A program made the position numbers and the translations under genes. Source: a virus. Taken from it: a DNA stretch of 19,596 nt. Shown one piece after another: positions 1 to 19,596 of this stretch (the stretch's first letter is position 1; every line of letters begins with the position of its first letter). Location: IMG/VR virus record IMGVR_UViG_3300045988_063098. The stretch is one strand, 5' to 3'. The notes beneath the pieces are model-generated. The model saw nothing but the letters and a program-made list of their open reading frames with translations, made no database searches and had not been told where the DNA came from.

Positions 1-149
1 AAAGCATGTACTCCCCCACCCCTTTTTCAAAAATTCCCCCAATGGAAATTTGAAAATGAAATGAAAGAGAAAACTCATTTCCAACACTATCTATTTTCAA
101 AATCAATCATCTATCATCTTATAAAATCCTTTCATCTGTTTCTATTATC

Positions 150-177
150 ATTATATCACAATTTAGAAAAATGTCAA
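150..177 (-). promoter_or_regulatory. Outward-facing sigma-A-type promoter in the left ITR (reads toward the genome end)
   Basis: On the minus strand: TTGACA (177-172), 16-nt spacer, TGaTATAAT (extended -10, TATAAT = 155-150). It is the mirror copy of 19420-19447. The predicted start near 143 would give a run-off RNA of about 140 nt. Confidence 0.55.
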
Positions 178-221
178 GAAAAAACTTTCTAAAATAAATT
201 TAAAATATTTTTAAAAATCGC

Positions 222-249
222 TTGACAATAATTTTTAATATGCTATAAT
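222..249 (+). promoter_or_regulatory. Left early promoter 1 (tandem pair)
   Basis: TTGACA 222-227, 16-nt spacer, TGcTATAAT with TATAAT at 244-249. There is an A/T-rich upstream tract. Confidence 0.75.
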
Positions 250-314
250 GGTTATAGTTAGAAATGAGATAAAAACATTTCTAAAAATAAATTAAAATAA
301 ATTTAACAAAACAC

Positions 315-343
315 TTGACAAGCATTTTGAGAAATGCTATAAT
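315..343 (+). promoter_or_regulatory. Left early promoter 2 (tandem pair)
   Basis: TTGACA 315-320, 17-nt spacer, TGcTATAAT with TATAAT at 338-343. It lies 93 bp downstream of promoter 1 in a diverged duplicate of the same module. An AAGAGG SD and ATG 373 follow. Confidence 0.8.
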
Positions 344-372
344 GGTATCAGAAAGTTAAAGAGGTAAGAAAA

Positions 373-642
373 ATGATTATCAATAATCAATATGTGATGA
401 CTATGCAAGCAGGTATGAACATGAAAGATAAATTAGTAAAACTTGCTAAAAGTCAAGGTTTTACGGATAGAAATATCTGTATTTTTGTAGGAAAGGCAAA
501 CCTAGAAGAAAAAGGTTTTCACTCTTATGTAGAGGGAACAAAAGAAACCTTGAATGTCGAAGATTTTGAAAGATTTTTAGAATATTTTCAATTCAAATAT
601 GTTGGATATTGTGGAAATGAAAACGTGTATTTGTATAGATAG
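373..642 (+). CDS. Early protein, unknown function (89 aa)
   Basis: ORF directly downstream of the tandem early promoters, with SD AAAGAGGT about 8 nt before the ATG. I recognise no motif. Confidence 0.7.
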   Translation: MIINNQYVMTMQAGMNMKDKLVKLAKSQGFTDRNICIFVGKANLEEKGFHSYVEGTKETLNVEDFERFLEYFQFKYVGYCGNENVYLYR

Positions 643-650
643 GGTATAAC

Positions 651-920
651 ATGATAGCGCAATTTCAGGTTATTCTTGAGGGGGTCACTCCTCTCAAGAT
701 TCAATGTATTGATAAGTTTCCAGACGATAAGCTGGAATCTGAAAAAGAGGTATATAGAAACCGTGGATATAAAGAAGTCCATGAGAACTATTTTAAAAAT
801 GAGCGTTTAAACACGCTTATCATCTTTGAGGAAGTGAAAAACTTGAAATACTCAAAATATTCACATTATTGTTTAAAATCAGCGTTTGAGCGCTATGTGC
901 AAGGAAGGGACGGCTATTAA
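651..920 (+). CDS. Early protein, unknown function (89 aa)
   Basis: ORF tightly packed after the previous gene. The SD is weak (TAGGGT). I recognise no motif. Confidence 0.55.
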   Translation: MIAQFQVILEGVTPLKIQCIDKFPDDKLESEKEVYRNRGYKEVHENYFKNERLNTLIIFEEVKNLKYSKYSHYCLKSAFERYVQGRDGY

Positions 921-1187
921 ATGGATATGATTCAACCATCGCAAGTAGAAAAGGCTAGAAAGATAGTCAAGCAATATCATTTTGACGGCTTTCCGATTAT
1001 TTCGCTAGATTATGCTATTAGCCGTATAAAGCCAATTATGGACGATATAGAGGGTTTTGAGCCACATTATTACGATTTATACGATGTAGAACAGCACTAT
1101 CAATCAGACGGTTCTACAGCTTACAAAGGTATTTTACAAGTAACTTATTTATCAGTAGAAAGGGATTTATACATTTTTAGGTACTAA
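921..1187 (+). CDS. Early protein, unknown function (88 aa)
   Basis: The ATG immediately follows the TAA of the upstream ORF (TAAATG). SD-like GGAAGGGA lies upstream. Confidence 0.6.
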   Translation: MDMIQPSQVEKARKIVKQYHFDGFPIISLDYAISRIKPIMDDIEGFEPHYYDLYDVEQHYQSDGSTAYKGILQVTYLSVERDLYIFRY

Positions 1188-1190
1188 CAC

Positions 1191-1433
1191 ATGAAAAATT
1201 CATATAACAAATTAAATAAAAAAGGTCGTTTCTGGTTCTGGTGGTTCGCTTCTTGCAACCTTGCCATCTTGGTTTTTCTAATGATTATGTCACTACTAAC
1301 CTATACTATTTTCAAGCAACAAAAACAGCTTGAGCAACAACAAACAACCATCAGCAAGTTAAAGCGTGAGAATGACAATAATACGGCTTCTATTTTGCGC
1401 CTAGTTGCGTATTTAGAGAATGTAGGGGGTTAA
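1191..1433 (+). CDS. Small membrane protein (80 aa), one N-terminal TM segment plus a polar coiled-coil-like tail
   Basis: Hydrophobic stretch FWFWWFASCNLAILVFLMIMSLLTYTIF is followed by KQQKQLEQQQTTISKLKRE. It is packed in the operon. Confidence 0.6.
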   Translation: MKNSYNKLNKKGRFWFWWFASCNLAILVFLMIMSLLTYTIFKQQKQLEQQQTTISKLKRENDNNTASILRLVAYLENVGG

Positions 1434-1437
1434 TACT

Positions 1438-1854
1438 ATGGAACAAGAAACACGCTTACAGGAGCAAGAATTAGGCTATCTATATACGCTAAAATTACAG
1501 GAGTGTATTGATAACCTTAATAGACTTATAGCTAGTTCTGCTAGGGGTCTTATATCTCCTTATCAGATGGTTGAATTTGCGCATTATTATGCTATGGAAA
1601 CAATCGGTAAAATGGTTAGCGAGTATCCACAAACTAGACGTAAAATTGACTTACAAAAGTCTATTGACAATACTAACAATGAGTACAGAATAACAGGGTA
1701 TCACACCCGTTATATAAACGCTAAACAAAATGAATTACTATATTTTGAAAAGTATCTGGAACTTAATAAGGTCTTATCTGCCATCTGCTCCATCGCTCTG
1801 GATAACCCAGACGAAGACGCTTATAAAATCATTGCAGAATATAAAAACAGCTAG
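1438..1854 (+). CDS. Early protein, unknown function (138 aa)
   Basis: ORF with a GGGGG SD-like run about 9 nt upstream. Its stop codon TAG 1852-1854 lies inside the terminator stem. Confidence 0.65.
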   Translation: MEQETRLQEQELGYLYTLKLQECIDNLNRLIASSARGLISPYQMVEFAHYYAMETIGKMVSEYPQTRRKIDLQKSIDNTNNEYRITGYHTRYINAKQNELLYFEKYLELNKVLSAICSIALDNPDEDAYKIIAEYKNS

Positions 1855-1881
1855 TAGAAACTTTCTACTAGCTTTTCTTTT
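1850..1881. terminator. Bidirectional intrinsic terminator between the convergent left early operon and the lysis genes
   Basis: Perfect 10-bp stem GCTAGTAGAA / TTCTACTAGC (1850-1859 / 1863-1872) with loop ACT. It is followed by TTTTCTTTTT on the plus strand and by TGTTTTTAT on the minus strand. Confidence 0.85.
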
Positions 1882-2900
1882 TATGCTACTGTTATAAGTC
1901 CGTCTGGCTCTTTCGTAAAGCTTGGATTGTCTGCAAGCTCCCCGTTTGAGTTCATGAAATACCAGCCTTTTCCAGATTTAATAAATTCATTAGAAACCAT
2001 GTTGCCACGCTCGTTTGTCATATAATACCAGTTATTCTTGTATTTGACCCAACCAGTAACCATTGCACCTGAATCGTCCATATAATACCATTCTGACCCG
2101 ACTAGCACCCAACCAGTCGCCATTGCGCCGTTATCTTTGAGGTAGTACCATTTTTCATTGTCTTTTAGCCATTCGCTCGTTAAGCAATAACCTTTACTAT
2201 CGAAGTAGTACCACACACCCCCGATTTTTTCCCATTTATTATATGGAAAGCTACCGTTATTACGTCTGAACCACCAGCCCTTGCTGTCTTGTTTCCACGT
2301 TCCAGCGGTCTTTGGTTTGTCGTCTTCTTCATCGTCCAATAACACTATATTTTTATCAAATGGGTTACTAGAATACTGCCACCATCTTATCCCGTCCATG
2401 CTTGGGAAATATTCAAAGTTAGCTGTACCATCATTTAAGCCATACCCTGCAATCCAGAGAGAATTAGGGAACTGCGCTAAAATCTGCTGATAGTCTACGT
2501 TATCCAGCGTGAAAGGTTTATAACTATAATAAATAGGCTTATATCCAGAGTCAGCAATCATCTGCATAAAGCGTAAGCATGCGTTAGTGTTCGCTTGTGC
2601 GTCTCCGCTTGGGTCGTCCTCGTAGTCCAATACAAGGTATTTAACTTGCATAGGCACGTTGTCAAGGAAGAATTGCGCTTCTGCTTCTGCTTCTGCTACG
2701 ACTCCACCAAAACGGGCAAAGTGGTAAAAACCAATAGGTGTAGACTGTTCCACTTGAGCAGACAAGCAAGGGTTTAAATAGGTCGTACTTTCTGAGATTT
2801 TAACAACCGTGTTAGTCGTTCCCATCTGCTCCAAGATACCTGTTATATCGTAACCGTTGTGGCTTGAAACGTCAATAAATAAATCGTTTTTCTTAACCAT
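1881..2900 (-). CDS. cpl1: Endolysin: GH25 muramidase with a C-terminal choline-binding domain (Cpl-1-like lysozyme, 339 aa)
   Basis: Same length as Cpl-1 as I remember it, and nearly identical to it. Shared segments include [32 protein letters not shown], and six GW/YYF choline-binding repeats ending in PSFTKEPDGLITVA. The start overlaps the holin stop (TAATG). Confidence 0.95.
   Translation of the reverse strand: MVKKNDLFIDVSSHNGYDITGILEQMGTTNTVVKISESTTYLNPCLSAQVEQSTPIGFYHFARFGGVVAEAEAEAQFFLDNVPMQVKYLVLDYEDDPSGDAQANTNACLRFMQMIADSGYKPIYYSYKPFTLDNVDYQQILAQFPNSLWIAGYGLNDGTANFEYFPSMDGIRWWQYSSNPFDKNIVLLDDEEDDKPKTAGTWKQDSKGWWFRRNNGSFPYNKWEKIGGVWYYFDSKGYCLTSEWLKDNEKWYYLKDNGAMATGWVLVGSEWYYMDDSGAMVTGWVKYKNNWYYMTNERGNMVSNEFIKSGKGWYFMNSNGELADNPSFTKEPDGLITVA
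1884..2303 (-). repeat. Coding repeats: six ~20-aa choline-binding (CW_binding_1) repeats of the lysin
   Basis: Repeated motif GW..(x)..WYY(f/m/l)..(d/n)G.m visible in residues ~200-339 (GWWFRRNNG, GVWYYFDSKG, EKWYYLKDNG, SEWYYMDDSG, NNWYYMTNERG, KGWYFMNSNG). Confidence 0.9.
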
Positions 2901-3304
2901 TATTTCTTTTCTCCTTTAAATTCTTCCAGCAACTCTTTTCCAGAATCTAGTTGCGCTGTGTATTTCTGCAATTCTTCCTGAACTCTAGCTGTCATAAACT
3001 TGGGAATAAAGACACCCATAACAGCGAGATTTTCCATAATTGAAAGTGCATAATACAAATTAATGATAATTAGTAGAATCTGACCGACTGCCATAGCTTG
3101 GATATAGGTTAAAAATACCGCTACAAAATAGTAAAAAATGAATGTGCAGGTATGTTTGATAACCCCTTTTAAGCCCGTCCAGCTATCGGTCACTTTCCAT
3201 TTCCAAGCCTTTAGAAAGCCTGTGATAAAGTCAAACAGAATCAAAGCAAAAAGGAAAGTGATATAGTCGCCTTTGGCAACGTCTAACATAATATTATATA
3301 ACAT
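2900..3304 (-). CDS. cph1: Holin (Cph1-like, 134 aa)
   Basis: Sits immediately upstream of and overlaps the lysin. It has multiple hydrophobic TM segments and a charged C-terminal tail ([11 protein letters not shown]). Size matches the Cp-1 holin. SD GAGGT lies 9 nt upstream of the ATG. Confidence 0.85.
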
Positions 3305-4340
3305 GATTGATAACCTCTATAAATTTGTTTTTAGTCTCTAAATCTTCATAAATAAACATATTTTTTAAGTACAAACTCCGTAAAGTTTTACCTAGTGCGC
3401 TGGCTTTATTCAAGTAAACAAACCCGTCCTCCACCTGCTCTACTTCCAGACAATAAGCCGTCAAATTCTTGTCAAAACCTTTAGCAATATATACCATATT
3501 GTCGATGTAGTACCCTGTTAAGAAAGTACCGTCACAATAAAAGCTATATAGCCTAGACTTTAAGCCTTTAATCTTCGCTATATTCTTATCGTTTTTAATC
3601 TGAAACTCGTTATTAGCAACGCTTTCATAAATGCTGGACTTACTCAAGAGTTTAAAGAATCCACTTTCTTTTTCTTCCTCTGTCTGGAAAGCTGAATGAG
3701 GGGGGAACTCTATAAGGGTTGCATACTGTTTCATATTGTAAAAGCGCTTGCCGTTGTCGTCATAGAATTTCAGAAAGGCAAAATAGGGGTTGTTGAAATT
3801 ACTTGCATTTGATAGTAGATAAGCATGGCAACCGTCACGCCTACGAAAAACAGAAAAGATAAAGTTTAGTAATGCTTCCACCTCGTTATCAAGATACCTC
3901 TTTTTACTGGTAACGTCTATCAATACTTCATCGTATAAGATACTCATAACCTCATCATACTCTGACCCTTTCAAGTCTACCCAAGTAGAAAGGCTCTTGA
4001 GATAGCAAACGATTTTCCCGTTTAAAATAATCTTAGTAGAAGATAAAACTAAAATATTTTCCTCTTCTTCCATATTGTCCGCTCTGAAAATAATCTTAGT
4101 ATGAATTTTACTAGCGTCACTGTCTATCACTTCAAAATTTGTAAAGACTTGTTTTAGTAGTTCCGTAGTAAAAAACTTGTCTTTGTCTATTCGGTCAAGC
4201 TCTGACTTGTTCCGTCTTAAATAGATGAATTGCTCTCCTTTATCTATGAACCGTTTTAGCAGGTGCTTTTTGAGTGCGAAAGTCTTTCCAATCCCACGCC
4301 CACCGATAACAAAATTAAGATACTGGTTATATGATAGCAT
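3294..4340 (-). CDS. DNA encapsidation (packaging) ATPase, phi29 gp16 homolog
   Basis: [48 protein letters not shown] aligns by eye with phi29 gp16 (MLSYDRILNFVIGARGIGKSYAMK...GEQFIYVRRYKPEL). Walker A is GGRGIGKT and Walker B-like is ILYDEV. The true start may be an upstream in-frame ATC at 4376 (see findings). Confidence 0.9.
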
Positions 4341-4385
4341 TTTCTGCGGATTGTACCATTTTTCAGTTGCTTCGATAGAAAATCA

Positions 4386-4413
4386 CTCCTTTCAATTTTA
4401 TTATATCATACTT
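4386..4413 (-). promoter_or_regulatory. Internal promoter (extended -10 only) plus conserved leader/SD for the ATPase-holin-lysin unit
   Basis: On the minus strand: TGaTATAAT (TG 4408-4407, TATAAT 4405-4400) with no good -35 (AACCCG). AAAATTGAAAGGAG (4399-4386) follows. The same AAGTATGATATA...AAAATTGAAAGGAG module recurs at 14540-14574. Confidence 0.55.
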
Positions 4414-6252
4414 TTAAAAATTCGGGTTGTTTTTCTGAATATCAAACAAAATGCCGTCTTCTTTATTGGCTGAATAGTTCCAGATTCTGACTCCTGATTG
4501 AAAAATAGCCTGAATAGCGTTCATGTGCGACTGGTTGGCTCTTAGTGTTCCAAGGTTTACGTTAATCATCTTGATATAATTAAACCGCTTTCTTGACCTC
4601 ATCACGCTTAAAGCGTCATTAGTGAACCAGTTGACAAGCACCCCGTAGCATTTGATATACTCGTTCGCCCGTCCCATGATTTCTTTCTGAGCCAAGGAGA
4701 CTTTCCAATAAACGTCTGTCAGTCTGTTCCCACTCTGGAAAGCAAGGTCATTTCCGATTTGTTGCACGCTGATAGGTTGGTTCTGTAGGTCTGCCATTGT
4801 TGCGTTGTATGCTCTGATAGATTGGTCAAGTGCTATTTTAGATTTCATGTTTGCAAGGGCATTAGATTGAGATTTCAAAGCGTTGTTTTCACTTGTGAAA
4901 CCTTGTTGTACTACCTTATCATTATAATCACGGTTAGCGTTAAAGACTTTCATACCACCAGACGCAAGCCCACCAAGTGCGCCCCCAAAGTTCCCTGTTA
5001 AGAGATTCCCAGCTACGTTTAAGATACCACTAGCGCCCTCCGTCCATTGGTTGATGTTGGCGCTGTCTACAGCAAATTGTGCGTTATAGCTGGCTTGTGA
5101 GTTGGCTGTAGCAACTTGTTTATTAGATAGGTCTACGCTCTGTTTGAGCATGTCCCGATTCTCTTTAAATGTTAGCTGTGTATGTTCCATCTGGTTCTTA
5201 TGTGATTGAATATAACTGGCTTCTGCGTCATTTAGGATTGCAATGCTTTTCCCTGTCACGTCATTCAATCCGTATTTAAAATGCTCTGGATTGTGTTCTG
5301 CCCAGTCGCCACTCTCCAAGCTGTCCAGAATGTTCTTATCTGCATAGCTTACATTGTTAGCGTTGTTATACTCAAGGAAATTGATATGCACCTGATTGCT
5401 ATCGCCAAGGCTTCCGCTGACAATCACTTTATACTTGTGAGCTTCGTCTATCGTTCTCGGTAAATACTGCGGTTGATACACATAACTATTCCCGTATATA
5501 TCATACAATTCTATTTCAGTAAACTCACTATTTAATAGCTGTACTTCTATTTCTAGGTCGTCTTTTCCCATGTATGAGCGTAAGCCCTCTTGTATCTGGT
5601 CATAAGCAATTTTTAGGAGGTTAGGGATTTCATAAACATTAGGTCGATAGTCAAAAAATCCGTCCACCTCAATCAGTAGGGCTTCCACGTCAAAGGCTGT
5701 TTTTGAGTAGTCCCCATTGCCCAGTTGCTTATCCCCTGTGTTCCCTGTGATTTCTCCAATATCGCCACCTGCTACGATTTCAGGAGGGTAGATAATGCTT
5801 TCAATGTTGTCAACCGTATCTATTCCAGTTCTCTCTGTCGTGTAACCGCTCCAAGCGTAGTTTTGCTCTATCACGTCATAGCTTGAGCCGTTGACCGCTG
5901 ATATAACAGACGTATGCCCCCAGATGTTATTACCTGATGGGATATAGCAGACAATACAGCCTACTCTTAAATCAGACCAAGACGGGTCAAAGCGGACTTT
6001 CCAGCCCAGCGCTTCCCAGTCATAATCGCCCCCAATGTTGCTGGCACTCATGCCCCTCTGCGTATCGCTTCCGCTGGCTTGTCTGCCGTTGCCGTTTGGG
6101 TTTGGGGTGTTGATACCTCCCCCAATGTCACATCCGCCCAACAGTTGAGAATACAAGGCGACTAGCCCGTAACATTGCCCACTTCCCACGGTTGTTCCTA
6201 CCCGTGATTTGATTTCATTTAGTGCTTTTAGCGTTTCTGTTGCTTCTGCCAT
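4414..6252 (-). CDS. Tail protein: N-terminal CHAP peptidoglycan hydrolase fused to the C-terminal half of a phi29 gp9-like tail knob (612 aa)
   Basis: CHAP signature: GSGQCYGLVALY (Cys), GHTSVISAV (His), DVIEQNY. The C-terminal ~400 aa aligns by eye with the C-terminal half of phi29 gp9: VSGSLGDSNQV vs VRGSLGVSNKV, IAILNDAEASYIQ vs IAILNDYLSAYLQ, a Gly-rich hydrophobic loop, and RKRFNYIKM...IQAIFQSGVRIWN vs RKAFNYVQT...IRTIFDNGITLWH. Confidence 0.8.
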   Translation of the reverse strand: MAEATETLKALNEIKSRVGTTVGSGQCYGLVALYSQLLGGCDIGGGINTPNPNGNGRQASGSDTQRGMSASNIGGDYDWEALGWKVRFDPSWSDLRVGCIVCYIPSGNNIWGHTSVISAVNGSSYDVIEQNYAWSGYTTERTGIDTVDNIESIIYPPEIVAGGDIGEITGNTGDKQLGNGDYSKTAFDVEALLIEVDGFFDYRPNVYEIPNLLKIAYDQIQEGLRSYMGKDDLEIEVQLLNSEFTEIELYDIYGNSYVYQPQYLPRTIDEAHKYKVIVSGSLGDSNQVHINFLEYNNANNVSYADKNILDSLESGDWAEHNPEHFKYGLNDVTGKSIAILNDAEASYIQSHKNQMEHTQLTFKENRDMLKQSVDLSNKQVATANSQASYNAQFAVDSANINQWTEGASGILNVAGNLLTGNFGGALGGLASGGMKVFNANRDYNDKVVQQGFTSENNALKSQSNALANMKSKIALDQSIRAYNATMADLQNQPISVQQIGNDLAFQSGNRLTDVYWKVSLAQKEIMGRANEYIKCYGVLVNWFTNDALSVMRSRKRFNYIKMINVNLGTLRANQSHMNAIQAIFQSGVRIWNYSANKEDGILFDIQKNNPNF

Positions 6253-6255
6253 TGT

Positions 6256-7746
6256 TTACCCTTTCTGTAACTCGTCTTGAATGGTTGAAAGCCAAGCGTT
6301 AGCCTGCTCTATGCGTTCCGCTTCTTTGTAGGCTACACCCTCCCAGTTGTTCATAAAGTCGCTTGCATTGGTGCTGGCGCTGGCTGATGAACTGGCTACC
6401 CGTCTAAACGTGTCCGCCCTGCTCTCTTGGTTCATGAATTGAAATTGTAGGTTAAAATCCCAAAGTGATTTCCCTTGACTTCGTGCAAAGTTCAAAAGCT
6501 CTTCCGCCCTTGGTCCAGTCCATTGTCCTATCCCAATACCTATCCAGTGATTACCGTCTGACCCTCTATAGCCTGCTTCGTTTAAGCTGATAGAGTAGAG
6601 ACTAGCAAAAGCGCCCCAGCTTCCCATGAGGTTTTCCGCTGTTGGCTCTGATTCCATTTTCTCGTACTCGTAACCTGTAGCATAGTCTGCTTCGTATTTT
6701 TTGGCTGTAACGTTGCTTTCTGCTGAAAAGTTCCCGATAATTCCAGCTATCCCTTCTGCTGTTGCGTCTGGTACTAGCTTCTTAATAATTCGGGTCACTA
6801 GCCTAACTCGGCTTTCTTCGGTTGATGTGTCGCCCTCTTCGTTGGTGCTTCCGCTTCCTCCACTTGAACCACTTCCAGAACTTCTATAATTCCGTGTATT
6901 CTTTCGCCCAATCTCTGCAACACTGCCCGTTATATTAGACAAGATTTCTATATAGGTCTTGTCTCCGTCTGCTGTCTCTTTGTATTTTACACCAATATCA
7001 CGACTTAAATACATATTGACAATCTGGTTAACGGTGCTTGACCCGTCCTGATTCAATCCGAAAAGGTGTTTATATAGGTTTTCAAGGTAAAAGCTATCAT
7101 ACTTTTTGCCTTGGAAAATAAAAGGTCTGGACGCTCTACTTTTCAAAATTACAGGGATAAAAAAGTATTTAAAGGTTTTCTGTATACCTGAATAACTCAT
7201 ATTTACGGGGCGGTTTGCCTTGGTGGTCATCTTAATCGTAGGTTTTGCCACGACTACAAGCCACTCTGTATCGATTCCGACTTCTCCAGCGCGTGTAGCG
7301 TACTTAGTCCCAACTGAAAAACCTTGCTGACTGTCTTTCAGCGCCCACAATTCATTAGGCAATGTCCGCTGTTCTACCTGTCCTATCACGTTTAGGCTCT
7401 TCAATTCGTGCTGGTAGGTGTTCCATACATCCACCTCGTAAATAATACGGGTTGCGTCTTCATTGATATAAAGCACGTCAAAGACAAAGGCATAGTAGGT
7501 TCTTCCATTGTTAATAAACCTCATATAAGTTACGTTTTCATATTTCTCCACCCGTCCAGAAATTACTATTGAGCCGTTTCTTTGGGTATATTGAAACTTA
7601 TCATACTCGTAGACAATTTCTATATGTGGATTCGTTTTTGTGAAAAAGTCTTCCATAGCTTCCCTTGTCTCAAAATTGATAACATTGGCATAGTCATTTT
7701 TAAACGGGCTTTTTGCATAAAGCCATATCTTGGTTGATTCTTGCAT
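6256..7746 (-). CDS. Tail protein: N-terminal half of a phi29 gp9-like tail knob fused through a Gly/Ser linker to a C-terminal phage tail lysozyme-like domain (496 aa)
   Basis: Start chosen at ATG 7746 (MQESTKIW) because SD AAAGGAG lies 5 nt upstream and a terminator lies just before it. The longer ORF reaching 7899 would overlap the upstream gene by 115 nt. SPFKNDYANV and YMRFINNGRTYYAFVFDV...YEVDVWNTY match phi29 gp9 (VPFSNDYKNT, YIMFQNADYGNKWFYAFVTEL...FEIDVLQTW). The linker is SSGSGSSGGSGS. The C-terminal GIAGIIGNFSAESN...GIGIGQWTGPRAEELLNFA...FNLQFQFM resembles the phage tail lysozyme family. Confidence 0.8.
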   Translation of the reverse strand: MQESTKIWLYAKSPFKNDYANVINFETREAMEDFFTKTNPHIEIVYEYDKFQYTQRNGSIVISGRVEKYENVTYMRFINNGRTYYAFVFDVLYINEDATRIIYEVDVWNTYQHELKSLNVIGQVEQRTLPNELWALKDSQQGFSVGTKYATRAGEVGIDTEWLVVVAKPTIKMTTKANRPVNMSYSGIQKTFKYFFIPVILKSRASRPFIFQGKKYDSFYLENLYKHLFGLNQDGSSTVNQIVNMYLSRDIGVKYKETADGDKTYIEILSNITGSVAEIGRKNTRNYRSSGSGSSGGSGSTNEEGDTSTEESRVRLVTRIIKKLVPDATAEGIAGIIGNFSAESNVTAKKYEADYATGYEYEKMESEPTAENLMGSWGAFASLYSISLNEAGYRGSDGNHWIGIGIGQWTGPRAEELLNFARSQGKSLWDFNLQFQFMNQESRADTFRRVASSSASASTNASDFMNNWEGVAYKEAERIEQANAWLSTIQDELQKG

Positions 7747-7758
7747 AGATTCTCCTTT

Positions 7759-7784
7759 AAAAATAGGAGGGCTGAAACCCTCCC
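7759..7784 (-). terminator. Intrinsic terminator/attenuator inside the late operon
   Basis: On the minus strand, directly after the TAA (7787-7785): GGGAGGG (7784-7778), loop TTTCAG, CCCTCCT (7771-7765), then ATTTTT (7764-7759). The SD of the next gene follows. Confidence 0.7.
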
Positions 7785-8546
7785 TTATTCTTGTCCTATC
7801 TGTCCTTGTCCCAGCCATTGCCCAGACTGCCTGATTCGGTGCGGTGCTGGTATAGCTTGCCCGACTGCGTTTGCTGGTTGTTCGCTGACGTCTTGCCAAC
7901 CGCCTTTCCTCTGTTGGAAGATACCGCTTGGCCGGTTTAAGGTCTTAAAGATTCCGTCTTTACGGATTGCCCACGGTTTCAACGTTTTAGGCTTTTTCTT
8001 GTTGGTATTATATAGGTACATACCCACATAAAAGGAATTGTCTGAATATTGTCCGTCTGGATAAGATACATTTATATTTAAGGCACTGGCTGATGAACTT
8101 TCTTCGGCTGGTATGGTTACGGTAAAGTCTTGAGAAACTTCATCATTTTTAATCACTTCATCGGTTGTATATCCGCTAAACGTCCAAACGGTGCGCCCGT
8201 TGATTTTAATATCATACTCAACCCGATACCCAGCGTTTGAGCTGACCCGTTTACTCCACCAAAAGAGGGCTTTAACTCTGATTTTAGCCGTGATGGAATT
8301 ATCATCGTTTTTTGTCTCTTCTAGGATTTCAACCGATTCCCCCCAGAACCTCATAGACGCCCATACAGACGGGTCATTTTGCCCGTACTGTATATAGGTT
8401 GTGTTGCCGTTGGTCATATAACCATAATCTGTGTCCCCTGAGAACTGCCACGCATTAGCATAGGCTTCCGTCCAAGGGGCTACACCTGTACCAAAGTTTT
8501 CTACGTTGGCGGTGGTAGAGGTTGAAAATCGTGCTTCTAAAGGCAT
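7785..8546 (-). CDS. Virion structural protein, putative distal/receptor-binding part of the fibre or appendage (253 aa)
   Basis: ORF coupled to the upstream coiled-coil protein by a TAATG overlap. The sequence is aromatic/beta-rich with a basic, Gln-rich C-terminal tail. The function is positional inference only. Confidence 0.45.
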   Translation of the reverse strand: MPLEARFSTSTTANVENFGTGVAPWTEAYANAWQFSGDTDYGYMTNGNTTYIQYGQNDPSVWASMRFWGESVEILEETKNDDNSITAKIRVKALFWWSKRVSSNAGYRVEYDIKINGRTVWTFSGYTTDEVIKNDEVSQDFTVTIPAEESSSASALNINVSYPDGQYSDNSFYVGMYLYNTNKKKPKTLKPWAIRKDGIFKTLNRPSGIFQQRKGGWQDVSEQPANAVGQAIPAPHRIRQSGQWLGQGQIGQE

Positions 8547-9322
8547 TAGATACCTCCTGACAAGTCGTTTTCTGTGCTTCCGTTGTTGGTTCTGATAAAG
8601 CTAGCGCCGTCTGGTGTTCCACCAAATAAGTTAATGTTACCCGTTGCGATGTTGCGCCCTTGGTTAAAGCCACCAGTAAGCCCACCAGTCCAAGCGCCTG
8701 AGCCCTCAAGGTTTTCAATGATTTTGCGTAAGGCATTTTGCAAGCCTGCGTTAGCATTTTCTAGGGCTTCAATCCGTTCCTTGAGTGCGTTGTTTTCTGC
8801 TGTGATACGGTTGTTTAATGTTTCAACTTCTTTTGTGATTCGGTCATCAAGTTTCTTGATTTCCTTTTCTAGCTTATCGTTTAAAGCGTCAATCCGTCCA
8901 TCAAGTCGTTTTACTTCATCATCTACTTTCTTTTCAAGGTCAGCGATTTTCTTATTGACTTTAGCTATTTCAGCGTCAATATAAGGCTTGATAATCTTAT
9001 TATAGTAGATGTCCGCTTTTTTATTAAACCAGTCGTCCGCTTCCTTACTTTCCATGTAACGGCGGATAAGGAGGGGGATAAGTTGCTCCAAGAGTTCTGT
9101 CAAAGCGTTCTTGTAGTCTTCTAGCTCACTTTCCAAAGCTACAAAATCATCTAGTAGTTGCTTAAAGGCACGCTGTAGCCAAGCCAAAAGCTCGTAAACT
9201 GAATTGGCATTATCAAAGCTGGTAGGAATTGAGGGGATAAGCCCCCAACGTTCCACCCAATAGGACGAATAGCGCCCACGGTAAGCCCTGAAAAATTCGT
9301 CTTTAAATTCTTCTGGATTCAT
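8546..9322 (-). CDS. Virion structural protein, putative fibre/appendage shaft with a long coiled coil (258 aa)
   Basis: The N-terminal segment NSVYELLAWLQRAFKQLLDDF is typical of phage fibre N-termini. The central region has periodic charged repeats (KKVDDEVKRLDGRIDALNDKLEKEIKKLDDRITKEVETLNNRI...). The C-terminus is Gly-rich. Confidence 0.5.
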   Translation of the reverse strand: MNPEEFKDEFFRAYRGRYSSYWVERWGLIPSIPTSFDNANSVYELLAWLQRAFKQLLDDFVALESELEDYKNALTELLEQLIPLLIRRYMESKEADDWFNKKADIYYNKIIKPYIDAEIAKVNKKIADLEKKVDDEVKRLDGRIDALNDKLEKEIKKLDDRITKEVETLNNRITAENNALKERIEALENANAGLQNALRKIIENLEGSGAWTGGLTGGFNQGRNIATGNINLFGGTPDGASFIRTNNGSTENDLSGGI

Positions 9323-9337
9323 GCGTTAAAACCTTTC

Positions 9338-10306
9338 TTAGTGTGATTCTTCATCTGCTAATGGTTGTGGAATGTTTCTAGCTGTTTCAGGTTCTGACGC
9401 TGTGTTTGCTCTTGGAAATTCAGCATGAGGAAACTCTGTTGGGTTGCTTGGTGCTGGTGTTGGTGTGTTATCAACGGGCGGTAATGGACTATATTCTAGT
9501 TTAGGTGTAGGGTCTTTATACCCGTCAAAATGCTCTGTAGGAAATTCTATACGTGTTGAAATGCGCTTCTCTTGAAAACGTGGTTCAATAGGCGCTTTTT
9601 TCATACTTGTAAACCATTGATAATATAGTTGGAAATTTTCAATCTGTTCATGCTGGTTAAAGGTCAAAACTAGGTTTTGCTCTGGTGTTAATTCAGCTTT
9701 AACACTTAACAGATAATCATTAAAGATTTTATAAGGTTGGTCGCTGTCTACAAAATCTTCTCTGTTGAAATGGAAGAAAGTAGTTGCACCTTGTTCCCCT
9801 CTAACATGGATAAGCAAGTAACCGTTAAATTCTTCATCATCTTTAAAAGTGATGTTAGTGGTTACTTTTTCAAATTGTCTGAATATTTTACCATAATATC
9901 CTAGTGTTACTGGAATTTTATCAATTTCAGTTTCAATCATTTCTGAAATAGATTCTTTCAAAGCGTCTTCATTTACTGAAATAGCGTCTGATTCTTTTGT
10001 AAATTTAATCAGCTTACCGTCACGCAAAGGGAACTGTGTGAGGTCTTGATTTAGTCCCTCCACTTTCCGTTTATCTGGGTCGCTTCCACTCCATGTAGTA
10101 GAAACTGAAATGTAAGGAATATGAGATTCAACTCCATTGATTTTATCGCCGTCAGCGTTTAAAACTAGGCTTGTGTCCCCGTTCTTGTCCTGTGACAAGT
10201 CAGCAAGCGCCTGCTTACCTTCGATTGATAGGCTTTCTACCCCCTGATGTTTTTGGAACTTAATCCATGAATGAATACCCCGAACCAATTTAGTTGTCTT
10301 TGCCAT
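9338..10306 (-). CDS. Structural-module protein of unknown function (322 aa) with a Pro-rich C-terminal tail
   Basis: ORF with SD AAAGAGGT. It overlaps the upstream gene by 17 nt. The C-terminus PTPKLEYSPLPPVDNTPTPAPSNPTEFP is Pro-rich. I recognise no motif. Confidence 0.6.
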   Translation of the reverse strand: MAKTTKLVRGIHSWIKFQKHQGVESLSIEGKQALADLSQDKNGDTSLVLNADGDKINGVESHIPYISVSTTWSGSDPDKRKVEGLNQDLTQFPLRDGKLIKFTKESDAISVNEDALKESISEMIETEIDKIPVTLGYYGKIFRQFEKVTTNITFKDDEEFNGYLLIHVRGEQGATTFFHFNREDFVDSDQPYKIFNDYLLSVKAELTPEQNLVLTFNQHEQIENFQLYYQWFTSMKKAPIEPRFQEKRISTRIEFPTEHFDGYKDPTPKLEYSPLPPVDNTPTPAPSNPTEFPHAEFPRANTASEPETARNIPQPLADEESH

Positions 10307-10604
10307 CTTCTTTTACCTCTTTCTCTTTATTTATAACCTTAATTGAATTTTTATAAAGCTGTTCAAGTGTTACGATGTAACTCAAGATAGCTTTTAAAGT
10401 CTGTGCCGTAGTACGTTTTTTAAAAATCCGTAGCAATGTATAACCGTCTTTCTTAACATAATCATCTATGTTAGATTTCAAAAACAAGTATATACAATCG
10501 CAAACCGTAGATACACGGGCGCAAGATTGGTCTGTATCGTCTCCGTGTCCCGTGACTTCGATTTGTAGCGTGTCCGTTGTCTCGGACAAGTTGATAATTA
10601 TCAT
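10290..10604 (-). CDS. Prp-like cysteine protease (ribosomal-processing protease / DUF464 family), candidate capsid-maturation protease (104 aa)
   Basis: IEVTGHGDDTDQSCARVSTV matches the Prp signature (..GHA....D.VCAAVS..) with a His20/Cys28 dyad. The later DGY.L.I and L..L..LY motifs and the ~100-aa size also fit. ATGA overlap with the upstream gene. Confidence 0.65.
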   Translation of the reverse strand: MIIINLSETTDTLQIEVTGHGDDTDQSCARVSTVCDCIYLFLKSNIDDYVKKDGYTLLRIFKKRTTAQTLKAILSYIVTLEQLYKNSIKVINKEKEVKEDGKDN

Positions 10605-11185
10605 AATGTTTCATGTCCTCTTTCTGCTGTCATAACGGTGCGAGGGACTCCTTTTCTATCATTGGTTACATTGATTTTAAAGGTTGCCCAATCTTCTAGG
10701 AGTTGCTGACCATCAACCTCTACCCGTCTTTCTTGCAAGCCTGTGACGTTCATCTGGTAGTTAGGTGTTATGATAACCCCGTTATCCCAGTGAACCACCT
10801 CGTTTACAAGGGGTATGCGTGAGAAATAGTTGTTGTCGTCTATCACTCTGCCAAAGCCTTTCAGCTTGCTTTTGCTTGTCAGACGTTCAAAACTATAGTA
10901 AGCGCCCACAATCTTAAAGCGAATGAATAAAAGCGCCTTAATGGATTGTAACGGCTGGTAGCTTTTGCGGATAGTCCAGAAAGTTTGGTCTTCAATGCTT
11001 TCATAATGATAAGAAATAGGCTTTAGTTTTATCCACAACTTAGACAAGTCGCCTAACCGTCTGCTATTTGACTGAATATAATATAAACCATCATCAGAAT
11101 AAGCAAAATCTTGAAAGCTGAAAAGCGTGATTTCTTCTAACATACTATCATATTTTAGTATTTTAGCGCTTGATAAATCTTTCAT
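10601..11185 (-). CDS. Structural-module protein, unknown function (194 aa)
   Basis: ORF with SD GAAAGGGG 6 nt upstream of the ATG, packed in the late operon. Confidence 0.6.
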   Translation of the reverse strand: MKDLSSAKILKYDSMLEEITLFSFQDFAYSDDGLYYIQSNSRRLGDLSKLWIKLKPISYHYESIEDQTFWTIRKSYQPLQSIKALLFIRFKIVGAYYSFERLTSKSKLKGFGRVIDDNNYFSRIPLVNEVVHWDNGVIITPNYQMNVTGLQERRVEVDGQQLLEDWATFKINVTNDRKGVPRTVMTAERGHETL

Positions 11186-11197
11186 CTATACCCCTTT

Positions 11198-11845
11198 CTA
11201 AAATACCTGTAAAAATAGCTTGTCGCAAACGTTGAAAATCTGGAATTGTATATCCTTTAATTCTGCATTAGCTTGTAAGCGCTCAGCAAGGCTTGAACCG
11301 CTCCACCCTGAGACGTTGCTTTTCGTGTCAGCGTTGTTTTTCTGGTGGTTTTCTACAAGGTTATCAGCGTACTCTATAACCCCGTAACGGTCAGTAAAGA
11401 CGATTTCTTTTCTCTCCTGCGGTGTGGTGTTTGCAATTTGTAAGGCTTGCCCGTCCGCTTTCTGGTTGCCCACCGTGTCTATATTCATAGACTGGTTTAA
11501 GTCTTTGATAGCCTTGTTCCTGATTTCAGCAAGATATTTAAAGAGATTGAAACACTCGTTATTTAAAACTTCCTCAAGAGCAATCTGGAAACGTGCGAAA
11601 GTCTCAAGCCCAATCTCCCTGTTGTAGAAATGTTTACAAAACTCTTTCTTGAAATTGTCTGAAACTCCGTTTACTAGCTCCATGTCCTTAAATAACTCGT
11701 TATAGGTCTGGTCTATAATCGTGTTGTAGTGTAGAAAGTCGCCGTTTTCATCTAGCGCCAACCCGTCCAGCCGTCCCGTCACGGGGTTTCTATATCTGGA
11801 TTTTAAAAAGGTTGCAATCGTTGCTGTGGTGTTATTCTGGGTCAA
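11198..11845 (-). CDS. Structural-module protein, possibly lower collar/head-tail adaptor by position (215 aa)
   Basis: TTG start at 11845-11843, preceded by the strong SD AAGGAGGG at 8-nt spacing. It overlaps the connector gene by 14 nt and follows it directly, as gp11 follows gp10 in phi29. I see no sequence similarity by eye. Confidence 0.5.
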   Translation of the reverse strand: MTQNNTTATIATFLKSRYRNPVTGRLDGLALDENGDFLHYNTIIDQTYNELFKDMELVNGVSDNFKKEFCKHFYNREIGLETFARFQIALEEVLNNECFNLFKYLAEIRNKAIKDLNQSMNIDTVGNQKADGQALQIANTTPQERKEIVFTDRYGVIEYADNLVENHQKNNADTKSNVSGWSGSSLAERLQANAELKDIQFQIFNVCDKLFLQVF

Positions 11846-12845
11846 TGATTGTTCCCTCCTTTTCTGCTAGGTCTAGCGCCACTTTGTCAAGGTTAAACTG
11901 CTGAATGGTTTCCGCTGGCTTCACACTGATTTCTAGCCCGTAGCATTTATTGATAAGCTCAACGAATTTTCTTCTGGACTTCCAGCCTACTTCTATGTTT
12001 GCAGATATAACTCCGTTATTAGAAATAGCTTCGGAAACTACCAGACGCTCTTTTTTGTCTGACGGGTTATTGTTAATACCAATAAAAGTCAGCAACTGGT
12101 TCATAACTCGTAACTTCTCATCGTGTAATTTATCCAGCAAAAACGGGGCGTCCGTTCTGAAAACTTGGATATAGTCCGATAGCTGTTTAAAGCTGTCTTG
12201 TCCGTCTTGGTCTTTCTGCTTGTTGAGATATACAACTGGTTCAAAATTGGCAATCTTGTTAAAGATGTTTTTCATTGATAACACATTAGTATTATCCGCA
12301 AAGATAAAATACGGTGTAATTTGTGCGTTTCTATTAAGTTGTATTGTCAGTTCAATATCTGCCAACTTTTCGCAAAATAACTCCAGATAACCTATATACG
12401 GCTCATAAAAGTTATTATTAGGAATCACAATACAAGGTCGTTTTATCTTGTCTGGGTTGTCCTCGTGTAGCTCTGAAATTACCCTAAAATCGTTTTCAGT
12501 ATAAGCGATTTCCATTTGTTTAAAATAGTTCATACTACTAGCGTTAACGGGTTGATAGGTCAAAGGCTGGTCATAATGGTTTAAGCGTTCCCCTCTTGTT
12601 CCACCCTGTGCGATATAGCCAAAAGTGTCATCATGGAAGAAAGCCACATGCCCGTTTTCTATCAGCTTTTTCTCTATAAACAACTCGTCAATATCATTAG
12701 GCAAACCCTCCCATGTGAAATAGTTGACTACGATATTATAGAAATAATTGAAATAAAACTCAAAAAAGGCTAAACGGTTGCGCTCTACGGTTTCTTTGTT
12801 TAGCTCAATCTTGCCAAGATGTCGCTTGTAATTCTTGTAACTCAT
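11832..12845 (-). CDS. Connector / portal (upper collar) protein, phi29 gp10 homolog (337 aa)
   Basis: By-eye alignment to phi29 gp10: [10 protein letters not shown] vs [36 protein letters not shown] vs [43 protein letters not shown]...[18 protein letters not shown] vs VFKTDAPYVVDKLNAQK...MTFLGIKNANLEKKERMV. Confidence 0.92.
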   Translation of the reverse strand: [337 protein letters not shown]

Positions 12846-12862
12846 TTAGTCCCCTTTCACTT

Positions 12863-12890
12863 AATAAAATAGGCGGGCTATTGCCCGCCC
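12863..12890 (-). terminator. Intrinsic terminator/attenuator after the major capsid gene
   Basis: On the minus strand: GGGCGGGC (12890-12883), loop AATA, GCCCGCCT (12878-12871), followed by ATTTTATT. It lies between the capsid stop (12902) and the connector start (12845). Confidence 0.85.
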
Positions 12891-12901
12891 TTGGTCAGCC
12901 T

Positions 12902-13999
12902 TTAGGCTTCCTCCACATACCAGAAATGAATGTTTTCAAAAAGTGAAAGGCTGGTCATGTAGTGATGATGGTAGAAATAGTTGTAGGTCATGTTGCGAGG
13001 GTTGCGGATTGCTTCCATGTGTACCAGCTTATCTTTATTGATGATGGATTTAGCAGAGATAAGGAAAGCAACTGGCTTGCGTCCATTGTTTGCGCCCTCT
13101 CCCGTAAATTTTTCAAAATCATCTACTACGATTGTGCGAGCGAGTACGCTAGCTTTATCCATGTTGAAAGCGTTAGCTAGAAGCATGTCAAGATGTGTAG
13201 AAAATTCTGCTGAAATAACTAGGTACTGGTCTTCAATCGCCGTCATGTTTGGCACGCCTACGGGGTTATTAAATTGGGTACGGCTTGGAATTGTAAAACG
13301 TTTAGATTGGTTGATAAGTGACTGGTTAAAGTCTACAACAAAGTCTTGTTTGCTTTCGTCAATCTTCGTGCCTGCCACCGTGATTTTTTTAGCTTTACCT
13401 TTAAGGTCAGTATAGCTGACTTCTGCAAGTGATTTCTCAAGTACACCCTTAACAGCTTGGTACTCGTCCAGCGTGTCAGATGAAAGGAGTGATGTAAACA
13501 TTTTATCTACAAACTCATCAAACGCCATGTCAGAAACAAAGGCTTTCTGAATCCAAGCACGCTCAAACGTGCGCTCATAGTAGTTTTCATTGTTCAACGT
13601 GTGATAGAATACTTCGATGTCTGTATCAGCGAATTTGAACGGGCTAACGTCTGATTTTGCGTTATAGGTTTTCTTTTCGGCTGGGTGTACGTAGATTTCT
13701 TGCAATGTGTCCCCAAACTCAAAGGTTTCAGACTTGAAAATAGCAAGCGGATTTTCATAAGTAAGCGCCTTGATAACGGTTGACCCGATACGGTTTACCA
13801 AAGCTGTGAAAAACTCATTGGCATGCTTTTGAAAATCTTGGTACGGTACGGTTGCGTGGTTAATGCGTGCGCCCTCAAGTACAGGAATGTCTGCCTGATA
13901 GTCAGCGCTGGCACGGGTGCGGATAGAGTTCAATAGGTCAATGTTTGAGATTTGCTTCCCTGTCTGACCTGATAAAAAAGTGGTAATTTTATTAGCCAT
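12902..13999 (-). CDS. Major capsid (head) protein, phi29 gp8 / Cp-1 gp9 homolog (365 aa)
   Basis: By-eye alignment to phi29 gp8: [25 protein letters not shown] vs [35 protein letters not shown] vs [27 protein letters not shown] vs METVRNPRGLYWNYYYH. The 365-aa length matches the Cp-1 major head protein as I recall it. Confidence 0.93.
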   Translation of the reverse strand: [365 protein letters not shown]

Positions 14000-14000
14000 G

Positions 14001-14225
14001 TTATTCTTCTCCCTCTTCTACGATGTTTTCGTGGTCGATGTTCATTTCTACGCCCTCAACTTCGCTGGCTGGGGCTTGCGCTGGATAGTTTGGCACTTCC
14101 TGCGCTGGTGTGTCAGCAGGCATAACTGCTGGCGGTGTAACTTCTGCGACTGTTTCTGGCTCGTCCTTAAGTGCGTCTAGTGCGTTGTTAGGATACCAGT
14201 TAATTGATTTTGAAAATGGTTTCAT
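14001..14225 (-). CDS. Small acidic Pro/Ala-rich protein (74 aa), unknown morphogenetic role
   Basis: ORF with SD AAAGGAAG. Its stop TAA is separated by 1 nt from the capsid ATG. The composition is Pro/Ala/Glu-rich (VTPPAVMPADTPAQEVPNYPAQAPASEVEG). Confidence 0.6.
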   Translation of the reverse strand: MKPFSKSINWYPNNALDALKDEPETVAEVTPPAVMPADTPAQEVPNYPAQAPASEVEGVEMNIDHENIVEEGEE

Positions 14226-14242
14226 CTTCTTTCTTCCTTTCT

Positions 14243-14533
14243 TTAAATAACAGCGTTGATTGCTGATACTACGCTCATGTCTTCTTGTGCTTGTTTCATG
14301 ATTTCGTCTTGTTGACCTAAACGTCGGTAAAGTTCGTTATTTGCTGAACGTAAATTACCATTTTTAAGATTTAGGCGCTCAACGTCTTCATTCAAGACTG
14401 AGACAACTGTGTCAACTTCTCCGACAAAAGCCTTAATGTCAATCAAGTCAGCCGTTAGGCTCTCAATTTCTTCATCGTTTCCGACTTTTGCCATTGCAGC
14501 GTCTAGCACTGCGAGGCATTCCTGTGAGGTCAT
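14243..14533 (-). CDS. Scaffolding protein, phi29 gp7-like (96 aa)
   Basis: First gene of the late operon, just upstream of the capsid gene. It is an acidic predicted coiled coil of about 96 aa. LNEDVERLNLKNGNLRSANNELYRRLG resembles phi29 gp7 ...[22 protein letters not shown]. Confidence 0.7.
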   Translation of the reverse strand: MTSQECLAVLDAAMAKVGNDEEIESLTADLIDIKAFVGEVDTVVSVLNEDVERLNLKNGNLRSANNELYRRLGQQDEIMKQAQEDMSVVSAINAVI

Positions 14534-14560
14534 AGCCCTCTCCTTTCAATTTTTAAACAA

Positions 14561-14589
14561 AGTATATCATACTTGACAAAATAAAGCAA
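14561..14589 (-). promoter_or_regulatory. Late (morphogenesis operon) promoter
   Basis: On the minus strand: TTGCTT (14589-14584), 17-nt spacer, TGaTATACT (TATACT = 14566-14561). The leader AAAATTGAAAGGAG and the scaffold ATG 14533 lie downstream. Confidence 0.65.
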
Positions 14590-14601
14590 GTATGATATGA
14601 T
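14573..14601 (+). promoter_or_regulatory. Promoter of the plus-strand small RNA (pRNA candidate)
   Basis: TTGACA 14573-14578, 17-nt spacer, TGaTATGAT (TATGAT 14596-14601). It interleaves with the divergent late promoter. Confidence 0.75.
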
Positions 14602-14607
14602 AAACCT

Positions 14608-14757
14608 GTAAGGCTTTTCAAGGCTTGTCTAGTGCTGGCAAGATGGTTACACCTCAAGGGGTGCTTGCTGGTGCGAGTCATTCTAACCAACTGACTTTTC
14701 AAGCCATGAAAAACGCTTTATAATTGGCGCTTTCCCTTTCGGGAAGGCGCTTTTTAT
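14608..14757 (+). ncRNA. Structured small RNA, candidate prohead/packaging RNA (pRNA)
   Basis: Bounded by a near-consensus promoter and an intrinsic terminator, with no SD-preceded ORF inside. Hand fold: closing helix 14613-14627/14700-14714. Arm 1 is 14632-14642/14664-14674 with bulge AUGGUUA and an apical hairpin at 14650-14663. Arm 2 is 14676-14680/14692-14696 with an 11-nt loop. Bulge GGUUA (14645-14649) is complementary to loop UAACC (14684-14688), as in the phi29 pRNA loop-loop interaction. The ends are approximate. Confidence 0.7.
14727..14757 (+). terminator. Intrinsic terminator of the small RNA (may also weakly stop the convergent replication operon)
   Basis: 10-bp stem GCGCTTTCCC / GGGAAGGCGC (14727-14736 / 14741-14750, one G-U pair), loop TTTC, then TTTTTATTT. 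On the minus strand the trailing sequence (CAAUUAUAAAG) is only weakly U-rich. Confidence 0.8.
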
Positions 14758-15266
14758 TTACCGAAAAGTCCTGCGAATGGGTTCACGGGTTGCACTTCTT
14801 CAAGGGTAAGAGTGTCAGCCATCATAAGGGCATTGAGACGGAAAAAGTCATTTCCATTTTCTCCACCCTCTACAAACATAATCGCAACGTGTACGGGTTC
14901 TTCTGTCTTGTAGTTCGGGGTCTTCTTAGTTGTGATTTCTCCTGATTCTGGGTCAACTTCTTCATAAGATACCCCAAAGTTGACTTCTTCAAAATCCGTT
15001 TCACTTGTGAAAATTTTCACGTTTTCAGTTGCTTTCACGATAAAGTAAGGGCGAGCGTCTGGGTCTTTTTCTGTGTCAGGTGTATAGAGTTGTAACCCAA
15101 AATCTACAAGCTTCTTGCTGTCTTCTTCAGTTGCTGGGACAAGGTATACGGCTTTAGTTGCTTTCTTTTGTTTGTACTTGCCGTCTGATTTGTTAGACGT
15201 TGCTGTGATTGTAGCCTGTGCTACGACTGTATCAAAGTTTTCATGTTGTTTTTGTTTTTTAGCCAT
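14754..15266 (-). CDS. Replication-operon protein, unknown function (170 aa); an ssDNA/dsDNA-binding role is speculative
   Basis: Last gene of the TP-pol operon, with GGAG SD. The N-terminus is Lys-rich (MAKKQKQ...KYKQKKATK) and the body is acidic. The function is suggested only by its position in a protein-primed replication module. Confidence 0.55.
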   Translation of the reverse strand: MAKKQKQHENFDTVVAQATITATSNKSDGKYKQKKATKAVYLVPATEEDSKKLVDFGLQLYTPDTEKDPDARPYFIVKATENVKIFTSETDFEEVNFGVSYEEVDPESGEITTKKTPNYKTEEPVHVAIMFVEGGENGNDFFRLNALMMADTLTLEEVQPVNPFAGLFGK

Positions 15267-15705
15267 TTTGTTTATCTCCGTTTGTTGATTTTAAAAATTT
15301 TAATGGTGTGATGATTGTATTGAGATTTTCTAAATCGTTTTGACGGTTCTTGGATTTCTCATAACAATCGTAAAGGGAATTAGAAGAAATTGAGTATATT
15401 TTATTTTCTTCTAAATAGCAACAAAGATTGTAAAAAGCATTGATTGAAATTTTATCAAATTCTTTTGAAACAAATTGATAAAGGTTCATCATATATTGAA
15501 AATCTTCATAGGCATAATGTGCTTTTAGATAGGACTTTAAAAAAATAGTGTTTTTAGGTGCGTTGCTGGATTTCTGGAAATAGTACCCTTTTTTATTTTT
15601 AACCTGTTGTGTACGTAATAGTTTTTTGAAAAAGGAGCGGTAAACCGACAATACAAAGCCATCATACCAAGTAGTCTGTTTCCCTGATTTTAAAGGTTGT
15701 TTCAT
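15259..15705 (-). CDS. Basic protein of unknown function (148 aa), overlapping the 3' end of the polymerase gene
   Basis: ATG 15705 is preceded by AGGAGG located inside the pol coding sequence. It overlaps pol by 44 nt in another frame. The protein is Lys/Tyr/Asn-rich and the coding sequence is visibly more AT-rich than its neighbours. Confidence 0.6.
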   Translation of the reverse strand: MKQPLKSGKQTTWYDGFVLSVYRSFFKKLLRTQQVKNKKGYYFQKSSNAPKNTIFLKSYLKAHYAYEDFQYMMNLYQFVSKEFDKISINAFYNLCCYLEENKIYSISSNSLYDCYEKSKNRQNDLENLNTIITPLKFLKSTNGDKQNG

Positions 15706-17368
15706 AAATTAGAGTACCTCCTTTTATCTGCTTACTTGCCTTTTTACCCTCAAACGTTGCCCCGATAACAAAATTTTCAAAAGTGATTTTTTCTTTGATT
15801 TCTGGGGTCATTCCTGCGCCCTTAACGTCTAAATGCGTTGACCCGTCTTCTTGTATCAATTCTTCTATATACAGCTTAGAGCGTAGGTATTTTGCCTTGA
15901 CGGCTCTACCCTCATGCGCCCACTTCCCGAACTCTGACGGGTCTATATCAAGTACAAGACTGTCAGAATGAAGCAAGTGCAAACTGTCTGTATCAGCATA
16001 TAAAAAATTATCATAGTTTTCTTGAGCGTTTGAGATGATAAAGTGACGGGCAATAGATGTTACGAAAAGGGCAACAGGTGCATAAACGGGTTGAACTTCT
16101 TCTTCATCGTCATTTTTAAAGCGTAATATACCTTTATCGTCCAGATAGGCTAGTTTCTTAACTGATATGATTTTAGCGCCAAACTTCCCATATAAACTAT
16201 TAAGCATAATCTTAGCCTTTTGTTTCTCTGCTGGGCTTTGTGCGTTTTCTTTTTTATATCGGTAAGTAGTGATATAGTCATCAAACAAGCCTGATTCTGT
16301 CTGAAATTCAAGTGTTTCAACATACATGATAGAACTATCATAATGTTTTAGAAATAGGTCAAGGTCAAAATTAGTCAAATATAAGTCTATAACCTCATTT
16401 TTCGAGGTAGTCACATAGTCGCTAGTTCTGACCCCAATTCTTAAAGCGTCAAGTTTGCGCTTAATCTGGATTGTTGGGAGGTAGCCACGTTTTAAGTCAA
16501 AATCGGCTTTAATGTGATATATATAATAATGGTCTTCCTTTATCTCCTTGGGTTTGCCCTTGTATCGCTTCGGTATTCCAATAGGCAAAGCGTTCTGTAG
16601 CATGGTTGCAGGGTACATACTATTGATGTCATAGATGTCTATTAGCTGGTTTAAGGTTCGCCCCTGCGTTTTAGGATTGGCAAACGTCCAGCCCCCACGA
16701 TAAGCCTTACGACAAAAATCATCTACCTTTTCGTCTAGGATTGGGAAAAAATCCCTGAACTTTCGTTTTGACTTCCTGAAAATCCGTTTAAATTCTGTCA
16801 GCGCTTCACTTGCTGATGTATACTTTGTGAAATTTTCTTCATAGTACATAGCAAAGATACCACGGGCTAAAATGGCAACGTCTACATGTATGTAGTCAAT
16901 CCATTCTGGCTTAATTTCATCTGGCTTATGTTTTAGCAAAGGTGTAGTCCCTTTGGCTATTGGCATTTTGAAAAGCCCTGCCATTGTAGAGATTGAGAAA
17001 TTAAGGATTTTTAAAGAGTCCCTAAAAATCAGCGTAAAGTCTGGAAATTCTAGTGTAATAGAATACCATACTCCCATATCGTTGATAAAGTAAGTACATT
17101 CTATATCATTGTTCAGAAAGAAAGATAACAAGAAAGAGCCGTCAAACTTGAGATTATGAAAGAATATGATAAACTCATCTTCTCCTGTATCCGTGTAAGT
17201 CTTGTCTAGGTCAAGATAGAGCGATTTCAGAAAATCCTCTAGACTAGTATTTACCTTAAATGTGTCTAGCTTGTCATAGTCAATAACCTTTGCGAAACAA
17301 GATAGCCATACCTCTGTTTCTTCCTCGTTTGTAGTCGTTTCAAAGTCACCTGCATAGTAGCAAGTCAC
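15662..17368 (-). CDS. Protein-primed family B DNA polymerase (568 aa)
   Basis: Exo I YAGDFETTT, Exo II FHNLKFDGSF, Exo III YIHVDVAIL, motif A DIYDINSMYP, motif B KIMLNSLYGKFG, motif C LYADTDSLH, KxY KAKYLRSKLY. GTG start at 17368-17366 overlaps the TP stop (GTGA). The length equals the Cp-1 polymerase as I recall it. Confidence 0.97.
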   Translation of the reverse strand: MTCYYAGDFETTTNEEETEVWLSCFAKVIDYDKLDTFKVNTSLEDFLKSLYLDLDKTYTDTGEDEFIIFFHNLKFDGSFLLSFFLNNDIECTYFINDMGVWYSITLEFPDFTLIFRDSLKILNFSISTMAGLFKMPIAKGTTPLLKHKPDEIKPEWIDYIHVDVAILARGIFAMYYEENFTKYTSASEALTEFKRIFRKSKRKFRDFFPILDEKVDDFCRKAYRGGWTFANPKTQGRTLNQLIDIYDINSMYPATMLQNALPIGIPKRYKGKPKEIKEDHYYIYHIKADFDLKRGYLPTIQIKRKLDALRIGVRTSDYVTTSKNEVIDLYLTNFDLDLFLKHYDSSIMYVETLEFQTESGLFDDYITTYRYKKENAQSPAEKQKAKIMLNSLYGKFGAKIISVKKLAYLDDKGILRFKNDDEEEVQPVYAPVALFVTSIARHFIISNAQENYDNFLYADTDSLHLLHSDSLVLDIDPSEFGKWAHEGRAVKAKYLRSKLYIEELIQEDGSTHLDVKGAGMTPEIKEKITFENFVIGATFEGKKASKQIKGGTLIYETTFKIRETDYLV

Positions 17369-18057
17369 TTCTTCCCTCGCTTCTTTCGTCTTCTCATGTC
17401 GCTAACAAATTGCTTGGAAAACTTATCTACATTATCAAGGATTTCACGGGCTAGACTGTCCTGAAATTCAAAAGCCGTTTCTTTACCATCTGTATCTACG
17501 AAAACCATAACATTATCAAAAGAAACCTTATCACTTGCCCCACCTGTTAGAAATGCCCCAAAGTTGCTGGCACTCATGCGCCTTATGCGTCCTATCATAG
17601 ACTTAAAGGCTTTTTCTTGCGCCTTATTCCCTGCTTCTCTGGTGTTGTAATGCATTTCCTCAAGCGCTTGTATATAGCGTTCTTTGGCTTCTCTGTCACG
17701 TTCTGAGCGGTATTCTTTGACCTCTTTGGCTGAATGAAAGCGGTTCAAGTCTGAGCGTTGAGAAGAGCGAAAGCCTTGGGTCAGCTTTTCAACAGAAAAC
17801 TTGTCCCCGTACCATGCTTTAGCTTTTTTAACATAGTCGCTAGTATAGACGTGATTTCCGAATACTTGAGTGCGCCCCTTGCTTTTAACCTCGTTATAGG
17901 CTCGCTCTAGCGCCTTGTCACTCATTCCTGCAAAATCCCACCGACCACCCATAAAAGCCTTAATCTCAGCATTAGATGCGCCCTGCCGTTGTAGCGTTCT
18001 TTTCTTTCTGGTTAAATAGTCCCGGTGTACCTTCCTTTGTTTTGGTGTTAAAGCCAT
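17365..18057 (-). CDS. Terminal protein (replication primer), 230 aa
   Basis: Basic protein immediately upstream of and translationally overlapped with the protein-primed polymerase. This is the conserved TP-pol order of phi29/Cp-1-type genomes, and the genome has ITRs. The size fits the ~28-kDa Cp-1 TP. I see no motif by eye. Confidence 0.8.
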   Translation of the reverse strand: MALTPKQRKVHRDYLTRKKRTLQRQGASNAEIKAFMGGRWDFAGMSDKALERAYNEVKSKGRTQVFGNHVYTSDYVKKAKAWYGDKFSVEKLTQGFRSSQRSDLNRFHSAKEVKEYRSERDREAKERYIQALEEMHYNTREAGNKAQEKAFKSMIGRIRRMSASNFGAFLTGGASDKVSFDNVMVFVDTDGKETAFEFQDSLAREILDNVDKFSKQFVSDMRRRKKRGKK

Positions 18058-18060
18058 TTA

Positions 18061-18333
18061 CTACACCCCTTCCGCTGTTTGTTCCTCTGCGTATTCTAAG
18101 ACGATGGCGAACGGGATAGAAGCAGAATAGCTCTTATATTCATAGTCTACTACCTCAATAGTAAGATAGCCCTTGAAACGCTCTTTTAGATAACGTTCAA
18201 TGTAAGGGAGCTGACGACGTTGGTTTATCGTTACCTGTTCGGTCTTGATACTCACGTTACCATCTTCATTTTTATAAAGATTGAAAGTTACCTGCGTAGC
18301 GTTAAAACTACATTTGATAGGTAAATCTGTCAA
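18061..18333 (-). CDS. First gene of the replication operon, unknown function (90 aa)
   Basis: TTG start at 18333-18331 with SD GAAAGGAG 9 nt upstream. It ends in TAG TAA directly before the TP ATG. Confidence 0.6.
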   Translation of the reverse strand: MTDLPIKCSFNATQVTFNLYKNEDGNVSIKTEQVTINQRRQLPYIERYLKERFKGYLTIEVVDYEYKSYSASIPFAIVLEYAEEQTAEGV

Positions 18334-18393
18334 GTGCTTTTACTCCTTTCTTTAAAATTTGCTTTTTACATTTAAGAAAATAAAGGTTATTTA

Positions 18394-18457
18394 TTTTCTT
18401 ATTTAAGTTTATCACATTTTCAAGTAGAAAGCAAGTGATAAACTTAATAAGAAAGTA
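18394..18457. repeat. Large AT-rich inverted repeat (candidate operator and/or weak terminator)
   Basis: Perfect 11-bp arms AAGTTTATCAC (18405-18415) and GTGATAAACTT (18435-18445) are separated by 19 nt. The arms extend imperfectly to about 22 bp (18394-18415 / 18435-18457). Confidence 0.7.
18406..18434 (-). promoter_or_regulatory. Promoter of the replication operon
   Basis: On the minus strand: TTGCTT (18434-18429), 17-nt spacer, TGaTAAACT (TAAACT = 18411-18406). It is embedded in the inverted repeat 18394-18457. Confidence 0.5.
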
Positions 18458-18459
18458 AA

Positions 18460-18945
18460 TTATTTTCTAAACACAACCCCGTCATTATCCAAGGCAAAAA
18501 CTGGTAGAATTACTACAAATAAATCCTCATCGCCTTTATAATAAACCCTGAAAGTTTCATGTTTTATTGTTGGTGTATTCTTTACAACCTCTTTGCCACC
18601 CTTATATCTTTTTGAGATACAAGCAAGTAAGCGACTTGCAAACCATGTAATTTTACCATCATCTGAATCAATAAGAGTATAATTTTTATCAGCTTTATAA
18701 ATAGAATTGATATTGCTTTCAGAACTTAAAAAAGTTTCTATAACTTTTTCTAAATATTCTCTATACCTTATCCCTGAACGGTTTACACCCTCAGCAATAT
18801 CTTTACATAATTCATTATTAGTATTTTCTTTAATAAAAACCATAATTTGACCGTCTGTAAATACATTATAACCATTTACAAAATCTTGATAAAAATATCT
18901 ACTATTTCTATAAACAGTCTTAATAAATGTTTTAAAATTAAGCAT
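18460..18945 (-). CDS. Right-end early protein, unknown function (161 aa)
   Basis: ORF with SD AAAGGAG. The coding sequence is AT-rich. I recognise no motif. Confidence 0.65.
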   Translation of the reverse strand: MLNFKTFIKTVYRNSRYFYQDFVNGYNVFTDGQIMVFIKENTNNELCKDIAEGVNRSGIRYREYLEKVIETFLSSESNINSIYKADKNYTLIDSDDGKITWFASRLLACISKRYKGGKEVVKNTPTIKHETFRVYYKGDEDLFVVILPVFALDNDGVVFRK

Positions 18946-18957
18946 TTTCTTTCTCCT

Positions 18958-19224
18958 TTACTCAACTTCTTCAAACCAGTCTGAAATATTTGTGTATAGT
19001 TCAGATAGTGTTTTCACTCTTTCATAGTAACCAGCAAACGGTACAAACTCATTATTTCTATACAATTCAAGTTTTATCTCATTTCCTAAGTCTACAATCT
19101 GGTTTACGTGGTCGCCATACATTTCAGCGTTATCAGCGTTGAAAATCACATCTAGCGCTTGCCCGTGTGTAAGTTCTGCAAAAGTTTCATCGTTGTGATT
19201 TACATATAGAGCTTTCATTTTCAT
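18958..19224 (-). CDS. Right-end early protein, small and acidic (88 aa)
   Basis: Its ATG (19224-19222) and everything upstream (SD and two promoters) lie inside the right ITR and are identical to those of the left-end gene at 373. Confidence 0.7.
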   Translation of the reverse strand: MKMKALYVNHNDETFAELTHGQALDVIFNADNAEMYGDHVNQIVDLGNEIKLELYRNNEFVPFAGYYERVKTLSELYTNISDWFEEVE

Positions 19225-19253
19225 TTTTCTTACCTCTTTAACTTTCTGATACC

Positions 19254-19282
19254 ATTATAGCATTTCTCAAAATGCTTGTCAA
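19254..19282 (-). promoter_or_regulatory. Right early promoter 2 (ITR copy of 315-343)
   Basis: Exact mirror copy: TTGACA = 19282-19277 and TATAAT = 19259-19254 on the minus strand. Confidence 0.8.
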
Positions 19283-19347
19283 GTGTTTTGTTAAATTTAT
19301 TTTAATTTATTTTTAGAAATGTTTTTATCTCATTTCTAACTATAACC

Positions 19348-19375
19348 ATTATAGCATATTAAAAATTATTGTCAA
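19348..19375 (-). promoter_or_regulatory. Right early promoter 1 (ITR copy of 222-249)
   Basis: Exact mirror copy: TTGACA = 19375-19370 and TATAAT = 19353-19348 on the minus strand. Confidence 0.75.
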
Positions 19376-19419
19376 GCGATTTTTAAAAATATTTTAAATT
19401 TATTTTAGAAAGTTTTTTC

Positions 19420-19447
19420 TTGACATTTTTCTAAATTGTGATATAAT
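19420..19447 (+). promoter_or_regulatory. Outward-facing promoter in the right ITR
   Basis: TTGACA 19420-19425, 16-nt spacer, TGaTATAAT (TATAAT 19442-19447), pointing at the genome end about 150 bp away. Confidence 0.55.
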
Positions 19448-19596
19448 GATAATAGAAACAGATGAAAGGATTTTATAAGATGATAGATGATTGATTTTGA
19501 AAATAGATAGTGTTGGAAATGAGTTTTCTCTTTCATTTCATTTTCAAATTTCCATTGGGGGAATTTTTGAAAAAGGGGTGGGGGAGTACATGCTTT

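Follow-up and report, generated by a model that had tools for sequence, protein, structure and literature searches.

A phi29-type tail knob divided between two adjacent genes, with predicted peptidoglycan hydrolase domains at the break, in a Cp-1-like pneumophage

INTRODUCTION

The tail knob of phage phi29 is built from one 599-aa chain, gp9, and a separate two-domain protein, gp13 (lysozyme and M23), joins this knob non-covalently (PMC6542822). A 19,596-nucleotide stretch of viral DNA (IMG/VR record IMGVR_UViG_3300045988_063098, here called the window) raises the question of how a knob of this type comes to be encoded by two genes, each with a peptidoglycan hydrolase domain at the point where the knob sequence is interrupted. 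The window represents a Cp-1-like pneumophage with ∼90% nucleotide identity to Cp-1, SOCP and Cp-7. Across positions 4300-8000 the identity is 90.5-90.7%, and the proteins encoded by the two genes are 97% (ORF-A) and 98% (ORF-B) identical. ORF-A corresponds to ORF18 of SOCP and Cp-7 and to orf17 plus orf18 of Cp-1, ORF-B to ORF19 and orf19, respectively.

Both genes and the split between them are already known for Cp-1. In these phages the genes are annotated as ‘tail protein’, and Cp-1 orf17 as ‘Tail protein N’, a name that fits an earlier note on this DNA, according to which the Cp-1 paper reportedly mentions ORFs resembling the N- and C-terminal parts of a phi29 structural protein. In the literature that could be searched, we found no mention of the enzyme domains in the knob genes of Cp-1, SOCP or Cp-7, and no description of the enzyme insert or of the wider pattern to which it belongs.

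RESULTS

Two ORFs carry the halves of a gp9-type knob and two hydrolase domains

All features described here lie on the minus strand. The ORF list places ORF-A (496 aa) at 6256..7746 and ORF-B (612 aa) at 4414..6252, exactly as the earlier note had given them, and the motifs that it quoted were all recovered at their positions. Pfam and PDB sequence searches of both ORFs identified gp9 halves, a lysozyme and a CHAP domain, all far above chance. The resulting order is knob N half, linker and tail lysozyme in ORF-A, and CHAP domain, linker and knob C half in ORF-B.

A Shine-Dalgarno sequence, AAAGGAG (7752..7758), ends 5 nt upstream of the ORF-A ATG (7746-7744), and all ORF-A homologues start at the equivalent Met; in SOCP and Cp-7, ORF18 has been annotated from a start 24 codons further upstream. 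The knob N half (aa 1-285, 6892..7746) was delimited by Pfam, PDB alignment, structure model and Foldseek. It starts with a tail-tube-like beta-sandwich, from which an extended linker leads to the initial strands of the distal beta-sheet domain. Residues 5-114 match Caud_tail_N (PF16838; E 2.3e-12, 47.9 bits against a cut-off of 27), and residues 5-263 align with residues 9-272 of phi29 gp9 in the PDB sequence search (E 3e-9). The model of ORF-A alone is of mediocre quality (pLDDT 64); its structural match to gp9 is significant (E 3e-9), but the rigid-body superposition is poor (TM 0.2). A flexible linker follows (aa 286-325, 6772..6891), recognized from the sequence and from pLDDT, which is below 50 across residues 279-304. 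It includes SSGSGSSGGSGS (aa 289-300, nt 6847-6882).

The remainder of ORF-A (aa 326-496, 6259..6771) was assigned to Phage_lysozyme2 by Pfam, phmmer and Foldseek. The Pfam match (PF18013) covers residues 328-487 (E 1.6e-21, 77.4 bits against a cut-off of 28.2) and contains GIAGIIGNFSAESN (aa 332-345). Comparison with phi29 gp13 (3csr) by phmmer gave an E-value of 0.015, with the ES and GQWT motifs lined up, and Foldseek with the predicted model gave a TM of 0.69 (E 5e-5). Glu343 pairs with the catalytic Glu45 of gp13 and is invariant in 56 distinct sequences. Judged by these comparisons, the lysozyme is a homologue of the gp13 N domain and not just any glycosidase; the insert thus resembles a gp13-type tail lysin built into a knob gene.

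ORF-B begins with the CHAP domain (aa 1-165, 5758..6252), a predicted peptidoglycan amidase/endopeptidase. Pfam places PF05257 at residues 23-131 (E 4e-6, 27.5 bits against a cut-off of 26), and the PDB sequence search aligned residues 6-141 with the CHAP lysin Ly7917 (5d74, E 8e-13). The motifs GQCYGLV (aa 25-31) and GHTSVI (aa 112-117) fall within this region, and Cys27, His113, Glu129 and Asn131 are invariant in 56 distinct sequences. A Gly-rich linker seen in sequence and alignments (aa 166-190, 5683..5757) leads to the knob C half (aa 191-612, 4417..5682), which was defined by Pfam and PDB alignment. Here, residues 461-592 match phi29_gp9_C (PF20934; E 1.1e-14, 54.6 bits against a cut-off of 27), and residues 236-361 and 478-593 match gp9 residues 324-430 and 475-586 (E 1e-8).

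Between these two gp9-aligned blocks lies the putative equivalent of the gp9 L loop and the Andhra channel loop (aa 362-477, 4822..5169), loops whose role has been described (PMC6542822, PMC9710869). It contains a glycine-zipper-like hydrophobic stretch, GASGILNVAGNLLTGNFGGALGGLASGGMKVF (nt 4942-5037), and gave a weak C19orf12 match in Pfam; the model of a fused homologue, P0162, has long helices at this position. By position and by its glycine-zipper-like sequence, the segment is a putative membrane-active loop.

The sequence and structure matches bear out the proposal that a gp9-type knob is divided between the two ORFs, with its N half on one and its C half on the other. As had also been suggested, what lies at the break is a tail lysozyme and a CHAP domain, to judge from Pfam, the 5d74 and gp13 matches and the invariant catalytic residues. 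From the gp9 alignments of ORF-A and ORF-B, the break maps to approximately gp9 residue 273. Essentially no knob sequence is lost there, and the non-knob insert accounts for about 400 aa of the two ORFs together. Instead of the single polypeptide of ∼570-600 aa per protomer that is typical of gp9, the window has one ORF of 496 aa and another of 612 aa, separated by a conserved stop. No separate entry lysin gene was found in the window; the only other peptidoglycan hydrolase is a Cpl-1-like endolysin.

Fused and differently split relatives

We consider it likely that the knob is formed by two polypeptides from adjacent, coupled genes, with the hydrolases at the break, and that this arrangement arose from an inserted cassette and a subsequent gene split. 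A two-domain cassette resembling a tail lysin would have entered a hairpin of a one-piece ancestral knob gene near gp9 residue 273, and a later break in the linker joining both enzymes would have divided the gene.

The knob C half was used as query in an exhaustive HMMER search, and the matches were grouped as 50%-identity cluster representatives. Eleven representatives are fused chains of 1,039-1,302 aa with the knob C match at the C end; in six a peptidase is joined to the knob C half, and in four the knob C half stands alone. By Pfam, the fused representatives have the domain order Caud_tail_N, one to three hydrolase domains and gp9_C. Other relatives hold glucosaminidase, M23 (P0170 and L083) or Amidase_5 at the insert site.

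The fused homologue P0162 (1132 aa) has Caud_tail_N, Phage_lysozyme2, CHAP and gp9_C in this order and is colinear with ORF-A plus ORF-B; its alignment with SOCP ORF18+19 spans 99% of its length. The P0162 contig (L081) is syntenic with the window, with appendage-like genes, knob, gp16 ATPase, holin and endolysin. It is on this 42%-identical homologue, rather than on the window's own two chains, that the whole-fold match to gp9 rests: the AF2 model of P0162 (pLDDT 76) gave a TM of 0.72-0.75 against phi29 gp9 (5fb4/5fei), normalised to gp9, with E-values of 1e-18 to 9e-21. The match runs along the whole chain, and the insert forms an excursion that matches Ly7917 and phage C1 PlyCA (4f88) for the CHAP domain and gp13 for the lysozyme. 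Syntenic uncultured one-ORF relatives such as P0162 directly support the earlier proposal of an internal insertion followed by a split.

Split forms occur in at least four lineages, one of which is split at a different point. The window, L078, L083 and L084 are broken between the two enzymes, L085 behind both of them; junctions among the split lineages comprise 3-nt, 4-nt, 42-nt and 22-nt spacers and an ATGA overlap. The presence of split forms in several lineages would also be expected if the history had run the other way, with an ancestral two-gene knob like that of phi29-like phages of Gram-negative hosts, independent gains of a lysozyme at the end of its N-part gene and of a peptidase at the start of its C-part gene, and one-ORF forms that appeared later by stop loss. 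Split knobs with extra C-part domains are indeed found in another phi29-like branch (PMC11476376), fusion by stop loss takes a single step given the in-frame 3-nt spacing, and the most distant lysozyme/CHAP clade (L078/L080) is split. We nevertheless regard this history as rather improbable. The majority of the cluster representatives are fused, with many enzyme combinations, and one-piece knobs are found in phi29, C1, Andhra and most distant homologues. Since split points and junction types differ between lineages, repeated fission fits better. P0162 carries a linker of ∼45 aa at the position of the window's stop, which argues against simple stop loss. Finally, in a knob-C tree without support values, split forms are interspersed among fused forms and pair with fused forms having the same enzymes; the Cp-1 clade is nearest to fused P0162. 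Fission after insertion is therefore the direction favoured by the data, although it is not proven.

The junction is conserved as a gene boundary

The junction (6253..6265) reads G AAA GGG TAA ACA. An SD-like GAAAGGG lies within the last codons of ORF-A (6259-6265); the stop (6256-6258) comes next, and three further nucleotides (6253-6255) separate it from the ORF-B ATG. The stop followed by only 3 nt is thus as had been reported, and the two ORFs share a frame. Cp-1 has the identical junction, GGG TAA ACA ATG, and the isolates SOCP and Cp-7 have an identical two-gene arrangement. The stop is present in all of 70 related IMG/VR loci (ORF-B 66-99% aa identity), which also have an SD-like purine run in the last codons of ORF-A, and a distant clade (L078/L080, ORF-A 39-40% identity) has its split at this position too. 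The arrangement suggests that ORF-A and ORF-B are translationally coupled.

With one sense codon's distance between ORFs in the same frame, programmed readthrough or recoding at the TAA (6256-6258) could in principle produce a 1,110-aa chain, as the main or a needed minor product of what would truly be one gene. The in-frame 3-nt spacing is retained in 60 of the 70 loci, and single-chain relatives exist and should be functional. In the other 10 loci, however, a spacer of 1 or 2 nt puts the ORFs in different frames, so that there is no need for a fused readthrough chain. A spacer of 4 nt is seen in the distant clade and the ATGA overlap in L084; tandem stops (TGA TAA) occur at some loci. The bases of the spacer vary freely, as in a non-coding position. 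Every ORF-B starts with an ATG of its own behind an SD-like GAAAGG or AGGAGG, and the stop is TAA in most loci; TAA is the least leaky bacterial stop codon. From these sequence features, a readthrough product as a required feature is unlikely, and we give very little credence to the two ORFs being one gene.

The split is real and conserved. That it is an artefact of sequencing or assembly, or that a decaying knob gene with functionless enzyme relics has been hit by a nonsense mutation, has practically no chance of being correct. Errors of this kind do exist, as frameshifts in exactly orf17, orf18 and orf19 of the original Cp-1 record and as a 24-N scaffold gap behind an apparent extra split in the relative L082. 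But two independently sequenced isolates share the stop with the 70 loci, which come from the metagenomes of many samples. Both sides of the stop are under purifying selection, with dN/dS at 0.04-0.09 in each of the six segments (0.05 for CHAP, with both enzyme domains in this range). None of the catalytic residues varies, and the knob is essential to the structure of phages that are culturable (SOCP, PMC4334900). Conservation data therefore already contradict such a reading. In the 1996 Cp-1 record, single-base errors are the reason why ORF-A is broken into orf17 and orf18 and why orf19 is 26 residues shorter, which hid the start of the CHAP domain.

Proposed assembly of the two-chain knob

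In the proposed assembly, ORF-A would provide the tube-like domain at the N-terminus and the beginning of the distal beta-sheet domain, and ORF-B the remaining beta-sheet domain, the putative membrane-active loop and the C-terminal domain. Both halves would fold into a single gp9-like protomer, and six such pairs would form the knob, a 6+6 assembly of the two chains. Each chain would bear one peptidoglycan hydrolase at the break on a flexible Gly/Ser-rich tether, namely the gp13-type tail lysozyme at the end of ORF-A and the CHAP amidase/endopeptidase at the start of ORF-B. A virion would then have six copies of each enzyme fixed to its knob. Both domains are predicted to be active and to digest the cell wall during entry, a role that is elsewhere given to a separate protein (gp13 in phi29, the tail-tip lysin in staphylococcal picoviruses). 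By analogy, the enzymes may be exposed on the distal outer surface or tail tip instead of the side of the knob; this distal placement rests on the published order of elements in the structure of Andhra gp12.

Comparison with known tail knobs and tail-associated hydrolases

Cp-1, SOCP and Cp-7 (Cepunavirus) have the same genes, gene order and junction, and their architecture does not differ from that of the window. Relative to phi29, the order of the knob parts is the same as in gp9 (5FB4/5FB5), the knob fold is probably shared and a membrane-active loop may be, the lysozyme is homologous to that of gp13 (3CSQ/3CSR) with the catalytic Glu aligned, and a glycosidase is paired with a peptidase in both. 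The window differs in that the enzymes are covalently built into the knob chains, CHAP takes the place of M23 and the knob consists of two chains. The domains do not make up a free-standing gp13-type lysin: the lysozyme is the C-terminal domain of ORF-A, and CHAP lies on the other chain.

The knob protein of the staphylococcal picovirus Andhra, gp12 (8EGS), is homologous to the knob of the window. The Andhra lysin gp10 (GyH-linker-CHAP) is a protein in its own right, a dimer that inserts into the knob through its linker domain, alongside the tip protein gp1 (PMC9710869). Andhra gp10 and P68 gp11 have a glycosidase followed by CHAP at the distal tail, as proposed for the window. In contrast to Andhra, the window has no separate lysin gene, its glycosidase is of the gp13 family (PF18013), and six copies of each enzyme are expected compared to two. 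The two domains do not form a GyH-CHAP lysin of the picovirus type (Andhra gp10, P68 gp11, PlyCA) either, as only the stop and the 3-nt spacer lie between lysozyme and CHAP.

Knobs encoded by an N-part and a C-part gene have been described for Acinetobacter phage Phanie (gp9/gp10), Salmonella phage Astrid as well as the Pectobacterium phage DU_PP_III; in these phi29-like phages of Gram-negative hosts, the additional domains with which the C part begins were read as an insertion plus split, and AlphaFold complexes have beta-sheets shared between the chains (PMC11476376). The window and the Phanie type, compared by description, are alike in this division into two genes. However, the Phanie-type inserts are Ig-like and non-enzymatic, with an N part that lacks an enzyme, whereas the window has peptidoglycan hydrolases on both sides of the break. 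Pfam and PDB searches found no Ig-like domains at the start of ORF-B, where CHAP is present instead.

Outside the clade, the closest CHAP relatives are in tail-associated lysins from streptococcal siphophages, which go by the names Tal, ‘antireceptor’ or minor tail protein (33-39% identity, E-values as low as 7e-19). These proteins differ from the window in their unrelated scaffold (Prophage_tail / Tal, of long-tailed phages), in being single chains and in the family of their glycosidase. In one of them, orf45 of TP-J34, a Glucosaminidase (294-403) is directly followed by CHAP (481-584) within a structural tail protein.

The two halves of the knob and the inserted hydrolase domains

Over its full length, the window segment 4300-8000 shares 90.5-90.7% nucleotide identity with the Streptococcus pneumoniae podophages Cp-1, SOCP and Cp-7. 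Elsewhere in the window the gene set matches as well, with a phi29-type connector, a major capsid protein and a protein-primed DNA polymerase, and a gp16-type packaging ATPase, a holin and a GH25 endolysin with choline-binding repeats are also encoded. All genes under discussion are located on the minus strand. In the earlier note, a tail knob gene of the phi29 gp9 type was described as split in two at an inserted lysozyme and CHAP pair. Both ORFs are present as claimed, ORF-A at 6256-7746 (496 aa) and ORF-B at 4414-6252 (612 aa), and every motif quoted from them was found where it had been placed. Pfam searches yielded four domains, each over its curated cut-off: Caud_tail_N (residues 5-114) and Phage_lysozyme2 (328-487) in ORF-A, CHAP (23-131) and phi29_gp9_C (461-592) in ORF-B.

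Alignments with PDB sequences bear out the assignment of both knob halves. ORF-A 5-263 aligns with residues 9-272 of phi29 gp9, and ORF-B 236-361 and 478-593 align with gp9 324-430 and 475-586. This places the interruption of the knob at about residue 273 of gp9, without obvious loss of knob sequence. The proposed CHAP domain holds up too, as ORF-B 6-141 aligns with the CHAP lysin Ly7917. For the lysozyme domain of ORF-A, the N domain of phi29 gp13 is the single PDB sequence match, with its catalytic Glu45 and the GxGxxQWT motif aligned; sequence and structure model both point to a gp13 homologue. In Pfam scans of the other ORFs of the window, no separate gp13-like or GyH-CHAP lysin gene was found, the sole other hydrolase being the holin-associated Cpl-1-like endolysin.

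Within ORF-B, residues 406-437 (window 4942-5037, minus strand) form a glycine-zipper-like hydrophobic stretch, GASGILNVAGNLLTGNFGGALGGLASGGMKVF. The stretch falls within the part of ORF-B equivalent to the pore-forming L loop of phi29 and gives a weak Pfam match to C19orf12.

Conservation of the split

The junction reads GGG TAA ACA ATG, the two ORFs sharing a frame and being separated by one stop and one codon. SOCP and Cp-7 have the identical two-gene layout. To these we added 71 related IMG/VR loci with ORF-B 66-99% identical, 69 of which had a readable junction, giving 70 junctions together with the window. A stop was observed in all 70; it can be TAA, TAG or TGA and is at times doubled. 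Of the spacers, 60 are 3 nt long and the other 10 are 1-2 nt long, and their bases are free to vary. The last codons of ORF-A invariably contain a purine-rich, Shine-Dalgarno (SD)-like run. A distant clade (ORF-A 39-40% identical) shows the same split layout with a 4-nt spacer. Thus, the separation into two chains is conserved but the frame relation is not, which argues against an obligatory readthrough fusion. Such a fusion had been suggested by the in-frame arrangement of the ORFs, and the survey of 70 junctions led us to reject it as something the knob requires.

Pairwise dN/dS values were 0.04-0.09 for each segment (knob N, linker, lysozyme, CHAP, linker and knob C). In 56 distinct sequences, the distant clade included, C27, H113, E129 and N131 of the CHAP domain and E343 of the lysozyme are invariant. 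Two distant-clade loci with the same lysozyme/CHAP split (L078, 2954-5470; L080, 2684-5188) encode a longer ORF-B of 834-838 aa, with insertions inside both the knob region and the loop region; past the knob, the chain continues at its C-terminus for about 145 residues that have no Pfam match.

Fused relatives and other split forms

A word-seeded search with ORF-B returned only proteins 87-92% identical to it. Fused forms surfaced in an exhaustive HMMER search, run with the knob C half (ORF-B 166-612) as query against 1.84 billion cluster representatives. This search gave 162 matches, 22 of them below 1e-30, and half of the latter (11 of 22) are proteins of 1,039-1,302 aa with the match at the C end; these counts of fused and split forms rest on cluster representatives and a few inspected contigs. 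By Pfam, the fused relatives carry Caud_tail_N at the N end, hydrolase domains in the middle and gp9_C at the C end. The contig of one of them, P0162, has the gene order of the window, and P0162 itself contains neither an internal stop nor a run of N. It is 42% identical to SOCP ORF18 plus ORF19, with 99% of its length aligned. In a multiple alignment, ORF-A and ORF-B tile P0162 end to end, and a linker of about 45 residues lies at the position of the window's stop.

The inserted domains of these relatives differ. According to Pfam, Phage_lysozyme2 is present in P0162 and P0173, with CHAP additionally in P0162; P0163-P0165 combine Glucosaminidase and CHAP, P0170 combines Glucosaminidase and M23, and in P0169 and P0176 Glucosaminidase alone was detected. 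P0171 has an M23-like segment, which Pfam does not call, and Phage_lysozyme2. In P0167 (1268 aa), Glucosaminidase and Amidase_5 are accompanied by a weak GDSL-like esterase match at residues 552-654 (E 2.5e-5, below the Pfam cut-off). By sequence, P0167 appears to carry three cargo domains, and its putative esterase could act on teichoic acids or O-acetyl groups.

Split genes with other enzymes were found on further contigs. On L083, knob N plus Glucosaminidase is followed by a 42-nt spacer with AAAGGAGG and by M23 plus knob C. On L084, an ATGA overlap joins knob N plus Glucosaminidase to Amidase_5 plus knob C. On L085 (504-3750), knob N, Glucosaminidase and CHAP form one protein of 658 aa, and after a 22-nt spacer a lone knob C of 415 aa follows. 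This cut falls after both enzymes and therefore marks a second permissive cut point. In a tree built from the knob C region by neighbour joining, without support values, split forms are scattered among fused forms; the Cp-1 clade adjoins the fused P0162, and the split P0166 adjoins the fused P0167, with Amidase_5 common to both. An apparent second split on L082, into successive ORFs of 191 aa and 966 aa, was rejected, as a scaffold gap of 24 N at 3289-3312 makes a fused knob gene resemble two ORFs. Caution is needed when fissions are counted from assemblies.

Structure models and position of the insert

Modelled alone with a 31-sequence alignment, ORF-A reached a pLDDT of 64, the lysozyme domain being confident and the knob part less so. 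Foldseek ranked phi29 gp9, the Andhra knob, C1 gp12 and gp13 at the top, with a TM score of 0.69 to gp13 (3csr) and of 0.2 to gp9. We regard this model as sufficient for domain identity and too poor for geometry. The fused P0162 was modelled with a 37-row alignment that included the window ORFs, with a pLDDT of 76 overall and 85-95 in the knob segments. This model, which is of a 42%-identical homologue and not of the window chains, matches phi29 gp9 over the whole chain (about 1,126-1,139 columns; TM 0.72-0.75 to 5fb4/5fei, normalised to gp9; E 1e-18 to 9e-21) and likewise matches the Andhra knob. Its insert matches Ly7917 and PlyCA in the CHAP part and gp13 in the lysozyme part.

In the P0162 model, the insert (about 301-706) sits between long strands at 290-300 and 707-718, with low-confidence linkers at both borders. 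This is what an excursion from a β-hairpin would look like. In the Andhra knob chain, the β-sandwich of the N-terminus is at the top (PMC9710869). The break at about residue 273 falls in the stretch that forms the distal β-sheet domain; by analogy, the knob probably carries the enzymes on its distal half.

A proposed cargo slot in the knob

We somewhat favour the view that the hairpin at about residue 273 of gp9-type knobs is a general cargo slot for wall-degrading domains, that these are interchangeable, number one to three per knob and belong to five or more families, and that the slot replaces a separate tail lysin of the gp13 type. On this view, cuts inside the cargo have occurred repeatedly in the gene, with the essential knob fold rebuilt from two chains. 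The families would be Phage_lysozyme2, Glucosaminidase, CHAP, Amidase_5 and M23, with the GDSL-like domain as a possible sixth. This reading extends to a large clade of small, Cp-1-like podophages, most of them uncultured.

The knob genes of Cp-1, their 'tail' annotation and their N/C relation to phi29 p9 have long been known. Two-gene knobs with Ig-like inserts, predicted to project sideways, have already been described in Gram-negative phi29-like phages (PMC11476376), and separate tail lysins that combine glycosidase and peptidase are known from phi29, Andhra and P68 (PMC6542822, PMC9710869). In the searchable literature we found no description of a hydrolase pair inside a Cp-1-type knob, and no account of the fused one-gene relatives or of how enzymes and cut points vary at the insertion site.

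The insert resembles a two-domain tail lysin of the gp13 or PlyCA type. In a C1-like phage, a one-piece knob is followed directly downstream by a separate Phage_lysozyme2 protein, whereas the window has no such separate gene. In the S. equinus phage pBovineB21 (L006), the gene at 7158-8585, annotated 'PlyCA', lies directly downstream of a one-piece knob gene. Its product ends in Phage_lysozyme2 (298-466), and no domain was detected in its N-terminal part; from its sequence it looks like a separate tail lysin and not a true PlyCA.

Between the window and P0162, identity is 51% for the lysozyme and 42-50% for the knob parts but only 35% for CHAP. Tail proteins of streptococcal siphophages (S. 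thermophilus, S. iniae, S. uberis) contain CHAP domains with 35-38.6% identity to the window CHAP (5758-6252). The window CHAP is thus no closer to that of P0162 than to those of siphophages, and this hints that the peptidase module was exchanged with phages of the same host genus. In the streptococcal siphophage tail protein TP-J34 orf45, a glycosidase is directly followed by CHAP.

The 3-nt spacer and the SD-like run in the last codons of ORF-A should couple translation of the two ORFs and yield the chains in about equal amounts. Both chains would fold together into a protomer resembling gp9, and the knob would consist of six such pairs. Every pair would bear a lysozyme and a CHAP domain on tethers some 25-40 residues long, so that the knob itself would hold six lysozymes together with six CHAP peptidases. 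After adsorption, these enzymes would locally cleave glycan strands and peptide stems, and the knob could advance to the membrane; there, the glycine-rich loop (ORF-B 362-477) would have the role described for phi29 (PMC6542822). This could allow pneumophages of the Cp-1 type to get through the thick wall of the pneumococcus with no separate tail lysin. A cut in the linker between the enzymes would leave two arms, each anchored at one end, in place of a loop anchored at both, and we speculate that such arms might have greater reach or fold more easily.

An essential, intertwined structural fold would thus tolerate an insertion of about 400 residues and then repeated fission at the same place; since fused and split versions occur naturally, they can be compared directly. 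If the proposal is correct, the slot offers a natural way of fitting entry enzymes to new cell walls; it is also readily open to engineering, and is a candidate position to display foreign domains on small podophage tails. ORF-A residues 326-496 and ORF-B residues 1-165 are predicted compact, virion-associated anti-streptococcal lysin candidates that differ from Cpl-1, the well-studied endolysin. The glucosaminidase, M23 and Amidase_5 variants of the relatives are further candidates.

Start sites, neighbouring signals and the Cp-1 record

The ATG of ORF-A at 7746 is preceded by AAAGGAG, and the equivalent Met is the start of the homologues, fused ones included. In SOCP and Cp-7, ORF18 is annotated from an ATG 24 codons upstream (window 7747-7818; 520 aa), overlapping the preceding gene. 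The 496-aa form is more likely, because of the strong AAAGGAG and because the conserved sequence of the homologues begins at this ATG. A terminator-like hairpin, GGGAGGGTTTCAGCCCTCCT followed by ATTTTT, lies at 7765-7784 (minus strand), between the upstream gene, whose stop is at 7785, and the ribosome-binding site of ORF-A; no such signal was found between ORF-A and ORF-B. Further away, a 104-aa ORF at 10290-10604 (minus strand) has a weak match to Prp cysteine protease (E 0.0014, 19 bits, below cut-off) that spans nearly the whole profile length. As judged from sequence, this ORF may encode the protease that processes head protein in phages of the Cp-1 type.

The public reference record of Cp-1 (NC_001825, L001) mis-annotates the knob genes. 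At L001 3360-3460, the counterpart of window ~6150-6260, a single G is missing from TGTTACGG(G)CTAGTC in the 1996 sequence, directly after the codon of the catalytic Cys of CHAP. This gives the short 'orf19' (586 aa), begun at an internal ATG at which an RBS was annotated. ORF-A is likewise split, into orf17 and orf18, which Ouennane et al. pointed out earlier to be one gene in SOCP (PMC4334900). The three-ORF layout is due to base-calling errors, and these persist in RefSeq. The record does hold the true junction GGG TAA ACA ATG, identical to that of the window. The late promoter PL6 is annotated in Cp-1 at L001 3421-3452 (record 13078-13109), equivalent to window ~6215-6255, where a simple promoter scan detected no promoter. 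Its -35 box overlaps the true start codon of ORF-B and its transcription start point lies about 30 nt within ORF-B; if this start point is real, its transcripts would therefore be unable to encode an intact CHAP domain.

What the first reader, a model, noticed from the sequence alone, without database searches (positions are those of the whole stretch)
10290..10604. Phage-encoded Prp-family cysteine protease in the structural module, a candidate for N-terminal processing of the capsid protein
Seen: the 104-aa ORF has the Prp (ribosomal-processing protease, formerly DUF464) hallmarks GH-x7-C in IEVTGHGDDTDQSCARVSTV, plus the C-terminal DGY...L..L..LY pattern and the right size. Established: bacterial Prp removes the N-terminal extension of ribosomal protein L27 in Firmicutes. 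In S. aureus, host Prp also trims the capsid and scaffold proteins of phage 80alpha. As I recall, the Cp-1 major head protein is reported to be N-terminally processed near His-49. Here the capsid ORF has INH/ATVPY with His at residue 48. Inference: this phage carries its own Prp-like enzyme to mature its capsid protein, and possibly the scaffold or the 74-aa acidic protein, independently of host Prp. A virulent phage encoding a paralog of a host ribosome-maturation protease could also affect host L27 processing.
Basis: partly seen in the sequence, partly recalled or inferred. Interest (0 to 1): 0.65.

Follow-up and report, generated by a model that had tools for sequence, protein, structure and literature searches.

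The report
Known Cp-1 capsid-maturation protease (Prp family)

Summary
The window is a complete Cp-1-like pneumococcal phage genome (Cepunavirus), about 91% identical to Cp-1 and SOCP, read in reverse orientation. The ORF at 10290-10604 (minus strand, 104 aa) is real. It is 96% identical to Cp-1 orf13 and holds the same place in the gene order.

Prp-family membership is well supported:
- The Pfam Peptidase_Prp match runs the full length of the model, though it is below the curated cut-off.
- 37 of 42 clade members hit the same family.
- Profile-profile probability is 98.9%.
- The AlphaFold model's nine best PDB matches are all Prp structures.
- Gly19-His20 and Cys28 are invariant.

The capsid protein's first 112 residues are identical to Cp-1's, including ...RINH48|A49TVPY.

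The literature already covers both points. Martín, López and García (J Virol 1998) showed that orf13 is the endoprotease that removes the first 48 residues of the major head protein. Reviews report that MEROPS places the Cp-1 enzyme with Prp in family C108, clan CR.

No other phage protein carries the site, and the L27 motif (LQLF|AHKK) is unrelated.

The parts
10290..10604 (-). Capsid-maturation cysteine protease, 104 aa. It is the ortholog of Cp-1 orf13 / Cp-7 ORF14 and belongs to the Prp (Pfam PF04327, MEROPS C108) family.
   Evidence: 96% identity to Cp-1 orf13 and 59% to Cp-7 ORF14. Same position in the gene order. Pfam Peptidase_Prp E=0.0014 over model positions 1-89 of 90. Foldseek top 9 PDB hits are all Prp structures. 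hhalign 98.9%.
10545..10547 (-). Codon of His20, the predicted catalytic histidine of the His/Cys dyad (within Gly19-His20-Gly21).
   Evidence: The codon is CAC. It is invariant in 42 clade members and 33 distant representatives. It aligns with the GH of TM1457 and of Prp-like proteins.
10521..10523 (-). Codon of Cys28, the predicted catalytic nucleophile (within Gln26-Ser27-Cys28-Ala29-Arg30).
   Evidence: The codon is TGC. It is invariant in all alignments. It aligns with the conserved Cys of TM1457 and Prp-like proteins.
10616..10623 (-). Ribosome-binding site AAAGAGGA, 11 nt upstream of the protease start codon. The start overlaps the stop of the upstream 194-aa gene (ATGA), which suggests translational coupling.
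   Evidence: Read directly from the sequence. An RBS is annotated at the equivalent place in the Cp-1 record.
12902..13999 (-). Major head protein (365 aa, Phi29_MCP family), the substrate of the protease.
   Evidence: 95% identical to Cp-1 orf9 and 98% to the Cp-7 major head protein, with residues 1-112 identical to Cp-1. Matches phi29 gp8 in the PDB at E=1.7e-34.
13856..13999 (-). Codons 1-48 of the major head protein: the segment removed on maturation (5.2 kDa; 41.7 kDa precursor gives a 36.5 kDa mature protein).
   Evidence: Translation reads MANK...GARINH. Removal of the first 48 residues is reported for Cp-1 (PMC12445089). Residues 18-48 align with residues 16-46 of phi29 gp8.
13844..13867 (-). 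Cleavage-site region R45-I-N-H48 | A49-T-V-P52.
   Evidence: I46, N47, H48 and P52 are invariant, and residue 49 is A, S or V, in head proteins down to 43% identity that sit near a Prp-like gene. It is the only INH[AS] site in the phage proteome.

Best explanation
The ORF encodes the prohead (capsid-maturation) endoprotease of a Cp-1-like pneumococcal phage. It is a single-domain Prp-fold cysteine protease of about 12 kDa with a His20/Cys28 catalytic dyad. It is made from the late structural operon, probably by translation coupled to the upstream gene. It recognises the conserved ...R-I-N-H|A-x-V-P... segment of the major head protein and cuts between His48 and Ala49. This removes a 5.2 kDa N-terminal segment and yields the 36.5 kDa mature shell subunit. 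What was shown here: orthology to Cp-1 orf13, Prp-family homology and predicted fold, conservation of the dyad, an identical substrate N-terminus, and co-conservation of enzyme and site in relatives. What is taken from the literature: proteolytic activity, the position of the cut and the requirement for maturation (Cp-1 orf13; Martín et al. 1998). What is inferred: which residues are catalytic (by homology to SaPrp H22/C34), and that cleavage takes place during or after prohead assembly.
For: Window identity: about 91% identical to Cp-1/SOCP over 92% of its length, with 376-bp exact inverted terminal repeats. The ORF is 96% identical to Cp-1 orf13 at the syntenic position. Family evidence: Pfam PF04327 E=0.0014 full length; 37 of 42 clade members hit PF04327, best E=4.9e-6; clade profile against the PDB finds TM1457 (1s12, a Prp-family protein) at E=4.1e-5; hhalign against Prp-like proteins gives 98.9%, E=1.4e-17, with GH and C aligned. 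AF2 model: pLDDT 88, strand-strand-helix-strand-strand-helix-strand. The Foldseek top 9 PDB chains are all Prp-family entries (1s12, 7kld, 2g0j, 4peo, 2idl), each with probability 1.00. G19, H20 and C28 are invariant. Capsid residues 1-112 are identical to Cp-1. The INH|[A/S/V] site is invariant in divergent relatives that keep the order MCP-connector-collar-X-Prp. Literature: the Cp-1 endopeptidase cleaves the first 48 residues of the major head protein and is placed in C108 / clan CR with Prp (PMC12445089; PMC9405229; PMC9261936).
Against: The single-sequence Pfam score (19.3 bits) is below the curated cut-off (27), and no NCBIfam Prp model is hit, so the family link rests on profile and fold evidence. 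The structure is a prediction. The primary 1998 paper could not be read here, so its content is taken from citing reviews and from memory. No experiment exists for this particular phage. The catalytic roles of His20 and Cys28 have, to my knowledge, not been tested by mutation in the phage enzyme.
Confidence: 0.93

Rival explanations
1. The phage Prp-like enzyme has further substrates beyond the head protein. It might trim the scaffold or the 74-aa acidic protein, or act on (or compete for) the host L27 precursor and so interfere with host ribosome maturation.
For: It is homologous to the host L27-processing enzyme. Host Prp in S. aureus cleaves both L27 and phage 80alpha capsid and scaffold proteins, so dual use of one Prp is known (PMC9405229). 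Ala at P1' is shared between the two site types.
Against: No other protein of the window has an INH[AS] site or an LQ[FLH][FL][AS] site. The scaffold protein has no histidine. The pneumococcal L27 site ...NNLQLF|AHKK is unlike ...GARINH|ATVP. The phage clade has a loop between His and Cys that is 4 residues shorter than in L27-type Prps, resembling TM1457, which the review discusses under non-L27-cleaving Prps (PMC9405229). There is no hit to the NCBIfam ribosomal-Prp equivalogs. Structural identity to pneumococcal Prp 2idl is only 18%.
Confidence: 0.06
2. The protein is a non-catalytic Prp-fold assembly factor or chaperone, and the head protein is cut by another enzyme (host Prp or another protease).
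For: A chaperone-like role towards L27 has been proposed for Prp (PMC9261936). The Pfam score is sub-threshold.
Against: The His/Cys dyad is invariant in all relatives. The published conclusion for the 96% identical Cp-1 protein is that orf13 itself is the endoprotease. From memory, that work included expression in E. coli, which has no Prp (E. coli is marked as lacking Prp in PMC9405229 Table 3). The cleavage site does not resemble the host Prp motif.
Confidence: 0.02

Closest known systems
Cp-1 orf13 product (Cp-1 endopeptidase; Martín, López, García, J Virol 1998; placed in MEROPS family C108, clan CR)
   Same: 96% identical over all 104 residues. Same gene position, between the 194-aa gene and the head-fibre/appendage gene. 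The substrate N-terminus is identical (head protein residues 1-112), including RINH48|A49.
   Different: Four substitutions, all in the C-terminal third (A67V, K100E, E101T, D102N relative to Cp-1) and away from the dyad. The host phage genome is about 9% divergent from Cp-1, with longer inverted terminal repeats (376 bp exact) and a diverged downstream gene.
Bacterial ribosomal-processing cysteine protease Prp (YsxB; SaPrp 4peo/7kld, S. pneumoniae 2idl, S. mutans 2g0j)
   Same: Same small single-domain fold. Same GH...C(A)xxS dyad motif and C-terminal ...LxxLxxxYPxxIK... helix-strand. Same kind of reaction: removal of an N-terminal segment with a small residue at P1'.
   Different: 17-20% identity in structural alignment. 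The loop between His and Cys is 4 residues shorter. The gene lies in a phage structural operon, not between rplU and rpmA. The substrate is the capsid protein, with P1 His in RINH|A instead of P1 Phe in LQ(F/L)F|A, and 48 residues are removed rather than 9-14. No NCBIfam Prp equivalog is hit.
TM1457 of Thermotoga maritima (PDB 1s12), a Prp-family protein from an organism without long L27
   Same: It is the best sequence and structure match (26% identity, TM 0.68-0.76, rmsd 2.2 A). It also has a short His-to-Cys loop: 6 residues between them against 7 here.
   Different: It is a cellular protein whose substrate is unproven (FlhB has been proposed, PMC9405229). It is not in a phage.
Host-Prp-dependent capsid and scaffold processing in S. 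aureus phage 80alpha
   Same: A Prp-family enzyme trims the N-terminus of a phage capsid protein during head assembly (PMC9405229).
   Different: 80alpha has no protease of its own. It mimics the L27 motif (NLQFF|A, NLQHF|A) to borrow the host enzyme. The Cp-1 group carries its own enzyme and a private recognition site.

Membership tests
Ortholog group of Cp-1 orf13 (Cp-1 capsid-maturation endopeptidase) | High full-length sequence identity to Cp-1 orf13 | tested here: met
   96% identity over 104 of 104 residues; tblastn E=1e-51.
Ortholog group of Cp-1 orf13 (Cp-1 capsid-maturation endopeptidase) | Same position in the late structural operon of a Cp-1-type genome | tested here: met
   The order head protein - connector - collar - 194-aa gene - this ORF - head fibre is the same as in Cp-1 and Cp-7 and in 19-kb metagenomic relatives.
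Ortholog group of Cp-1 orf13 (Cp-1 capsid-maturation endopeptidase) | Cognate substrate site present in the major head protein (cut after residue 48) | tested here: met
   Head protein residues 1-112 are identical to Cp-1, including RINH48|A49.
Ortholog group of Cp-1 orf13 (Cp-1 capsid-maturation endopeptidase) | Actual cleavage of the head-protein precursor | not testable with these tools
   Reported for Cp-1 only, in the literature (PMC12445089). It needs co-expression or virion mass spectrometry for this phage.
Peptidase_Prp (Pfam PF04327) / MEROPS C108, clan CR | Statistically supported sequence homology to the family | tested here: met
   The single sequence scores E=0.0014, 19.3 bits, which is below Pfam's 27-bit cut-off but aligns over the full model. 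37 of 42 clade members hit PF04327, best 4.9e-6. The clade profile finds 1s12 at E=4.1e-5. hhalign against Prp-like proteins gives 98.9%, E=1.4e-17. The curated single-sequence threshold itself is not reached.
Peptidase_Prp (Pfam PF04327) / MEROPS C108, clan CR | Prp fold: a small alpha/beta domain of about 90-115 residues | tested here: met
   AF2 model with pLDDT 88 and pTM 0.78. The nine best Foldseek PDB chains are all Prp-family structures, with probability 1.00 and TM up to 0.76. The structure is predicted, not solved.
Peptidase_Prp (Pfam PF04327) / MEROPS C108, clan CR | Conserved His/Cys catalytic dyad in the GH...C motif | tested here: met
   G19, H20 and C28 are invariant in 42 clade members and 33 distant representatives, and they align with the family's GH and C.
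Ribosomal-processing Prp proper (NCBIfam PRK14553 equivalogs; L27 maturation) | Scores above the equivalog model cut-off | tested here: not met
   No NCBIfam family is hit at E<=0.01.
Ribosomal-processing Prp proper (NCBIfam PRK14553 equivalogs; L27 maturation) | Substrate carries the L27-type motif MLxx(D/N)LQ(F/L)F|A(S/H)KK | tested here: not met
   The capsid site is GARINH|ATVP, and no LQ[FLH][FL][AS] occurs in any window protein.
Ribosomal-processing Prp proper (NCBIfam PRK14553 equivalogs; L27 maturation) | Gene lies next to rpmA (L27) | tested here: not met
   The gene lies in a phage structural operon, and the window has no ribosomal protein gene. Adjacency of rpmA and ysxB is as stated in PMC9261936.

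The most novel reading that the evidence does not exclude
The Cp-1-type enzyme defines a distinct short-loop, phage-borne branch of the Prp family. This branch has co-evolved with a private capsid recognition site (INH|[A/S/V]xxP) across a wider, mostly uncultured set of phi29-like phages. Unlike phi29, these phages clip off the segment homologous to the phi29 gp8 N-terminal region (residues 18-48 align with gp8 residues 16-46). The 'phage-related' cellular Prp and this prohead protease would then be two specialisations of one ancestral N-terminal trimming enzyme. A stronger version, that the phage enzyme also perturbs host L27 maturation, is not excluded but has no support.
Probability: 0.3. 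Interest if true: 0.35.

Novelty: already known. Interest (0 to 1): 0.12.

Why it matters
It matters little as a discovery. The function of this gene was established experimentally for Cp-1 in 1998, and its kinship with Prp is recorded in MEROPS, as cited in recent Prp and cysteine-protease reviews.

The practical value is for annotation. GenBank and RefSeq records of Cp-1, SOCP and Cp-7, the UniProt/BFVD entry for SOCP, and PHROG 23584 all still call the gene hypothetical or of unknown function. Two Prp papers misname the phage as staphylococcal.

This window and its dozens of metagenomic relatives can safely be annotated 'capsid maturation protease, Prp family (C108)', with the head protein cleaved at His48|Ala49.

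Tried and rejected
1. I tried to read the primary papers: Martín 1998 (PMC109866 / PMID 9525689), Martín 1996 (PMC190243), Wall 2015 and 2017 (PMC4418427, PMC5397363) and Häuser 2011 (PMC3133188). None is held, so the published facts come from citing papers.

2. I looked for additional substrates with regular expressions for the capsid site and for the L27 motif over all 22 main proteins. The only hit to the capsid-site patterns was the head protein. The one other match, to a loose pattern ([LIVM][NQ].[FLH]A), was VNPFA near the C-terminus of the 170-aa orf7 product, which I did not consider meaningful.

3. NCBIfam gave no hit for the window protein.

4. tblastn against 50,697 phage genomes found only Cp-1, SOCP and Cp-7, plus one chance-level hit at E=8. 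Isolated phages outside Cepunavirus therefore do not carry a close relative. The more distant relatives came only from the exhaustive profile search.

6. Rfam and tRNA scans of the window found nothing.

7. I considered the overlapping 47-aa ORF (10471-10614, a different frame of the same strand) and the 55-aa plus-strand ORF (10468-10635) as alternatives. I rejected them because the 104-aa frame is the one conserved and homologous to Prp.

Full report
**What the window is.**
The 19,596-bp window is a complete linear genome of a Cp-1-like pneumococcal phage (genus Cepunavirus; Madridviridae in the current NCBI taxonomy, Salasmaviridae in the older records). It is presented in the reverse orientation relative to the Cp-1 record. 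It matches Streptococcus phages SOCP and Cp-1 at about 91% identity over 92% of its length, and Cp-7 at about 90% over 84%. Its two ends form an exact 376-bp inverted repeat. The gene order on the minus strand is that of Cp-1: terminal protein, DNA polymerase, scaffold, a 74-aa acidic protein, major head protein, connector, collar, a 194-aa protein, the 104-aa ORF in question, head fibre/appendage genes, tail genes, encapsidation ATPase, holin and a Cpl-1-type lysozyme.

**Check of the observation.**
- The ORF lies at 10290-10604 on the minus strand and encodes 104 residues (11.9 kDa, pI 5.8).
- The string IEVTGHGDDTDQSCARVSTV is there, with His20, seven residues, then Cys28. DGY is at 53-55 and LY at 83-84.
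- A good Shine-Dalgarno sequence (AAAGAGGA, 10623-10616) precedes the ATG.
- The ATG overlaps the TGA of the upstream gene (ATGA), and the next gene's ATG (10306) lies 17 nt inside the 3' end. This compact arrangement is typical of coupled translation.
- The capsid ORF (12902-13999, minus strand) reads ...EGARINH48|A49TVPY....

**Identity of the gene.**
The protein is 96% identical to the product of Cp-1 orf13 (CAA87748) and 59% identical to Cp-7 ORF14. It occupies the same slot in the gene order. A word-indexed search of 5.8 billion proteins returned 55 relatives at 50-95% identity. Almost all with any length of contig sit on contigs of about 19 kb, which are Cp-1-like genomes from metagenomes. 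The three contigs examined have the same gene order. Within this clade G19-H20-G21 and Q26-S27-C28-A29-R30 are invariant.

**Is it a Prp-family protein?**
- *Sequence.* Pfam Peptidase_Prp (PF04327) matches end to end (residues 1-88 on model positions 1-89 of 90), but at E=0.0014 and 19.3 bits, below the curated 27-bit cut-off. Of 42 clade members, 37 hit the same family at E<=0.01, with a best E of 4.9e-6. phmmer against the PDB finds TM1457 (1s12), a Prp-family protein, at E=0.002. The clade profile finds it at E=4.1e-5, with GH and C aligned.
- *Exhaustive search.* An HMMER search of 1.84 billion cluster representatives with the clade profile found only 35 clusters at E<=0.001. In an alignment of 33 of them, only G19, H20 and C28 are invariant. 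Twelve of the 33 hit PF04327 at E<=0.001, with a best E of 4e-27.
- *Profile-profile.* Six of the representatives carry the long loop GHA(x)10-11C typical of cellular Prp, and they hit the NCBIfam 'ribosomal-processing cysteine protease Prp' models, though below those models' equivalog cut-offs. Comparison of the Cp-1 clade with these six gives 98.9% probability and E=1.4e-17. It also shows that the Cp-1 clade has a 4-residue deletion between His and Cys.
- *Fold.* The AlphaFold2 model (pLDDT 88, pTM 0.78; strand-strand-helix-strand-strand-helix-strand; residues 96-104 disordered) was searched against the PDB with Foldseek. The nine best chains are all Prp-family structures: TM1457 (1s12), S. 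aureus Prp (7kld, 4peo), S. mutans SMU.848 (2g0j) and the S. pneumoniae protein 2idl. All have probability 1.00, and there is a 50-fold gap in E-value to the next hit. Against predicted viral structures, the best hits after the SOCP ortholog are metagenomic phage proteins named 'Cysteine protease' or 'YsxB-like protein'.

Family membership at the level of Pfam PF04327 / MEROPS C108 is therefore well supported. Membership in the ribosomal Prp equivalog group is not supported: there is no NCBIfam hit, the genomic context differs and the substrate differs.

**What is already published.**
[quoted passage not shown] They also state that it is the only other member, with Prp, of MEROPS family C108 / clan CR (PMC12445089; PMC9405229; PMC9261936). 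The latter two mislabel the phage as staphylococcal and give the removed segment as about 40 residues. From memory, the 1998 abstract attributes the activity to orf13 on the basis of cloning Cp-1 ORFs in E. coli and S. pneumoniae and Western blots. I could not open that paper here.

**Mechanism.**
By homology with S. aureus Prp, where H22 and C34 form the dyad (H22A, C34A and C34S mutants lose more than 95% of activity; PMC9405229), His20 and Cys28 are the predicted catalytic pair. The substrate is the 41.7 kDa head-protein precursor. Cutting between His48 and Ala49 releases a 5.2 kDa N-terminal piece and leaves a 36.5 kDa mature protein.

The site is highly conserved. In head proteins from relatives whose Prp-like gene is only 29-60% identical (loci L002, L003, L005-L008, L010, L011), I46, N47, H48 and P52 are invariant and residue 49 is A, S or V. 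This holds even where the head proteins are only 43-55% identical overall. Those divergent contigs keep the order head protein - connector - collar - one or two genes - Prp-like gene. So enzyme and site travel together, which is independent comparative support for the enzyme-substrate pairing.

One further detail: residues 18-357 of the head protein align with residues 16-338 of phi29 gp8 (E=1.7e-34). The removed segment is therefore not an add-on. It corresponds to the N-terminal region that phi29 gp8 also has. To my knowledge phi29 does not process gp8.

The scaffold protein (96 aa) contains no histidine. The 74-aa acidic protein has no INH-type or L27-type site. Pattern searches over all 22 main proteins found INH[AS] only in the head protein, and found no LQ[FLH][FL][AS] anywhere. 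The pneumococcal L27 site (...TLNNLQLF|AHKK, PMC9405229) shares only the small P1' residue with RINH|ATVP. The phage enzyme's short His-Cys loop resembles TM1457, which the review treats as a non-L27-cleaving Prp, rather than the L27-type enzymes. An effect on host L27 cannot be excluded by computation, but nothing points to it.

**Verdict.**
The finding is useful mainly as an annotation fix. GenBank and RefSeq (Cp-1, SOCP, Cp-7), BFVD/UniProt (SOCP) and PHROG 23584 all leave this gene as hypothetical or of unknown function.

Noticed in passing
window 1-376 and 19221-19596: The two ends of the window are an exact 376-bp inverted repeat, so the window is a whole linear genome of the protein-primed Cp-1 type. 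The repeat contains a duplicated 43-aa ORF (61-192 on the plus strand, 19405-19536 on the minus strand). From memory, this is longer than the repeat reported for Cp-1 (236 bp).
   Followed up: partly
window 9338-10142 (C-terminal two thirds of the 322-aa gene downstream of the protease): The megablast alignment to Cp-1, SOCP and Cp-7 stops at about 10142. The rest of this gene (Cp-1 orf14, called 'Head fiber' in Cp-7) has diverged beyond megablast detection, a mosaic break right after the protease gene.
   Followed up: no
window 14001-14225 (-): A 74-aa very acidic, proline- and alanine-rich ORF lies between the scaffold and head-protein genes. It is conserved as a 61-77-aa gene in all relatives examined and is annotated in Cp-7 (ORF9). 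It is not annotated in the 1996 Cp-1 record. Its function is unknown, and it has only a marginal PHROG hit.
   Followed up: partly
L001 (Cp-1 Z47794) head protein residues 184-198, compared with window 12902-13999: The Cp-1 record's head protein differs from the window and from Cp-7 in one 15-residue block (RVYLRNHLRKSLIQT against KGVLEKSLAEVSYTD), flanked by identical sequence. This looks like a pair of compensating frameshifts, perhaps errors in the old sequence.
   Followed up: no
window 6256-7899 (-) and 7785-8546 (-): The mechanically listed 547-aa ORF starts at a TTG and overlaps the preceding gene by 115 nt. The true start is probably the internal ATG giving MQESTKIW..., because relatives have 494-496-aa proteins with Caud_tail_N and Phage_lysozyme2 domains.
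   Followed up: no
loci L008, L010, L011 (metagenomic contigs): Divergent, uncultured phi29-like phages have head proteins 43-70% identical to the window's and carry a short-loop Prp-like gene at the same position. They also keep the INH|[A/S] site. L010 in addition fuses the two tail genes into one 1168-aa protein.
   Followed up: partly
literature (PMC9405229, PMC9261936): Two Prp papers describe Cp-1 as a 'staphylococcal' bacteriophage and give the removed segment as about 40 residues. Cp-1 is a pneumococcal phage, and the segment is 48 residues according to PMC12445089 and the sequence here.
   Followed up: yes

Follow-up and report, generated by a model that had tools for sequence, protein, structure and literature searches.

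A non-coding RNA gene of ~150 nt, located in a Cp-1-like phage genome, probably encodes a packaging (prohead) RNA. In Cp-1-type phages this RNA would be the functional counterpart of the phi29 prohead RNA (pRNA), with a sequence family of its own. This interpretation was based on the predicted fold of the RNA, on two complementary loops that co-vary among relatives, on the precedent of phi29 and on the gene context. The DNA analysed, a stretch of 19,596 nt (hereafter referred to as the window), was a complete Cp-1-like pneumophage genome with inverted terminal repeats (ITRs) of 395 nt. It showed 87% identity to Cp-1 over the whole genome, in an orientation reverse-complemented relative to the Cp-1 record, and carried nearly all of its genes on the minus strand.

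The long non-coding gap noted in the minus-strand gene block in the original prediction proved to be real: 220 nt (14534-14753) separated orf7 (14754-15266) from the scaffold gene orf8 (14243-14533). The RNA gene was thereby positioned in the middle of the genome, where it separates the replication module from the head module and runs antisense to both. Its 5' end was predicted ~7 nt past the -10 element and its 3' end within a U-run, overlapping the orf7 stop codon (14754-14756). The RNA-gene region showed 93% identity to Cp-1 and SOCP and 91% to Cp-7. Positions 14576-14725, comprising the promoter and the RNA core, formed the most conserved 150-nt stretch of the genome relative to Cp-1 (100%, versus 87% genome-wide). 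Homologues of the gp16 ATPase and gp10 connector, which had been stated to be present, were recovered by Pfam searches, as were a phi29-type major capsid protein and a PF03175 polymerase of the protein-primed type. The ATPase is presumed to be the client of the RNA and the connector its docking site.

14608 to 14757, plus strand: ~150-nt non-coding RNA gene (MFE fold; 174 bits with covariance model R1 over 14606-14757; no conserved ORF)
3294 to 4340, minus strand: gp16-type packaging ATPase, 348 aa (Pfam PF05894, 139.6 bits; PHROG terminase)
11832 to 12845, minus strand: gp10-type connector, 337 aa (Pfam PF05352, 441.6 bits; N-terminus basic, MSYKNYKRHLGK in translation)

Transcription signals for the RNA gene were located as follows.

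14573 to 14578, plus strand: -35 hexamer TTGACA, kept in almost all relatives (TTGTTA or TTTACA in two clades)
14593 to 14601, plus strand: extended -10 element TGaTATGAT (at the same position in relatives: TGATATAGT, TGATATAAT or TGTTATAAT)
14726 to 14759, plus strand: intrinsic terminator (stem 14726-14736/14741-14751, loop UUUC, then UUUUUAUUU)
14562 to 14600, unstranded: conserved inverted repeat that contains the RNA promoter and a mirrored minus-strand TGaTATACT (14569-14561) upstream of the scaffold gene

The promoter had been recognized at these positions in the original prediction. With a 17-nt spacer, an 11/12 match and a TG extension, it was the top promoter-like site in the window outside the ITRs. 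The -10 variants TGATATAAT and TGTTATAAT of other clades were nearer to consensus than that of the window. The terminator, described earlier as strong with a 10-bp stem, ranked first among terminator-like sites in the window. Its stem counted 11 bp, of which 7 were G-C, with a 4-nt loop followed by TTTTTATTT, and double changes were observed in 6 of the 11 pairs. Both promoter and terminator were kept in all clades. We interpret the inverted repeat as two overlapping divergent promoters. A back-to-back TTGACA palindrome was found in its place in clade L070-L080, and the Cp-7 GenBank record labels the repeat as a terminator.

Folding of 14608-14757 (plus strand) with RNAfold yielded a three-way junction plus terminator as both the MFE and the centroid structure (-60.3 kcal/mol; z = -5.97), and none of 200 shuffled sequences was as stable. 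The predicted structural elements were as follows.

14608 to 14627, plus strand: closing helix (A-like), 5' strand (14608-14614, 14615-14620 and 14622-14627; A14621 opposite A14706)
14700 to 14721, plus strand: closing helix, 3' strand, with a 2-nt bulge (A14713, C14714)
14628 to 14631, plus strand: junction linker UCUA from closing helix to arm 1 (MFE fold, RNAalifold)
14632 to 14674, plus strand: arm 1 (C/E-like), with a lower helix of 11 bp (14632-14642/14664-14674), a 5'-side bulge of 7 nt and an apical hairpin
14643 to 14649, plus strand: arm 1 bulge AUGGUUA (MFE fold)
14650 to 14654 with 14659 to 14663, plus strand: arm 1 apical hairpin, loop CAAG
14675 to 14697, plus strand: arm 2 (D-like hairpin), with a 6-bp stem (14675-14680/14692-14697) and an 11-nt loop (14681-14691)

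The three-way junction, arm 1, its bulge and arm 2, which had been deduced by hand, were thus reproduced by the MFE structure at the coordinates originally given. The closing helix was also present, and it was longer than the 14613-14627/14700-14714 proposed. It reaches 14608 and 14721, so that base pairing includes the predicted 5' end as well as the nucleotide immediately preceding the terminator spacer.

Relatives were collected by a capsid-anchored scan of IMG/VR, which returned 79 loci with capsids 99-69% identical to that of the window. BLASTN detected the intergenic region in 64 sources (61 of the capsid-scan loci and GenBank loci L001-L003), and the family found in this way was used to build the covariance model R1, which also reached more distant clades. 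In 75 of the 80 sources searched, R1 gave one match per locus, antisense to the capsid gene and at a constant distance from it. No R1 match was found in the other five; in all of these, no more than 669 nt of the locus precede the capsid gene, from which it is inferred that the RNA site was cut off. A search of IMG/VR with the L074 capsid as query returned the same ~89 contigs and no further relatives.

The original prediction had named compensatory changes in the helices as a point on which it could be checked. Covariation was analysed in a sequence-only MAFFT alignment of 51 distinct sequences (A3) that was not fitted to any structure. For the 59-pair structure, 97.8% of pair cells in A3 were standard, and double changes occurred in 26 of the 59 pairs (221 cells). 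None of 500 shuffled alignments reached the observed value for any of five measures, and pairing fell to 38-52% in controls in which partners were slid by 1-3 columns. RNAalifold recovered the same fold from A3, with 24 of 44 pairs compensatory. Double changes extended to 45 of 58 pairs in a model-fitted alignment that included the distant clades (64 distinct sequences). Support was spread over the structure: the closing helix showed double changes in 8 of 19 pairs in A3 and in 17 of 19 in the model-fitted 64-sequence alignment, and the lower helix of arm 1 in 9 of 11 pairs, with 99.5% of cells paired and 153 G.U versus 1 A.C. The stem of arm 2 was 100% paired and showed a U-A to C-G double change as well as A-U to G-U changes. 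As judged from these substitution patterns, the structure of the RNA is under selection.

No conserved ORF was detected in the RNA across the family. A small protein as the product of the locus was rejected, with the longest ORFs varying in frame, start and length (5-36 codons) among family members. A cis-antisense regulatory RNA was not supported either: the RNA lies within the 220-nt gap, overlaps only the orf7 stop codon and covers no ribosome-binding site, and its own fold is under strong selection.

The bulge of arm 1 and the loop of arm 2 contain the two elements on which the comparison with pRNA chiefly depends. Complementarity between GGUUA in the bulge and UAACC in the loop, pointed out in the original prediction, was present as described.

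14645 to 14649, plus strand: bulge pentamer GGUUA, partner of 14684-14688 (variants GGUAA, GAUUA, GAUUG)
14684 to 14688, plus strand: loop pentamer UAACC, partner of 14645-14649 (variants UUACC, UAAUC, UGAUC, each matching the bulge of its own sequence)

Taken from one sequence only, complementarity of 5 nt between a bulge of 7 nt and a loop of 11 nt carries little weight (we estimate ~0.02 by chance). That the match goes beyond chance follows from its conservation and covariation in 75 related sequences: the pentamers were complementary in all 75 members of the family and co-varied, as had been suggested for examination. The combinations were distributed over the clades as follows.

GGUUA with UAACC: Cp-1 clade, L051-L059, L061
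GGUAA with UUACC: L060, L062-L064, L067
GAUUA with UAAUC: L065, L066, L068, L070-L080
GAUUG with UAAUC (wobble): within the L070-L080 clade
GAUUA with UGAUC (wobble): within the L070-L080 clade

When the five bulge-loop pairs were counted alone, 320 of 320 cells were paired and three of the five positions varied. G-C was replaced by A-U in 12 distinct sequences and U-A by A-U in 4, with U.G and G.U intermediates. Neither the observed pairing nor the observed covariation score was reached in 500 shuffles, and slid controls gave 3-45% pairing. These pairs were absent from the search model, and the alignment was therefore not fitted to them. On the capsid tree, both double changes occurred more than once, which implies repeated independent changes. 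L061, for example, groups within the L060-L064 clade, and between its RNA and that of L060 only two bulge-loop positions and one position in arm 1 differ. On this comparative evidence bulge and loop pair; covariation does not distinguish between pairing within one molecule and pairing between molecules.

Folding energy alone could not identify the transcribed strand, as the minus strand of the single sequence also folds well (z = -6.13). Strand was instead assigned from the alignment. Helix cells contained 453 G.U versus 12 A.C, and on the opposite strand only 83% of all cells, and 72% of those in arm 1, would be paired. The RNAalifold consensus had an energy of -52.8 kcal/mol with 44 pairs on the plus strand, versus -19.2 kcal/mol with 21 pairs for the reverse complement. 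The comparative data thus place the RNA on the plus strand of the window, antisense to all neighbouring genes, and the antisense orientation originally proposed is borne out. This strand is opposite to that of the signals annotated in public records. The Cp-1 (Z47794), Cp-7 (LK392619) and SOCP records contain no RNA feature, and those of Cp-1 and Cp-7 mark in the gap only promoter and terminator signals on the late-gene strand (Cp-1, promoter signals 4699-4729 and terminator 4659-4682; Cp-7, promoter 4860-4891 and terminator 5005-5033). These annotations, together with the stable single-sequence fold, would suggest a functional element on the minus strand, either a small RNA of the same sense as the flanking genes or a structured leader that precedes the scaffold gene. 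Such an element was rejected as scarcely conceivable. In addition to the G.U and A.C counts and the loss of most of the consensus fold, the hexamers annotated on the minus strand are of poor quality (TTCATG/TAGAAT and TTACAG/TTTATT), any transcript initiated from them would miss one of the two sides of the co-varying closing helix, and the U.G and G.U variants in the loop-loop pairs fit the plus strand only.

A scan with the Rfam covariance model for phi29 pRNA (RF00044, Phage_pRNA; gathering threshold 100 bits), one of the tests put forward with the original prediction, was negative. RF00044 gave no match over the whole window and, for 14450-14850, no match even at E <= 10, whereas phi29 itself, as positive control, scored 145.4 bits. 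In the reverse direction, R1 scored 6.8 bits on phi29, out of register, and homology to phi29 pRNA by this route was discarded. Together, these negative results leave common descent with phi29 pRNA unshown, and the silence of RF00044 means that the Cp-1-type RNA resembles pRNA in architecture and not in detectable sequence. As far as sequence comparison can tell, it is a separate sequence family with the architecture of phi29 pRNA. Weak matches to the Rfam families PyrR, Qrr, mmgR/suhB, Ysr100 and EF3314_EF3315 (11-17 bits, versus thresholds of 41-100) had their aligned pairs mainly in the terminator hairpin and were treated as chance. Of five computational checks suggested at the outset, four therefore favoured the proposal (fold, helix changes, loop co-variation, and presence of gp16 and gp10) and one, RF00044, did not.

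The architectural resemblance to phi29 pRNA covers several features. Both are stand-alone RNA genes with a sigma-A-type promoter of their own, in small protein-primed podophages that encode a gp16 ATPase and a gp10 connector. Consistent with this, the window has the phi29-type traits of a small phage whose genome is linear, bears ITRs and is of the protein-primed type, and of an RNA with its own host-type promoter. As in the RF00044 consensus, a helix joins the 5' and 3' ends, one arm is interrupted below a small hairpin by a bulge confined to its 5' side, and a second hairpin follows. The bulge is complementary to the loop of the second hairpin (4-5 nt), and the two co-vary, as do the loops in the pRNAs of phi29 relatives, and in both RNAs the 3' hairpin domain looks dispensable. 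The interacting loops are ~39 nt apart in the Cp-1-type RNA and ~37 nt apart in phi29 pRNA numbering.

The two RNAs also differ in several respects. No sequence or profile similarity was detectable in either direction, and the loops are swapped: the Cp-1-type RNA has GGUUA in the bulge and UAACC in the hairpin, whereas phi29 pRNA has AACC in the bulge and GGUU in the hairpin. The pairing comprises 5 bp (6 in most members) instead of 4, the second hairpin loop 11 nt instead of 5, and the junction linkers 4, 0 and 2 nt instead of the 1, 3 and 0 nt of the RF00044 consensus. Moreover, the gene is located mid-genome and antisense, whereas that of phi29 is at a genome end. Each ITR of the window carries an outward-facing consensus promoter. 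A genome-end pRNA as in phi29 was nevertheless rejected, as the outward ITR run-off transcript (1-143, minus strand, 143 nt) was unstructured (z = -1.27).

Sequence and comparison indicate that host RNA polymerase can start at the conserved promoter at 14573-14601 and stop at the conserved terminator at 14726-14759, giving a plus-strand RNA of ~150 nt that folds into a three-way junction with a long helix of the 5' and 3' ends, arm 1 with its 7-nt bulge and arm 2 with its 11-nt loop, and in which GGUUA of the bulge pairs with UAACC of the loop. The further steps can be envisaged by analogy with phi29. GGUUA in the bulge of one molecule might pair "hand in hand" with UAACC in the loop of the next and close several RNAs into a ring, which may be seated on the empty prohead at its connector end. 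From there, the long helices would point outwards and dock the short gp16-type ATPase, which would pump the linear genome, capped with terminal protein, into the head; the RNA would depart from the finished virion. The interpretation as packaging RNA, also that of the original prediction, gained support from the fold, from covariation of helices and loops and from the presence of gp16 and gp10. Intermolecular pairing, ring formation, binding to prohead and connector, and docking of the ATPase remain inferences from the phi29 system in the absence of transcript, prohead-binding or packaging data. In the Lactococcus phage asccphi28, which has a related motor, ATPase rings have been reported without evidence for a pRNA (PMC7823558). 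A gp16-type ATPase alone need therefore not imply an RNA. R1 gave no match on asccphi28.

Blindness of covariation to the distinction between intra- and intermolecular pairing leaves room for a structured small RNA in which bulge and loop pair within the same molecule, as a compact pseudoknot with a role other than packaging. Options for such a role include an early-to-late switch at the divergent promoters, an effect on read-through from orf7 into the head genes, and binding of a host or phage protein. The RNA promoter indeed overlaps the mirrored promoter-like element of the scaffold/capsid operon, so that transcription of the RNA could compete with late transcription, and the RNA is complementary to any read-through transcript of orf7. 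Three-way junctions with loop-loop contacts are, furthermore, common in riboswitches and ribozymes. As in purine riboswitch aptamers and extended hammerheads, two peripheral elements of the Cp-1-type RNA pair through few Watson-Crick bases. Unlike these, however, it has no Rfam match, it has its own promoter and terminator instead of lying in a leader, no gene follows on its strand, and the pairing partner is a bulge 11 bp up one arm and not a second terminal loop. Simple roles in antisense regulation or promoter interference would require neither 59 conserved base pairs nor a co-varying loop pair. In the Cp-1 clade, arms 1 and 2 abut without a linker, which in our reading favours end-to-end stacking and would leave bulge and loop far apart; this point is weak, as the L070-L080 clade has a 3-nt linker. 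In phi29, two inactive pRNA mutants, each altered in a single loop, complement each other when mixed. With architecture and gene context that fit a pRNA closely, a purely intramolecular RNA without a packaging role was considered unlikely.

The strong, constitutive-type promoter and very high conservation of the RNA would also be compatible with a structured, trans-acting phage RNA directed at the host, for instance a decoy (or sponge) of a defence system or of an RNA-binding protein. No experiment links the RNA to proheads. Exposed pentamers that serve an external target would, however, be expected to remain fixed, whereas those observed here co-vary with each other. The conserved position of the gene adjoins the head-assembly genes and, again, no Rfam family matched. 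A host-directed role unrelated to packaging was accordingly regarded as quite improbable, and a prohead RNA remains the preferred interpretation.

The idea of a Cp-1 pRNA is old, and the original prediction was justified in its caution that a putative Cp-1 pRNA had been mentioned before and that novelty was uncertain. Such an RNA was reportedly proposed in 1996 by Martin, Lopez and Garcia (J Virol 70:3678). PMC6266182 cites Martin et al. (1996) for the "pRNA of Cp1", which a phi29-type covariance model could not reliably find. The earlier proposal and the RNA described here concern the same phage group and the same proposed function. The RNA proposed earlier likely lies in the same orf7-orf8 intergenic region, which is the only long gap in that gene block. 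Beyond the 1996 proposal and the GenBank records, the present analysis adds a location on the strand opposite to the annotated signals and covariation from 75 genomes. The gene model, strand, family and covariation evidence were not found in public records or Rfam, nor in the literature as far as it was traced; pRNA has been called a unique feature of phi29 and related Bacillus phages (PMC11476376).

Conservation of a prohead RNA outside this group would have several implications. We know of no RNA other than pRNA that forms a structural part of a viral DNA-packaging motor, and pRNA is much used as a building block in RNA nanotechnology. All pRNAs studied experimentally are, to our knowledge, from one narrow group of Bacillus phages. 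Presumed absence of pRNA has been used in the choice of "RNA-free" model motors (PMC7823558). Should the Cp-1-type RNA represent a second, sequence-unrelated lineage, it would offer an independent system to address the disputed ring stoichiometry and ATPase docking, natural orthogonal loop pairs (GGUUA/UAACC, GGUAA/UUACC and GAUUA/UAAUC) and 64 distinct sequences from which to seed the alignment of a new Rfam family. It would also correct the strand that the records of Cp-1 and Cp-7 imply, and silence of RF00044 on a genome would no longer be evidence that a pRNA is absent.

It is possible, although we put this forward only tentatively, that prohead RNAs are not peculiar to phi29 and its Bacillus relatives and instead constitute an old, fast-diverging component of gp16-type motors that is missed by sequence models, with the Cp-1 type as a second lineage that has a rearranged junction and swapped loops. 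If so, a pRNA may have gone unrecognised in asccphi28 and other phages reported to be without one. R1 gave no match on L161, L162 and L163 (capsids 48-53% identical), and no such antisense unit was present at the corresponding position in clade L218-L223. Capsid homologues at 48-56% identity were found on six contigs (L161, L162, L297, L298, L299 and L300), each of which has kept a gap without coding sequence upstream of its scaffold and capsid genes. In five of these (all except L297), the antisense strand of the gap carried an extended -10 or a -35 promoter-like element, an end-to-end closing helix and a U-run. These distant units, folded by hand, differ in loop sequence from the Cp-1 type. 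They are single sequences without covariation support and are regarded as a lead and not as a result. L300 formed a single long hairpin, L298 and L299 were ambiguous, and a clean complement between bulge and loop was found only in L162, whose centroid fold contained the bulge AAAGCAA (7 nt) beneath a small hairpin and, next to this, a hairpin with the complementary 5-nt loop UUGCU.

The promoter of the prohead-RNA-like gene was located within a conserved inverted repeat with arms of 13-14 nt:

Window 14562-14600, inverted repeat, GTATATCATACTTG ... CAAGTATGATATG

Since both arms held one extended -10-like motif each (plus strand, TGaTATGAT; minus strand, TGaTATACT), this region resembles two overlapping divergent promoters. 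Judged from sequence, it looks like one of these serves the RNA and the other the scaffold/capsid operon, and such overlapping promoters could compete for polymerase. In L053, an IMG/VR locus of the Cp-1-type RNA family, both arms carried matching changes, while in the L070-L080 clade of this family a back-to-back TTGACA palindrome took the place of the repeat.

Annotation in the public records concerns signals in the orf7-orf8 gap of Cp-1 and Cp-7, and an ORF between the capsid and scaffold genes:

Cp-1 (Z47794) 4659-4829, orf7-orf8 gap signals
Cp-7 (LK392619) 4860-5044, orf7-orf8 gap signals
Window 14001-14225 (-), 74-codon ORF between capsid and scaffold genes

In both gaps, only same-sense promoter and terminator signals were annotated, with TTCATG/TAGAAT and TTACAG/TTTATT as the hexamers in Cp-1. 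The annotation included neither an RNA gene nor the promoter and terminator conserved on the plus (antisense) strand, and the inverted repeat around the RNA promoter was labelled a terminator in the Cp-7 GenBank record. Neither the Cp-1 nor the SOCP (Cp-1-like phage) record listed the 74-codon ORF as a CDS; in Cp-7 it was annotated as ORF9.

Five distant relatives, with capsids 48-55% identical, retained a non-coding gap at the same position as in the window, and a sixth contained a tRNA gene in the equivalent gap:

L162 2228-2372 (-), antisense unit in non-coding gap
L161 4030-4168 (-), antisense unit in non-coding gap
L298 2239-2491 (-), antisense unit in non-coding gap
L299 2115-2371 (-), antisense unit in non-coding gap
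L300 322-751 (-), antisense unit in non-coding gap
L297 1149-1225 (+), tRNA-Ile (anticodon TAT)

The antisense strand of the five gaps showed a promoter-like element (Cp-1-like in L298, TTGACA-17-TGATATAGT), a closing helix in which both ends pair, and a U-run. The L162 unit combined a 7-nt bulge (AAAGCAA) with a complementary 5-nt hairpin loop (UUGCU). Each unit is a single sequence, without covariation test. The gap in L297 measured 694 nt; unlike L297, the window contained no tRNA. In a separate clade of six IMG/VR contigs (L218-L223; capsid 68-69% identical to P0021), no antisense unit was found at the syntenic site, ~650-1250 nt upstream of the capsid gene, within the 2.5 kb flank examined. 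This site instead showed a same-sense promoter of consensus type (TTGACT-17-TATAAT), and a ~100-nt leader with a hairpin preceded the scaffold-like gene.

Transcripts from the inverted terminal repeats (ITRs) were also considered, in the window and in Lactococcus phage asccphi28 (NC_010363):

Window 1-395 and 19202-19596, ITRs (395 nt, 98% complementarity)
asccphi28 23-401, mirrored at 18362-18740, outward-facing promoter (P1/P8) plus terminator (T1/T4), both annotated, in each 577-nt ITR

The window ITRs, longer than the 236 nt annotated in Cp-1, each carried three perfect (12/12) sigma-70-type promoters, one outward-facing (177 to 150), whose predicted 143-nt run-off transcript showed no significant structure (z = -1.27). 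Evidence for a pRNA in asccphi28 is absent according to the literature (PMC7823558). Its P1/P8 and T1/T4 bracket a non-coding transcript of ~340 nt, which was not matched by R1, the covariance model of the RNA family. This transcript had a fold z of -3.07 and was similar to the phi29 pRNA gene in placement and orientation.
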